DNA from: Mayamaea pseudoterrestris
Lineage: Eukaryota
DNA length: 64,000 nucleotides
Assembly (NCBI GenBank): GCA_027923505.1
Contig: BROI01000025.1
Span: 310,001 to 374,000, forward strand
Direction of reading: 5' to 3'
Shown: one piece after another, positions 1 to 64,000 of the stretch
Position numbering within the stretch: the first letter of the stretch is position 1
Layout: every line of letters begins with the position of its first letter
Position numbers and translations under genes: made by a program
The notes under the pieces: model-generated
What the model was told of the DNA's origin: nothing
Seen by the model: the letters and a program-made list of their open reading frames with translations, nothing else
The model's database searches: none

Positions 1-657
1 AAACATGAGCGATGCCAATCGCTGTCCCGACATGACAGTCGTCGTGTCAAAGGCCATTTTCGGAAGACCACCAATCAAGCCCAAGACAGTTTGACGCACG
101 GCACTTTGGACGCGTGGATGAGCCGTCGATGTGAATCGAGAAATGAGTTCATTCGGCGAGAGTCTACTAACGACGGCCATGTATGGATTATTCGCTAGAG
201 ACTCCTGCGTCAAAGGTGCAGCATTCTGCACCATGGCTCCGCCACTTTCAGACTCGTTACCGACGACTGCAGAGGATTGCATCAATTCATTGGATGCCGT
301 TGCATTTAATTTATCAGTAGCTTCCCTTGGCGTCGCATCAGCGTTAACAGTGGCATCGGCGTTGTCATAGGAGAGAGGCAGACTATTTTCGCTCATGTAT
401 TCGCGAGCCTTGATCAAATTCTCCGACTCCTTGTACGTTGGGTCTAGAAACTTGTCAATATCTCCAAACTCGTCGTTGTCTTTTCCAGACGATGGCGGTC
501 CATCTCCTACCGACGAAAAGAGTGCGATATGTCTACTCTGCTTTGCTGATTTAATTGCCGAGAAGAATGGATTCGGTTGATGAAAGCCAAACGATTGATC
601 AAAAGTCGCAAGCAGCATGGCAGCCAATGTGGAGCACAAGCTAAATCTGCTTCGCAT
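1..657 (-). CDS. Plastid-targeted DUF760-family protein, 5' part (runs off the window start)
   Basis: Hand translation from ATG at 657: MRSRFSLCSTLAAMLLATFDQSFG-F (signal peptide + Phe), open to position 1. It ends ...LSPNELISRFTSTAHPRVQSAVRQTVLGLIGGLPKMAFDTTTVMSGQRLASLMF, which matches the DUF760 core as I recall it. Absent from the ORF track because it is truncated. Confidence 0.75.
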   Translation of the reverse strand, partial: MRSRFSLCSTLAAMLLATFDQSFGFHQPNPFFSAIKSAKQSRHIALFSSVGDGPPSSGKDNDEFGDIDKFLDPTYKESENLIKAREYMSENSLPLSYDNADATVNADATPREATDKLNATASNELMQSSAVVGNESESGGAMVQNAAPLTQESLANNPYMAVVSRLSPNELISRFTSTAHPRVQSAVRQTVLGLIGGLPKMAFDTTTVMSGQRLASLMF

Positions 658-897
658 CCTTTGTCGAATTATTCTGTCGTTTGGCCGTTGATAATACATC
701 GAACTGTTTAAACAATTGGTTTAGGAAGTTGATCCAAATCAAAAATAGTCAATCGGATGGAAGGGTGCTGAGATGTCGTCGTGGTGATGACAGCTTCACG
801 GCGCGGGGCGCGCGCCTTCTTCCGTGGAATTCCACGTGGCATGCCGTCATTTTTTTCCTTCGCAGATTTTGACGCATTCTGTTTATGCATCCCTACA

Positions 898-1140
898 ATG
901 GCTGAAAACGACGACAACGACGACATCGAGAAAGAGCCACTTGAATTTGTAAGAGGCGACTTTGTCGAGCTGACGCAGGGAGGTTTCAGGGGAAAGCGCG
1001 GCTTTGTTCAGGAGCGTCAAGACGGCGACGGTAGCTTTACGAGCAATGACGAATGCATCTCGGTCATACTCGACAATGAGGTGCCGTACTTTGTGCCGCC
1101 TGAAGAAAGAGAGAATCTGCTTTTAAACTTGATTTGTTAG
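898..1140 (+). CDS. Small acidic protein with KOW-like motif (hypothetical)
   Basis: MAENDDNDD...FVRGDFVELTQGGFRGKRGFVQE resembles a KOW motif; short, and could be a fragment. Confidence 0.35.
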   Translation: MAENDDNDDIEKEPLEFVRGDFVELTQGGFRGKRGFVQERQDGDGSFTSNDECISVILDNEVPYFVPPEERENLLLNLIC

Positions 1141-1396
1141 AAGTGACTTGAAGCTGTTGCGAAGGGAGGGAGAGGAGCTAAAGCTACCAGGGTGCACAAA
1201 GATGCAACTACTGCGGTAAGTAGACTATGAGGATCGTGAAGATCCGTATTAGTCGCATCACAAATCAGAACATATGAGATACACGAGACTGTAATGGGCT
1301 ACATATCCGCACTTGTTAGCTTGGCAACAGTTCGCTACGTACATATTTTAGCTACTCGAACACAATTGGGTACCGGTCCGCCATGATATTTGTTGC

Positions 1397-2761
1397 ATGA
1401 AAACCGCGATGTGCGCGGCGCAACGAGAAACAAAGACACTTCCTCCACTTACGATGGCATCTGCTGCTCACCAGAATCATCAAGAAGACTCTTTGTCGAC
1501 TCGAAAGAAGGGAGAATGTGAAACGATTGTGGTATTCGGCGCTGGCACCGTGGAGGTAAATGGCGAATATCGCTTCGCCGGGCGCGCGAATGGACATGCG
1601 CATTACGAAATGAAAGGAACTTGGGAGGGCTCTCTTGCGACATTCGCTATATTTGCTGCTTATGACAAGCGCTGGTATATTGGTATCCTGGAATTGCAAA
1701 AAGAGTGCTACCGCACTTGCAAAATACAGGATGCGTCACTCCTGCCTCCAGCACGAATATGGTGGTGCGATGTTGACGCGAATTGTAAAGGTCCTCCACC
1801 GATTCTTTTTCACGACGGTATTACTTTGCTGGATTGGCGCCATGATCCGATCGTAAGTTTCGCCGATTATGAGATTGTGATTACGGTGGAAGGCACTACT
1901 GAATCGACGAGCTATCACGTTCATAAGATTTTTCTTAGCAGTGGATCGGCCTACTTTGCAGGAATCTGGGGCGCTGGAGCGAATTTTGCCGAAGGGCATG
2001 AAAATACAAGCCAAATTTGTCTTGACAGGCTGACTGCGGACGCGTTTCCGCATTTGCTCGACTACCTATATTGGGTGTACGCGAACCATGGGCGTATCGG
2101 CCTGCTAGCGGCAAGCGACTACTGGGAAAATGTTAGCCTTTACTGGCTTGCAGATTACTTTAAAATTCATCAGCTTACTCAAGACTTGGATCACGATTTT
2201 GAAAAAGATATAGCGGCGAATCCATGCAGCTGTCACCATTACCTCCCTTCCGCGCAAACCCTCGGTGTACAACCCCGTATAAATTCCGTGGTGGATACAT
2301 ATGTGGCACACTTCTCGGAATTAACGGAAGAAGATATAGATGATCTTGCTGATGACTTGATTGCTCCAACTCTGGTATTGATTCTTGGCAAGATTGAAGC
2401 TTCCGAGTGCCACGGTCTCATTGCCAGCCAGTTGGTCGCAGCCTTTTGCGAAAGGGTATTGGTCGACTCGGAAACATTTCTAGCTCTGTCGAATGCAACT
2501 GTCCTTCCGCATATTCACCCCGACGCGGTATGGGCTTTGCTGGACGCAGAATCCAAGGTGCTTGGTGCACCAGCATCGACAACAGAGCTCACAAACCTAC
2601 AGGAGCGATGCATCGAGGCATTGTCCGCGAACTTCCTTTCCATTGATTTTGATGACAACGGGCCAGCTGCTTCGCAATCGCCTTTATTTTATTGTAAACT
2701 CATGGCCAAGTCGCAGGAGCATTGGCGCAGCGAACGGGATGCAGCAGTGCAAGCGCCTTAG
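1397..2761 (+). CDS. BTB/POZ domain protein (diatom-expanded type)
   Basis: 454-aa ORF. DWRHDPIVSFADYEI...YHVHKIFLSSGSAYFAGIW...AFPHLLDYLY...LYWLADYFKI is a BTB signature. The true start may be a downstream Met. Confidence 0.8.
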   Translation: MKTAMCAAQRETKTLPPLTMASAAHQNHQEDSLSTRKKGECETIVVFGAGTVEVNGEYRFAGRANGHAHYEMKGTWEGSLATFAIFAAYDKRWYIGILELQKECYRTCKIQDASLLPPARIWWCDVDANCKGPPPILFHDGITLLDWRHDPIVSFADYEIVITVEGTTESTSYHVHKIFLSSGSAYFAGIWGAGANFAEGHENTSQICLDRLTADAFPHLLDYLYWVYANHGRIGLLAASDYWENVSLYWLADYFKIHQLTQDLDHDFEKDIAANPCSCHHYLPSAQTLGVQPRINSVVDTYVAHFSELTEEDIDDLADDLIAPTLVLILGKIEASECHGLIASQLVAAFCERVLVDSETFLALSNATVLPHIHPDAVWALLDAESKVLGAPASTTELTNLQERCIEALSANFLSIDFDDNGPAASQSPLFYCKLMAKSQEHWRSERDAAVQAP

Positions 2762-3101
2762 AATGATGTGACTTTCAACGAATTCAACTCAAAAAATGAT
2801 CGGTACAACCGTCAACAGCACTTTATGCGGGATATAGAATACTGTAATACTGTTATAAATAAGTACAGATAGTCGTCTTGAGAAGTGTTAAAAATCGATA
2901 GCTGCATTGAAAAAAATGAGCAACACTGCTGACTTGAAAAATGTCGTACCGGTTACTTGCAAGCGCTCGTAATCATTTACATTAACACGCATACAGCAAC
3001 ATGGCGAGCGCAAGAGAGCATGTCGCGCGAAACCACCGAATCCGTTTTGTTCGCAGTGTCCATGACAGCATTACTCTCTGCACGACCAACTCCGAAGAAC
3101 C

Positions 3102-4448
3102 ATGGTGACAGATCCAGCAGTTACAACAGTCCGATGCTACTATGAAATACTCGGTATCCCGCTCGACGCCGACGTGGCCGCCATTAAGAAGGCCCATCGC
3201 CAACAGGCTCGCTTGCTGCACCCTGACAAAAACATTGACGCGGATACGACGGACGACTTTCGCCTCGTCCAGCAAGCCTACGAGTGTTTATCAGATTCGC
3301 AGGAACGACAGTGGTACGATGATCACCGTACAGCTATACTAAAGGGTTGGACAGGAAGTGACAACACTTCAGGTGATGGTGATGCTTCAAATTACTTGTT
3401 TGATGTCACTCCATTCATGATGGCAAGCTGCTACAGCGGGTACAACGACAAGGACGAAAAAGGCTTTTACCGCGTCTATGCTCGCGTATTTTGTCACTTA
3501 CAAAAGGAGGAGCATGATCACTATTCGTCGAGCAGTGGAGCAGCCGACAATGATCAATCCTTTCGATCACTGCCAACTGATTTTGGAACGTCACAATCCA
3601 CTTGGGAGGAGGTGTCTGCATTTTACGCTGCATGGGAAGGCTTTTCAACCAGCCTCAACTTTGCATGGGCCGACGAGTACGACACGACGCAAGCCCATCA
3701 TCGTCGCATGCGCCGCGCCATGCAGGATGAGAACCAAAAGAAGCGGCGCGCCGCCCGCAAAGCGCGCAACGACGAAGTCGCCGCCTTGGTACGATTCGTC
3801 AAACGCCGAGATCCTCGCGTACAAAAGCGAAAACAAGTAGTGGAACAGGAGCGATTGAAGAAGGAACATGAGCAAAAGTTGGCGCAAGTGGAACGAAAGC
3901 ATCAAGCCAAGCTTGCTCGTGAGGAGTGGCGAGCGTCGGCCGAGTTTGAACAAGCTGCGGCGGAACAAGCAGACTTGCTGGCGGGGAGAATACGACTTGC
4001 AGATTTGGATGACGATTATGACTATGGAGGCGGTAAGAAGGGAAAGAAGAAGAAAAACAAGGGTCGAAAGCAGCAGCAAGTCTTGACGGACAGTGATGAG
4101 GAACCAGAACAAACTGAGGAAGCGATTGGCGACGAAGCAGTGAATCAAGCAACAGAAGCAACAGAAGACCCGACCGATGGAAGTCATGAGCCTATTGGTG
4201 CGGACGAAACTGTAACTAGCAGCGTAAGCCAACAACAAGACGCCGAAATTGTAGACGATGAGCTGGGAGATGCTGAAGACAGTTTCGAAAGTGACGACGA
4301 GGAGTCTGAACCAGAGACATGGCGATGTGAGTGCTGTCGCAAAGATTTTAAAAGTGAGGGGCAACTTGAAAACCATTTTCAATCAAAGAAGCATAAGGCA
4401 GCTTTCAAAAAGTGGCGGTCCAATAAGATACTACCGGTAGCTGTATAA
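3102..4448 (+). CDS. DNAJC21: DnaJ homolog subfamily C member 21 / Jjj1-like (J-domain, coiled coil, C2H2 zinc finger)
   Basis: CYYEILG...LHPDKN J-domain; FYAAWEGFST..FAWADEYD and RRAMQDENQK..FVKRRDPRV motifs; C-terminal CECCRKDFKSEGQLENHFQSKKH zinc finger. Confidence 0.9.
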   Translation: MVTDPAVTTVRCYYEILGIPLDADVAAIKKAHRQQARLLHPDKNIDADTTDDFRLVQQAYECLSDSQERQWYDDHRTAILKGWTGSDNTSGDGDASNYLFDVTPFMMASCYSGYNDKDEKGFYRVYARVFCHLQKEEHDHYSSSSGAADNDQSFRSLPTDFGTSQSTWEEVSAFYAAWEGFSTSLNFAWADEYDTTQAHHRRMRRAMQDENQKKRRAARKARNDEVAALVRFVKRRDPRVQKRKQVVEQERLKKEHEQKLAQVERKHQAKLAREEWRASAEFEQAAAEQADLLAGRIRLADLDDDYDYGGGKKGKKKKNKGRKQQQVLTDSDEEPEQTEEAIGDEAVNQATEATEDPTDGSHEPIGADETVTSSVSQQQDAEIVDDELGDAEDSFESDDEESEPETWRCECCRKDFKSEGQLENHFQSKKHKAAFKKWRSNKILPVAV

Positions 4449-5035
4449 TTATGAAGAGCAGTAATAGCTAACATCACAACGGCACGATGCCGACGGGTAT
4501 ATGCGAATTGAAAGCTCATGCGCGTGGTTACAAAGTACATTCACGTCGAACTACCGGTAGTTGCTTTACTTTCTAAATTATACATTGGCGACTGAATAGG
4601 GGAGTCTCAGCATAAGATTTGTGATGTGCCATAGCACATCATCACCCGTTCCAGTTGCTTCCTTGCGTTTCGCGACGCCTCGTTGCGTGACGCCAGACGG
4701 TCATTGAAGGGAACACCAATTTCGTCGAGTGTCACGTGGTCACATTTTCAATATATGCCTCGGCAGTTTCACCGAGCGAAGGGCAATATTAAAAACAAGA
4801 TGCCGTGGGAAACGGGACCTTTATACCTTGACGTTTGCCAGTTTAGCTTGCATGCTCGACTAACTTTCAGCCGATCACCTTTGGCATGAGAGGAGAAGAG
4901 CATCCAACTACCGGTAGATGGACGAGAGGCATATACAAAGCCTACTCTCAGTTCGTGCAGCTGTTGTAGTAGATAGTATTGCTCCTTCTTTGAACAGTCA
5001 GGCCCGAGAGGCCGTGGAACGAGCGCAGAAACGCC

Positions 5036-7042
5036 ATGTTGTCAGTCAAGTCAAACTCACCACCAACAGCATCTCTTCCGATGGACGGCCATGCAGCAGC
5101 ATCACTTCCGCCAGAGCCGGAAGGCTTTAAAGAAGGTATGGCAGGTCAAAGTATCATAACCCAAATTGGCTCGAACGATGTCCTCGTTGGCCGGGGTGCG
5201 CCATCGAACGCGAATGAAGGAAACAAGCGATTCAGGGAGCTTGTCAAGCAACGCAAAATCCAATACGCAACGACGAAAAAGCGGCAAATGAAGGACCAAA
5301 TAGCCAAGTTGATTGTAGAAACCATTACGAGTCGCAATGGCAGGTTTCTGCGCAAGCTAGAGTCGAACGCGGAAGCGGAGCAGCTTGGAATTACAGACAC
5401 TACTGAAGTGTGGCTGCTCGTACCGACGGAGCATGCGATTCGAAAGACAAAGCAAGCATTGCGCGACAAGGATGTCATCATGCCGGCAGCTGGAGAAGCA
5501 GAGAGCGATACCTCTGACGGAGGTTCGGCCCGCCGTGAGCGCCTGACTCGCGTCGCCGAGCGAAGGTACGAGTCGACATCTGGTCCATCGGATCTTTTAC
5601 GAAGGCAGCAGTCTGCAGCTCTTGGTAGCGTGGCCGTGCAGAATTTTTCTAGGGGAATAAGTAATGGTACCAGCCAGCGTCCTAGCTCCTCTCTTTCTCC
5701 AGCAGAGGCGGCTATATTGGCGCGCTATGAGGGTTCGGCGGCGCAGCCGGCAATGGATGGAAACATTGCTTCACTGCTTCTTGCTCAAAATGGAATGCCG
5801 CAGCTACAACCTGGTTTTGACATGAATTTGGGCTCGCTAACCTCAAATGATGCATTGCTGAATGCTTTGAGGGCGTCAAACCCGACAAACGACATTTTGT
5901 CTGCAATGGCGCTCCGTCAAGCCATGATGCCAATGGACCAGCAACACATGCCGCTCGACGGCGGCGTCTATCAGCGCCTGCTAGCTCTCAACAGCATGCC
6001 ATCAAGCAATATAGCTCAGCTGCTAAGTTCACAAGCACCAAGCGTGCCCCATGTTTCCAGTCATACGGCGAGCCAGCCAAAGGCGGACGTGCGGCGTACA
6101 AGAGCCGAAGATGCAATCCGATTGGCGTTCTTGAAGCAAAAGGAGAGTCCTCAGCTGGCGGTGAGCACGCATGAACTTGACTTGCTTCGGGTTATGATTT
6201 GCCATGGGCTTCCAGTATGGTCGAGCGACGCAAATCTTCAGTCGGAAACGTTAAACCCCCATGCCGACGAGTCATCCTTCGCATGGAGTGATTTCGTCTC
6301 TTATTATATTAGTCTTGCAGATGAAGAAAGTGAAGGTCGTCAAGTGCCAATTCTTGATCCTCTTGATGCAGCAAAGCATCTCGTCATGCTTGTGGAGAAA
6401 CTCATCGCAGCAAGTCTTTCCGAGGTGGCTCTTAATGCTAACGAGCAGAACAAAAAGTCCAACGTACTGCTGTGGTTTCGTGCGGAACTTGCTCGCTGGG
6501 CGGCCCATCTTGGCATTATGGATGACAGCCGTCAGCGTCCCATTGCGTTTAGTGCGCAAGATTTAGGCGGCGCCATTGCTGCTGGCGACAAGGTGTCGGG
6601 AGTATCGTCACAGTTAGTAGGTGACCTCACCAAGGAAGATTGCAAAGTGATCATATCTCAGGCAGCTCTGGTGACGAGACTTCGATCCGTTGATGCAAGA
6701 AATCCCGACGCGTTGGATGACAAGGTTGAAAAAGTGCACCACATGATCTCGTCGGCTCGCTCCACGACTCGCATCTCCAGTAGTGTCGATATGGACATCA
6801 TATTGCTGGAAGGAATACTGGAGACTGGATACAGTGCCTCCTTACTAGATCAGATCATTCCAAATGTCAGCAAGGCAGCCGCTGAGTCTCATGTGGAGAA
6901 TCTGATTGGCAGTCTCCATGTAATGCAAGCAAACGAGGATCTCGACAAGGTACTTGCTACGCAAAAGGAGGGGTATGTGCGAGACTCAGTGGGTGACAAT
7001 TCTTCGAGCCAGTTTTCTAAAAAGCGCAAGATCGATGGCTAG
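5036..7042 (+). CDS. DUF6824-like domain protein (diatom-expanded, putative DNA-binding regulator)
   Basis: NDVLVGRG...NEGNKRFRELVK...IVETITSRNGRFLRK...KTKQALRD, followed by a low-complexity Q/M/A region; terminal KKRK NLS-like motif. Confidence 0.75.
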   Translation: MLSVKSNSPPTASLPMDGHAAASLPPEPEGFKEGMAGQSIITQIGSNDVLVGRGAPSNANEGNKRFRELVKQRKIQYATTKKRQMKDQIAKLIVETITSRNGRFLRKLESNAEAEQLGITDTTEVWLLVPTEHAIRKTKQALRDKDVIMPAAGEAESDTSDGGSARRERLTRVAERRYESTSGPSDLLRRQQSAALGSVAVQNFSRGISNGTSQRPSSSLSPAEAAILARYEGSAAQPAMDGNIASLLLAQNGMPQLQPGFDMNLGSLTSNDALLNALRASNPTNDILSAMALRQAMMPMDQQHMPLDGGVYQRLLALNSMPSSNIAQLLSSQAPSVPHVSSHTASQPKADVRRTRAEDAIRLAFLKQKESPQLAVSTHELDLLRVMICHGLPVWSSDANLQSETLNPHADESSFAWSDFVSYYISLADEESEGRQVPILDPLDAAKHLVMLVEKLIAASLSEVALNANEQNKKSNVLLWFRAELARWAAHLGIMDDSRQRPIAFSAQDLGGAIAAGDKVSGVSSQLVGDLTKEDCKVIISQAALVTRLRSVDARNPDALDDKVEKVHHMISSARSTTRISSSVDMDIILLEGILETGYSASLLDQIIPNVSKAAAESHVENLIGSLHVMQANEDLDKVLATQKEGYVRDSVGDNSSSQFSKKRKIDG

Positions 7043-7121
7043 CTACCGATGGTTTAATATTGTATACATTACTAATTAGTAGAGTATGGGGCAAAGCGCA
7101 GGTTCTAATTCGTGCTGTGCA

Positions 7122-7660
7122 TTACTTCTTGTAGTAATCAATTCCATCTCGTTCCAAATCTCGCTTGACAAAGTCATCGTCGCCCTTGATAGCCAACCAG
7201 GCGGTTAAACCAAGTGCCGAAACGGCAAAGAATGCAACTCCGACAAGATTAAGTGGATCACCCTCTTGGATCCCTTGAATGACGCCCTTGCCCTGAATCA
7301 GTTCCTGCAGAAAGACAATCACAAAGGCCATCTGTACGAAAACGCGAAAGAATATACGAACGTGTGAGGTGCTACTTCTGCATCGGCATTCGAAGGGGGC
7401 TGCGACTTATTTCAGCATACCTGCGCGAACCGTCCATTCCAAATTTCGGCATTTCCCTTGAGTCCCCAGGGTGACTGTCCCTCGTTAAAGTTCCAGCGTC
7501 GCTCCTGCAGCGCCGTCACTTGTACACGAGCTGGTGATGACGAAAAAGATTTCGTTGCTCCGTATGTGGCAATAAATGTTCGACGGGGTGCCGTCGTAAA
7601 GGCTGAAGCCGACGCAAGTACCAGCGCCAATACTATCAGCACTGATCGTCTAGAAAGCAT
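7122..7660 (-). CDS. Plastid LHC-like stress protein (HLIP/OHP/SEP family), two exons: 7660-7421 and 7331-7122
   Basis: MLSRRSVLIVLALVLASASA-F bipartite presequence. The chlorophyll-binding motif NAEIWNGRFAQ|MAFVIVFLQELIQGKG is joined across an 89-nt GT..AG intron (7420-7332). A second hydrophobic helix follows. Confidence 0.85.
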
Positions 7661-7964
7661 ATTTCGTGTGGTATAGTAGAGAAAAGAGATGCTGATCGAT
7701 GCGAGGGACGCTTTTGAAATGGCTTGACACATCGATTTCGTCATGGTCAGCGCCGACAGATCGCTGACGTACTCCAAAGTACTCTACGCCATACAGTGAA
7801 GTATTCACGAACATGAACAATTTTACGTTTTCATTCGCGCTGCACGTCGTGCCGCCGTGATAGCGATGCTCGCCGTGTTGCTGCAAGACATTATTGTTTC
7901 CTTCCGCAGCAATCAGTAAGTTCCAATCAAGCATCATTGATTCAAACAATCATATCATCATAGC

Positions 7965-9188
7965 ATGCCCCTGACAAGAGCTGGCGCGAAGCGCAAGCAG
8001 GAGAGCGGCGACGCGCCAGTCGTCGCTGGCAAAACGCCTCGCCGCACAGCAGCACCGAAAGCAGTTACTGCGAGGAACAAGTCTACTACGAAAACTTGTC
8101 AAAACCGAGCCCTATCTGTTGCTATGAACCGTCCAATAGATGTACAAGACATAGGGAGCGTCCAGAATATGTATCTGTATCAAGCCTTTGATCTTCGAGC
8201 CGTCGTTGAGCAAGTGTCGCGCCACTCTGCAAGTCTCGTGGAGCGAAAGGTCGTGCAGCGTTTACAGTACTTGAAATTTTTACTCCGAACGTCAGGGACG
8301 ACGAACCAGCTTGATGAACGCAACAGTCGCCAAATGAGTAGCTTTCTTCAAGAGGTACTCACATACATTGAAATCTACATGGACCAGGATGAAATGCTGG
8401 CTGGTGTCGCCGACTATGATGAGAGTCACCACGTTGGCGTGTACATTTCCGGCGTTGAAACGATGCAAGCCATACTCGAAGCGTCAGAACACTTTCGACA
8501 AGCCATTATTGGCAAGTGCTGGTATGTACTCCTGGAGCTTTTGCGGCGACACAATGTCCGTTTGCGAAGCGCTGTTTGCAACCTGCTCAAGCTTTGCTTT
8601 GTGGATTCTGCACCAATAACACACGCTGCAACGCATAGTACTCGCTCCTTGTCCGAACAGCAGCAGCTTTCCTTGGCGGACCGAAACTGGAATCGAGGAC
8701 TGGTCGAGCGCTTCGTTGACAATGTGAATTGGGACGTTTTCTTTGGCGCAGACTTTTCAGGTTGGGGCATGACGGCGCACCGCTCCACCATGAAACTGCT
8801 GCACCGGGTGTGCCGTGCCATTTCGCAAGATCCGTCGAGAGTGGTAGACCGGTACTTGGACTTGATGAGAGACACGGTGCTACCCTTGCTGGATCAGTAC
8901 TTGGAGCATACCGAAGTAATCATCGCACGCATTGATGCGCTTCAAAATTCGTTGATTGCATTGCTTGACGAACGGAAGCAACTGGCTGTGGATATGGAAC
9001 GTCAGCGAGTTGTTTGTGAAACGTTAATGATGTCGTCGGCGACTGCCGAACGAAACGAAACAACTTTGGCGCAAAACGAAACAACGCTGGCGCAACTACG
9101 CAAGGATCAAACTGAATTGCGTGCTCGCCACTTGAGTATTTCGGCGCGAGAGGATGAGTACAAGGCTGCCATGGCTCTTTTGCGGTAG
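7965..9188 (+). CDS. Hypothetical protein (basic N-terminus, helical core, C-terminal coiled coil)
   Basis: 407-aa ORF; no family recognised; NETTLAQ duplicated near the C-terminus. Confidence 0.65.
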   Translation: MPLTRAGAKRKQESGDAPVVAGKTPRRTAAPKAVTARNKSTTKTCQNRALSVAMNRPIDVQDIGSVQNMYLYQAFDLRAVVEQVSRHSASLVERKVVQRLQYLKFLLRTSGTTNQLDERNSRQMSSFLQEVLTYIEIYMDQDEMLAGVADYDESHHVGVYISGVETMQAILEASEHFRQAIIGKCWYVLLELLRRHNVRLRSAVCNLLKLCFVDSAPITHAATHSTRSLSEQQQLSLADRNWNRGLVERFVDNVNWDVFFGADFSGWGMTAHRSTMKLLHRVCRAISQDPSRVVDRYLDLMRDTVLPLLDQYLEHTEVIIARIDALQNSLIALLDERKQLAVDMERQRVVCETLMMSSATAERNETTLAQNETTLAQLRKDQTELRARHLSISAREDEYKAAMALLR

Positions 9189-9341
9189 CAAGCGAGCGTA
9201 AAGCCTTTACATATACGAGTTTATATTCACATGATAGTGCGCCCAGCACTCGGTTCATTAAGAATGATAGCGCGAAAACTAAAATGATCTTATTAGCTGC
9301 GAGTTTTTTGTGAACAGTTTAACGCAACGTTACATGTATCT

Positions 9342-10574
9342 CTAATATCTCAATTGCATTGGTTCTTCAAGCTCGTCTGGTCGGCGCTGTTGTTGAAAGG
9401 TCTGTGGCTGAACTAACCCAACCTGTCGAGGCAGCCTCAAACTTGCTTTTGCTGGCTCCTCCGCCGCAAAATAATCGACCTTGTACTTGGTTTCATTCTC
9501 ATACTGTCCATTCCATGGATTCTTTGGTCGCCACAAGCTATTCAGAAACGCTGAAGAGTCTCGTTGACTCGACTGCTGCAAGACAGGTTGCTCGTGTTGC
9601 TCCTTCAAATCCATTTCCATCAACAAACCATCCTCTCCATCCTGATAGTAGCCAGGTATTCGTTCCACGACATTGTATCCAAACGCTCGTTGATAGAGTC
9701 GCGTCGCCGCCCCGTTGCCGGCGCGAACGTGCAAACCAACCTTGTCGACCTTGTGACCATAGTCGAGTCGCAAGTGCGCGTGCAGCTGCATCATGAGCTC
9801 GCGCGCCAGTCCCTGCCGCCGAAAGTCCTGCAGCACGGCGAGCGACGTGACATGGCCAAAGGATGCGGTGTGGACGCGACGCTGCTGCATGTAGCGACTG
9901 TGACTGCTAGACTGCCCGCCGTCGTACCAGCGCGTACTTTGCTGCGGCTCCAAATTGTAGTAGCTATGTTCGAGTGACTCCTCCAGTGCCATTGGTCGGT
10001 TCTCCACCTTGCCAAGCACGTAGGCCACCACCTTTTCCGATGACATGGTTGTTGCTGACGGTCCACCCGTCCACCGTGCGCCAGTGTAGCTTGATTTAGC
10101 GACTTGTCCATTATGATTACCATGATTCAATTGCTGCTGCTGCTGCTGCTGCGCCACCACCACCAACGCCAGCTCGGGCCATTGCTGCAGGTGCGAGTAG
10201 TAGAATTGCTCATTGTAGTTTTCCGGAAGCGTCGCCAGGTTGCACTGCTGCATGGATGGAACGTCGGCGCGTCGGGCGAGTCGGAGTGTCAATGTTGTCG
10301 TGGTTTCGTCATGATGCGGCGCTGCGTGGCGGTCATTGTAGTAGGAAACGTAGTCATTGTCGTTGGCAGTGCTACTGCTACGGCTACTGCTACTTTTGAT
10401 GGATGCATGTCTTGCATTATGGGTTTCGTAGGATGAATTTCTTGACGGCAACGTCTTGATGCCGTTTGCATGTGACGTTCTGCCGACGCCGAGGAATGAC
10501 CGCTTCGATTCGCCGGATGCAAAGGCCGATGCCGTCTTGAAGAGGCCAACGGTCAGTAGTAATCTTGCCTTCAT
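9342..10574 (-). CDS. NAA10/Ard1-like GNAT N-acetyltransferase with predicted plastid presequence
   Basis: LRLARRADVPSMQQCNLATLPENY...HLQQWPEL, VVAYVLGKVE, GHVTSLAVLQDFRRQGLA, LHVRAGNGAATRLY, YYQDGEDG all match NAA10. Likely start MKARLLLTVGLFKTASA-F at 10574. Confidence 0.85.
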   Translation of the reverse strand: MKARLLLTVGLFKTASAFASGESKRSFLGVGRTSHANGIKTLPSRNSSYETHNARHASIKSSSSRSSSTANDNDYVSYYNDRHAAPHHDETTTTLTLRLARRADVPSMQQCNLATLPENYNEQFYYSHLQQWPELALVVVAQQQQQQQLNHGNHNGQVAKSSYTGARWTGGPSATTMSSEKVVAYVLGKVENRPMALEESLEHSYYNLEPQQSTRWYDGGQSSSHSRYMQQRRVHTASFGHVTSLAVLQDFRRQGLARELMMQLHAHLRLDYGHKVDKVGLHVRAGNGAATRLYQRAFGYNVVERIPGYYQDGEDGLLMEMDLKEQHEQPVLQQSSQRDSSAFLNSLWRPKNPWNGQYENETKYKVDYFAAEEPAKASLRLPRQVGLVQPQTFQQQRRPDELEEPMQLRY

Positions 10575-11209
10575 TGCTTGTAATGATTCAATGATAGTAG
10601 TATTGTCGCTAAATGGTGCCAGAGAATAGCTTCTGTTGGCGAGAATGCAAGTTGAAGTAGAATAATGGTTCGCTACTGTTGGTCGTCGGAGTACAAGGCG
10701 CGTGCTGGTAGTAATTGCCTTGTGAACGATTAACCTGTCAACTCCGCCAACTTTCATCCACAAATAATGGAAGCTTCAGCACATATGCTGGATTCTGTTC
10801 TCTCGTGGATGCGCAAGAGGCAAGGCTGTTCGCTGCAAGAGTCCGGAGTCTTGATGACTTGTGGCGAGCGAAGATGCACATCACTGACGTCGGCCATTGA
10901 ATCATGTCGCACCGTTTATCGCAAGTCGTACCGGTTGTCTCAAGTACACTCTGACGCACAGTCGATTCGAAACGATGGAAGCCTCGCGCTTGCACCTCGC
11001 GCCGATCGATCATGCGACGACGAAAGATCGAACCACTTGGTGGCTCGCAATATCTTTGACTTGTATACAAGTAATCCTTGCTTACTTGCGAAACTGTCAT
11101 GGATTTCATCTGATCGATTTTTGGATCTGAAGCGGCAATTCACGTGATTTCAAGATTCAGCTGGAAGCTCTAAACTTGGGCCAACGTCCGAACGCAGCAA
11201 TCCATCATC

Positions 11210-14200
11210 ATGGTTGAATCATCACCAACGAATCGTACGGCAGCCGTCCGCAAGAGCCGCCTCCGACAGCGATCCTCCAATCCTGCTCCGACGGATATAA
11301 AGTTATCGAATACGAATAACAATGTCAATATCAACGAATCGAATGCAGCTACTCAATCTCCTACGCTGCAACAACGACGTCGAAAACGAGTCGCCTCCTC
11401 GTCCAATGCCCGACAAACATGCAAGTCGTTTGCTGCGAACAACGGGACATTGATACTAGTCACTATCTTTGTCATATTTTGGTTTGTCATGGCGTTTGCC
11501 TTTGTGTCGTATAGTCGAGGCAGAAACGAAATGAATGCTGCAGGCGGTGACAATTCCATTTCCAATTTTTTGCGAAAGCGCTTGACTTCCTTTCAAGACG
11601 GCAAGAGAATCAATCAACAAAGTAACTTATCTGCTGCCGCTTCATCATCTGAACTCATTGACATGCGCAAGCTCAACGCCGAGCTCGCCTTTGACAATAT
11701 AGACGGCGGCGTTTGGAAGCAAGGCTGGGACATTCAGCTTGACGAATCAAGCAACATCAAGCCACTCCAAATCTTTGTCGTTCCGCACTCACACAATGAT
11801 CCAGGCTGGATCAAAACCTTTGACGAGTACTTTCAGACGCAGACGAAGCAAATCATTGACACTGTTGTGGACGCTCTACTCGCCGATTCGAAGCGCACCT
11901 TTATATGGGCCGAAATTAGTTATTTGAGTTGGTGGTGGAACGATCAAACCGCGCCACGAAGAGAGCAGTTGCGCCAACTGCTGAAAAACAAGCAACTCGA
12001 GCTTGTCACTGGCGGCTGGGTGCAGCCCGACGAGGCCAACTCCGAGTACTACGCGCTGGAGGTGCAGTTGGTGGAGGGCCACGACTGGATTCGCGCCAAC
12101 CTTGGTGAGGAGTTTGTACCGCAATATGGCTGGGCCATTGATCCGTTTGGCTACTCACCGACCATGGCCTATCAGCTCAAGCGACACGGCTTCAAAGCCA
12201 TGCTCATTCAGCGGGTGCACTACGCGGTCAAGAAGCACTTGGCGTGGAACCAGCAGCTCGAGTTCAACTGGCGGCAAACCTGGGACAAAAGTGGCGAGCA
12301 TGACATGTTTACCCATTTGATGCCCTTTTATTCCTACGACGTGCCGCATACGTGTGGACCCGATCCGAGTGTATGTTGTCAGTTTGACTTTCATCGACTT
12401 CCAGTTGGACGTGGACCAGGTTGTCCCTGGGGCAAGGGTACGGTGGCGATTACACCAGCCAATGTGGCGGAGCGAGCAATGACGTTGCTGGATCAGTATC
12501 GAAAAAAGGCGCAATTGTATCGATCCAACGCCGTGCTCATTCCACTGGGCGATGACTTTCGATATCAGGACAAGGTGGAAGCGGAGAATCAGTTTACTAA
12601 CCATCAACTCATTCACGACTACATCAACCAGCATGTGCACGGAGTGGAAATCAAGTTTGCAACGCTGGGTCAGTACTTTGAAGCCGTCATGGGAACGTTT
12701 GAACCTCCGTTGTTGAAGGGGAGCTTCTTTACGTATTCGGACGTGAATGAAGATTACTGGAGTGGTTATTTCACGAGTCGCGTTTTTGACAAGGCGCTGG
12801 ATCGTCAGCTGGAACGCGTCTTGTTTGCGGCAGAATCGCTCAACGCGACCAAGGAGGAACTTCGGGAGGCACGTCGACAATTATCACTCTTTCAGCATCA
12901 CGATGGCGTGACGGGGACCGCAAAAGACCATGTTGTCGAGGACTATGCCAAGCGCATGTTTGAATCAGTGACGAAGACGCAGCAATGGATGTTAAACAAA
13001 GTAAAGGATGCGTTCCCGCAGGAAACTGGAGTTATTAACGATCTGAACCCTTGCTGGATCGCCGATGCGCCTCGAGGGTTGAGTCAAAATCTGTGCGGCG
13101 AAGAAGGGACCGTGATTGTTTATAATCCTCTGGAAACGACTCAAGCGTGCGGGCCTGTTGTTGTTCCAGGAAGACAGGCCAAGCTTGCGACATTGCCGTG
13201 CGAGGCTCCTGGCCCTGCGCCCGAGTCATTGATTCGAATGGAGTTCAATGCAACAACTGGCTTAATGACGCATCCGATAAAAGAAGAATGGAAATTTTGG
13301 AAAGTTCGTGCCGGTGGTGCTTACTTATTTGCTCCTGGCGATCAAAAAGATTACGACATGTCTGATGTCATCATAGAGGACGGCGGCTACGTTGTTTCGA
13401 CGCCTCAATGGAAACGGACCATTGTGGAGAAAAAGGTTTCCGGCGAGTTCGGCACCAAGGCGAGGGTTCTTGATTTTATTTACGAGTTCTACCTTGACAA
13501 GAACAATCAGGAATGGTTCATTCGCTTCAGCCGCGACATCAAGAACAATGGCATCTTTCATACTGATCTTAATGGATTTAACTTTGACACACACAAGTTC
13601 CGCGCCGACCTGCCAATTCAGAGTCAAGTGTATCCAATGCCGACGCTGGCGTCCATTGAAGACCAAAGGGTACGGATGAGCGTATTAAGCGAACATGCAC
13701 AAGGCACAGCGTCACTGGTAGATGGATCTATTGATGTTTGGTTGGATCGTCGTCTTCAGCAAGACGACAATCGAGGACTTGGACAAGGCGTGCAGGATAA
13801 TCGACCGACGCGAACACGGTTTCGCGTTCTGTTGGAGGCGGATGGTTTCATTCCAAGTGACTGGGAATTTGAAATCACGCCATTATGTCGGCGAATGTGG
13901 GAAGAACTCCAGCATCCTCTCGAACAATTCGGAATGCATTCGGTCGCATTATCACCCGCAAATGAGATCATGCTCCAGAAGGCCAAGCAGAACCGGGCAA
14001 GGATACGTGAGCGGCAACAGAGAGAAATAATTACTGCCAAACAACCCCGTAGCCTTGCAAAACTTCCGTTTCCGGCCAACGCCAAGGCATTTTCTGTTTG
14101 GAACAATATAAAAAGGCTAGTGCCGTTTGGGGAGCAGCGCCTATCTGATGTTGTTCGTTCAACTAAGAAAGTCCCGTTCGTATACATGGTCTATAAGAGG

Positions 14201-15124
14201 GTAGACTACCTGAAGAAGGCAATTGAATCGCTTCGCATATCCGACTATCCAAAAGAGAGGGTGCCACTAATCATTTCACACGATGGTCACGTGCCTGAAG
14301 TTGTTAGCTACGTTGAGTCGTTGAAAGGCGAATTCCAAATTATCCAGCTCTTCCATCCTCACTCATGTTACGAGCATCCCGACACATTTCCTGGCGATGA
14401 CCCAAAATTAAACGAAAAGTACCAAGGCGACGGCTACGGCAATCCAAGATCAGCTTGGGTCACATGCTGCAAGCATCATTTTACATGGATGTTACATACA
14501 GTGTTTGATACACTTGAGATCAAGAACGACGACGGAAGCAAGGTTGACACGTTTTTGTTTCTAGAAGAAGATTATGTTGTTGGGCCGACAGTTTACCGAG
14601 CTATTATAGCCGGCCTCGAAGTCGTTGCTCACAATGGGGACCTATTCTTTGGAGTCGGGCTCGATCCTTCCGATGGTAACGCAAAGTCAGAGCCGTATTG
14701 GATTCCGAGAGATTCTTGGTTCGCCGACACCTTTCACTCGGGGCCAATGACGCTGAGTCGGTCCATGTACGAAAGGATACAACAAAATGCAGTGCATTAC
14801 TGCCGCTTCGACGACTACAATTGGGATTGGTCGTTGGTGCATCTCATGGGTGAGAATCTGTTGCCGCATGCAATTTTATTGCCGCGAAGCGCGGTGGCAC
14901 GACACATTGGAGTTGCCGACGGCATGCATACCAAGCAGCTTGCCGAATATGGCCCTAATTTTTACACTCTGAAGATCAACTTTCTTGGCTCGCGAGGATT
15001 GGATACGCGTAATTTAAACCCTGAGCGAGCGGTTCATCGACGCGGCTATGGCGGCTGGTCGCATCCTATGGACCAAGAACACTGCATGACGTTGCTGTCG
15101 TCGTCGTCAACAATCAATGTTTGA
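11210..15124 (+). CDS. Golgi alpha-mannosidase II (GH38) fused to a C-terminal GnT-II/MGAT2 (GT16) domain
   Basis: Type II TM anchor. GH38 motifs VVPHSHNDPGW, WAIDPFG, HTCGPDPSVCCQFDF, YWSGYFTSR, FQHHDGVTGT. From ~14170, GT16 motifs SHDG, FPGDDP, KHHFTW, FLEEDY, DDYNWDWSL, GGWSHPMDQEHC. Confidence 0.9.
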   Translation: MVESSPTNRTAAVRKSRLRQRSSNPAPTDIKLSNTNNNVNINESNAATQSPTLQQRRRKRVASSSNARQTCKSFAANNGTLILVTIFVIFWFVMAFAFVSYSRGRNEMNAAGGDNSISNFLRKRLTSFQDGKRINQQSNLSAAASSSELIDMRKLNAELAFDNIDGGVWKQGWDIQLDESSNIKPLQIFVVPHSHNDPGWIKTFDEYFQTQTKQIIDTVVDALLADSKRTFIWAEISYLSWWWNDQTAPRREQLRQLLKNKQLELVTGGWVQPDEANSEYYALEVQLVEGHDWIRANLGEEFVPQYGWAIDPFGYSPTMAYQLKRHGFKAMLIQRVHYAVKKHLAWNQQLEFNWRQTWDKSGEHDMFTHLMPFYSYDVPHTCGPDPSVCCQFDFHRLPVGRGPGCPWGKGTVAITPANVAERAMTLLDQYRKKAQLYRSNAVLIPLGDDFRYQDKVEAENQFTNHQLIHDYINQHVHGVEIKFATLGQYFEAVMGTFEPPLLKGSFFTYSDVNEDYWSGYFTSRVFDKALDRQLERVLFAAESLNATKEELREARRQLSLFQHHDGVTGTAKDHVVEDYAKRMFESVTKTQQWMLNKVKDAFPQETGVINDLNPCWIADAPRGLSQNLCGEEGTVIVYNPLETTQACGPVVVPGRQAKLATLPCEAPGPAPESLIRMEFNATTGLMTHPIKEEWKFWKVRAGGAYLFAPGDQKDYDMSDVIIEDGGYVVSTPQWKRTIVEKKVSGEFGTKARVLDFIYEFYLDKNNQEWFIRFSRDIKNNGIFHTDLNGFNFDTHKFRADLPIQSQVYPMPTLASIEDQRVRMSVLSEHAQGTASLVDGSIDVWLDRRLQQDDNRGLGQGVQDNRPTRTRFRVLLEADGFIPSDWEFEITPLCRRMWEELQHPLEQFGMHSVALSPANEIMLQKAKQNRARIRERQQREIITAKQPRSLAKLPFPANAKAFSVWNNIKRLVPFGEQRLSDVVRSTKKVPFVYMVYKRVDYLKKAIESLRISDYPKERVPLIISHDGHVPEVVSYVESLKGEFQIIQLFHPHSCYEHPDTFPGDDPKLNEKYQGDGYGNPRSAWVTCCKHHFTWMLHTVFDTLEIKNDDGSKVDTFLFLEEDYVVGPTVYRAIIAGLEVVAHNGDLFFGVGLDPSDGNAKSEPYWIPRDSWFADTFHSGPMTLSRSMYERIQQNAVHYCRFDDYNWDWSLVHLMGENLLPHAILLPRSAVARHIGVADGMHTKQLAEYGPNFYTLKINFLGSRGLDTRNLNPERAVHRRGYGGWSHPMDQEHCMTLLSSSSTINV

Positions 15125-15195
15125 TCACTTGTCACCAAGTCTACTTTCTGTTAGAGGCTGCACGAGCATTCGTTCGACGCAGAATCTACCATCAA

Positions 15196-15682
15196 TTATA
15201 GAGTGTCTGGCAACATTTTCTGCCCAAAGAGACGTCTGAATAATGCCAAACTAATTTCATAAATACCTGGGCAGTCGCCTTCTCTCGGACCGGCGCAATT
15301 GAGCACCATGATGTGATTCGCTTCAATCCAAGAATTGATCATTCCCAAGCTGTTCTTGTTCATATTCGCCAAGTCAATCACATACAATGGTTTCTTGTGC
15401 TTCTTTGCTAATTCCAATGTCAGTCGAGTTCCGCCAGCCAGATTTTGCATGTACATAATCAGTGTTCCATCCGAGTTTAGCACGTTACGCTCCGTGCGTT
15501 CGCTGTAGTCGTTTGTTTCAGTTTCTTGCAGTTGATCATATCGCTGAGGAATTCTCCCATCCTCCGCTCGCCGGCCCTTGGGACACCATCCAGCCCCCGT
15601 AGTCAATGCCAAACACCATGGCAGCATCCAGAGCGGCGCGGTCGACTCCAGTTTGGCCGCCCGAAACGACTCGTTGCATCAT
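15196..15682 (-). pseudogene. Putative molybdenum-carrier / YpsA-like SLOG-family gene, frameshifted
   Basis: [28 protein letters not shown] in one frame continues as [18 protein letters not shown]....Y.ERTERNVLNSDGTL..GGT..T...LNCAGPRE in another frame. An extra 4 nt (ATGG, 15589-15586) separates them. Confidence 0.8.
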
Positions 15683-15935
15683 GTTGGCTACTTTGTGGTA
15701 TCTATCATTGGCGACTTGTTTGTTCGATGCGAATGCGATCGAATCGCATGACGGATGACGGAACGCCCACCTTGCGACCAAGCAAGTAACTATTTAGTAC
15801 CGGTAGGACTTTATCCAACTTACCGCTTTACTGAGCTCTCGAAACCGTCCATCCTGCTGCACGCAGATTTTGTCTCATACAATTTCTTCAGTTTTCGTGT
15901 TTGACTTCAAAATACGACAGGCATAACCCATCACC

Positions 15936-16355
15936 ATGTTCATTCCCAAGGATAAGCGCATCGCTGTCTTCAGCTACCTCTTCAAGGAAGGTGTCCTCGT
16001 CGTCAAGAAGGACACTCGCTCGCAGACTCACCCTCAAATCGAAGGCCCGACCAACTTGGAGGTCCTCATGCTGGTCAAGTCGCTCGAAAGCAAGGGATTC
16101 GTGCGCGTCACCTTTAGCTGGCAGTACAACTACGTCTACTTGACGGACGCCGGTATTGAATACTTGCGCTCCTACTTGGCGCTGCCGGCCGAGATTGTGC
16201 CACTCACGCACCGCCACCAGCCGACCCGGCCCGCCATGCGCGAGTCGGAGGACGACAAGGCGGCCGGTGGAGGCGGACGTCCCGCCTTTCGCGGCGGTGA
16301 CCGCGAGTACCGTGGGCGTGGTGAAGGCGGCTTTGGACGTGGCGGTGGTGTCTAA
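15936..16355 (+). CDS. RPS10: 40S ribosomal protein S10 (eS10)
   Basis: YLFKEGVLVVKKD...NLEVLMLVKSLESKGFV...FSWQYNYVYLTDAGIEYLRSYLALPAEIVPLT, RGG-rich tail. Confidence 0.97.
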   Translation: MFIPKDKRIAVFSYLFKEGVLVVKKDTRSQTHPQIEGPTNLEVLMLVKSLESKGFVRVTFSWQYNYVYLTDAGIEYLRSYLALPAEIVPLTHRHQPTRPAMRESEDDKAAGGGGRPAFRGGDREYRGRGEGGFGRGGGV

Positions 16356-16902
16356 GTGGCTTGGTTGTTTGTTGCGGTCAAGCTGCAGCAACAGGCTATC
16401 TGTTCATTGGCTTCTCTAGACGTAACTACCGCTAGTACATTAGTAAACGCCATGGCGCTGTTTGAATCTAGTCTTTAGAAAATGTAATGGGGAGTGTGCG
16501 CCGCTTTTTTTAGTTGGATTGGTCAGCTACAGGAATGGTGTGGGACGATATTTTCTCCATAATTGACACATTGCTGCTTACGATGCATTCTTTCTTATAA
16601 CCAAAATTGATTCTTATAATCGTTATAAGTCTATGTCTCTTGTTGTATTGCTTTTATGCCTCGTTGATTCGTCGGTTGTAACCGTTGCTGCTGCGAATTG
16701 GACTCGTGTGGTCATTGCATGGTCGGCGGCAAGGTTGTTGGTCATTGTTCACGTTCATTTTGCTTGTCGATCAGTCCTTAGAGTATTGTCATTTGTACAG
16801 ATTAGGCTTTGATCTCTTGAGTCTCGTCGTGTCGGTATATGCAGTCGCTTGTATGCCATAATATGATTTGGCGGCATGATCATAAAATACAGATTCTCAT
16901 TC

Positions 16903-17799
16903 TTACGACTTTCCATTGCCTCCACCATACCCCATCATGTAGCTCGCAATCCATCTCCAAAATCCAATAATAATCAAACTATCCAATATATAGTCCACAT
17001 CACCCTTGGTGAATCCATTCCACTCCATGGGCGACGTTTGCAGTATAGCATCGTTCAACCAACTCGTCGTGGCCACCAAATACAGCATGATGGCACACGT
17101 GATTATCCACGCCTTGGCCGTGACGCGCAGCGCCTGCTCGGTGGAGCATTCCAGCGTGTTGCGATGCAAAAAGGCGCCCTGCAGCCAGCCGCCCACGAGC
17201 CAGGCCGACGCCAAGACGCAGCAGGCGACGCCGACGGGTTGCAGCAGCGGCGAGTAGTTTGACACCAAGTGGGACTCGTGTAACACGTGCAGCACGTTGG
17301 GAGCGTAGGAGTGGGATGGGTCCAGCCAGACTGGGTGATTCACGACGGCCAGTGATGGCGGCGGCGATGCAACGGAAAGGAGCGACATGATGGCATTGGT
17401 ACTGCCGCCGCCATCACTTGCGGCGGCAAGTGCAATACTGGTAGAAGCAGACTGCGCCGCTACTTCGGCTGATTTTTGAGCAGTTGCAATGGCAAGATCG
17501 TGACAGACAAAGTGATCCGTAAAGCCGTAGACAAAAATGGACATTAAATCGCCCGCCAAAATCAAGTGATCCTCCGGTGGAGGCGGCAAGGAAAAGAGAG
17601 GTAGCTGCAGCCAATTTTCGTTATCGTCTGGACTTGGAACATCCGACATGAAGAGGCGAGTCGAAGATTGTTTCAGAAATACTGCTGGTTTTGTGAAACT
17701 TGTTCGTGATGGGGCTATGAGTGATGTCAAGGCGAAACATTGCGATGCGAGTAACGTCAAAGCAATGACCTTCATTCGGTTGGATGTAAGGATCATCAT
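16903..17799 (-). CDS. Plastid-targeted multi-pass membrane protein (possibly DUF3054-like)
   Basis: MKVIALTLLASQCFA signal peptide and Ser/Thr/Arg-rich transit-like region (start 17799 or 17775). LAGDLMSIFVYG and AWLVGGWLQGAF..AL....KAW helices. The family assignment is tentative. Confidence 0.65.
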   Translation of the reverse strand: MMILTSNRMKVIALTLLASQCFALTSLIAPSRTSFTKPAVFLKQSSTRLFMSDVPSPDDNENWLQLPLFSLPPPPEDHLILAGDLMSIFVYGFTDHFVCHDLAIATAQKSAEVAAQSASTSIALAAASDGGGSTNAIMSLLSVASPPPSLAVVNHPVWLDPSHSYAPNVLHVLHESHLVSNYSPLLQPVGVACCVLASAWLVGGWLQGAFLHRNTLECSTEQALRVTAKAWIITCAIMLYLVATTSWLNDAILQTSPMEWNGFTKGDVDYILDSLIIIGFWRWIASYMMGYGGGNGKS

Positions 17800-18130
17800 T
17801 TCCTCCTGACGGATAGTTGCTGCATCAATCAAAGACAACAAGAGCGAGGAGGACACAGATTCGCTCCAAGACGACCTGGGTCTTAAATTGCCAAGCAATA
17901 ACAAAGATTGCGAGAGATGTCGGCCAGCTGACTTTCGTGAAGTCGTTTTCGTCGTTCGAACTTCTTCAAGCAATTGCCCACGTCACGCGTCACGCTTTTC
18001 AGTCGCGCTTGACAAAATCTAAGTTTCCATCGAGTTTCGCTCTTTTGCGAACCATCACCATGGCAAGCACATTGCGCAATGCGTTGAAGAATAACCCTTT
18101 TCGTCTCCAAATCTTAATATTGCGTACAGT

Positions 18131-19906
18131 ATGCTGACTCGATTCTCCAATCAAGCGCGAGCTGTAAAGCCGCGTCTTTCATGTCCGACGCGGCAGAGTA
18201 GCGCCTTGATTGCAGCGACGAGCAACGATTTGCGAACCCTTTCGCTACACGAGGCACGCAAACGCACCGCCGTCGTGACCAGCACTCAGCAGCTACGTTT
18301 TCTGAGCGAGCCTCCCATGCCGCCGCGTAGTACCAACATGTCTGGAGCGAACGCGACGAATACTAACTCAACGACGACGACGGCCAATGACAACTACGAC
18401 TGGCTGTCGCCGCAGAATACGCTGATTGCCTTGCTACTGAGCGGAGGCGCGTACTACTACTACGGAACCTACTACAAGCAACACCGCGAGCCAGCCGTGG
18501 CGACGCAAGTCATTCCCAAGGCCACGGAAGCAATGGACAAGATTGTTACCGTGGTGCAGGAGCAAGTGGGACCCTACGGCGTGGACGTGACGCAGGATCG
18601 GCTCTACTACGACATGAATGCCGCCGTCAAGCAGTACGCCAGCTCGTCCAGCGCCAAGTATCATGCTATGTTGCAGGAGATTCTTGCGGAGCATGAGCGC
18701 GAGCAGGCCAACGTTCATGCGGAGCATGATGTAGCCATTGTCAAGGTGCAAACGGACCATGCACTGGCCATGACCAAGGCTGCCTCCGGTGACAATCCGG
18801 AGCTGGTGGAAGTTGGCATGGAGATTGCCAATGCCAAGCGGGATGCCAATTTAAAGTATTACGACGAAATTAAGGAGTACCGCCTCAAGCATGCGCAAGA
18901 GGTTCGTCAAGCCCGCGTGGATGCGGCGAAAAAAATCAAGGCGGCGAGCGACGCCACCAAGTCAAACATGGAGCTGGCGCTGCAAAAGTTTGCCAAGGCC
19001 CAAGCGGACGCGCAGAAAAAGTTTGACGCGGACATGGCGGATGCCACGAGCTTGGTGGATCAGGCGCGGCAGGATGCCTTGGACATGGCGACCAAGTTCA
19101 AGAATAATGCATTGATCAAGGCATTGGTCGCCAAGGAGCAAGCGGATGATGCAGCCATGCGGGCGGAGCAGGATGCCATTGCCAAGGCAAATAAGGTTAT
19201 GGAGGCTACGATTGCAGCCAGTGAACGATCCGTCAAGAACTACATGCATGCGCAGGAGGAGTATTTGGAAGCAATCTTGGCAACGTATGCCGACATGGCG
19301 CAGCACAAGGCCAAACTGGCCAAGGCAAACTTGTTGGGAAAGAGTGATCCGGCCTACTTGGAAGCGATTCGTTTACTGGATAACACGAGGGACGTTGCCA
19401 TATCCGCCGCCGAGGCGACGCGCGACAAGGCTCTGGAAGGCATTGAGTATGCCAAGAAGGAACTCTTAGACAAGGCACTTACAAGTGTAGACGATGCCAT
19501 GAGCTCCACGCTAGGTGGCATTGTCAACTCGCTCTACTCGCTCAAGACGGCGGCGGTGGACGAAGTCAAGCGGGATGCAAGTGCTGTCATGTCCAAGCTG
19601 AGCTCTGAAAAAAAGCAGATTGCCAAGTGGTATCGCGACAGTGTCGATGGAGCCATTAGGGAATACAAGAAAGAGATTGCGGCAATCAAGGAGACGTATA
19701 ACAAGGCATACACGGAGGCAAGTGCCAAAAAGGGAGCAGCAAAAGAGCGCGCACTGAAGGCAATCCAGGAGCAGCGGGATGCCGACGAAGCACGAGCCGA
19801 AAGAATGATGAAGCAAATTAAGGATGCTGCGACAAAGTCCAAGGAACATTCGGACAAGCAAATTGCGGATATGGAAGCCTATTTTAGGGATCTGGACTCA
19901 CAGTAA
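18131..19906 (+). CDS. Mitochondrial-type presequence, single TM, long Ala/Lys/Glu/Asp-rich coiled-coil protein
   Basis: 591-aa ORF. Arg/Ser-rich N-terminus ending LRFLS; TM LIALLLSGGAYYYYGTYY; about 450 aa of predicted helix. Confidence 0.75.
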   Translation: MLTRFSNQARAVKPRLSCPTRQSSALIAATSNDLRTLSLHEARKRTAVVTSTQQLRFLSEPPMPPRSTNMSGANATNTNSTTTTANDNYDWLSPQNTLIALLLSGGAYYYYGTYYKQHREPAVATQVIPKATEAMDKIVTVVQEQVGPYGVDVTQDRLYYDMNAAVKQYASSSSAKYHAMLQEILAEHEREQANVHAEHDVAIVKVQTDHALAMTKAASGDNPELVEVGMEIANAKRDANLKYYDEIKEYRLKHAQEVRQARVDAAKKIKAASDATKSNMELALQKFAKAQADAQKKFDADMADATSLVDQARQDALDMATKFKNNALIKALVAKEQADDAAMRAEQDAIAKANKVMEATIAASERSVKNYMHAQEEYLEAILATYADMAQHKAKLAKANLLGKSDPAYLEAIRLLDNTRDVAISAAEATRDKALEGIEYAKKELLDKALTSVDDAMSSTLGGIVNSLYSLKTAAVDEVKRDASAVMSKLSSEKKQIAKWYRDSVDGAIREYKKEIAAIKETYNKAYTEASAKKGAAKERALKAIQEQRDADEARAERMMKQIKDAATKSKEHSDKQIADMEAYFRDLDSQ

Positions 19907-20178
19907 TTTGCTACGTAAATTTGAACAGCGTGATATGCGGGTCTACATTTCTTTAAAGAATACATCCATAAATTTAGCTATGCATTAGTACCTACGTATT
20001 GAAAAAGTGCGTTTCTGTGCGAGGACTAACTGTCATTGCAATGAGCCGCTCGTACATTTTGATGAACGCCGGATAGTCATATGATACGAGAACGGTAGCT
20101 TTTGAAACCAGTGCGACGCAAAAAACGACGACTTTCATCTTGCATAATGGCGACAGAAGATGCGAGTCCATCACAGCA

Positions 20179-21042
20179 ATGCTTCAATTCGTGCAACCTC
20201 AGCTAGCTGGTCAATTGAAGAGGCAATGTCGATGTTTTGCTTCCTCCTCCGATGCGCAAAGAAAAGTGGCGCTTGTCATGGGCGTCGCGAACAAGCGATC
20301 AATTGCTTGGGCGACCGTTCAATCTTTCCTTCGCGATAACGATGATGTCGATTGCATCGTAACGTATCAGTCGGAGCGATATCAATCAATAGTACAAAAA
20401 TTAATAGAGGGAAATGGAAGAATACTGGGTGCGATTCCGATAGATCTCCAGACGGATCTGCCGCGCTTGTTTACTCAAGACTTGCCGGAATTGATGAACG
20501 ACAATCACAAAATCCATGCCATTGTGCATTCTATAGCCTACGGGAACTTGCAGAGATCCTTCTTACAAGCATCTTGGAACGATTATGCTCAAGCCCAGCA
20601 TATCAGTGCTTATTCACTCTTGGAGACTGCTCGTTGCGCGCTGCAGAATTCTCATTTACTTTCACAAGACGGTCCATCGCTCACTGCCCTCTCTTATCTT
20701 GGCGCAGTCCGCGCCGTTCCCAATTACAACATTATGGGACCCGCCAAGGCATCGTTAGAAGCTATTGTGAGGGCTCTTGCCGCCGAGCAAGACGTTTTGC
20801 GCGTCAATGCCGTTTCGGCTGGCCCGATTCAAACAGTTTCGGCAAGGTCCATTCCTGGGTTTCAACTGCTCTACCAACAAACGAATAAGCGAAACGTTAC
20901 GGCTGATCAAGTTGGCGATACCATCCGCTTTCTGTCGACGCATGGGACTGGCATTAATGGACAAGTCATTTACGTTGATGGCGGCTATAGTAGCAGAGTT
21001 GATTTGCAAGAGACTGTGGGTGGCGCGGACGAAAAGGAGTGA
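20179..21042 (+). CDS. fabI: Enoyl-ACP reductase, FabI-type SDR
   Basis: VMGVANKRSIAW, VHSIAY, ISAYSL, LSYLGAVRAVPNYNIMGPAKASLE (catalytic Y..K), RVNAVSAGPIQT, GQVIYVDGG. Confidence 0.9.
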   Translation: MLQFVQPQLAGQLKRQCRCFASSSDAQRKVALVMGVANKRSIAWATVQSFLRDNDDVDCIVTYQSERYQSIVQKLIEGNGRILGAIPIDLQTDLPRLFTQDLPELMNDNHKIHAIVHSIAYGNLQRSFLQASWNDYAQAQHISAYSLLETARCALQNSHLLSQDGPSLTALSYLGAVRAVPNYNIMGPAKASLEAIVRALAAEQDVLRVNAVSAGPIQTVSARSIPGFQLLYQQTNKRNVTADQVGDTIRFLSTHGTGINGQVIYVDGGYSSRVDLQETVGGADEKE

Positions 21043-21171
21043 TTGGCGACAGCTTCGAGGGCATTTGCGCTAAGGGTATAAAAGCAGTAGTGTATATTTT
21101 ACAAACATTCATTTTTTAAGATAATGTACATGAATTATATGGTTTTAACACTAGAACATTGGTGTTGCAAT

Positions 21172-22674
21172 CTACGCATGGTCGAGGAGCGGTCGTTCAT
21201 CGTCCATTATCTCTTCATAATCTTCATCAAGAACTTCGTCGTCGTAATGGTATGCCTTTGACCGAATGAAACAATGCGAGACTGACTTGCACCAAACAAG
21301 AGCCAAGACAAACGTTAGCAGCGAGTGCAGGTACTGCACTCGGAGGTCGAGTATGAGATCGGTCAGGACCCATGAAACATTCACACCCACTAGTGCCCCC
21401 ACGGCAAAACCGCACTCAAGCTGCAGCATGGCATCATGTAAAAGCGACGTAACCAGCTCATTCTGAACATGGCCATTGCGGCTCTTGTATGTGATATTGA
21501 CAAGGCTGCGAGCAAACACGAGAACTGCAATGCCCATGCCACTCGTCACAGCCGACCAAAGCAAGCTAAACATCAACGCTGACTTGTGGTTCTGCGAAAG
21601 GTCGACTGCCCAAAGCAAAAGGTATGTGACGCTTTCCTGCGACTTGAACTCGCCAAGCAAAAAATTGGCTCCCAATGAGCTAAACTGAATGTAAAAGCCA
21701 ATCAACACTCCCAAGAATATGCTTTCGTACTTGAATAGCTTCAAGTCCAACAAGATTGGATGACTGTTACAGACATCATCCTCGTCATTGTAGAACACTT
21801 GCTCGTCGGTTTCATTGTACAAGAGCAAGGGCTGATTGGGACTGTAGCCGTCAGCCTCTTCGTCGGCATGAGCCTCGCCGCTAACACTTTGCGGCCTACT
21901 CGTCGTCAAGTCATCAACAGCATTCGACGAAAAGCAACAGCGCGAAACTAGCTTGCACCATAGCAGTGCCGCCGCCATGGTCAAGAGCGACTGCAAGCTG
22001 TGTGCCCGCAGTCCCATCCAAACGTCCGTGCAGGTCCAACTCATGCACACGCCCACCAAGGTGCCAACGGCAAAATAAGTTTCCAAGTTTCGCATGAGCG
22101 TCGACACCGATGGAGCAGTGCTATTCTGATTGCCAGCAGCCGCCAAAGTGACAAGCGATCGCAGTATCAAAAGCACCATGACGCCCATGAGTGCCGTCAG
22201 TAGGGACCACAACAAGCTAAAGCCAAGAACATGTGCCGTTCGATGTTGCGGATCAATGCCGCGCAAGTCCATGTCATAGCCAGAAGCAATATTCGTTCCG
22301 TCATTGTACAGCTCCGAAAGCAAGTAATTGGCGCCGAGCGATGACAATTGAATGAATGAGCCAACAACAAGTCCAGCGAGAGCGCAGAGTGCTTGATACG
22401 TCTTGAGCGAAAATAATGCTTGCTCAATGGCGTGGCGCGTGCCAGCGTGCGCGTCAATGCAAATGCTTCCCAAAGAGCTGCTAGCTTCGTCGAAATTTGC
22501 ATTTTTGGATGGCATAAAGTAAGGGACAGCCGTACAAATGACGAGTGGAGGAGCTTGTTGCTGGATGGTTAATTCGTCAATGAAGCACATTGAGTCGTCG
22601 TCGGCTGTGATGGAGGCAGACATCAATGCATGGGTGTCACCTTCTGGTTCCATTCTCTTGCTTGTTTGGTTCAT
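21172..22674 (-). CDS. Multi-pass membrane protein built from two homologous ~4-TM repeats
   Basis: Repeated motif pairs GLVVGSFIQLSSLGANYLL / GVLIGFYIQFSSLGANFLL, FSLLWSLLT / FSLLWSAVT, LETYFAVGTLVGV / LECGFAVGALVGV. Start codon uncertain. Confidence 0.75.
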   Translation of the reverse strand: MNQTSKRMEPEGDTHALMSASITADDDSMCFIDELTIQQQAPPLVICTAVPYFMPSKNANFDEASSSLGSICIDAHAGTRHAIEQALFSLKTYQALCALAGLVVGSFIQLSSLGANYLLSELYNDGTNIASGYDMDLRGIDPQHRTAHVLGFSLLWSLLTALMGVMVLLILRSLVTLAAAGNQNSTAPSVSTLMRNLETYFAVGTLVGVCMSWTCTDVWMGLRAHSLQSLLTMAAALLWCKLVSRCCFSSNAVDDLTTSRPQSVSGEAHADEEADGYSPNQPLLLYNETDEQVFYNDEDDVCNSHPILLDLKLFKYESIFLGVLIGFYIQFSSLGANFLLGEFKSQESVTYLLLWAVDLSQNHKSALMFSLLWSAVTSGMGIAVLVFARSLVNITYKSRNGHVQNELVTSLLHDAMLQLECGFAVGALVGVNVSWVLTDLILDLRVQYLHSLLTFVLALVWCKSVSHCFIRSKAYHYDDEVLDEDYEEIMDDERPLLDHA

Positions 22675-23479
22675 AAATTTGCTATTTCGTTGAGTCCGAA
22701 CTGTTGCTTCCGGTTCGATATAGCTTGTTGTAACTTGTTTGCTTGAAAATGAGGTGCCTGGAAACTCCTTTGCTTTGTTGACTACTAGAGCAGCTGCAAA
22801 TTGACTTTGGTATTTGTAACGTCCACGCTCAAAGCTGCAAGAGTGTCCGACCGAAACGGTCGACTCAACACTTATTTCGTTGTCGGTTGAGGTGCACCAA
22901 AGGTGCACGTTGTGTAGTGGGAAAGGTAGTGGCACCTGCCGGTATCAATGCAAGACAAGGCTTGCGACATCTCGGATGAATCAACTCTTCACGCATGCGC
23001 ATTAGCTCCCTTGACAGTTCGTGTTATTTAGTCGCGAAACAAGGCATCCTTTAATCCAGTTCGCTAACAACTACCAGTTTGTTTCCATGCAAATTAAAGC
23101 ACAAAGACAGTGAGCGATGCAGGAAAATTATGATGGAAGCTCGCCCGGCTCGTTGTCAGTGACGGAAGGACAATACATAGAGTGCACAACCACGACACGA
23201 GGATTTCATTCCCGCTGCTGTCATAACTATTATTAAAAGTGTACAAACATGCTGGCTGACTCACTTCAACGGCCATGTGGGATCTTCGAATTCTTCCGTC
23301 TCACAAATTCGTTCGGTTCCGGCGTTCGACGAGGAGGAAGGACAGATTCAACGCGAGACGTTCACTCTCTCTTGCTTGATCCTGCGATAGCAACACTGCT
23401 TCGCTTTCTCATGACTTGTCGTTAGAATCCACAATCATTTAATTGCGGCCCGGAATCTCCCACCAAACTTCGCTTCACC

Positions 23480-24373
23480 ATGGACGACATGTTTGAGATG
23501 AACCAGGACAACATTTTTGTCGGCAGCAGCTCTTCTCGAAAGGTTTTGTTTCCAAGCGCTGCCGCCGGGCATAACTCACCAAGGTCAACTATCAAGCCAC
23601 TCAACTTTGATACAGACTATGACGACGACTGTCCGCTCGCACCCGTCCTGATCAATGACGACCCGCCACCAATGAGTCTTCCGCCGCAGTTTGCCTTGCA
23701 GATTCTGTTCCAGACGCTCGCAGAAATCAAGGAGGAAGATATGCCTTTTGAGTCTCGCGACGATTGTCTTGGAGGCACGAAATCGAGACGTTCAACGATT
23801 CTTACGAAAGCTTCTGTCATTGCCCCACTTGGTGCTGCCCTCGATAGTCTTCAAGGCAATGAGCGACGATTTCTTTTGCCGCTGGTGCACCAAAAACTCT
23901 ACAATTTGAAATGTCTGGCTACAGGAGGATCAAGTGCATTGCAGGGCCAAGATTTGGCGCGACTGCTGGCTCTACAAGAGGCCGCAGGTCCGCGATGGAA
24001 AGTGGCGATTGTACGCGTCAAGCGCGTCGTGTCGACAGAAAGTGACGATGAAGACGAATTTAGCAGAAGCAGCCATGGTGGCATGCAGCAGGATGAAGAG
24101 AATGATGACGGATATGCCGCCAGTCGACTCTTTGTTGACAAGCTCGTTCACTGGACCGGCAAACGTCCGGTCGACGTGTGCTGGTTTAACCTTGGCCTGC
24201 ATTCCGTTGAGGATGGAGGCATTGTATTGGAAACGGAGCAGCAAGTCGAGTGTGGAGACATGTGGACGGAGCGTGCATCGACTGCGAACGGTGACATGGT
24301 ATATGAAACGTACATGCTGGCGTTCTACGACAAACAAATCAAGAAGAACAAGTTCACTTGGCTCAAGTACTAG
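23480..24373 (+). CDS. Hypothetical protein
   Basis: 297-aa ORF with coding-like composition; no family recognised. Confidence 0.6.
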   Translation: MDDMFEMNQDNIFVGSSSSRKVLFPSAAAGHNSPRSTIKPLNFDTDYDDDCPLAPVLINDDPPPMSLPPQFALQILFQTLAEIKEEDMPFESRDDCLGGTKSRRSTILTKASVIAPLGAALDSLQGNERRFLLPLVHQKLYNLKCLATGGSSALQGQDLARLLALQEAAGPRWKVAIVRVKRVVSTESDDEDEFSRSSHGGMQQDEENDDGYAASRLFVDKLVHWTGKRPVDVCWFNLGLHSVEDGGIVLETEQQVECGDMWTERASTANGDMVYETYMLAFYDKQIKKNKFTWLKY

Positions 24374-24640
24374 TGATGAGTGATCAATGATACGCTGTTA
24401 CATGTAAAGCGTGTACTAACTTTCACATCAACGTAAATTACATTTGCATTATGCAAGTCTCAAGAGCTTGCCCTTTCTGTGGACTTGATCGCTCGTTGCG
24501 ACGATATGAATTGGTACCGACTCTTTCATGTATGGGCCATTACGCTGTCAGATCGGATGGGATACATGTGAGTACAAAACACTATTACATATCTAGGTTT
24601 TTTTACAAATTAGGAGTCATCTCAACTTCGTCAGCATTAA

Positions 24641-25832
24641 TCACGCCGCCATGAAAGTTGTCAAGCGAATTAGAGTAATGAGCACAGGCTCTATGACAAG
24701 CTCATCGTCTTGGTAGCGGTAACAAATGGGTCCGAGCGCGTCCACCAGCCAACACCGCGATAGCTTGGACAAGACACGCAAGTCATCCGACATGCTCAAG
24801 GCGTAACATGTCCCGCACACCATGGCCATCAAGTCTCTGTTGCGCGAGTGCTGCAGCAAGAGTCGCACGAGGCATGAGACCGTCTTGGTTTTCATGACAA
24901 GGTGACGCTTTGCCTCACCACTACCTTTGGCCAAGTGCCACAATATACCGCACACCGCCATGAGATTTGTTGACTCGGTCACCGTTGAGCGACATGAAAC
25001 CAAGACTTTGAGCACTGGCTTGATGCAGTCGAGCATGCTTGCCGATTCATAGTTGGCAACGACACACATGTTGACCAAAAACCTCATCAACTGACATGAC
25101 AAGCTTGTAATGTCAACATGCTCATCGTGAATGTGCATGACTGTCTTCATGACCGCGAAAATGCCTTGGTCAACGAGCGCTCGACAGAATCCAAAGTGCT
25201 GCTGCTTGCACAAGCTGAAAAGCAAGCTCAGAATGGACGTAACAATTTTGGGTCGCGCCATATGCATGCAAATGGCCGTGACAATATGTACATGAACCTC
25301 CTGCGTGTCAGTGAACAAGCGAGGATTGACCAGCTTGGCCAATACGGAGAGTGCATGAGTTTGAATGAGCGCGTGTTGTGCAAAGTTTTGCATGGCAAAA
25401 ACGAGAATATCCACCAAGTGGGATCGCATGAGACTGGCCTTTAGATCATCCAGCTGCTGGTGGGACATGCGTAGATGCCAAAAGTCATGGCCAGGACTAG
25501 TGTTTCGCAAAGATTCCGTCTGGATGCGAACAACATGCAGCAGTAGATTGCAGCCAAGCGCCTGAATGGCTAGTGAATGCGAAAAAGCGCAACATCTGAT
25601 CAAGCACATCTTCAAAGCCCTCCTCATTGATGAATGAACGAAACTTTTCCCGGTCTTTGATTGCTCGAAAGTTATTGCGCAGCTCCTTGATAACACCATG
25701 TTCGAGTGACTTGTCGTCGTCTTGGTCGGCTTCCATAAAATGCATCGAAACGTCAAGGAGATGAGCCGACTCGCTTTGTGAAGAGTTGCTTGACGCTACT
25801 GTTGCTGTTGATAGTGAATGCGAGGAAGACAT
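24641..25832 (-). pseudogene. Armadillo-like repeat protein with a 1-nt frameshift
   Basis: N-terminal ORF MSSSHS...EDVLDQMLRF joins the frame SHSLAIQALGCNLL... if one T is removed from the T5 run at 25586-25582. ARM-like repeats such as VFAMQNFAQHALIQTHALSVL follow. Confidence 0.7.
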
Positions 25833-26559
25833 GCTGCTTGTTCAATGTTTTGCATACCTTTTTGGAACGTTTGCAGTGGATGTGAACATTGTGAATCGAA
25901 ACGACCGACGCGAATTGGTGCGCGAGGAACACTTGCTCGTCCAGCTTCGCGTTCTTGACCCTAGCATTTGTGAATCACAGTCGTTCGTTTTCATTCCCAT
26001 TGAAGAAAAGCGACATGTCCCGCTAGTTGAAAGTGGAGGCCCCTATTGCTTGTCCATACCACTGCCAAACAGTAGACACAGTAAAATTGACAACTTTACA
26101 TATAGATGATGATTTTGTATGTCAAGATTAACTCGCGCTGCCATTTAACTCGCATGTCGCTCCATCACGCTTCGTCATATTCAGTCCCACTAAGACGCGT
26201 GCTCACTGACGTGGCACCATGTGCCATGCGCGCCGGCCAGTCTTGTCAAACCCTGCGTGCACCATGGCGCGGCGGTCTCGGAGTCACGCGTCATTGCGCC
26301 TCATTTTTGGTGCGGTTCAATTGCATTTGCGACGTGGTTGGCGGCAGAGTCTTGGTCGATGGAGAGAGACGAGCAGCAGCAAGAGGAAAAAAGAGTATTA
26401 GAGAACTTGTGCAAGTAGACGCAACAAAGACGAAGCTCGCGTTGGGTCGCATTCAGCACTGCTGTAGCTACAAAGACAAACGGATTTAGCTCGACTAAAC
26501 AGTGAAGGAGATATATCCGATTCCATTCGCATATATTATTTAAACGCCTTTTTTGCAAA

Positions 26560-29250
26560 ATGTTTTTCTTTCGAGGCAAAGACAATCAACGCAAGAGCAA
26601 CAAGGCTGCTCATAGAAACGGACGCCGCTTCTTTAGCAACAACTCGACTGCAGTCCCATCCGGAGGACCACCCATTGTGCAAAACAACTCGAACACCACA
26701 GCAAACTCTGATCAAGACGTTGTCGACGATGACTTGGAGCAACTGAGGGAATCACCAATCGCCATGGCGTGGATGCAGCACCGCGAAAAGTATCATCAGC
26801 AGCAGGAATTTTTGCGCAAGCAGCAGCAGTCACCGCAACATGCGCCGCTGTCGCTCCTCCTTCCGTCTCCACCGGCGCGCACCGATCAGTCGAGCACCGA
26901 TACACTTCCGAGTCGATTGAGCCATAATTCCAATGATGCCATTTGTCATAGTCCGAAAACGGCAGAATCCGGTTCCGACAATGCCTCGCACAATAGTGGG
27001 TCCTTGGCGTCGGACTTTACGCCCATTGTCACGAATGGAGCCTACCAGCAGAGGCAGCAGCAAGCTGGAGACGACTCGAGTACGCTGGCTTCCAATGAGC
27101 AACTGTCCGTGCAGCAGCCGCAATTGCTGGAAGAGGGAGAAGAGTATGATGATGCTGACAAGGCTGTTGTGGATGCAGAGGACGGACACGAAACGGTCGA
27201 GTCGTCCTCCTCCTCGTCCAATTCGCCCACCACGATTCCTCACGAACCAATGGTTGCTGCCGCAGCGGGAACTGCCGATGCATCAGACACGCCGCAGCCG
27301 TCACTGCTGCCGTCAAGGTCTGGCGATACGTCATCCAGTGGAAGCAGCAGCACGGATATCGTGAGTCATGCGGCGGTGGCGTCTGCGGGTTCATCGTCGC
27401 TGCAGCATGCAACACTGCGAAAATCGAATAGAAGGGGTTATCTTTCGACAAGTAACGTCAGCAACAAAACAAAGGCACTAAACAGTGACAATGACGATCG
27501 CCGGAGACCATGGTGGTGCTGTCGGTCGACCAAGCACTTGCTTCTATGTCTCTTGTTGCTTCTCCTGCTTGCGATTGGTATCATTGTTGCGTCTGTATAT
27601 GCAAGCCGCCGTAACAACAAGACGCAGACGGAACCCAGTAGCTCAAAGTCTGCGCCATTTGGCAATGCGAACGACAGTGGCTTGGAACAAGCTGGCGACA
27701 ATGGTAGTTCAGGCAATGCAAGTGACAGTGGCTCTGAACAAGCTGGAGACAATGGTACGTCTGGAAATGGCGACAATACTGGCATTGGAAACGCTACCCA
27801 GACTGACAGCGGAGACAGAAACCAAGCAAGCAACAATACAGTCGTGCAGCTTCCTCCCGTTGACATGACGACGAACGAACCTACGGCTGCACCCACTGTG
27901 CGATCGACGCCACTTCCTACGAATGGCCCCACGTTTACTGCCAATGCAGCTTCCCTCGTGGAAACGTCAACCACAAAAATGGTGCAGGGCCGTGCAGCCC
28001 GGGAGGCCTTTGGCGCCGGATTGGCGATTTCGGGTGATGGAACGGTCATGGCGGTGGGAGCGCCAAAGGCGTCAGTCCAGCTAATGGATGCTACATCCAC
28101 CACGGGCACGACAGTCCAAGATTACGCTGGTATCGTGTCGGTTTACCGGTTATCGCAAACAGCGATTAATGCTACGTCATCCACTGATCGATGGGAGCAG
28201 CAGGGTGACTTGCTACTTGGTTCCGCGAGCAGTGACTACTTTGGAACAGCCGTTGCCATGAACTACGACGGGTCAATGATTGTCGTTGGTGAGCCCGGCC
28301 ATGACGGAAATGGTGACCGGTCAGGGCAAGTTCGAGCATTTATCACTGCCGGTACTGATGAGAACGGCGTTGCCGTGTACAAGCAGTTTGGACAATCCTT
28401 GGTAGGCTCTGTTGCTACGGCTTGCTTTGGATCGGCGGTTGCAGCGAGTCAAAATGGATATCGTATCGCAGTTGGAGCACCGTACTACTCGGGCGACATG
28501 ACTATGCAAGGGCAAGTATCCGTATACGAGTTTATAAACGGGCAGTGGCAGATACTGGGCGAACCGCTGATTGGACTGGGCCAGTTTGACTGGCTTGGGA
28601 CAGCGATTGATTTGTCGCCCGATGGGAGCGTGCTCGTGGCAAGTGCGCCGCATGATTCAAGCAACAACGGATATGTTCTTGCGTGGCAGTGGGATGGATC
28701 TACTTGGAACCAGCTGGGAGGTAATGGCATGGTTAATTCCTTGTCTCCAGCCACGTCCTCTGATCGATTCGGTCAATCCGTTTCCATATCAGAGAACGGC
28801 GTTAATAGCTATCGCGTTGCCATTGGCGTTCCATCCAAGCAGGTGGGAGACATTTCATCAGCTGGAGTAGTCTTGGTGTACGAATACAGCATTGATGAAT
28901 TCAAATGGAAGCGAATAGCTGATCCCGTTTACAATGCTGTGCAAGGTGAAGAGTTTGGATCTTCCGTCAAGTTGGCTAGTTACGGTGCCAATCTCGTCAT
29001 CGGTGCTCCTGGATACAACATGCGCGTTGGGTCTGTTTCCTTCTTCTTTATTGACTCGATCACCGACCTCTGGGTAAAGTCACAGCCAGATGTGAAGGGT
29101 ACGAACGCCTTGGACGAGTTTGGTAGCTCTATTGCGATTGCTGGCTCTCAAATCAATGGGCAAGAGATGAGTGTCGCCATTGGAGCCGCAGCTGAGAAAA
29201 GTACACAACCAGGCTATGTATTGAGCTGGACACAGCAAAGTGTCCGATGA
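26560..29250 (+). CDS. Type II membrane protein with extracellular FG-GAP/integrin-alpha-like beta-propeller
   Basis: Disordered N-terminus, poly-Leu TM, PT-rich stalk, then about 7 FG.(A/S)V(A/S)...G....VGAP repeats. Confidence 0.85.
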   Translation: MFFFRGKDNQRKSNKAAHRNGRRFFSNNSTAVPSGGPPIVQNNSNTTANSDQDVVDDDLEQLRESPIAMAWMQHREKYHQQQEFLRKQQQSPQHAPLSLLLPSPPARTDQSSTDTLPSRLSHNSNDAICHSPKTAESGSDNASHNSGSLASDFTPIVTNGAYQQRQQQAGDDSSTLASNEQLSVQQPQLLEEGEEYDDADKAVVDAEDGHETVESSSSSSNSPTTIPHEPMVAAAAGTADASDTPQPSLLPSRSGDTSSSGSSSTDIVSHAAVASAGSSSLQHATLRKSNRRGYLSTSNVSNKTKALNSDNDDRRRPWWCCRSTKHLLLCLLLLLLLAIGIIVASVYASRRNNKTQTEPSSSKSAPFGNANDSGLEQAGDNGSSGNASDSGSEQAGDNGTSGNGDNTGIGNATQTDSGDRNQASNNTVVQLPPVDMTTNEPTAAPTVRSTPLPTNGPTFTANAASLVETSTTKMVQGRAAREAFGAGLAISGDGTVMAVGAPKASVQLMDATSTTGTTVQDYAGIVSVYRLSQTAINATSSTDRWEQQGDLLLGSASSDYFGTAVAMNYDGSMIVVGEPGHDGNGDRSGQVRAFITAGTDENGVAVYKQFGQSLVGSVATACFGSAVAASQNGYRIAVGAPYYSGDMTMQGQVSVYEFINGQWQILGEPLIGLGQFDWLGTAIDLSPDGSVLVASAPHDSSNNGYVLAWQWDGSTWNQLGGNGMVNSLSPATSSDRFGQSVSISENGVNSYRVAIGVPSKQVGDISSAGVVLVYEYSIDEFKWKRIADPVYNAVQGEEFGSSVKLASYGANLVIGAPGYNMRVGSVSFFFIDSITDLWVKSQPDVKGTNALDEFGSSIAIAGSQINGQEMSVAIGAAAEKSTQPGYVLSWTQQSVR
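27661..27762 (+). repeat. 51-bp tandem duplication in coding sequence (GNANDSGLEQAGDNGSS / GNASDSGSEQAGDNGTS)
   Basis: Two imperfect 51-nt units read directly from the sequence. Confidence 0.85.
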
Positions 29251-29425
29251 TAGTACCAGCAAGCGCCAGTTAAATGATGCTAAATGAGTGCATGATATGT
29301 TAAAGTTAGAGAACAGTAAATTACAGTAATTGTACCTTAGGGACATAATTTTCGCCTGAATCTATAAAAAAAGTCTCAAAAAATGGATGCATCGCTTATG
29401 CATGCCTCCATTGCTCCACTAGACG

Positions 29426-30583
29426 CTACGATAGATCAAACTCCAAAGTCGTTCGAATTCCAAAATGGTCAGACAAGAATAGCGTCTTGGTGCCGGCGCG
29501 CGGGCGATGAGCCACCAAACCAAACGATTTCACCTTGACGGAGAGTGGGCGGGGATGCCGCTTTGGCGAATCATACTCGTGGTAGTAAAAGCGGTCGTAG
29601 CGCTGCAGCATTTGCGTCGTTTCGTTTCCATGATAATTGTTCCAGTAATCTTTCTGTCCTTGGTGAGTAGCCCCATCTAGCGTTTCGTCCAAGTGGTTGA
29701 CCGTGTCCCAAGTAAATTGCGTGTTTACTACATCGCCATCATTCGCAGCGGCGTACTGCACCCACACATCCTGCCAGCCCGAAGCTTGAAGTAGCCGCTG
29801 CTCCTCTTGGTTCACTGCCGTCGATTCGCGCAGGTTCGTATCGCCTCCCAGTAGCAAGAGTCGCGGAGCTAATAGAGACGAAGGTGTAGTTGCCAACGCG
29901 GCGTGTTTCGTTGCAGCTATTAGCAGTTGCTCCAGCTGATCGCGACGCTTGCCAATCAAGCGAGACGACGGATTCAAGTGTACTGCGGCAATGTCCAGTG
30001 TCAAAACTGGAATGTTACTGCTGCCAGTGCCAGGTATCTGTAGCGTCGCGAGGACGGCTGGAATGTGGTCTGGAAGATTGACGATCGATGCGTGCGACGC
30101 GAGATCCTGGCGTACAAGGTGCAGAATGAAACCCTTGTGCGACGGTCTTGACCCCATGAGTATGAATGATTCATTGAAAGGATTGAAAGTCGCGTGAGGA
30201 CCTTCCTGAAGAAGAATAATGTGCGGATCAGATGCCAAAAGCTCCGAGCGAAGTGCTTGCATCTGATCGTCGGCAGTCCAGGAATGCGGAGCTGAAGCAG
30301 AAGGGCGACATCGCGCAATATTCATGGAGACCATACGAAGCTCAATCTTCTCGGGAAATATCGGGTTTCCGTCATCTTCTTCATTGTCAAAATCATATTG
30401 AAAACCTGCACCTTGCCGCATCCGTCGAAACAAGAGAACAAGGAGGATGAATCCGACGACAAGCCATAGCAGTTTTCGCTGAAACGTTCCAACCCTAGTT
30501 GTAGACCACCAATTAGGTCCAACGGTGATCGATGATCGAAAGCGGCGACTTTTTTCATTGCTCGCTCTTGTCAGAGGCCTCAT
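29426..30583 (-). CDS. Endonuclease/exonuclease/phosphatase (EEP, TDP2-like) with N-terminal signal anchor
   Basis: SMNI, ILLQE, VHL, GGDTNLRE, WQDVW, FTWD, RYDRFY, FLSDHFG motifs; TM LLWLVVGFILLVLLF. Confidence 0.85.
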   Translation of the reverse strand: MRPLTRASNEKSRRFRSSITVGPNWWSTTRVGTFQRKLLWLVVGFILLVLLFRRMRQGAGFQYDFDNEEDDGNPIFPEKIELRMVSMNIARCRPSASAPHSWTADDQMQALRSELLASDPHIILLQEGPHATFNPFNESFILMGSRPSHKGFILHLVRQDLASHASIVNLPDHIPAVLATLQIPGTGSSNIPVLTLDIAAVHLNPSSRLIGKRRDQLEQLLIAATKHAALATTPSSLLAPRLLLLGGDTNLRESTAVNQEEQRLLQASGWQDVWVQYAAANDGDVVNTQFTWDTVNHLDETLDGATHQGQKDYWNNYHGNETTQMLQRYDRFYYHEYDSPKRHPRPLSVKVKSFGLVAHRPRAGTKTLFLSDHFGIRTTLEFDLS

Positions 30584-31051
30584 TTGAATTGAAATCCATC
30601 GCCATCGTAATCACATCATTTTGGAATCGTGGCGCGACACGTCCAAAGTCGGACCGGTACCGGCTGCTGATCCAAGCAAGGTTCGATGGCCGCCCAAAAA
30701 GGTGATAAAACAGCCACACTGGTATAGTCATCGAGACTGCATTGTTGTGCCGTTAACTTCAATAGGCGTCGGCTGTTACGCAATAGCATACAGTAGTATA
30801 ACTATGCAGTTGGCATTGATCTGCGGAGGGACTGCGACGAGACACTTTGCAACAAGGTTTTGCCACGATTCTACATCGTGACGGGCATAATAAAGCGACT
30901 ATTCCGCCAGAGTAAAGCAATAGTAATCTGTCGCATAATGATCTTGCCAAGTACGTTTTATGCATTTTGATTGGCCAAGACAATCATCGTCATGACTTGG
31001 TTTTTGCTATGCCCTAAATCGTGTTGATTCCCAATTTTCGAGTCGTCCGCA

Positions 31052-31603
31052 ATGCATCCTTCACATAATTTCCGACGCTCATCTTTTATAGAGGGTGCCA
31101 ATCCTCCCCGACAAGCCAACAAACCTGACATGTTTGATCCATCTTCCTATAAGAATGAGCGAGCTCCGGTTCAGCCTCAGCGTCAACAGAGCCTGAGCAA
31201 CCATTCCCAAGACGAGGAGGATGAATTTGATTTCGACGCATTGATCCAGATGCAGCCGAAACAACATGAATCAGGCGCCAACTACATGATCGGCAGCGAC
31301 AGCTATTCGTTCTTGTCATGCAGCATGGCATCAATTCAAGTTAACGACTTGTTAAACTCGAGTGTCGCCAGCCTCGACCACAGCACCAACAACCACCATG
31401 ACCATTTGAACTTGTCCGTTTCCAAACTCGACGCACCCTGCACACCCCAGCCACGCATCGCTCCGTCGCGAGGCGGCCTGCGTCGAACCAAGGGTGTCAT
31501 GATGCGATCCTGCACGAATCGCTCGCCTTTGCAGCAGCATTTGCGCTCGGACTGCAGCAATTTTCGGTCACTTGAACTGCAAACTTTGGATCGAGAGTTT
31601 TAA
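31052..31603 (+). CDS. Hypothetical low-complexity protein
   Basis: 183-aa isolated ORF, Ser/Asp-rich. Confidence 0.5.
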   Translation: MHPSHNFRRSSFIEGANPPRQANKPDMFDPSSYKNERAPVQPQRQQSLSNHSQDEEDEFDFDALIQMQPKQHESGANYMIGSDSYSFLSCSMASIQVNDLLNSSVASLDHSTNNHHDHLNLSVSKLDAPCTPQPRIAPSRGGLRRTKGVMMRSCTNRSPLQQHLRSDCSNFRSLELQTLDREF

Positions 31604-32115
31604 TAATGAATTTAGTCCATGCAAGATCCAACAAGAGCTATACACTGAAAGTTGAGGACAACTGATGCCTCCTAATGCGAGCATGTCACTGGGTGCACGA
31701 ACAGGGGAACCTACTTGCTTTTGCGATTGTCTATATGTCTCGACACTCTGGCGATAGTAAAGCTATTTTAACTTTGCTAAGGAACAGTCAATTATATATA
31801 GAATACCAAATCTGATCCAGGTACTGCACTTATCTGTGTCCAACTTAACAGTTAAATAGGAGAAGACGTACATTAGCCTGCTCAGAAATCGACCGTAAGT
31901 GCTACATGTATACCTGTCCTGTGAATACCACCAAACAGTTCGAGTACATTAGGAAGGTTTAGATCCCATGCTCGTTTACCCCATTATCAGTTTGAGCCGG
32001 ATAAGTAGTACAGGTCATACATTTTCAACTACGGGTAGCTGGCCGATTTCGTGAAAATCGAGTCGCACCACCATCACATTGGAATCGGATTCGTTCACCG
32101 CTCATTACGCAAACA

Positions 32116-33549
32116 ATGACCATGGCGACCTCTGCGCTAACAGTAAACTCAGTCGCTAGCAAATTGCGGCTGGAGCATTTCCAGGAGCCGCTACAAGTTG
32201 ATGAGGAGACGAGTCTGCTGGGAAAGTCAAGCGACAAGCCTACGAAAGTTCGCAGGCAATGGTGGCTCGCTGCCATACCGTGCTTTTGCGTCTTGGGAGT
32301 CGGCTCCATCATGCTGCTCTTTGTTCCCGGACATCATCAGTATCATCATCACCATATCGTTCGTAGATATCGACATGAAGGTCATCATCATGGGTTTCGG
32401 CGGTCTCATCCTAAAGACAGCAATAAGCATGCGAAAAATACTGACAACGCTGAAGATAACGGATCCATTTCGGTGGCCTTTATTGGAAACTCAATGCTTT
32501 ACTTCAATGACATTCCTCGCTTTGTAGAAACACTTTCAAATGGTCGAATGACGCAAGATTCTTGTCTACACGGAGATGCCACGTTGCATAGCATTTTGGA
32601 GACTGGGAATGGCATGGCTGTCAAATTCAACACGGTGAATGCAGCAGGTGAATCTTCTCAAAACAATTCACAATTTCAGCAACCAGACCTTGGCGCATGC
32701 ACTGTTCCGATGCTCTTGTTTGGACAAGACGATCGGCTTGAAGGACAGTTGCGGGAACGTCAAGTCGAAGCAAGCCTGAATGCTAGCAGCACCAATGAAA
32801 CGTCGTACCTCAAAGACGATGGAACGAATCCCTGTTTCCAAAATGGATCTTTGTCGACCTACTACTACGACTATATCAACAAGCAAGACTCGTCAAAATC
32901 TCCTCATTACGACTATATTGTTTTGAACGACAATACGCGCAATCCAGGTCGTCCGCAGACGCAGCAATCTGGCATGAACATTCTACAATCTACATACTTA
33001 CCCTGGCTCATTGAAACCAATGCCACATTGATCTTGCTCGACACGCACGCTTACCTTGCTCCGTCTCGCAATTTGACCGAGTTTGTAAACGTTCCAACCT
33101 TTACAAGTCGCACTTTTCAGGGCTACTCGCAATATGCGAAAATGTTGGCGGAAACCTTGCCGCTCGCACAAAAGCCGCGGCTGGCACTCTCCGGCATTGC
33201 CTTTTTGTTAGTGTGGGAGGAAGACTACGAAACGTGGACAAAACTCTTTCATACGGATCAGTTGCACTGCAGCCCCATGGGTTCGTATTTGGAAGGTCTC
33301 ATGATTCATTACGCCATCTGGCAGCGCCTGCCGGATCCTACTTTGGCAATGCCAAACGACATGTCAAGTCTTTGGGCGAACGCTCGTGTCATGCAACCGG
33401 CGGACGAGCCGCCGCATCCGTTTCCGACTCGAAACCAGGCAAAGTATTTGTATCATGTGGCGGATCGTGTGGCGAAACGTGGCGTGCGACCAAAGTCGCT
33501 CGTGCTGGTAAAGGATGAACATGAAACAGTATTCGGGGCGAATCCATAG
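32116..33549 (+). CDS. Membrane-anchored SGNH/GDSL-like hydrolase or acyltransferase
   Basis: TM anchor, His-rich stem, block I FIGNSML and C-terminal D-x-x-H (TDQLHCSPMGSYL). Confidence 0.75.
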   Translation: MTMATSALTVNSVASKLRLEHFQEPLQVDEETSLLGKSSDKPTKVRRQWWLAAIPCFCVLGVGSIMLLFVPGHHQYHHHHIVRRYRHEGHHHGFRRSHPKDSNKHAKNTDNAEDNGSISVAFIGNSMLYFNDIPRFVETLSNGRMTQDSCLHGDATLHSILETGNGMAVKFNTVNAAGESSQNNSQFQQPDLGACTVPMLLFGQDDRLEGQLRERQVEASLNASSTNETSYLKDDGTNPCFQNGSLSTYYYDYINKQDSSKSPHYDYIVLNDNTRNPGRPQTQQSGMNILQSTYLPWLIETNATLILLDTHAYLAPSRNLTEFVNVPTFTSRTFQGYSQYAKMLAETLPLAQKPRLALSGIAFLLVWEEDYETWTKLFHTDQLHCSPMGSYLEGLMIHYAIWQRLPDPTLAMPNDMSSLWANARVMQPADEPPHPFPTRNQAKYLYHVADRVAKRGVRPKSLVLVKDEHETVFGANP

Positions 33550-34168
33550 AAACTAGAGTATTCAAGCGGAGGAAGATAGACTTTCAAACGGAGTCGATTT
33601 AAATGTTACTAATTGTCTTAGCGTTCAATGACCTTGCAACGATCCTTCAGTGCGTGCGGAGTTGACCAGGCCGTCCCATATTTCGTGCATGTGATAGCTT
33701 CGCGTCTCATAATGACATGACCTGGCAATTTACTATCAATGAGCTACCTGTTCGAACTGATATGATCATCATTGTTAGCAGAAGCCGGAACTATAGCTCT
33801 GGAGTCACGAAGGAGTCGTTTTTCTGGTGCCCTTGCGGGAAGATTCCGACCCTAACAAGTGGAAGATTCGATTTGGCCATGACGTGTGCTCCGGAAGAAA
33901 AAGCGTTCGACAACAACATCATACACACAGCAATACACAATCTGCTCATTCATTTGACTGCTGAAAGGGGCCTGTTTGTAGCGACTCTGAATCGAGAAAA
34001 CGCAGGAGCTGTATCGCTGAAGCTGGTTGCACATCATTCAACTTGGCGGTAAGTAACGACAATGCGACGAGCTTGATTCGTTTGGATCATACAGAAACAG
34101 AAAGCTTATGTTTCGTTGTTATTTTCTCGTCTGCTCAGCTTCACGACAAGGGACTACATTACTTTGTA

Positions 34169-37100
34169 ATGTGCAAGACGTCGGAGGAACTCGCGTCAAT
34201 GTCAAAAGTTGAACCCAAAAGCACTTTGGTCGAGTCAGTCCGTCATGTGCAGCAACCAAATGGAAGCATAGTGGGACGAGAGGTTGCTCGGATTGTCTTG
34301 CAACAATACGACTCACTAGTGTCGGCTATTCCTTCGGACCTTTCATCGACGGCTGCTTTAGCAAGTATTGACGGCCGCCTTCCCATTGACCATGGTCGCA
34401 TTCATAGTTTCGTATCAGACATGGGCCGGCAGCTGCATGAGCTTGGCATTGGGCGCAAACACCGCGTCGCTGTGATTCTGCCGAATGGACCAGAACTGGC
34501 GCTTGCAATTCTCACGATCAGTCAGTGGGCGAGCTGCGTTCCACTCAACGCTAATGGAGCCTTGAGCGAGCTGGAGGCTGACTGCAAGCGCTGCCGCGCG
34601 GATGTAATCTTGGGGCCTTGTTGTAGCACGACCAAATCTGAGGAGGCAATGTGCGGGACAGCTGTCATACAGGAGCAAGCTCGCCTTTTCAACGTTTTGC
34701 AAACAGAAGGCTATGGAACGATTGATTCTTTTGCTGGGTTTTGTCATGTCCAAAAACTTGCCAACCGGCTAGACATACCGTTTTGTGGACTAGCGGCAAG
34801 CAAAATGGAGGCTGGAGTTTTTCAGCTTCGACCTTTGTCGAATCCTTTACTGGCAAGCGAAGCACAGGGCATGGAGTCGAGAAAAGGTCTGCTGTGGAGC
34901 ATGCTTGGCGGCAAAGACAAGCCATCGGCGGTGAGTTTGGAACCGACAGAGACATCATCGCTGCTGTCGACCACTTCCTCATCGTCATCACTTGGCTCGG
35001 AAGAAAATACTTCGAACGATGACAAGGAGAGTCGGTATGCGCCGAATCAGCACGACGACGAAGTCCTTGTCTTGTTCACGTCGGGCACTACAGGGAACAA
35101 GAAATTGGTGGCGCACCGCTTGGGAGACATGCTTGTAGCGGCTGCGACGATCGCGCTGAGTTGGAACTTATCGCCATTGGATGTAAACTGCAATATGATG
35201 CCGCTCTATCACGTTGGAGGTATTGTGCGTCAAGTCTTTTCTCCTATTCTTTCTGGCGGCTGTGTGATTTGTTGCCCCGCATTTGAACCGACTTTGTTTT
35301 GGGCGTTGCTGAGAAACAGAGCGTTTAACTGGTACTACGCTGCTCCAACGATGCATAATATGATACTCCAGACAGGCAAGGAATTACTTGCGGGCGATGC
35401 AACAGTTGTAACAACCCTTAAACCAAAGCTTCGCATGATTGCGAATGCTGCTGGTGGCCTCCTGCCTGCGCTCGCCAAGGAACTAAGAGAAACGTTTGGT
35501 GCGAACGTTCTGCCTTCATATGGAATGACTGAGTGCATGCCAATTAGTTCCCCACCTTCGAATTATGCACTTGAAAAGCCAGGCACTAGTGGAGTGCCCG
35601 TTGGACCGGAGGTAGCAATTATTGATCCTGTGACCATGAGAAAGTATCCAGCAGATATGGAAGGACCTATATGCGTCCGAGGCGACCCGTGCTTTCGAGG
35701 ATATAGTCTGAACTATCTCGAGCCAGAAGGCAACGTATCGTCACCCTTCTTGGCGGACGGCTGGTTCGATACAGGCGACTTGGGATATCTCGACGTCGAT
35801 GGCTGGCTTTTCATTAGCGGCAGGTCGAAGGAAGTCATCAATCGAGGCGGCGAGCTAATTAGTCCACTGGAAGTGGAAGAAGCTGTGACTAGTCACCCAA
35901 GGATTCAATCATGCGTCGCATTCTCCGCTAGGCACGATATTTTGCAGGAAGTTGTCGGTGTTGCTGTCGTTCCTGCACCTAGCATGCCCAGACTAAGTTT
36001 GGATGAGCTACATTCATTTCTGAGCGATCGACTGGAGAATTCTAAGTGGCCTCAATGCATCGTTTTTATGGATGACCTGCCAAAGTCTTTTACGAACAAA
36101 GTATTGCGCCTCAATCTTGCTCAACGTTTGGCCCTTCCACATTTCTCGGACTCCATGTCCTCTGCGGAAAAGATTTTTGAAGCAAACTGTCCAAGGCAAG
36201 GAACGCCGCTTGATGAACACATTAAATGCAAGAAGCTCTTAGCGCAGGCATCAACCGTGGAAGCTGTGCTACGTCGAGAATTGTTACGCGACGCTGCACA
36301 AAAGATCATTGTTGTTCCGCATCCTATGCGAGCCGGATGTCTTGTCGCGCATGTTCACAAAATCGATCGCAACGAGCTGGCTACTGTAGCAAAGTCCTTG
36401 CTGGATGGTTTCATGGTCCCTAGCCATATTTGTAACATGACTTCGCCGGAAGCGTTCGTTAATTTGCCGAAGCCGTCAGATTCGATCGTGGCAATCGCCG
36501 AGGGTGGCTTCAACGGGAAGGTTGACTCCACCGAGTTAAAGGTGCGACAGATCATGATGGATATTCTTGACCTTGACTTTATTTCGTCAAAGTCCAATTT
36601 CTTTCAGCTGGGCGGCAGTTCTATGCTCGCATCCCAGTTGGCAAGCAAGATTCGAAAAGAGTTTGACGTTGGATTTACTGGAGCAGATGTTTTTCAAAAC
36701 AACAGTGTCGCAACTATGGCGGAACTCATCAACGATCGCACCGAGGGAAAAGGTTCACACTTAGCAAAAGAAGGTTATGGCGTGAACGAAGTCGGTACAA
36801 ATGCTCCATTGGCTAAACTCACGGCAGATCGACTTGAACCGGAGAACAATATACTGAAGTCGGCGTTTCAACTGATGCCCATTTGCGTGGTCCTTCCAGT
36901 CTGGCAGCTATCGCGATTCTTCTTTTACTTCATGTTGTTGCTACAAATGCTCAGAAGCGTGCCGGCGGCACAATCGCTGCTGGAACGTTTCACCTTGCTT
37001 GAATTTGACTACTACATGACTGCGCTTGTCATGACTGTCATCAGCTTTCATCTGACATGGATTTTTGTCACTCCGCTGCTTTTCGTTGTTCTCAAATGGA

Positions 37101-39274
37101 TTGTGATAGGAAAATACCGCGAAGGCAGATACCCCTTATGGAGCTGGTATTATTTGCGTTGGTGGTTTGTTGATGTCGTGCGCAAGCTGGTTGGCCGTGG
37201 CATCTGGGGCTCGAGTGAAGTCCTCTTAGCATTCTACTATCGGCTGCTTGGGGCGCGTATTGGACGTGGCGCACGCATAAGCCTTGACGCAGAAATAGCT
37301 GAGTTTGACCTCGTAACGATTGGTAGAGACGCTGCCATTGAATACGCTACGTTACGGCCATTTGGAGTTGACAATGGATGCATGATTATGGGTACTGTCA
37401 GCGTGGGTGATCGATCGAGTGTTGGATTTCGATCGGTGGTTGCTCCCTTTACCGAAGTTCCAGCGGATACGCATTTGGGGCCTGTCACGAGCAGCTATGA
37501 AGTGAGCAGTGCAGCTGATCCCGTGCATCGACGTTATAACCGACACAATTTGCCAGCACCGAGTACCATTTCACAATTTTTTATTGGGGGGCCTATTGTC
37601 CTGACAGTGAATATCTTATCGTCACTTCCTGCTTGCTTTGTGCTCTATCTTTTGGTGACCATGCCTTTCCACTATGACATCTCAGCAGGTGATCTTGGTG
37701 ACCTGATGGAGTGGCTTTGTGATGCAAGGCGCATTCCTTTCTACATTGGCATTCGAGTTGTTCGAGCTCTCGTCGCTCCATTCGTCAAAATTGGCGCCGC
37801 AATTTTCATCAAGAAATATATTGTCGGAAAGTTTGAACCTGGTTGTAGAGGTACAACCGAATGGCACCTGCTGCGCCATTGGTTAATGGCTACGCTTCTT
37901 TCACGGCAGAACATTCAGGAGGTAACTGATCTTATTGGCCGTCACTACGAGCTGGTTAGTACCTTGTATCGCTTGCTCGGCGCGCAGGTTGGCAAGCGTG
38001 TGTTTTGGCCTGGCCACCAACCCATCTTCAGTGGTGAGTTTGACCTAATACAAATCGGCGACGACGTGGTCTTTGGTTCGCGTTCAGCCATCTTCTGTGC
38101 CACGACCGATAGTTGCGAGCAGGTGATTCTTAGCGCTGGATCCAATTTGTCAGACAATTCAATTTTACTTCCTGGGTCAGTGCTCGGGAAAAATGTGGTC
38201 CTCGGTTCGAACTCGGTCGGCCCTGCGGGCTGGTATCTGCCGGAGCAGAGCACGTGGTTTGGATGCCGGGCTGGCGAGCCTGTTCTTCTTGAGCGAGGCG
38301 TTGAAGGCGACTTTATACCCCCTTTGCTTGCCAAAACCCGCAAAGTTTCCGACTTTCCGTTTCATGGTGACGCGACAACGCTTCGACCGTTTGGTAAGGC
38401 GTTTTACATGAAACAGGCACCTTACAAAGTTCTTTCGCTTGGTTTTATCATCATATATTCCTTCGCATGCAAGGCTGCCATTGTCACCTTCCATACATTC
38501 CCCGTGCTTGCCGGAATTCATGGTACAGCTGCGATTATCTACGGCTGGACGCCTGCTGATCGCGATTTTGACAGTGTCGACATTTCTGCGCCGCGGTTTT
38601 ACTTCACGTTGCTTTCGGTCATGATTGTTTCCAACCTGATTCGCATCGTAGCATGGCTTGCCATTGAATACTTCGCTAAGTGGTTCATCATTGGGCAAAG
38701 GCAGGAAGGACAGTACGATTACGACAAGTCAGACTATTGCCAGCGCTGGGAGCTCTATCAGCTCTTGGCAAAGGTTCGCAACTTTGGACGCATGAACTTG
38801 ATGGAGTTCCTCGCAGGGACGCCATTTTTGGTCACCTACTTTCGCATGTTGGGATGTCAAATTGGGAAGGACTGTTGTCTGTACCCAAGTGGAGGCGATC
38901 CGTACATGCCCGAGGTGGACTTGGTCGAAATGGGAGATGGCTGTGTCGTGGACATGGCATCGATTGTGTGTCATTTGAATACTGGTGGTCATTTTGAGCT
39001 TTGCAAGATTACCATGCAGGACAACACTACATTGCGATGTCGGTCGCGAATCCAGCAAGGCGTCGTCATGGAAACGGGAAGTATGTTGTTGGAGAAGAGC
39101 TTGGCCATGACGGGAGAAGTTTGTGATGCCGCTTCGGTGTGGCAAGGATCTCCGGCCAGTCGAGTTCACTTGTATGATCGAACAACGGTAACAAGCTTTG
39201 GTTCAAGCGATTATGGAAGTACCGGCGCCCACCAGGTAAACATGTCAGCTTCAGCGGTGCATCATGCAGCCTGA
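34169..39274 (+). CDS. Membrane-bound single-module NRPS-like enzyme (A domain - carrier domain - Pls-type terminal domain)
   Basis: A domain: LFTSGTTGNKK, PLYHVGG, SYGMTEC, GWFDTGDLG, GRSKEVINRGGE. Carrier: NFFQLGGSSMLA. Three TM + beta-helix modules beginning LKWIVIGKYREGRYPLWSWYYLRWW..RLLGARIG, IKKYIVGKF..RLLGAQVG and AKWFIIGQ..RMLGCQIG, ending WQGSPA. First ATG at 34169; the frame is open from 34043. Confidence 0.9.
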   Translation: MCKTSEELASMSKVEPKSTLVESVRHVQQPNGSIVGREVARIVLQQYDSLVSAIPSDLSSTAALASIDGRLPIDHGRIHSFVSDMGRQLHELGIGRKHRVAVILPNGPELALAILTISQWASCVPLNANGALSELEADCKRCRADVILGPCCSTTKSEEAMCGTAVIQEQARLFNVLQTEGYGTIDSFAGFCHVQKLANRLDIPFCGLAASKMEAGVFQLRPLSNPLLASEAQGMESRKGLLWSMLGGKDKPSAVSLEPTETSSLLSTTSSSSSLGSEENTSNDDKESRYAPNQHDDEVLVLFTSGTTGNKKLVAHRLGDMLVAAATIALSWNLSPLDVNCNMMPLYHVGGIVRQVFSPILSGGCVICCPAFEPTLFWALLRNRAFNWYYAAPTMHNMILQTGKELLAGDATVVTTLKPKLRMIANAAGGLLPALAKELRETFGANVLPSYGMTECMPISSPPSNYALEKPGTSGVPVGPEVAIIDPVTMRKYPADMEGPICVRGDPCFRGYSLNYLEPEGNVSSPFLADGWFDTGDLGYLDVDGWLFISGRSKEVINRGGELISPLEVEEAVTSHPRIQSCVAFSARHDILQEVVGVAVVPAPSMPRLSLDELHSFLSDRLENSKWPQCIVFMDDLPKSFTNKVLRLNLAQRLALPHFSDSMSSAEKIFEANCPRQGTPLDEHIKCKKLLAQASTVEAVLRRELLRDAAQKIIVVPHPMRAGCLVAHVHKIDRNELATVAKSLLDGFMVPSHICNMTSPEAFVNLPKPSDSIVAIAEGGFNGKVDSTELKVRQIMMDILDLDFISSKSNFFQLGGSSMLASQLASKIRKEFDVGFTGADVFQNNSVATMAELINDRTEGKGSHLAKEGYGVNEVGTNAPLAKLTADRLEPENNILKSAFQLMPICVVLPVWQLSRFFFYFMLLLQMLRSVPAAQSLLERFTLLEFDYYMTALVMTVISFHLTWIFVTPLLFVVLKWIVIGKYREGRYPLWSWYYLRWWFVDVVRKLVGRGIWGSSEVLLAFYYRLLGARIGRGARISLDAEIAEFDLVTIGRDAAIEYATLRPFGVDNGCMIMGTVSVGDRSSVGFRSVVAPFTEVPADTHLGPVTSSYEVSSAADPVHRRYNRHNLPAPSTISQFFIGGPIVLTVNILSSLPACFVLYLLVTMPFHYDISAGDLGDLMEWLCDARRIPFYIGIRVVRALVAPFVKIGAAIFIKKYIVGKFEPGCRGTTEWHLLRHWLMATLLSRQNIQEVTDLIGRHYELVSTLYRLLGAQVGKRVFWPGHQPIFSGEFDLIQIGDDVVFGSRSAIFCATTDSCEQVILSAGSNLSDNSILLPGSVLGKNVVLGSNSVGPAGWYLPEQSTWFGCRAGEPVLLERGVEGDFIPPLLAKTRKVSDFPFHGDATTLRPFGKAFYMKQAPYKVLSLGFIIIYSFACKAAIVTFHTFPVLAGIHGTAAIIYGWTPADRDFDSVDISAPRFYFTLLSVMIVSNLIRIVAWLAIEYFAKWFIIGQRQEGQYDYDKSDYCQRWELYQLLAKVRNFGRMNLMEFLAGTPFLVTYFRMLGCQIGKDCCLYPSGGDPYMPEVDLVEMGDGCVVDMASIVCHLNTGGHFELCKITMQDNTTLRCRSRIQQGVVMETGSMLLEKSLAMTGEVCDAASVWQGSPASRVHLYDRTTVTSFGSSDYGSTGAHQVNMSASAVHHAA

Positions 39275-39929
39275 TCGCTTCCCTCGCGATAGATAAAGCA
39301 ACCACAAAGGTCAAGCACAAACGTTTCGTCTCTTGCAGTAAAAGCCTCTTCTTAGGAAATACACTATCTGCCGTTGTCATTCGTAATAGCAATATTTGCT
39401 CCCCCAGCTGTCCCAGAGTCCACCCATGTACAGAGCGTCGCCATCTTTTGTCACAAAGAGACTGCAATCAAAGACTGCCAATAGTGTCAATGCAGTTGCG
39501 AAGAAGGCCATCGCGCATTGGATCGTCAGTATGGCATCGGGCGGCGGCGCCATCAATCGCAATGGAGGCAGAGTCATTTTCCAACTAACTACAACCAATT
39601 GCTTACCATGCCTTGCGAAGATTTATGGTCAAACTAGCTGGGCGATCAATAATTATTGAAAGCAGCGCTGCATCCAAGAACAATGATCACGCGGGCAGCA
39701 GTTCATCCTCATCACATATCGTAACGGTACTCAAGAAATGATACATGGATCGTAGGATGGTCGCGAGGAAGGAAGGTCCGTCTGCTGTCGTACGTCAGTG
39801 CGCGGCGGAGCCAACGAAAGAGTTCCACCCGTCAAACCTTCGTGCGCTCACATTTTTGTTCTTTCGCGTCGACGAGACGACCAAAATCCGACCAGCACAT
39901 CACAGTCCATCACAGTCCATCACCTCACC

Positions 39930-42311
39930 ATGAAGTTCAGCCATGCTGCTCTGTTAGTCGTGGCGACTGCGGCAAGCGCCGCTGCCTTTGTGCCTGCTTC
40001 CATTGCCAAGCAACGTACCTCATTCGGCCTGGTGACTGCCTCGAGGGCTCCGTCGTCGCGTCTCTTTCTCAGTGCGACGGTCGAAAAGCCAAAGGAAACG
40101 TTTGAATTCACCAGCGATGTTGGTCGAGTCATGGACTTGATCATTAACTCGCTGTATAGTGATAAGGTGAGTGTTTGGAACGGATTTTGTGTTGTGACGT
40201 TGACGAGTTTTGTGCAATCTAACAGTTAATCCCTGTTTGACAGGCAATTTTTCTGCGAGAGTTGATCTCCAACGCTGCTGATGCTTGCGACAAGAAGCGA
40301 TTCTTGAGCCTCACATCCGAAGGTGCAACCGACACCCCACCAACCATTAAAATCAAGGCGGACGAAACATCCAACACACTCATTATTGAGGACGGCGGCG
40401 TCGGCATGACTCGCGACGAACTCATCAATAATCTTGGTCGCATTGCACAGTCGGGAACGAAAGCTTTCATGGAAGCCTTGGGCGAAGGCAAGGCTGACGT
40501 CAATTTGATTGGTCAGTTTGGTGTCGGCTTTTACTCGGCGTACCTTGTCGCCGATCGCGTCGAAGTAGTCACCAAGAGCATGCAGGAAGGAGCCAAGCAA
40601 TTGCGATGGGCATCGACGGCTGACAACTCTTATACGATTGAGGATGATGACTCGGAACCAATTGAAGGATCAGGTACTCGGCTGATTTTGCATTTGAAGG
40701 ATGATGCATCCGAGTATTTGCAGTCGTCCAAGATTGAGGAACTTTTGAACCGATACTCCGAATTCATTGAGTTTCCCATTTCAGTGTGGAAGAGCAAGAC
40801 GGAATACAAGCGAGTACCCGACGAGGAAGCCAACAAGGAATTGAAGGAAGGCGAAGAGCCAAAGATGAAGACGGTTCCGGAAACGACGGAAGGATTCGAG
40901 CTCATCAACACGCAGAAACCAATTTGGCTACGACCCGTCAAGGAAGTGGAAGAGCAAGAGTACAAGGATTTTTACAAATCCGCCTTTCGTGCATCGTATG
41001 ACGAGCCAATGAAGTGGAGCCACTTTGTTTTGGAAGGCCAGGTGGAGTGCAAGGCACTACTGTACATTCCAGGCATGCTTCCATTCGAACTATCCAAAGA
41101 CATGTTTGACGAAAACTCTCGCAACATTCGTCTCTACGTTAAGCGCGTCTTTATCAATGACAAGTTTGAGGACCTCATGCCGCGATGGCTCAAGTTTGTC
41201 CGCGGCGTTGTCGATAGCAATGATTTGCCGCTGAACGTGAGCCGTGAGATTCTGCAAAAGTCAAAGGTCTTGTCGATTATTAACAAGCGCTTGGTCCGCA
41301 AATCACTTGATATGATCCGAGAGATTGCCGAAGACGAAGACAAGTCCAGGTACATTATGTTTTGGAACAACTGTAAGTTTTCGCTCGCATCAGTGGACAG
41401 TTAAACCACGTGACGACTAAGTCTGACATGCCAGCTTTTACCTTCTCAATTCAGTCGGCAAGTACTTGAAGGTCGGTATTATCGAGGACGACAAGAACAA
41501 GAAGGACATTGCTCCTCTTCTTCGCTTCTTCTCAAGCAAGTCCACGGAGGAGTACACATCATTGGACAATTATGTCGCTGCCATGCCGGAGGGTCAAAAA
41601 GCAATCTACTACGTTACGGGTGATGGCGTCGAGAATGCTTCCATGTCACCGGTGATTGAAAAGCTAAAGTCGCGAGGATACGAAGTCCTTTTTGCGACGG
41701 AACCATTGGACGAAATCATGATGGAAGGTCTCCGCAGTTACAAGGAGAAGGATATCATTGATGCAGCCAAGGAAAATTTGAAACTTGACGACGACGAAGA
41801 GGCTGCAAAGAAAAAGGAGCAACTAAGAGAGGAATACAAGGAAGTCGTTGACTACCTTGAGGTGCTTTTGAAGGACAAGATCCAAAAGGTTGTGGTTAGT
41901 GATTTACTTGTTGACTCTCCAGCGGCACTTGTTCAAGGTGCCTATGGCATGAGCCCCACCATGCAGCGCTACATGAAAGCTCAGGCAGTTGCATCTGGAC
42001 AAGCTGGCGGCTTTCCTGACATGAACAAGGCAGTTCTTGAAATCAATCCGAAACACGCAATCATCAAGGACATTGATCGTCTGGTGCAATCGGGCGATAA
42101 GGACTCGCAAGAACTGAAAGACTGTGGACTGCTCATGTATGACGTTGCAGCCATGACTAGTGGATACGATGTTCCAGATATGAAAGAGTTTGCCAAGCGC
42201 GTCCTTCAGTTAATGGATGACAAGGTGACAACAGCAGCGTCGGAGTCTGGCGAGACCGAGGAGCTTGAAACGAAAGATGCTGAGCTTGTGGATGACTCCG
42301 TACTCGAGTAA
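39930..42311 (+). CDS. HSP90: Plastid HSP90 (HSP90C/HtpG-type), three exons: 39930-40166, 40244-41372, 41455-42311
   Basis: MKFSHAALLVVATAASAAA-FVP presequence. IINSLYSDK|AIFLRELISNA, IGQFGVGFYS, DLPLNVSRE, FWNN|FGKYLK are restored across two GT..AG introns. No MEEVD or KDEL at the C-terminus. Confidence 0.95.
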
Positions 42312-42489
42312 AAAGCTAGATTACAAATTATAAGTATAAATTGCATTTATTGCACAATAAACACCAGTAGATTTTATTAGCGAGTGAGGTAAGAGGCATC
42401 GAGGTGAAAGAAGATGATCAGGGTCCATGTCAGCTTCTGCTCCAATCCACAGGACACTCCATTACGGAACAGCTCTTGTCCATGGACTG

Positions 42490-42700
42490 TCAACCAACGA
42501 CTCTCTCCTTCCATGTTTCCCATACGGCAAACTTGAGCGCCCCGCCACTTCCATCGGCCAGCGCATACACCAGGAAGCCACTATAAAAGCCTGCGACTCC
42601 GGATTTCTCGAACAAGAATTGCGCTGTTTCCAAAAAGCTCTTGCCCAAGCCTGTATTCTTTTGCTGCGAGGTTTTCGAGCAGCCAATGGGGGCATGTTCA
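42490..42700 (-). pseudogene. Mitochondrial carrier (SLC25) gene fragment
   Basis: APIGCSKTSQQ (degenerate PxDxxKT)...SFLETAQFLFEKSGVAGFYSG....ADGSGGALKFAVWETWK then stop; only about one carrier repeat. Confidence 0.6.
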
Positions 42701-42731
42701 TCAAGCAGGTTGTCGCGTCTGATAGCAGTAC

Positions 42732-44141
42732 TCAATCTTGGCAGGTAGTTGAAATGACGCTCCATAAAAAGGACGCCAGTGCTCGGTACCACGATTCATC
42801 CATGTGAATGTTATCCGCCGCGAGGTGTTTGCCGTCCATTTGTGATGCCTCAAACACATCCATAAACAATGTATTCAACTCTGGCATTCCTTCCAACATC
42901 TGTTTGACGCCCTCGTTTCAATAGCCAGTTTGGTTGATTGTTTGAGGGTACAGGTCTGGCACAGTCTGTAGTGGCGCGGTCGCCCCAAGCCAAATAATAC
43001 TTTCGCAGTGTGGATAAAGTATTCGAATGTACCATTCAATGTTCGACAGGTACACTCCTCGCGTGACATTTGGAATGGCGGCATCGTGGTGGGCCGTGCT
43101 GATGAGGCAGATTGGTTTGCCCCAGTCACGAACAAGCCCCGGCGAGTTGTAGCTTGCATTGACAAAAGCGGCAATGTTTTCTTGCGTTGTCGTATACGCA
43201 CTGCTTTGCATCTCCACGTCGCGAGCGAATTCTACCTTGAGAAAGCCTCCGTAGACAATGGGGCGACGCCGCTTCTGCCGCTGCGTCTTGTTGGCGGCGT
43301 TCAAGTGATCAAGGCACGTTTGCGATTCATTGACTAGCGAACAAACGCGTATGGACGTATAGCATCCAGCCTGCAAGTTGTGAGAAAATGTTATAGGATT
43401 TGCACGTTAGTTACAGAGCGTTCAACAAATAATCACACAGCCATTGTGTCACGCACGCAGTCACTGCAGAATGAATAGTTCAATCCGTACGAAATGGGTC
43501 CTTCACCAGCTTCGTGATTTGGAAACACCCATGTATCATTCCATGGATAGTCAAGACCAAACATTTCGTTGCTGCGACAGCGATCACCTTCTAAAAGTTC
43601 GCAAGCGTAAATGTTACGACAGTTTGTTTTCAGCTTGTTGACCAGTTGATGATGACCACCTTGCAATTGTGGAAGGAATTTGGACAAGTGATGAGGTCCC
43701 ATTGTGGAATCGCCGAGCAGCAAGAATCGACGACCCAATCTTTCATTCCTGTGCGAGCAAATGCGGGAAAGCAAAAGGTTTCGACACTCTGCATCGCCAT
43801 TTGGTTTGGGCGACCATATGCAAGAGACTTGGATGGGTGCAGGAGTACTCGTAGGCGACGCACTCAAGACTGCTTTCGGAGCTTCCGTCAAGAAAACTGC
43901 CGTAAATGATGCCAGCGATCCATTCGTAGTCATATTTGGAGCAATATTGGAGCCTCTGCCATGGTTGCTTCTACCGAAAAGTATTGGCTTTCGGCCGATC
44001 CTATGGCGTGCGGCTGTTGTCGTCAAGGACAATCCAGACAATGTTCAGAAGAAAAACAACTAGAGCAGTTATAAAGATAGCAGGTCGTCTTATTTCACTG
44101 CTCATTGTCGGCGGCATTGTAGTCATTGGATCGTCGTTCAT
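42732..44141 (-). pseudogene. Type II membrane SGNH-like (GDS...DxxH) protein, disrupted
   Basis: ATG 44141 and TM, then TAG at 44003-44001 with a frame change. LLGDSTM motif; intron 43456-43371 gives CSDC|AGC. In-frame TGA at 42920-42918, after which the frame continues NEGVKQML...DNIHMDESWYRALASFL to a stop at 42732. Confidence 0.7.
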
Positions 44142-44390
44142 CTTGCTGGATGATGGAATGATGGATGATGGACGGTTGCTTGGTTATGATCGCTAATTGT
44201 CGATCGTTCAAGGTCGCAACTGTCCGTCCGGTTTTGAAAGTATTGTCGCAGCGCGCCTCTGACGACGATCGAATCGTTGATCGAAAATGACCATGACCCG
44301 ACGCGACGGCAAAGAGAAGTTCATTGCTCCTCAACCACTCACAATCAGCTGCAACCTTACACCTTTCGCCAACTAAACAACAGAACTACC

Positions 44391-44797
44391 ATGGCGGACA
44401 TGATGTTTTTCCTCAAGAAGGTACGTGGACGTTGTCGCGACAAGTTTGTCGTGTGACACTCACAAATCGACGTGCGTCGAGGCAGTTGAAAGGCGACTCG
44501 AAAAAGAGTTTATACAGCTGGACCAAACTTTCGCGTATTATAGTCACTGAAAATTGTCGCTCATTATCGCTGCTTGACCGTTCCTTTTTAACATAACAGA
44601 ACAAGGAGAAGGAAGCCGAAAAGGCCAAGGAACGTCAAACCAAGGCAGAACTCAAGACGGCATATACGCAGGGAGGGTCAGGAGAGGAAGCCTTTTTCAA
44701 AAAGATTAACGTTACGGAAGCTGAGCGCAAGGAAACTGCCCGAAAGACTGTCAAGGACAATGAGAATGTTAACATGGCCAAGGCAGCCTTTGGATAG
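44391..44797 (+). CDS. Small 75-aa charged protein, two exons: 44391-44420 and 44600-44797
   Basis: ACCATGG start, AAG|GTACGT donor, TAACAG| acceptor. Spliced product: MADMMFFLKK-NKEKEAEKAKERQTKAELKTAYTQGGSGEEAFFKKINVTEAERKETARKTVKDNENVNMAKAAFG. Confidence 0.7.
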
Positions 44798-44949
44798 CGC
44801 TGCAACGGTACTGTACTACAACAGAATACAGACGCATTGAGTAATAATAGATTGGATCATGATTGACGAGTAGTGGCGTGAAGTTCCTGTATAACGATAA
44901 ACAACAAGAGACTTAAATAATTGGTCGTCTTGTGCACGCAAGTTGTATT

Positions 44950-46461
44950 CTAGTACTGAACACTCTGCGAATATGAATCATTGTCCTCCTGCGCAGTCGC
45001 CTTGTCATTCTCCACTCCCTCATTATTTCTCGCACTAGAGTAAAACTTGGTTCGCTCCAAACCTTGCCAGGCGACACGGACACCTTGCTGCAAGACGCTA
45101 CGTCTCCAGTCTGGATGTTGCAAGTAAAAGGCTGGCAGCATGGTGCGCTTGGCCCACACCATGGGGCTCGTTGAGGAATTCGTCGTGGAATGATTGCCAT
45201 GTTGATAGGCGGCATTCTCCGTCATCAACGCATGTCCAACGAATATGGAAGGTATTGTTCCAAACTCTTGCACAAAGAACAAACTATTAGCGTCATGCTC
45301 GTGTAGCAAGTCATGAAAATAGGATCCATACAAGCCCTTGACCTGCTCGTAGCCAGACGCGACGGAATTTTCGGTCGGCAGCAATGAGTTTGGAAACCAG
45401 CGCTGCAACTGCTGAGCGTAATTGTTCACGTATTTGTCGCTTGGAGCTTGGGAAAAATCAGTCTCGCCTTCATCTTGCTGCTGATCAGAAAGACTAGCGT
45501 TGCCTTGATTGGAAGCAAAATGCGCACCAGGCAGCAAGGTGTCGCGACCACTCGGACCCAGGCCAGTGTGCACGTCAATCCAAGTAATCGCATCATGCGT
45601 TCCATGGCTCGCATCATCGTGCTTATCCTTCTTGTGCTGATGCAGATGCTTGCTCAGATACTTTGTCAACCACTCCTCGAGTAGCTTGGTCGAAGGTTCC
45701 AACTGACTGCCACCGTAAAAAATGCCCTTGTCATTATAATATTGACCAGCCACCATGGCAGCCTTGATGCTCGCAAGGCCATGATGCGAAAGGTTCCACA
45801 CGACGCGCGGCCAAAACGATGCATACGCGCTCCATAGTGACGGAGCTTGATGCGGATTGAACAAGTCTTGGAGCTTGGCATATGATTCGTGACTCGCATT
45901 ATGATGTTCATGTATACTTTCAAACTCTTGCTTGGTCAGTGCGTTTCGATTCAAGTCAACGTTATGTTCATTGACGCGTCTATAGTGAGCCATGCCGTAG
46001 GGATTGACGGCGTGCACCAAGACGAGCGTCGGTCGGTCGGAATGCTTGGTTTTGAACGACGGAGAATCCAGCAGCGCCAGCTGAACGGCCGACCCCGCGT
46101 AACCTTCCACTCCATGCACGCCCGAGGAGTGAATCACTAGTCCAGGTTGTGATCCAGGTAAAATGCAAATGTCCATGTAGTAAGACTCTTGATGCAGATT
46201 GTCCTTGTAGATTAAAATACTTTCTAGTTTCGCCGACGGAATGAGCTGCACTGCTCGCTGGAATCGCTCACGGGCCTGCGTATAATTGTCGCTAAAGTAG
46301 TCGCAAGCATTCACGGACACTTCATCGCCTTGTGCCTGTGGAAGCCACACTAGTTCGACGCCATGGCAAGGATCATGGTGCGATTTGATCAAGTAGGCTG
46401 TTCCGGCAGCGACGAGGACTGTCATGAGCGATGATAGCGTAACGCAAATGGAGATGAACAT
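44950..46461 (-). CDS. M14-like zinc carboxypeptidase (DUF2817 family), secreted or anchored
   Basis: SSGVHGVEG (HxxE), NPYG...RRVNEHNVDLNRN, IDVHTGLG, QEFGT; hydrophobic N-terminus. Confidence 0.85.
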   Translation of the reverse strand: MFISICVTLSSLMTVLVAAGTAYLIKSHHDPCHGVELVWLPQAQGDEVSVNACDYFSDNYTQARERFQRAVQLIPSAKLESILIYKDNLHQESYYMDICILPGSQPGLVIHSSGVHGVEGYAGSAVQLALLDSPSFKTKHSDRPTLVLVHAVNPYGMAHYRRVNEHNVDLNRNALTKQEFESIHEHHNASHESYAKLQDLFNPHQAPSLWSAYASFWPRVVWNLSHHGLASIKAAMVAGQYYNDKGIFYGGSQLEPSTKLLEEWLTKYLSKHLHQHKKDKHDDASHGTHDAITWIDVHTGLGPSGRDTLLPGAHFASNQGNASLSDQQQDEGETDFSQAPSDKYVNNYAQQLQRWFPNSLLPTENSVASGYEQVKGLYGSYFHDLLHEHDANSLFFVQEFGTIPSIFVGHALMTENAAYQHGNHSTTNSSTSPMVWAKRTMLPAFYLQHPDWRRSVLQQGVRVAWQGLERTKFYSSARNNEGVENDKATAQEDNDSYSQSVQY

Positions 46462-46737
46462 GCTGTAAGGTTCAAAGTCTCTACGCCACTGGCACTATCG
46501 ACTTGATTTAGCGATAATGATTTAACTGGTCTGCCTCAAAGCTAGAGAACCCATGGTGTCGGGTGTCGAATTGCGAGAAATCCGCGACGATCCGAAAAAG
46601 AAGGATCTCGTCCATTAATTAAAACGTCATAATGTCACATCGTTTTCACTAGACGTACGCACGAACACGAAGCAACGTTTCTGTGTTACACGCGCGCCAG
46701 CCGCGCCCAATGGCCTCGGCCTTTTTCTCGTCGCGGC

Positions 46738-49700
46738 ATGACCAAACGTCAGTCTCGTCTCGCGCAAGGTGCGTTCCTTCCAAACATGATGGCCAGTGCA
46801 GCAGAAGCGAGCGAAAGCCATCCTTCTACTACTCAAGTCATTCATACGGGTCTACCTGAACCTTCTTCATCCTGCTTTTGCTCTTCCTTATCTCCTTGTT
46901 CTTCATCAGACACTCCCAAAACATCAGTTCCAACCATGCTTGCCATGACACCCACCAGCGCTCCGTCGTTCGCCACCATGAACGACGCCACCCTCCCCAC
47001 GCTACCTCCGCAGCGCCGCTCCCAAGGCGTCGACAAGGCTTCCTGGTGGAACTTGACGGAACAGAGTACCCGCGACTTTGGAGCTCGTCGCTTGGTGACT
47101 AGCTGCATGCTTCGCTACCAGTGGTCGGAAGACTTTTGCGTCCGCATTCTGCAAGGCTACTGCCAATTCATGGATCTCAAGGTTGCTTGCGATGATCAGT
47201 CCATTCAGGAACTCATTCCCCCAATTCTAATTGATCTCATGTGGCAGGAACATATTTTGGATATTGCCAACTACGTGCAAGACAGCGACTTGCTGTGGGA
47301 AGGCAAGTTGATGGTGCGAGATGATCGGCTGTTTCATGATCCGCTGAGAGCCGTCACGACCAAGATTGCACTGAAAGCGAGATTTGGAAAGAATCTTGTG
47401 GATAGTGAGGTTTGGAGCTACCAAATGATGGCCAAGAATGGAAAGCCTGATCCAAGTAGCGATGGAGATGGTGCTGACCGGAACAAGGATGTGAGCCCGA
47501 CGCCTGCCAAGCCTCCGAAACCAGCGTCCACTGCGTCTGCACCGGAGCAAGCAAAGCCTGCCGCTGCTCCAGCACCTCAAGCATCTCCGGCCCCAGCGCC
47601 GACACCGTCGTCGTCAGTTGCAGCAAGTATTCCTCACGCAGCAACCATGTCACTGCCAAAGTCACCATCGCCAACTGACGTACCTCCGCCGCCACCCATG
47701 GATGTAGCGTCCCGCGCAGCAACCCCGCTTCCACCATTGCGTCACGTTCAGTTTGCGAACGACCATCCGCCGCTACCAATGTCGCCCGTTCCAACGGTGC
47801 ATCACGCGGACGTGGCATACGATGCGGCGGCGGCGCAGGATGACAACGTTTCGGTGCATAGTCGCGGAGCAACGTCCGTCGCCAGTCGCGGCGCAACGTC
47901 GATTCATAGTCATGGAGGTGGATCCGTCTACAGTCGTGGCGGTGGAGCGTCGGTTCAGAGCAATGCGCCATCGGTGCATAGTCAGGCGGCGCAGTCGGTT
48001 CACAGTAATGCTGGTGGTGGTGGTGGTGCTTCGGTACACAGTCATGCGCCCTCTGTCCATAGTCAAGCTCCGTCAGTTCATAGTCATGCTCCATCGGTCC
48101 ATAGTCAGGCGCCTTCGGTGCACAGTCATGCTCCATCGGTCCATACGGGAGGAGCATCTGTCCACAGTCATGCTCCATCAGTCCATACGGGAGGAGCATC
48201 GGTTCACAGTCAGGCGCCTTCGGTCCACAGTCATGCACCGTCGGTCCATACGGGAGGAGCGTCGGTTCACAGTCATGCTCCATCGGTTCATAGTCAAGCC
48301 CCTTCGGTTCACAGTCATGCTCCATCGGTTCATACAGGAGCAGCATCGGTTCACAGCCAGGCGCCTTCAGTCCACACTGGAGGAGCGTCGGTTCACAGCC
48401 ACACTCCATCAGCGTCGCCTTCGGTCCACAGTCATGCTCCATCAATTCACAATCAAGCTGCGCCATCTGATGCGAGTCATGCGCCCTCGGTGCACAGCCA
48501 CGCCCCTTCCGTACATAGCATCCATACAGGAGCAGGTTCAGTGCACAGCCATGCGCCGTCGGTCCATACCGCAGGAGCCTCAATTCACAGTCATGCGCCA
48601 TCGGTGACACCGTCGGTCCATACGCATGGGGCCTCAGTCGTTGGCGACGGATCGGTCCACAGCCGTGCCGCCTCTGTACACAGCCAAGCCCCATCCGTTC
48701 ACACAGCTTTACCCTCAGTGGCTCACTCTGTCCATGCTACTCCAACAGCTGATGGGTCTGTGCATAGTCGTGCCGCATCGGTTCATAGTCAAGCGCCCTC
48801 AGTCCACTCGGCGGCACCTTCAATGGCTCATTCTGTTGCTGCTACTGGCGATGGTTCTGTCCACAGCCGCGCAGCGTCTGTTCATACTGCGGCACCATCG
48901 GTGGCTCATTCTTTTGGTGCTACCGTCAATGAATCGGCCCATAGTCGCGCTCCGTCTGTCGCACACTCTGCCCACGCGAGGGACGATGTTTCAGTTCATA
49001 GTCATGCGCCGTCAGTCGCCCGTTCAACAGCTGCCGCTGCAGCGGACGATGTTTCGATCCATAGCCATGCAGCCTCCGTGCATAGCCACGCAGTGTCAGT
49101 GGCGCGTTCGGTGGCTACGCGACCGGCAGACGATATGTCGGCCACAGCCGCCGCTGTGAACACGACATTAGATAGCTATGCATTATTTGATGTGCAAGTA
49201 TCAGGCCGAATGGATTTAGATATCTCGGCGTTGGACGATGATGCGACTGCCGGTGCAGAGCCGACGCCAAGTCCAGCAAAAATACTTCCTAGTATTCAGG
49301 AAAGATCTGCTGCGCATCCGTCTGGGTCGGACGACAGCACAGTGCCTATTGCAACAGAAGGCAGGGCTAGTGCTGCCGATGATGCATCTGTCAGCGTTGG
49401 CTCTCAGTCAACGGCTACAGGCAAGGCTAGATTGTTTGTCATGATATCCAGAAAGTCTCTGGATCATACTGTTGTCGCCAATCAGCTGTATATGTTTACC
49501 GTTCTTGGTGCCAAGCGGATTCCGTACGAAGTTCTGGACGCTTCCGATTCTGATAATGCCGCACGATGCGACGCATTGTTTGCCATCTCTGGCAGTAGAG
49601 ACAAATTCCCTCAATTTTTCGCCAAGAACAGTGACGGAACTGTCGCTTACTGGGGCGACTGGGAACGCTTCGTTGACGCGAACGAGAAGGGCAAGCTTTC

Positions 49701-49740
49701 TAAGGAGTTTCGCGCCGCCAACATCAGTCTCAAGGCTTAA
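46738..49740 (+). CDS. Protein with GRDP-like N-domain, His/Ser heptad repeats and C-terminal SH3BGR/glutaredoxin-like domain
   Basis: YCQFMDLK..LIPPILIDLMWQEHILD..Y (glycine-rich-domain-protein-like); Pro-rich linker; SVHSHAP repeats; VLGAKRIPYEVLDASD...LFAISG...FPQFF...YWGDWERFVDANE (SH3BGR-like). Start may be a downstream Met. Confidence 0.8.
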   Translation: MTKRQSRLAQGAFLPNMMASAAEASESHPSTTQVIHTGLPEPSSSCFCSSLSPCSSSDTPKTSVPTMLAMTPTSAPSFATMNDATLPTLPPQRRSQGVDKASWWNLTEQSTRDFGARRLVTSCMLRYQWSEDFCVRILQGYCQFMDLKVACDDQSIQELIPPILIDLMWQEHILDIANYVQDSDLLWEGKLMVRDDRLFHDPLRAVTTKIALKARFGKNLVDSEVWSYQMMAKNGKPDPSSDGDGADRNKDVSPTPAKPPKPASTASAPEQAKPAAAPAPQASPAPAPTPSSSVAASIPHAATMSLPKSPSPTDVPPPPPMDVASRAATPLPPLRHVQFANDHPPLPMSPVPTVHHADVAYDAAAAQDDNVSVHSRGATSVASRGATSIHSHGGGSVYSRGGGASVQSNAPSVHSQAAQSVHSNAGGGGGASVHSHAPSVHSQAPSVHSHAPSVHSQAPSVHSHAPSVHTGGASVHSHAPSVHTGGASVHSQAPSVHSHAPSVHTGGASVHSHAPSVHSQAPSVHSHAPSVHTGAASVHSQAPSVHTGGASVHSHTPSASPSVHSHAPSIHNQAAPSDASHAPSVHSHAPSVHSIHTGAGSVHSHAPSVHTAGASIHSHAPSVTPSVHTHGASVVGDGSVHSRAASVHSQAPSVHTALPSVAHSVHATPTADGSVHSRAASVHSQAPSVHSAAPSMAHSVAATGDGSVHSRAASVHTAAPSVAHSFGATVNESAHSRAPSVAHSAHARDDVSVHSHAPSVARSTAAAAADDVSIHSHAASVHSHAVSVARSVATRPADDMSATAAAVNTTLDSYALFDVQVSGRMDLDISALDDDATAGAEPTPSPAKILPSIQERSAAHPSGSDDSTVPIATEGRASAADDASVSVGSQSTATGKARLFVMISRKSLDHTVVANQLYMFTVLGAKRIPYEVLDASDSDNAARCDALFAISGSRDKFPQFFAKNSDGTVAYWGDWERFVDANEKGKLSKEFRAANISLKA
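48031..48408 (+). repeat. 21-bp coding minisatellite: 18 consecutive SVH(SHAP/SQAP/TGGA) heptads, with degenerate copies over ~47850-49100
   Basis: Counted directly in the translation and DNA. Confidence 0.95.
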
Positions 49741-50103
49741 ACCAATTGATTAGTTGAAGAAGGTAATGGTTATGAATTAAAAAAACAAATAGCTATTAGC
49801 AGCAATCATTTGATGGAATCAATCCATTTTCATGAGTATATTTTGCGTCATAGAGCAAGAGTTGTACTCAAGCACGGGCATGCTAATAACTGTCTTTTGT
49901 CCAGCGCAACATTACGCATCAAAAACATGCTGCTCACCGCAAGCTGGGCCTGCCTATTGCGACGTTGAGGAAGAAGAGTTGTGCACAAGCAGGCGCATAA
50001 CAAATTTGCCCAGCGCACTGGTATGCAAGGAAAGCATGCTGGTTGATCAATCGTCGTCGCTTCTTGACCATTTTGGTTACGCCTTCGACATCTGCAGCAG
50101 TGC

Positions 50104-52044
50104 TCATACGCAAGTACAATTGCAGTTGCAATCAATGTGTGTGCAGTCAACCATAATTTCCGTATTTGCGTTTGCCAAAGAAAATGATTGGCACATGCTC
50201 TGGGGAATACTTCCAGTTAAGTCAGTCCCGAACAAGCGTAGATATGTCAGCTGTGAAAGTTGAAAGATTTCAGACGGGAGTGCACCGCTTATGTGATTTC
50301 CAGACACATCGAGTTCAAGCAGACCAACGAGATTACCCAGTTCACTTGGTAGGGATCCCGTAAAGCTGCAGTTATTGATATGCAAAGCCTTCGCCTGCAC
50401 TGGTGACATTTCACCGATTTCTGTTGGGATATCTTTGGTCAATTGATAATTGTATGATACATTAAAAGCGACAAGTCGGGACGAGCCGATTTCAGTAGGA
50501 ATGCTGCCAGAAATCTGATTCATTGAAATATCCAAAACTTGCATATTCTGCAATTGGAATAGCTCGGAGGGAATAGGCCCAACAAGTTTATTGTTGGCCG
50601 CTTCAAATGACCCAAGCTTCCTCATTCTCTCGGTTCCAGTCGGTATTCGTCCTGTTAGCAAATTATTAGAGACGGAGAAGTAAAGCAGCGCCGTCAATTT
50701 GCTTATTTCGCTCGGTATTGTACCGGACAATAGGTTGGACTGCAGATATAGTTGCGTAAGGGCTGTCAACGACCCAATTGAACTTGGTAACGAACCGCGC
50801 AGCTGATTGTCTTCCAGTTCAAGCTTGTAGAGCCCTCGCCAGCTCCGCCAAACGACATCGGGGATGCTACCTTGTAGCAAATTCGATTGCAACCTCAGGA
50901 CGTAAATGTCGGTCAGCAGCTCCAACTCCGGTGGCAAAGACCCTTTTAAACCATTATCAGCCAAGATGAGATAAGAGAAACCTGCTTCCTGACATTTCTT
51001 AACATATCTGTCGCGAGTAAGAACGTTATCATTATCCGAAGAATACCAGTCGCAAAAGTGGTCTGTGCTCAGCCATTTTGCATTGTCCTTCCAATTGGGC
51101 CCATTTGTCGCGAAATAGAATGTTGCAAGAGCAAATCGGATCGCTAGGTCATTCAGTGACCAGGATGCAACGGATGGATCTGAAACGAGCCACTGCCAAG
51201 CCTTTCCTTGAGGCGATTTTGGAACAAAGTCAGCGTCGCTAGACCATGCAGCGGCAGTGTACCATTCAGTATTTGAAGTGTCGCCTAACACTTCCTTTCG
51301 CAACGTTTCCTGTGTATAGTCGGGCAGGCTAACGGCAAGCTTTTGCGTGGATGTAATTAGCGATTTTGGCGCTTGCACAGGTTCATTCACAGTGGGAGCA
51401 TTGCGATTCCTTGACCTTGATACGGCAACTGCAACACCAACAATAATAGCGACAAGCAATAATCCAAAAAGAACTCGACGAAGATGCGACTTGCGAATGT
51501 AACAGCCATCCACCCGTCTGGCTTGCACACTGTGAATCACCTGTTCACGATCATCCGGCGCAACGACATTGACGTTATCCTCGAGAATAATGGTCATGTT
51601 AATCATGGACCCATGTTCAATGGCGTTTCTTCCGTTCGCAGAAATGGATCCCGAAAAGTCAACAGGCACTCCAGATTCAACGACTGACAAGTCGTACTCA
51701 CAGCCATTGCCGATGGCGTCCGAGTCTTCGTCGGCAACCATGTAGCGAGAACTTGGATACACGCGACTCGCTCCGGGCATCAATGCAGGAGGATTTTCTG
51801 AGTTTTGATTGCTCTGCATATCTGCTTCTAAACCGTGTCCCTCTTGATTGGGAGCCTTGGCTGCTTCCATGGAATGATTGGTCGCGACAGAGCACTCCAC
51901 ACGATATGCGGCGTCAAATGAACCAATCGCTCTTACATCAACGTCCAATTCAGAGTCACGAAGTGCGGCTGCATCGTCTGTTCTGCTTGAAGGGCAAGTA
52001 TCAAGGCAAGGAGGAGCTGCAGGCGATACCTCCTCCTCGACCAT
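50104..52044 (-). CDS. Single-pass membrane leucine-rich repeat protein (diatom-expanded family, plant-type LRRs)
   Basis: TM VLFGLLLVAIIVGVAVAV; SPQGKAWQWL..RFALATFYFATNGPNW..WLS..HFCDW cap; about 10 LxxNxLxGxIPxE repeats; Cys-rich end. Start uncertain. Confidence 0.88.
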   Translation of the reverse strand: MVEEEVSPAAPPCLDTCPSSRTDDAAALRDSELDVDVRAIGSFDAAYRVECSVATNHSMEAAKAPNQEGHGLEADMQSNQNSENPPALMPGASRVYPSSRYMVADEDSDAIGNGCEYDLSVVESGVPVDFSGSISANGRNAIEHGSMINMTIILEDNVNVVAPDDREQVIHSVQARRVDGCYIRKSHLRRVLFGLLLVAIIVGVAVAVSRSRNRNAPTVNEPVQAPKSLITSTQKLAVSLPDYTQETLRKEVLGDTSNTEWYTAAAWSSDADFVPKSPQGKAWQWLVSDPSVASWSLNDLAIRFALATFYFATNGPNWKDNAKWLSTDHFCDWYSSDNDNVLTRDRYVKKCQEAGFSYLILADNGLKGSLPPELELLTDIYVLRLQSNLLQGSIPDVVWRSWRGLYKLELEDNQLRGSLPSSIGSLTALTQLYLQSNLLSGTIPSEISKLTALLYFSVSNNLLTGRIPTGTERMRKLGSFEAANNKLVGPIPSELFQLQNMQVLDISMNQISGSIPTEIGSSRLVAFNVSYNYQLTKDIPTEIGEMSPVQAKALHINNCSFTGSLPSELGNLVGLLELDVSGNHISGALPSEIFQLSQLTYLRLFGTDLTGSIPQSMCQSFSLANANTEIMVDCTHIDCNCNCTCV

Positions 52045-52804
52045 TTGCTTGATGAGTCTTGACAAGCGTCGAGTTTTGTAGTCCGCCAGTAGATTCCGCA
52101 AGCTAACCCACTAAAGTTATATATCTTCGCTTATGGGCTTGCGCTTGACGAGCTTTTCTACCATAAAGCTTTGATGTAGCGAGTCCAATGTCCAAGTTGT
52201 CGTCGAGGTATGCAAGGTATCCATCATACAGCACGGGAAAATTGCAGGCGGTTTCTGGTCGTCGAAATGACTCATCTTGCGCATCCGATGAATATCATAC
52301 GAGTATTCAAAATTATTAGCAGTATTCCATACGTATGTAGATACATTCATGATCGTTCGGAAGCGTGACGTGATGCCGCAACGGAGTCGACGAAAAGAAA
52401 GCCCGCGCTGGCGCAAACCCGAATGTTCAATACTCCGCTAATGTCCGGTGGCGGAGGAAGCATTCTTCCGCGATTCGGCGATTCTTCCGCCGGAGGCAAT
52501 GTGTACACTAAATGCAAGACTCAGATAGCCCCGCAGACACTTCTGGCGGTTCAATTAAGCCGAACGAGTCATGACGAATGGGAAGGCAGCCTCCCAGGCA
52601 ATAGTGAAAACTATCAACATCACGTTTCACCGCGGATGTCAGCGTCATATTGGCCGTCAGACCCGGTTACTTGAATGAGCGCACGGATATTTACCGTCAC
52701 GGCGGAACCAATCGGAGATGGTCGGAGTGAATCGCACAAGCACCTCTCCTCTTACTCATGCTCACAAATCGAAATCATCTTCTCCTATACAATCAAACTC
52801 AATC

Positions 52805-53503
52805 ATGGACCAAGAAAACACCTACAACGCTGCCATTGCTCTCAACAACATGGGCATTGCCTTGCTGGAACGCAAGTGCTACCGCCAAGCATGGGAGACC
52901 CTTCACGACGCCGTCCAAGTCGCCTGCAAGGGCCAGTCGGAATCGGTTTGCACCTATCTAAACAAGGCCTTTCAACGCCAATGCAATCCCGACCCTTCCA
53001 AGGCCAAGAGTCCTTTGCATTTGGAGATTATTTCCGACAATGCCGACTCGATTACATGCATTCACGCCACTCAAATCAATCACTCAGCCATTGCCATTCG
53101 CCTCGAGGCCTTTGATTCCACCAAGGACGTTTCCGTCGACACGGCCGTCATTCTTCACAACTTTGCCATATCCGCTCTATACCTTGCACTCGCATATCCA
53201 GTCAGCCGCATCACTGGACAGTTGCTACAAAATTGCCTAAAGAGTTTACTCAAATGTCAATCCGATCTTTCCACCCGATACACCAACTTGGACATGGACG
53301 ATGACTTTGGTTTGGTCCAAAAGGTCTTTGTCGTTGCCGTTGTCAGCACCAACAGTTTGCTGCAAGTCTTTGGAAGTTTGGGAGCCGGCAAGTTTGACGC
53401 TCAGATTCACGAGTGCCAGACCAAGCTGCATGCACTCAAAACGACATTGACCGACTTGGATCAGCATGCCGAGATTGGAGCCGTTGCCGCGGCTGCGGCG
53501 TGA
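52805..53503 (+). CDS. Hypothetical helical, TPR-like protein (diatom family)
   Basis: AIALNNMGIALLERKCYRQAWETLHDAV and AVILHNFA motifs; C-terminal AAAAA. Confidence 0.7.
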   Translation: MDQENTYNAAIALNNMGIALLERKCYRQAWETLHDAVQVACKGQSESVCTYLNKAFQRQCNPDPSKAKSPLHLEIISDNADSITCIHATQINHSAIAIRLEAFDSTKDVSVDTAVILHNFAISALYLALAYPVSRITGQLLQNCLKSLLKCQSDLSTRYTNLDMDDDFGLVQKVFVVAVVSTNSLLQVFGSLGAGKFDAQIHECQTKLHALKTTLTDLDQHAEIGAVAAAAA

Positions 53504-53984
53504 AAATGATATTTATATGAATGAAGAATGAAACGTGCATACACTTAGCTTAGCAAATTACAAAATTAGACTTTTGTTAAATGAGAGACATTATCTCGTG
53601 TACAAGTACGTTGAAGTAGCATTAGCATTACAGTAGAAAGTCTTTACGCCACAGCTCTTGTGAGGCTACTTCAAGAATCTCTTCTGTAATGATACGAGCG
53701 TCAGATACGTTTATCAAATAATTGTTAAGATTGTATATTACACCAATCGCGTCGCCATGGCCAGGTCCCGCCATTGCGAAGTGAAGTTACGCAACGAAAC
53801 GAGTCGCAACGCGGTCTTAGCGGCACTGAGCGACGGTCAGACGCCAAATCGGAGAACCGCAAGTTTCGCCAGCGCGAAAAACAAACGCTCATCTGTTTCC
53901 AACCTCCTCTTCTTTTGAATCAGCTACCATATAGAGCAGCTTTGCACACACATGCTACTCATCTTCTAGAGCAGCTACAGTAAA

Positions 53985-55664
53985 ATGTCTTCTCCATTCA
54001 CTCCGGAGCAAATTACCGAATGGGCTTCCTTTGGTCCCAAGCTCAAGGGCAAGCCAAGCACGCCCGAGGAGATTGCATCCGCCCAGACTCGCAAAAAGAA
54101 TTGCACCGCCATGAAGCAACGACTGGCAGCTGCACTTGGAGAAGACTGGACGGAGAAGAAGATTGAAAAGGAACTTGATCGTCTCGTGGAAGAAGCTGGA
54201 AACACAAATGCATCGAATGTTTCAGCTCGACCCGCCTATTTGGACGCTCCATCCGGAACGCGCGACTTTTACCCAGCCGACTATCGTTTGCAGCAGTGGC
54301 TCTTTCAGAAAATGCGTGACACTGCCTCTCTATTTTGCTTTCAAGAGTATGATGCGCCAGTGCTGGAGCATGTGGCACTATATGAACGCAAGGCGGGAGA
54401 AGAAATTGTAGGACAGTTGTATGCCTTTGAGGATCAGGAGGGCGACCGCGTGACACTGCGGCCGGAAATGACACCAACTTTGGCGCGCATGGTTTTGAAC
54501 AAGACGAACCTGCAAACGGGAGAAGTGCGACTGCCACTGCCGCTCAAGTGGTACAGTTTACCGCAGTGCTGGCGGTTTGAAACGACGCAGCGGGGTCGGC
54601 GGCGTGAGCATTACCAATGGAACATGGATGTTGTAGGAGTCGATCATGTTCATGCTGAACTGGAACTACTTGCAGCCGCTTGTCAGTTCTTTCGTAGTCT
54701 TGGGGTTGGGCCTGATATTGTTGGAATCAAAGTGAATAGTCGAGCCGTTTTGGAAGCCTTGCTAGCCAAACATGGAATAACAAAAGGCTGTGCTACTAGT
54801 TTAAAGCAAGATGATGCAGCAGCAGCAGCAGCAGCAACTGCCACTGGCGAGTCGGAAGACATTTTCGCCAAGGCTTGCGTCATTATCGACAAACTCGACA
54901 AGATTGGAGGTGCTGCCGTCACGGAGCTCTTGGCCGAGATTGGAGTGAATCAAGCATCGGCGCAGGACATTTTGACCGCCCTCCAAGCTCCAACAATTGA
55001 AGACTTGCAAACTCTGATTGGCGGCGAAAGCAGTCCAGCCGTAGACGAGGTCAAGCGACTCTTTGAACTGGCGCATGCTTACAATATCTACGACTATCTC
55101 ATTTTTGATGCAAGCGTGGTTCGCGGACTATCCTACTACACTGGTATTGTATGGGAGGCCTTTGACCGCAAGGGAATGTTTCGCGCCATCATGGGCGGTG
55201 GTCGATACGATAGACTCTTGGAACTATACGGGGGCGAACGTTGTCAGATTCCGTGCGTTGGCTTTGGGTTTGGTGATTGTGTGATTATGGAACTACTAAA
55301 GGAGCACAACTTGCTACCTCAGTTGAATGTCGGCGTGGACTATGTAGTTTGCGCCTTTCAGGACGACTTGTATGGTGCAGCTGCCGATATTGCCGCTCGA
55401 CTGAGGACGTGCAACTGGAGTGTTGATTTGATGCCGACACCCAAGAAGAAGGTGGCTAACAGTTTCAAGCACGCTGATCAAATGGGAGCTCGACGGATGG
55501 TGTTTGTAGCTCCAGATGAAATTGCTAGAGGGGTCGTAAGAGTCAAAGATTTGAGAACCAAAGATGCTGCGGGAGAAGCTGTGCAAGTCGATTGCCCATT
55601 AGAGGAGCTGGCAAAGTTAGACGAAATGATTGCCGCTCAGGCTGGAAGCAGCGTGGCTCCATAG
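53985..55664 (+). CDS. HARS: Histidyl-tRNA synthetase
   Basis: PSGTRDFYP, LRPEMTPTLAR, WRFETTQRGRRREHYQWNMD, VRGLSYYTG, GGGRYD, GFGFGD; anticodon-binding domain. Confidence 0.95.
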   Translation: MSSPFTPEQITEWASFGPKLKGKPSTPEEIASAQTRKKNCTAMKQRLAAALGEDWTEKKIEKELDRLVEEAGNTNASNVSARPAYLDAPSGTRDFYPADYRLQQWLFQKMRDTASLFCFQEYDAPVLEHVALYERKAGEEIVGQLYAFEDQEGDRVTLRPEMTPTLARMVLNKTNLQTGEVRLPLPLKWYSLPQCWRFETTQRGRRREHYQWNMDVVGVDHVHAELELLAAACQFFRSLGVGPDIVGIKVNSRAVLEALLAKHGITKGCATSLKQDDAAAAAAATATGESEDIFAKACVIIDKLDKIGGAAVTELLAEIGVNQASAQDILTALQAPTIEDLQTLIGGESSPAVDEVKRLFELAHAYNIYDYLIFDASVVRGLSYYTGIVWEAFDRKGMFRAIMGGGRYDRLLELYGGERCQIPCVGFGFGDCVIMELLKEHNLLPQLNVGVDYVVCAFQDDLYGAAADIAARLRTCNWSVDLMPTPKKKVANSFKHADQMGARRMVFVAPDEIARGVVRVKDLRTKDAAGEAVQVDCPLEELAKLDEMIAAQAGSSVAP

Positions 55665-55833
55665 AAAGTGTTTTGCTGTTATATTTTGATCAACTGGGCA
55701 ACTCTTAGACTCGTGTAGCTATTAGTCATACTTGAACTCACTGTTACTTAAGTTAAAATAATCATGATGCCTCTATGGCTACACAAATGCGGCGCTCCAC
55801 AAACGCACGCACTAGCAATACACCTTATAACTG

Positions 55834-57834
55834 CTAATACCTACTGTAGCTTCCAATGCGCTCTTCTGATTGTTGCTGATGCTTCATAGTTCCGCTTCGT
55901 GCAGCTTCTAGCTCCAATGCAAAACCTGCCAGGTCTCGATCTCGCTCGTCCATGGCTTCGTCTGAAGGCTGACTTGAATCATCACTTGACGTCTGATCGA
56001 CTTGCTTTTTCTTCTTAGATGGTCGTTTCAGAGTATTGATTGCACCTGAAAAGGAACTTGCTTTTAAATACTTTTCCTGCTGCTTGCTCTCTGATTTACC
56101 AACTTGCGGCATTGGACCCATGAGCTCGTCCAATTCCGCATCCGAATCTGTTGAATCGTAGACTCCAAAGGCGCTGCTGGGATTGCTGTATAGTTCGTAG
56201 CTAGGGTGACGCCCCATTGTATTAGCGTGAACTACTGTATGACTCGCCGTGCTGCTGCATCTTAAACTTTGTTCCGGCGGTGATAGCAAAGAATCAGGCT
56301 GTGGAGGCAGCGAGTGGACAACCTCGTTAGACTGGTGCGTGTCTTGAGCCTTGCCCTGTGTAAAGATGGAATCATTGTCTGACATATAGACTTCTTCTCT
56401 GTCGTCGTCCTCGTCAGTTTCGCTGCCTGGACAAAATTGTGGAATATAGCTACTCGACTGTCCAGGCGTCACTGGAACAAAAGTGGGCATGCCCTTCATG
56501 GAAAGATTGGCCCTTGTTGAGGGAGGACTATCATCGCAATTATTCTTGACATAGCTCGCTAGTGAATAACCGTCACTGTAATTGAAAGACTCAGCATCAT
56601 CGTCACTGGCATTCTCCTCGTCGTCTCTCGACACAGTCGCTAGAGTTTGGGGTTGATGCTCTTGATGCTCCTTGCTCTTTGTGGATGCGTACACGTTATC
56701 ACCAGGCTGGTCCCTACTAGCAGTGCTCGTAATGAGAATGAGCTGCGATCCCGTTGCCTGGACCTCGAGATCATAGCAAGGCATTTCCGCGGACCGTTTT
56801 GACGTGGTTGAGACGGAACTATCCTCGTCAGAATCATCCTCCAACGAAACATGTAGCGTCTTGACCTTGCGTCTGCTCCTGCGCGACGCAAACACGGCCA
56901 TGGCCAGCATGAGAACAGCGGCTGCCGCCACACCTCCCCCAACGGCCGCAGCTGCCGAAATGCTTTTATTGCTACCTTCAGAATCATCCGTGGGTTGCGA
57001 TGCAACTGAAGTTGTCGTCATGCTCGCAGAAGACACTGTGACGGTCTCAATGGCGCCGTCAGCATCTGATTCTCCGCCACCGGCACTAGCTACAGCCTTG
57101 TTGATCGCATGCGCTCGGTTCTGCCGAAGAAGCTTCTTTTGTAATGCTTGCAAATCAGATGCCGGCGGTGCGCTCCCGTCAAACCTTGCCGTGCCCGTGA
57201 GCGACGCAGTGTTCGTGCTATCCAACGCCGCCGAAACTTGCAGAATAACTGATTGCACATTGCTGTAAGTTTCTCCAAAACCATCAAGAAGATAGCTCTC
57301 TAAGCCATAGTCAATTGCAGCAAGCAATGCATCGTTAGACTTGCTCGTTTCGGCGCCAGAAGTTAGCGTCACGTCAAAGGCTAAAAGTGTCACGCTGGAC
57401 AATGATTCGGCGCCATTGGGCGTGCTCGTCGGTTGCGGCGATCCTTCCTGCAGACTCAAGCTAGGAGCAATGGTTTGTGGAGTTATTGATGGAGGCAATG
57501 TGGAGGGAGCAAAAGTGGTTGGTTGCTGCGTCGTCGGCCACGGTGTAGCGGGTGCCGGTGTGGGAGGGTTCGTTGTGACTGCTGGAACATCATTGGGCTT
57601 TCCTCCCGCGCCATTCTTGTCGTTTCCCTGCAACAGACGATGTGTACGTCTACCGCTAATTGCTGCATCAGATCTTATTGTGGCTGCTTGTCGAATTCGA
57701 AGCGGCGTGATGGAGTCTCGCGATTCGCCTCGTTGCTCTTCACGGTGAAAGGTTCCCGCGGATGCGGCAGCGTCTGCAAATTGCCGTAGCCATACGAGAC
57801 AAACGAGCTTTGCAATAGGCATCATTCTCGACAT
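55834..57834 (-). CDS. Type I membrane protein (signal peptide, PT-rich stalk, TM, disordered acidic tail)
   Basis: Signal-like MMPIAKLVCLVWL..AAASA; RRTHRLLQ processing-like motif; PT repeats; TM AVGGGVAAAAVLMLAMAVFA followed by RRSRRK. Start uncertain. Confidence 0.75.
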   Translation of the reverse strand: MSRMMPIAKLVCLVWLRQFADAAASAGTFHREEQRGESRDSITPLRIRQAATIRSDAAISGRRTHRLLQGNDKNGAGGKPNDVPAVTTNPPTPAPATPWPTTQQPTTFAPSTLPPSITPQTIAPSLSLQEGSPQPTSTPNGAESLSSVTLLAFDVTLTSGAETSKSNDALLAAIDYGLESYLLDGFGETYSNVQSVILQVSAALDSTNTASLTGTARFDGSAPPASDLQALQKKLLRQNRAHAINKAVASAGGGESDADGAIETVTVSSASMTTTSVASQPTDDSEGSNKSISAAAAVGGGVAAAAVLMLAMAVFASRRSRRKVKTLHVSLEDDSDEDSSVSTTSKRSAEMPCYDLEVQATGSQLILITSTASRDQPGDNVYASTKSKEHQEHQPQTLATVSRDDEENASDDDAESFNYSDGYSLASYVKNNCDDSPPSTRANLSMKGMPTFVPVTPGQSSSYIPQFCPGSETDEDDDREEVYMSDNDSIFTQGKAQDTHQSNEVVHSLPPQPDSLLSPPEQSLRCSSTASHTVVHANTMGRHPSYELYSNPSSAFGVYDSTDSDAELDELMGPMPQVGKSESKQQEKYLKASSFSGAINTLKRPSKKKKQVDQTSSDDSSQPSDEAMDERDRDLAGFALELEAARSGTMKHQQQSEERIGSYSRY

Positions 57835-58255
57835 CAACAAAGCTACAAGGACTATAGCAATGCTGGTTTTACACCGACAAATTGAGACGACTCTTGTCAA
57901 GGGTGCGCCAAGAGACGAAGAAAGTAATGGGAGTCGTCTTGGCTCGACGATCCCACGTGTCCGTTGAGAATTTTGCTCGATGAGGAAGCAAGCGCGAATG
58001 AAAGTGACAGATGACACTCCGCGCTTTCGAATGAATGCTGTTTTGAGTATCCATACTAGTGTACAAATTGTTGCGAAGGGCAATAGTTAATTTTGTCAAG
58101 ACGTATCAAAAAGTGCACCTTCGCCCTTTCGAAACCGTCTTCAATCGCTGCTTTTGAAGATCCACGATCCCGATCTTTGGATTCGACCTCGAACTTTCCT
58201 TTACAACTGCCAACTGCCACCATCCTTCGCTACGTTTGCAACATTCAACAGAACC

Positions 58256-58801
58256 ATGATGCGCTTCACCTTTACCCTCCTCGCGACTCTCTGCCTCTTG
58301 ACTATCGAAACAGCCAACTCGCAAGACTCATGCGCCGCTCAGACGGCCGCTCTCCAAGAGAGTGACACCATTTCCAAGGCCACGATGCAGTTGCAGACAG
58401 CCATTTTCTCCGATCTCCAAGCCTGCTACGCTGAGAATGCCACGAGCTGCCCGATCGACGTGACGGACGAAAAGGAAAACATTGCGTCGGCCTGTGAGAT
58501 TGAGGGAGGTCAAGTCTACACGCCCGACGTGGAGTACAGCTGCAACAACGACAATACCAACGTGCGGACCACGGTGACTGTCAACTACGCGGCCTGCCTT
58601 GGCGCCAACTGCTCGACGGACGAAATTACGGATCAGTGGGACGCCATTTTGAACAATGTCACTGACACGGCCAATGCCTACTTGGGTACGGTTGGTATCC
58701 AGTGTGACGCGAGCGTTTCGGGTGCGGCGATTCTGAATCTGAGTGGATTGGCCATCGCTTTGATGGCCATGATTGGTAGCGCCATGGTTTTGTTTGTTTA
58801 A
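58256..58801 (+). CDS. Small secreted Cys-rich protein, probably GPI-anchored
   Basis: Signal peptide MMRFTFTLLATLCLLTIETANS; 8 Cys in the mature region; SGA followed by a hydrophobic C-terminus. Confidence 0.8.
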   Translation: MMRFTFTLLATLCLLTIETANSQDSCAAQTAALQESDTISKATMQLQTAIFSDLQACYAENATSCPIDVTDEKENIASACEIEGGQVYTPDVEYSCNNDNTNVRTTVTVNYAACLGANCSTDEITDQWDAILNNVTDTANAYLGTVGIQCDASVSGAAILNLSGLAIALMAMIGSAMVLFV

Positions 58802-59173
58802 ATTTTACGGGAATTTTTAAGTTAATCTGATAGTTTACTGGTGAAACTGTAAAGATTGGCTCTTTATGCTTTGTAGTTGCGTTCTTTGGAGACGGACGAC
58901 ATCTGAATCTTGCCCCTATGTATTTTGCAGCACAAATTATATCTACAAGCATGCGTGAAGCGGTATATGGCTTCTAAATTAAAATGAACTGTCATCGCAT
59001 CGTAGCTACGCTGGGAGTCCAACAGTTTGCTGACATAAGATAATGTTGTATGTATGATCGTGAATTTCTCTGAACACAAAGACTACTCACGCAAAGTATA
59101 ATGATTGCAACTTTTACTATTCAAATTTACGTATACTAAGAAGCAATGCTCATCTTCTCAATTCATATATCAC

Positions 59174-62100
59174 TTAGTGCGACAAAAGACTGGCGACTTC
59201 CATTCTTATTTCGCTAATGCTGCTTCCATCGGCACTCTCACACGCACTACGAGATGCGTCATCGTCATCGCAGCTTGCATCGTCCATGCTGCGACGAGCC
59301 CGGCGACGTCGTTTCAACGTATCGGCTCGCCGACGCAGCTTCTCCGCCAAGTCCAATGCTGCCTGGCGTTCATCGGGAGTCAATGCAGCAAATTGAGGCT
59401 GCTGCGGCTGTTCATCTTCGTCGCCCGTTTCTGCAATCGTCTCGAGGGGCCCACCAAGATGACGAATGATAGGCTTTGGACGACGTCCTTCCGGACCTCC
59501 GGCTGTTGAGCGGATGGGCTTGTCTTGTGTCGACAGCTCTTCTTGAAATGCGCATATATTCTTGGAACGCGACGAAACGACACTAAGCTCCGGCATGATC
59601 TTGGAGCGAGACCGGACATCGCGTTGATCACATTCGCTTGATTGCTCTAGCAGCAACGGCGAGCTTACGCGGACTTTTGTTGGACTAGGATCCTTTCTAT
59701 GGTTGGTGCTGTGGAGTATTGTCGTTGCATCTGGGTCACGCTTTCGGGCCTTATCCATAAATGCTTGGCGCGTCGGTGAAGGTGGAAGAAGCTTCGACAA
59801 CTCGGGACTCTCCGATCGCTCTTCGACGTCGTCTCTTCGTTCTACCGTATTGCGTTCATTTTTTGGAGAGGCAACTCCAAACGGAAGTCGTCTGCCAGGG
59901 GATGGGTCGCGAGCCCGAGCTTTGCTGAACGACATGTTGCGTGTCGCGCCATCTCTACTCTCCGCGTCCTCGTCTTCGAGCTCCAAGACGTAATCATCTC
60001 CATCAACTTCATCTTGGCATCGAGTGGTTTCTGGTGAAATGACTTTATTCAATCTCTCGTCGGGAAGTTCTTGAATAGAAGAGGTGTCGATATTCACATT
60101 TTCATAGTTGTAGGTTTGCTTTGGCCACATGGCATTTGATGATTCTATCCACTCTGAAGAAACTTGCTTAGAACGAAGACTGTTGGGCGCATCTTGATCA
60201 AGTGCCGGGTTGTTTTCATCATGCCCACTGCTGTTTGATGGACTTTGTTCGACCAAGTCGACTGGGTCGCTTGGTGAGCTGTTCAAGTTCCTTATGTCCG
60301 GTTCATCATCTAGCGCCTCCAAATTACTAGTCAAAGGTGTAATATCGTTTCTTACTGGAACCTTTTCTGCATCGCCTCGCACACTCGCCAGCCGTTCTTG
60401 CAACTTTTTCTGAAACGGACTCGCCGACAGTGAATGCTCCTCCGAGCCCAAGACCGTTTTGCCTCGTCCGTTTTGACGTGAAGGCGACCTCCTATTAGGT
60501 ATACGGTCATTGCGATCATCATCTGACACGTCCGCATAATAACTGTTGGCAAATGGAGCCTTAGAACTGGGAATTTCGTCTTCTGACAGTTTAGAACGCG
60601 GCGAGCGAGGTGACCGCAAAGGCTTAGGTCCTCTCGGCGATTTTGACGGCGATGCAGCGCTTGTCTTTCTGGGACTGCGTGGACGCAATGAGCCTCGTTC
60701 TGGATCTAATCGGTCTTGACTTTGTGACAGAGCATTGGCTCGCTTTGTGCGCCGAGGACGAGCAAATGGCGACAGCGGAACAGCATCAGTCGACGCAGCA
60801 TCGCCTTCTACGTCTTCGTTTGCATTACGCAAAACGCGTCTGGCGTTCGATTCGTGTAGTCTCTGTACAAGCGGACTGTCACTCACACGTTTCACACTTT
60901 GCAGCGACGGAGCTTTTCCTTTCATGCGAGCACCGCTGTGTGTTTGGTATCGAATCTCTTCACGACGACTGGCTTCCTCTTGCTGCTTTCTCTTGATTTC
61001 CTTGAGTAACGACGCACTTGGCTGGAAACTGCAATTGTTGCAGTTGTCATCTTCTAGCCATGCGCAACTCTTATCAAGCATCGATATTACGAAATGCATC
61101 GCCTCAGAATCGTACAGTAAATGCGGATCCAAGTCCGGATGCAAACCAACTTCTGACTCGCTTGACTCAGAATGCATGATGGATATCAAGGAAGCTCTCG
61201 CAGAATTCTCGTTGGATGAAACCGTCGCCCCTTCCCGACGATCGTAGCTTTCGTTGGTGGCTCGACTGGCATCAGCAGTTCCGCGCGACTCGCCACCGTC
61301 ACTGGTTCCACCGTCGTCTGTGTCGGCATTCCCATTTGGGTTATGATGGCGCGTGTAAAGCTCTTCGGGAGATTTGGGTGATGATGCACCAGGCGTATTC
61401 ATTTCCGTCACAGGCCTTTCAATCTTGAGGCTGATAAGGTGATCAAGTTTTGTTGTAGATTCCATGCTGGTCGAGGAGCTTTCACCTATAGCAAGATCCT
61501 TCTTATAATTCTCGTAAGTGTGCTGTCCCTGCTTGACATCCGTGTCGTCACTGTCAGTGTAAACCATGCTGTTGGTCTCAGTCGTCAATGGCGAACCGGA
61601 CGAATTGCTATCGTCGGATACCTTCTTTTCCTCCAGCTGACTTTTGAGAAACGTAGGATCAACTTTTTTAAGTGCTTTCTTGAACTCGTTAGCTGAAGGC
61701 AATGACTTGGCTGCGCGAATCTCTTGAGATAGCATGCCAGAATCCTCGCTCTCAGTTGACAACAATGTATTCCGTTCAATTCCTGATTTCGACATGCCAA
61801 TCTTTTTGCGAGGTTCACAGTTGGATTCATCGTCGAGAGTACACGCCGAATTGTAAGCAACATTACTTGGTTCAGCTGTATCGTTTGGGTCTACATTCGC
61901 CTCAACAGCGTATTTCGCAACTGTCGCTTGGTCCACCTGAATGACTTCAGTTCCTTGCAAAACAATCTTGCCCTCGCCAGTACTTTGAGAAACACTCACC
62001 AATGAATTGGATCTCTCTCGGTTACTAGGTGACTGGCTCTGCGCATCCTCCAAAGCGCTGGGACTATGAGCAGTCGAGTTGGAGCGAGTGTAACCGATGA

Positions 62101-63979
62101 CTGGGTCGACAGACATGTCTTCCTCGTACGCAGAGGAGAAAAATCGCGCAGTGACATTCTCTTCCGCCTTTGTGCTTCCCGTAGATATCTTTTCCATAGA
62201 ATCGAAATCAGAGTGAGCCGGTGACACAATGAGCTTACGATACTTTTCACGGAGGGCCTTGCGAAATGAGCTGCCATCCTGTCCTTCTTCCTCGAGCGTG
62301 TCAACTGGTTGAATTGGCTTGAAAGGACTAGCAAGGCCTGCTTCGCTTCGCTCATCGGTTATCGGCCCATCCAAAGCAGCTGGGATTGTAGAGGAGGCAC
62401 TGGGAGATGTTAGGCTAGATGTTCGGGTAGGTGTAGCATACCTTCGTTTGTCACGACGAGCCTGAATGGCCCGTCGGTACATGGACTTGGACCCAAGCGA
62501 CACGAGATCACGACTCTCGAATGATCCGACAGAACCAGAATCAGGTGCCCATGATTTTGCTTGCAAGTTATTCTTGCCTTCTTGTTCCTTCAATGACTCA
62601 ATGTCAATGACGGTCCGCAAGGGTTTTGTGGTGGAGCTCCGACTAACGCTTTCTGTTTTGGACAACGAGGGAGCAATCTCCACCTCGCGATGCTGCGCCA
62701 TGCGCTCGGGGCTATCGCGATACTTGGCAGCATTGTTCTTTCCATCGCCGGAGCGGTTATACTGCACGGCACCAAACTCTGTCTCCAAGCTCGGCGAAGT
62801 AAAAATGGGTTCCGGTGCAGAGACACTTGACTCACGTGCAAAGCGTTCCTGACTGACATTTCGAGCGCGGTTAATTCGAGACCTAATTTCTTCGTCTCCA
62901 CTTTCGTCGGAGCTAAACACGAGATCATCGTCCAATGCCTTCTTATTGTTTGAGAAAACTCCGGCTTGGGTGGGCATTGATCCAACCTGCTGAGAATTTC
63001 GCGTCAACAAATGATTAACATTTACTTTATCGTCTTGCATTTGCTGCTGTCTACTCCGGCTCTCAATCACTTGCTCCGTTAAGCGAAAGAAGCTGCTGCT
63101 GTGGTCCGGACCTTGATCGGGCGAGCTCGAATAGTCGAGACGAATGTTGTGACCGGATGAAGGTGAGACGGAAGCCGACGACAGTTGTTGCTGCTGCTCC
63201 TTGTGAATGTACTCTGTCTCAAGGCTTGGACTTATCTCGATTGGATCTGGAGATAGGCCACTGCGGTCGCGAATAGCGTTGCTGTCGCCAGTTAAGCTAT
63301 TCGACTTGTGTTGATCATGCTTCTTCGTCTTGACAATTAACTCCTCTTCCAAGCTCGGCGTCGCGGCAATAGTATCAACCGGGTACTCATGGTTCCGGTA
63401 GCGTCGCATGTTTTTATTTCCATCGATATCAATGACTTGCTGTGAAATGCGGAGACCACCACTTGAACCACCTTTTATTGCTTGGGCCGACACCAGTGCC
63501 AAATGGTCATCATCATCCTGAAGGATCTTGCTGACATCATCAAGCTCGCTGCTAATGGAAAAGGTGATCCGTTGACCATCACGCCGCACTGGAATGGGCT
63601 TGACAGTTTTTTGTGATGGCTGTTCATGCGTACGATGATGGTGAACGGAAGGCGCTGCCGAAGATGTCGACTTGTCCGATGAATGATAATGATTTGCTCG
63701 ACGAGGCGCCGCAATATTGATCCTTCCAGGTTCGGTTGTCTCGTCGTCATTACTCATCATATCATGCATGGAGGCGTAGTCCATGGAAGTGAGGCCCGTT
63801 CTAGTAGAAACGTCATCGTCAAAGCTAATGTAGCGGCGTCCATGAGCAGGTGCTTTCGCCGTCGCTGCGCGGGTCGGCGGCTGACCACGTGTAGACGACG
63901 AAACAGAAAAGGCTGACGGAATAGCAGCAAAGCTGTTGCTCTCTTCATATTGTGTCAAATCAATCAGGTTGTCAATCAT
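59174..63979 (-). CDS. Large intrinsically disordered Ser/Glu/Asp/Arg-rich protein (possibly 5'-incomplete)
   Basis: 1601-aa uninterrupted ORF; frame stays open to the window end; short helical motif ERQAALDLAEKLRRRADTLKRRR near the C-terminus. Confidence 0.8.
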   Translation of the reverse strand: MIDNLIDLTQYEESNSFAAIPSAFSVSSSTRGQPPTRAATAKAPAHGRRYISFDDDVSTRTGLTSMDYASMHDMMSNDDETTEPGRINIAAPRRANHYHSSDKSTSSAAPSVHHHRTHEQPSQKTVKPIPVRRDGQRITFSISSELDDVSKILQDDDDHLALVSAQAIKGGSSGGLRISQQVIDIDGNKNMRRYRNHEYPVDTIAATPSLEEELIVKTKKHDQHKSNSLTGDSNAIRDRSGLSPDPIEISPSLETEYIHKEQQQQLSSASVSPSSGHNIRLDYSSSPDQGPDHSSSFFRLTEQVIESRSRQQQMQDDKVNVNHLLTRNSQQVGSMPTQAGVFSNNKKALDDDLVFSSDESGDEEIRSRINRARNVSQERFARESSVSAPEPIFTSPSLETEFGAVQYNRSGDGKNNAAKYRDSPERMAQHREVEIAPSLSKTESVSRSSTTKPLRTVIDIESLKEQEGKNNLQAKSWAPDSGSVGSFESRDLVSLGSKSMYRRAIQARRDKRRYATPTRTSSLTSPSASSTIPAALDGPITDERSEAGLASPFKPIQPVDTLEEEGQDGSSFRKALREKYRKLIVSPAHSDFDSMEKISTGSTKAEENVTARFFSSAYEEDMSVDPVIGYTRSNSTAHSPSALEDAQSQSPSNRERSNSLVSVSQSTGEGKIVLQGTEVIQVDQATVAKYAVEANVDPNDTAEPSNVAYNSACTLDDESNCEPRKKIGMSKSGIERNTLLSTESEDSGMLSQEIRAAKSLPSANEFKKALKKVDPTFLKSQLEEKKVSDDSNSSGSPLTTETNSMVYTDSDDTDVKQGQHTYENYKKDLAIGESSSTSMESTTKLDHLISLKIERPVTEMNTPGASSPKSPEELYTRHHNPNGNADTDDGGTSDGGESRGTADASRATNESYDRREGATVSSNENSARASLISIMHSESSESEVGLHPDLDPHLLYDSEAMHFVISMLDKSCAWLEDDNCNNCSFQPSASLLKEIKRKQQEEASRREEIRYQTHSGARMKGKAPSLQSVKRVSDSPLVQRLHESNARRVLRNANEDVEGDAASTDAVPLSPFARPRRTKRANALSQSQDRLDPERGSLRPRSPRKTSAASPSKSPRGPKPLRSPRSPRSKLSEDEIPSSKAPFANSYYADVSDDDRNDRIPNRRSPSRQNGRGKTVLGSEEHSLSASPFQKKLQERLASVRGDAEKVPVRNDITPLTSNLEALDDEPDIRNLNSSPSDPVDLVEQSPSNSSGHDENNPALDQDAPNSLRSKQVSSEWIESSNAMWPKQTYNYENVNIDTSSIQELPDERLNKVISPETTRCQDEVDGDDYVLELEDEDAESRDGATRNMSFSKARARDPSPGRRLPFGVASPKNERNTVERRDDVEERSESPELSKLLPPSPTRQAFMDKARKRDPDATTILHSTNHRKDPSPTKVRVSSPLLLEQSSECDQRDVRSRSKIMPELSVVSSRSKNICAFQEELSTQDKPIRSTAGGPEGRRPKPIIRHLGGPLETIAETGDEDEQPQQPQFAALTPDERQAALDLAEKLRRRADTLKRRRRARRSMDDASCDDDDASRSACESADGSSISEIRMEVASLLSH

Positions 63980-64000
63980 GACTGCAGACTGCCCAGTTAC

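Follow-up and report, generated by a model that had tools for sequence, protein, structure and literature searches.

A putative membrane-bound polyester synthetase with an acyl-CoA-ligase-type adenylation domain in the diatom Mayamaea pseudoterrestris, and its likely kinship with fungal polymalate synthetase

In the diatom Mayamaea pseudoterrestris, a single gene at 34169..39274 (+) encodes a large synthetase that combines an adenylation (A) domain of the acyl-CoA-ligase type, a carrier (thiolation, T) domain and three modules made of a pair of membrane helices and a beta-helix each. Positions refer to the window, by which we mean the whole stretch of 64,000 nucleotides that was analysed, and all features described below lie on its + strand. 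We lean toward the interpretation that the protein is a membrane polyester synthetase, by which L-malate or a similar hydroxy-dicarboxylic acid is loaded on the carrier, polymerised and exported. What we established directly is the architecture, homologies, pocket residues and fold; from these we infer the substrate, the ester chemistry, the topology and the export.

Frame inspection shows a single unbroken ORF of 1701 codons followed by a TGA stop (39272-39274). The frame is open from 34043, its first ATG is at 34169, and the in-frame stop on the 5' side is at 33962-33964. The start Met of the 1701-aa product (P0001) is shared with its closest relative P0002 (80% identity). That A domain, carrier and three membrane and beta-helix modules are all contained in this one ORF, as had been claimed in an earlier note on this DNA, is borne out by the frame, Pfam, hydropathy and an AlphaFold2 model. 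The ORF is intronless and bacterial homologues exist at 30-35% identity, as could be expected of contaminating bacterial DNA, a recently transferred gene or a pseudogene. It is nevertheless extremely unlikely that this is not a functional diatom gene: its GC content matches that of the window, its neighbours on both sides are eukaryotic genes, among them one for Hsp90 that is divided over two ORFs, the diatom sequences form one clade (support 100) separate from the bacterial clade, the 5.1-kb frame is unbroken with every catalytic motif present, and complete ORFs of homologues are found in transcriptomes. The neighbours in the window encode FG-GAP, endonuclease/exonuclease/phosphatase-like, Hsp90, DUF2817 and LRR proteins, none of which is related to the synthetase.

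The A domain (aa 65-655; 34361..36133) is recognised by the Pfam models AMP-binding (E 1.9e-50) and AMP-binding_C (aa 568-640). Its best NCBIfam families are FadD7, long-chain and malonyl-CoA ligases, and the amino-acid adenylation model TIGR01733 is absent among the 25 best NCBIfam matches. The best solved matches are the oxalate-CoA ligases 5ie0 (1.1e-60), 6qjz (1.5e-60) and 8aff (5.1e-53), so that the domain is indeed acyl/oxalyl-CoA-ligase-like, as first proposed, with oxalate- and malonate-type acyl-CoA ligases as its nearest relatives. A motif scan located the phosphate-binding motif TSGTTGNKK at aa 304-312 (35078..35104), of which T304, S305, G306, T307, G309 and K312 are invariant in an alignment of 15 family members, and INRGGE at aa 557-562 (35837..35854). 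PLYHVGG (aa 345-351; 35201..35221) and SYGMTE (aa 450-455; 35516..35533), which the earlier note had listed together with INRGGE, are likewise in place. Lys644 (36098..36100) aligns with the catalytic Lys500 of AAE3 and is a Lys in 30 of the 34 sequences of our panel. The N-terminal half of the domain holds a variable, partly low-complexity insert (aa 137-256; 34577..34936) that has no AAE3 counterpart, differs in length between diatoms and has a sequence common only to P0001 and P0002.

The AAE3/Pcs60 enzymes (5ie0, 6qjz, 8aff) are thus the nearest solved relatives of the A domain, and the diatom protein retains their catalytic Lys and core motifs. However, AAE3 stands alone as a soluble enzyme of ~515 aa whose product is a CoA thioester, whereas in the diatom the A domain is one part of a 1701-aa protein that also contains a carrier and a membrane domain. 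The available text of PMC8905533 gives the positions of the AAE3 oxalate pocket and describes Ser289 and His319 as conserved solely in oxalyl-CoA synthetases. Based on this list and an alignment to the Arabidopsis oxalate-CoA ligase AAE3, eight pocket positions were mapped on the family; Val349-Gly350 within PLYHVGG correspond to Val215-His216 of AAE3, and Gly452-Met453 and Pro458 in and behind SYGMTE to Ala313-Met314 and His319. In the MAFFT panel the pocket reads V-G-A-A-G-M-P-K in all ten diatom-clade sequences, in both Aureobasidium sequences and in 17 of the 34 sequences overall. The oxalate-specific residues are replaced in P0001 (Ser289 by Ala428, His319 by Pro458), as is His216 (by Gly350); none of the 34 panel sequences has a His at either of the AAE3 His positions, and the Ser289 position varies between A, G and S over the family. 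An AAE3/Pcs60-like oxalyl-CoA ligase that activates oxalate and is fused to extra domains is therefore very unlikely, even though all three best solved matches are oxalate-CoA ligases and one fungal homologue is annotated as 'Oxalate--CoA ligase'; besides the three replacements, oxalate has no hydroxyl for polymerisation, and the carrier and terminal domain would be left without a role.

The A domain also differs from the amino-acid type. A diamino code starting with Asp was not found, the best matches being acyl- and oxalate-CoA ligases, and the equivalent of Asp235 could not be aligned by sequence. The earlier note had stated that the FDxS Asp is lacking. This holds in so far as no FDxS follows TSGTTG at the classical distance and the pocket dipeptide is occupied by Val349-Gly350, but both MAFFT and HHalign place the classical AFDAS opposite AFEPT at aa 371-375, whereas a HMMER model of the A4 stretch aligned its flanking motifs and not the stretch itself, so that the position of this Asp cannot be fixed by sequence alone. 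Opposite AFEPT, AAE3 carries FSAT, which is not part of the pocket published for AAE3, and the spacing is, we assume, that of other acyl-CoA ligases; for these reasons we regard an equivalence of AFDAS and AFEPT as a chance match.

Between the A and T domains lies a family-specific segment (aa 656-790; 36134..36538) with a FEAxCP motif that is conserved in the 15-member alignment. These ~135 aa are extra relative to Pls and PosA, and in the HHalign comparison no part of classical Pls is paired with aa 663-738. The carrier domain (aa 791-854; 36539..36730) is detected as PP-binding (Pfam, E 4.2e-11). Its motif FFQLGGSS (aa 811-818) ends in Ser818, the predicted phosphopantetheine attachment site, which is a Ser in all 34 panel sequences and whose codon, 36620..36622, is exactly the one named beforehand; the diatom protein has GGSS where Aureobasidium has GGDS. 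In the Novosphingobium homologue, a gene for an Sfp-type phosphopantetheinyl transferase overlaps the 3' end of the synthetase gene; the ORFs that flank the Novosphingobium locus have no relation to those around the Kitasatospora locus. As anticipated from the sequence, no canonical condensation or thioesterase domain is present: Pfam families of the PF00668 or PF00975 type do not match anywhere in the protein at E <= 0.1.

The C-terminal half contains six hydrophobic segments arranged as three pairs (Kyte-Doolittle), which fall on the six long helices that AlphaFold2 models for aa 870-1701 (mean pLDDT 89.6, pTM 0.88). According to hydropathy, model and internal repeats, the three helix pairs separate three soluble segments of ~180 aa, as in Pls and PosA. 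Module 1 (aa 895-1130; 36851..37558) comprises helices at ~903-930 and ~942-983 and a beta-helix at ~986-1100. Module 2 (aa 1131-1410; 37559..38398) has helices at ~1133-1164 and ~1186-1219, followed by a helical part and beta-helix (~1225-1375) with the sequence FGSR at 1302-1305, and module 3 (aa 1411-1701; 38399..39271) has helices at ~1424-1458 and ~1474-1508, a beta-helix at ~1512-1668 and a disordered tail. The modules are significantly similar to each other (1 versus 3, E 7e-10; 1 versus 2, E 7e-8). By sequence, matches to known families are weak, with Hexapep at 25.4 bits against a Pfam cut-off of 27 (aa 1327-1350, in module 2) and, among solved structures, weak gamma-carbonic-anhydrase and hexapeptide matches only (best E 8.1e-05). 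By fold, the three soluble segments model as beta-helices, and the best solved matches of the aa 870-1701 model are left-handed beta-helix acyltransferases, namely QdtC (3fs8, Z 14.5), maltose O-acetyltransferase (3srt, Z 13.3) and serine acetyltransferase (4n69, Z 12.6), while the acyl-carrier-protein-dependent LpxA and LpxD also match (Z 9.2-9.7). The best structural matches are located on module 3, all VIA-align matches of the model are single beta-helix domains, and no analogue of the fold of the whole domain was found (best Foldseek TM-score 0.12, query-normalised). A search of the ESM Atlas yielded unnamed hexapeptide clusters only. The three modules of membrane helices and left-handed beta-helix that had been read from the sequence are thus confirmed by hydropathy, model, repeats and fold matches. 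Each soluble segment shares its fold with the beta-helix acyltransferases (LpxA/LpxD and the serine, maltose and galactoside acetyltransferases), in which the donor is likewise a pantetheine thioester; unlike these enzymes, which are trimers of separate soluble chains, the diatom protein carries three diverged copies within a single polypeptide, where they alternate with membrane helices. Two residues of module 3, Glu1582 (38912..38914) and His1602 (38972..38974), are identical in all 45 acyl-type and all nine classical Pls-type sequences compared, and His1602 is a candidate general base.

Pls and PosA resemble the diatom protein in that A-T precedes three pairs of membrane helices (six in all) and three beta-helix segments, in that condensation and thioesterase domains are absent, and in the residues Glu1582 and His1602. 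The AlphaFold description of PosA, as given in the accessible parts of PMC10522769, has the same secondary-structure pattern as the diatom model. The earlier note had identified this layout as that of the epsilon-poly-L-lysine synthetases, and this stands as regards the arrangement A-T-(two membrane helices plus beta-helix) x3 and the homology of the terminal domain: the Pls/PosA terminal-domain model TIGR02353 matches P0001 in three stretches (201 bits, E 3.2e-59), and HHalign finds homology to classical Pls over the whole length (probability 100%, E 1.1e-70, 1136 columns). It does not extend to membership of the Pls/PosA equivalog, as the score stays below the equivalog cut-off of 423.1 bits; full-length classical Pls genes, which occur in 10 of the 81 Actinomycetes genomes sampled, reach 528-806 bits. 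BLASTP between P0001 and the classical P0434 gives short local matches only (27-31% identity, best E 9e-11). A tree of 45 acyl-type and nine classical Pls sequences separates the two groups with an SH-aLRT of 100 and places P0001 in the acyl-type clade with the fungal members, diatoms (100) and fungi (98) each being monophyletic; it was obtained by a quick IQ-TREE search (LG+G4), in which the branches between the acyl-type and classical families are long. Judged by sequence, the diatom protein is thus outside the Pls/PosA equivalog and in a separate sister clade. Despite the identical domain order and terminal-domain topology, a classical Pls/PosA synthetase whose product is epsilon-poly-L-lysine or another cationic homopoly(amino acid) is highly improbable, in view of the low TIGR02353 score, the merely local similarity to P0434, the kinship of the A domain with acyl-CoA ligases instead of amino-acid adenylation domains, and the position in the opposite clade. 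The diatom enzyme would probably form an ester in an anionic polymer and not an isopeptide in a cationic one. The charges of the conserved terminal-domain columns are mixed in this respect, with seven basic and five acidic columns specific for the acyl type and five acidic and four basic columns specific for the classical type.

The acyl-type family is widespread and includes pennate and centric diatoms, fungi of all major phyla, chytrids, a dinoflagellate, other protists and a few bacteria; in one Kitasatospora genome it occurs together with the classical branch. At least 120 homologues have 48-80% identity to P0001; all seven of those with an organism name are from diatoms, and two are complete ORFs from MMETSP transcriptomes. 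In 12 of 12 further acyl-type proteins (ten eukaryotic or metagenomic and two bacterial), NCBIfam detects a FadD7/malonyl-CoA-synthase-like A domain together with TIGR02353 at 150-225 bits. In a thirteenth, Epichloe P0216, TIGR02353 scores 185 bits and the A domain matches no family at E 1e-30.

A relative that the earlier note did not name is a protein of Aureobasidium pullulans, P0366, with which P0001 is collinear through A domain, carrier and all three modules (36% identity over 1469 residues, E 0). In the available parts of the literature, the polymalate (PMA) synthetase of A. melanogenum is described as the product of a 5049-bp gene with A-like, T and C-like domains and six membrane regions, whose deletion affects PMA production (PMC9210645, PMC11905612, PMC11286673), and whose identification dates from as late as 2020 (PMAs, QHD40385.1; Wang et al., 2020; cited in PMC11905612, PMC9210645, PMC11286673). 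P0366 represents a 126-sequence 90% cluster, of which 40 members were read and 15 listed; the listed members include 1688-aa A. melanogenum proteins, and QHD40385.1 is absent among these 15. By genus, size and architecture, we infer that P0366 corresponds to the published PMA synthetase. The diatom protein resembles this enzyme in size (1701 aa against a gene of 5049 bp), in layout and in the absence of a thioesterase, and it falls in the same clade as the Aureobasidium protein, with identical residues at all eight mapped pocket positions. It differs in the lineage-specific insert at aa 137-256 and in its host, a diatom, a group in which neither polymalate nor the enzyme has been described. 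As far as the consulted portions of these papers go, a non-amino-acid A domain in a Pls layout thus already has a described member in the Aureobasidium polymalate synthetase, and the earlier note's statement that no characterised product of such an enzyme is known in diatoms still holds. Our literature searches found no report of polymalate in diatoms (apart from one incidental co-occurrence), nothing on a poly-L-lysine synthetase in diatoms, nothing on TIGR02353 and nothing relevant on a diatom NRPS with AMP-binding and hexapeptide domains.

The earlier suggestion that a non-amino carboxylic acid is activated and then polymerised or transferred is consistent with all of these findings. In the polyester synthetase that we propose, the cytosolic A domain would adenylate a small hydroxy-dicarboxylic acid, most likely L-malate, and pass the acyl group as a thioester to the phosphopantetheine arm of Ser818. 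Because the beta-helix segments each follow a helix pair, they should share the cytosolic side, where all three may form one acyltransferase-like catalytic body. There, the hydroxyl of a free monomer or of the growing chain would attack the carrier-bound thioester to form an ester bond, a step that could be repeated without a thioesterase, and the six membrane helices would serve as its anchor and probably lead the polyanion to the outside. A less probable but substantial alternative is that the same family and chemistry serve another job, in which a different hydroxy- or dicarboxylic acid is polymerised or a single carrier-bound acyl group is transferred to an acceptor other than such a polymer, for example a protein, a membrane lipid, or a polysaccharide of the cell wall or extracellular space. 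Most of the beta-helix relatives are N- or O-acyltransferases with a single turnover that act on sugars, amino acids and antibiotics, and the pocket is variable at the AAE3 Ser289 position. Furthermore, the family, with its members in all major fungal phyla, a dinoflagellate and bacteria, is far wider than known polymalate production, for which the consulted literature names a slime mould and a few fungi alone; it is present in a great many fungi from which no polymalate production is known, and its product could therefore differ or its function be more general. The malate specificity of the fungal A domain is likewise without in vitro proof, as the enzyme is known through gene deletion and was never isolated, according to the portions of PMC9210645 consulted. 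On the other hand, the eight mapped pocket positions are the same in diatoms and Aureobasidium, and classical Pls and PosA, the only relatives known to have been tested biochemically, are iterative polymerases (PMC10522769).

Since the family is conserved in pennate and centric diatoms and the pocket equals that of the fungal enzyme, the polyester synthetase reading leads to a concrete and testable prediction, namely that a major group of marine primary producers contains a polyanionic polyester that has not been reported so far. Our analysis also separates the 'Pls-type' terminal domain into two old branches, one working with amino-acid substrates and the other with substrates of the acyl-CoA-ligase type, a view that aids annotation because the proteins of this family are currently labelled as acetyl-CoA synthetase-like, oxalate-CoA ligase or hypothetical. 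We tentatively propose that poly(beta-L-malate), or an acidic polyester close to it, is produced and exported by diatoms, dinoflagellates, chytrids and the other protists with this gene. If this is true, such a polyester would be a widespread, overlooked eukaryotic biopolymer, which could matter for the cell surface of diatoms, for the binding of metals and calcium, for extracellular polymer pools and for marine dissolved organic carbon.

The diatom synthetase is encoded by one uninterrupted frame of 1701 codons (34169-39274, + strand) that ends in TGA. Its first ATG is at 34169, the closest in-frame stop upstream lies at 33962-33964, and P0002, which at 80% identity is the nearest relative within the protein collection, begins at the same methionine. 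In GC content the ORF does not differ from the flanking DNA, and the adjoining genes are ordinary eukaryotic ones. They include, about 1 kb downstream, an Hsp90 gene (40262-42311, +) in two ORFs, one running to 41404 and the other from 41583; since these match consecutive stretches of the Hsp90 profile, an intron or a frame change of ~180 bases lies between them. Immediately upstream of the synthetase, a 477-aa ORF (32116-33549, +) has a His-rich stretch, one hydrophobic segment near its N-terminus and no Pfam match, and an ORF on the opposite strand (44950-46461, -) strongly matches DUF2817 (E 8.2e-69). Contigs of the runs X1, X3, and X4, which are of unknown kind, diverge from the window at 33644, 37679, and 39311; beyond each break the sequence is unlike the window and identical in two runs each, and the break at 37679 falls within the synthetase ORF. 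These breaks may represent a second haplotype, a structural variant or an assembly artefact.

The earlier note had read the product, P0001, as an adenylation (A) domain and a carrier (T) domain followed by three modules, each combining a transmembrane part with a left-handed beta-helix. Pfam places AMP-binding (E 1.9e-50), AMP-binding_C (aa 568-640), PP-binding (aa 791-854, E 4.2e-11) and, below threshold, a hexapeptide repeat (aa 1327-1350) in P0001, while neither a condensation nor a thioesterase domain came up in the same scan at E <= 0.1. The motifs claimed for the A and T domains (PLYHVGG, SYGMTE, INRGGE, and FFQLGGSS) are all present where the note had placed them. Ser818 of GGSS (codon 36620-36622) pairs with the Ser of GGDS in a fungal relative, and the residue is a serine in 34/34 panel sequences. 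Hydropathy resolves six hydrophobic segments as three pairs. An AlphaFold2 model of aa 870-1701, made from an alignment of 42 sequences (pTM 0.88, mean pLDDT 89.6), has six helices of 28-42 residues coinciding with these segments, and a mixed helical and beta-helical segment comes after each helix pair. Against solved structures, Foldseek returned hexapeptide acetyltransferases and gamma-carbonic anhydrases for this model, and its top VIA-align matches among 48,161 representative chains were exclusively left-handed beta-helix proteins. The best was QdtC (Z 14.5, rmsd 2.6, 107 aligned residues); others were chloramphenicol acetyltransferase (Z 14.1), maltose O-acetyltransferase (Z 13.3), and serine acetyltransferase (Z 12.6), and the acyl-carrier-protein-dependent enzymes LpxD and LpxA scored Z 9.7 and 9.2. 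The three modules are recognisable repeats of each other (E 7e-10 and 7e-8). On these results the proposed layout is confirmed.

Within the A domain, aa 137-256 (34577-34936) form a Ser-rich, partly low-complexity insert in its N-terminal half; this insert varies in length between diatoms, and its sequence is common only to P0001 and its 80%-identical relative. The stretch between the A and carrier domains, aa 656-790 (36134-36538), is conserved in the family of P0001 (hereafter acyl-type), including its bacterial members; it carries the motif FEAxCPxxGxPL and may be an extra small domain.

TIGR02353, the NCBIfam model of the classical Pls/PosA amino-acid-polymer synthetases, matches P0001 with 201 bits (E 3.2e-59) against a curated cut-off of 423.1. 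BLASTP between P0001 and P0434, a classical protein with AFDAS and an amino-acid-type A domain, gives short local matches only (27-31% identity, best E 9e-11). A profile-profile comparison of 15 acyl-type vs 7 classical sequences with HHalign yields full-length homology (probability 100%, E 1.1e-70, 1136 columns, 21% identity), in which the P0001 segment ~aa 663-738, between A and T, has no classical counterpart. Full-length homology together with a score below the cut-off makes the diatom protein a Pls homologue outside the TIGR02353 equivalog. Bacteria, too, have the classical and acyl-type families as separate paralogous lines. Bacterial kin of the diatom terminal domain were found at 10 loci with 30-35% identity (three Novosphingobium, one Kitasatospora, two Myxococcota, three Planctomycetota, and one Dormiibacterota). 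In the Kitasatospora sp. genome, a classical Pls-type gene (locus L017, 2197-6249, -; TIGR02353 806.5 bits, AFDAS motif) occurs alongside one of acyl type (locus L010, 3454-8133, +; 97.6 bits for the best piece, 176 bits for the whole protein, PLFHAGG motif). Among 81 sampled Actinomycetes genomes, 10 have a classical gene above the TIGR02353 cut-off, and an acyl-type gene at E <= 1e-20 occurs in one, the Kitasatospora genome only.

All seven proteins with organism names among the 120 best matches are from diatoms (Seminavis, Nitzschia, a Bacillariaceae sp., Mayamaea, Stephanodiscus, Pseudo-nitzschia, and Cylindrotheca), and on this basis the source is taken to be a diatom. With aa 870-1701 as query, 1.84 billion cluster representatives yielded 2509 proteins at E <= 0.001, of which 1217 reached E <= 1e-10 and 372 reached E <= 1e-30. 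Full-length representatives have 31-40% identity and come from chytrids (Polychytrium, Nowakowskiella, Physocladia), Mucoromycota (Halteromyces), Basidiomycota (Trametes), many Ascomycota (Zopfia, Erysiphe, Geopyxis, Ophiocordyceps, Verticillium, Aspergillus, Epichloe), the protist Artemidia, the dinoflagellate Gymnodinium, and a Myxococcota metagenome bin. When 13 further proteins were scanned (11 eukaryotic or metagenomic, 2 bacterial), 12 had in common a FadD7/malonyl-CoA-synthase-like A domain and a TIGR02353 score of 150-225 bits; the 13th, Epichloe P0216, has a degenerate A domain. P0216 and P0426 (Epichloe bromicola and E. festucae, 1702-1706 aa) fall in the acyl-type clade with AMP-binding at 41.6 bits only, and do not keep the pocket and catalytic-Lys positions in the panel alignment; they are distinct from the 3.9-kb poly-lysine synthetase gene published for Epichloe.

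A tree built from the C-terminal 880 residues of 42 chosen proteins and 12 locus ORFs (54 sequences, 837 columns; IQ-TREE quick search, LG+G4) splits 45 acyl-type from 9 classical Pls rows (SH-aLRT 100), with long branches between the two families flagged by IQ-TREE. The 10 diatom-clade rows form a single clade (support 100), as do 13 named fungal and two unnamed rows (98; chytrids and Mucoromycota basal) and seven bacterial and two unnamed rows (100), with weak support (81-90) for the branching order among these groups. The pattern is consistent with prolonged vertical inheritance inside the diatoms and inside the fungi.

The best NCBIfam families for the diatom A domain are FadD7-type, long-chain, and malonyl-CoA ligases, and the nearest solved structures are three oxalate-CoA ligases, 5ie0 (1.1e-60), 6qjz (1.5e-60), and 8aff (5.1e-53). 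In the Arabidopsis oxalate-CoA ligase AAE3, the oxalate pocket is described as Val215-His216, Cys288-Ser289, Ala313-Met314, His319, and Lys500 (PMC8905533). The P0001 equivalents in a HMMER alignment are Val349-Gly350, Ala427-Ala428, Gly452-Met453, Pro458, and Lys644, so that the catalytic lysine is retained and the oxalate-specific residues are absent. Unlike in AAE3, the two pocket histidines are Gly and Pro in the diatom domain, which on this alignment should widen the pocket. Oxalate is disfavoured as the substrate because of these two replacements and the loss of the oxalate-specific residues. Behind its TSGTTG motif, P0001 has no FDxS at the classical distance, and Val349, by the AAE3 mapping, sits at what we take to be the position equivalent to Asp235 of GrsA-PheA. 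Two automated alignments against classical Pls-type A domains paired the classical AFDAS with AFEPT 371-375; an HMM of this stretch aligned flanking motifs only. The acyl-CoA-ligase type predicted for the diatom A domain is independent of this aspartate equivalence.

The proposed link to a product comes from Aureobasidium. P0366, a 1690-aa A. pullulans protein reached by search from the Zopfia protein, belongs to a 90% cluster of 126 members that includes 1688-aa A. melanogenum proteins, and P0001 is collinear with it over 1469 residues, every domain included (36% identity, E 0). The polymalate (PMA) synthetase of A. melanogenum ATCC 62921 (QHD40385.1), credited to Wang et al. 2020, is described as an NRPS-like membrane enzyme with a gene of 5049 bp, A-like, T and C-like domains and six membrane regions, without thioesterase; it was found via deletion and complementation, is reported as not yet isolated, and is proposed to act via malyl-AMP and malyl-S-enzyme to ester bonds (PMC11905612, PMC9210645, PMC11286673). 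From the fit in genus, size, and architecture, we infer that P0366 and a second Aureobasidium protein, P0411, correspond to this synthetase. The residues V-G-A-A-G-M-P-K at the eight pocket positions occur in 10/10 diatom-clade and 2/2 Aureobasidium sequences, and in 17/34 panel sequences in total; 12 of the other 17 differ at one or two positions and five are gapped or degenerate there. Because their pockets are identical, the diatom and Aureobasidium enzymes likely take the same substrate, and if the fungal enzyme takes L-malate, the diatom enzyme should do so too.

The A domain of P0001 is of the acyl-CoA-ligase type and retains every core motif, and its carrier has the conserved serine. 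The homologue in Novosphingobium percolationis is overlapped at its 3' end by a gene (L001:7946-8875, +) for an Sfp-type 4'-phosphopantetheinyl transferase, which is consistent with a working carrier. According to structure entry titles, the beta-helix relatives use acetyl-CoA or acyl-ACP, both pantetheine thioesters, as donors for O- or N-acylation. Glu1582 and His1602 are invariant in 54/54 sequences across both families; conserved charged columns of the acyl-type vs classical families give a mixed picture as to the charge of the acceptor. In the mechanism we propose, the hydroxyl of the free monomer or of the chain would repeatedly attack the carrier-bound acyl group in the beta-helix region; a parallel repeated reaction, with amines instead, is described for Pls and PosA (PMC10522769). 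Since an even number of membrane helices precedes each soluble part, these parts would all lie on the side of A and T, presumably in the cytosol, and the helices may lead the polymer outward.

Patel and Gulick noted that fungi and 'lower eukaryotes' have Pls-like proteins, which they treat by amino-acid codes (PMC10522769); the supplementary tables of that paper may list such sequences. A genome-mining survey lists, for diatom genomes, several unexplained proteins with an A domain plus carrier (PMC7073580). What is described as the sole studied diatom NRPS-like enzyme has the layout A-T-R-R, unlike P0001 (PMC13194791). Among the papers searched, none links polymalate to diatoms, save for one incidental co-occurrence. 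The enzyme kind is already known from fungi and the diatom member is undescribed. The diatom member yields a testable, moderately surprising prediction.
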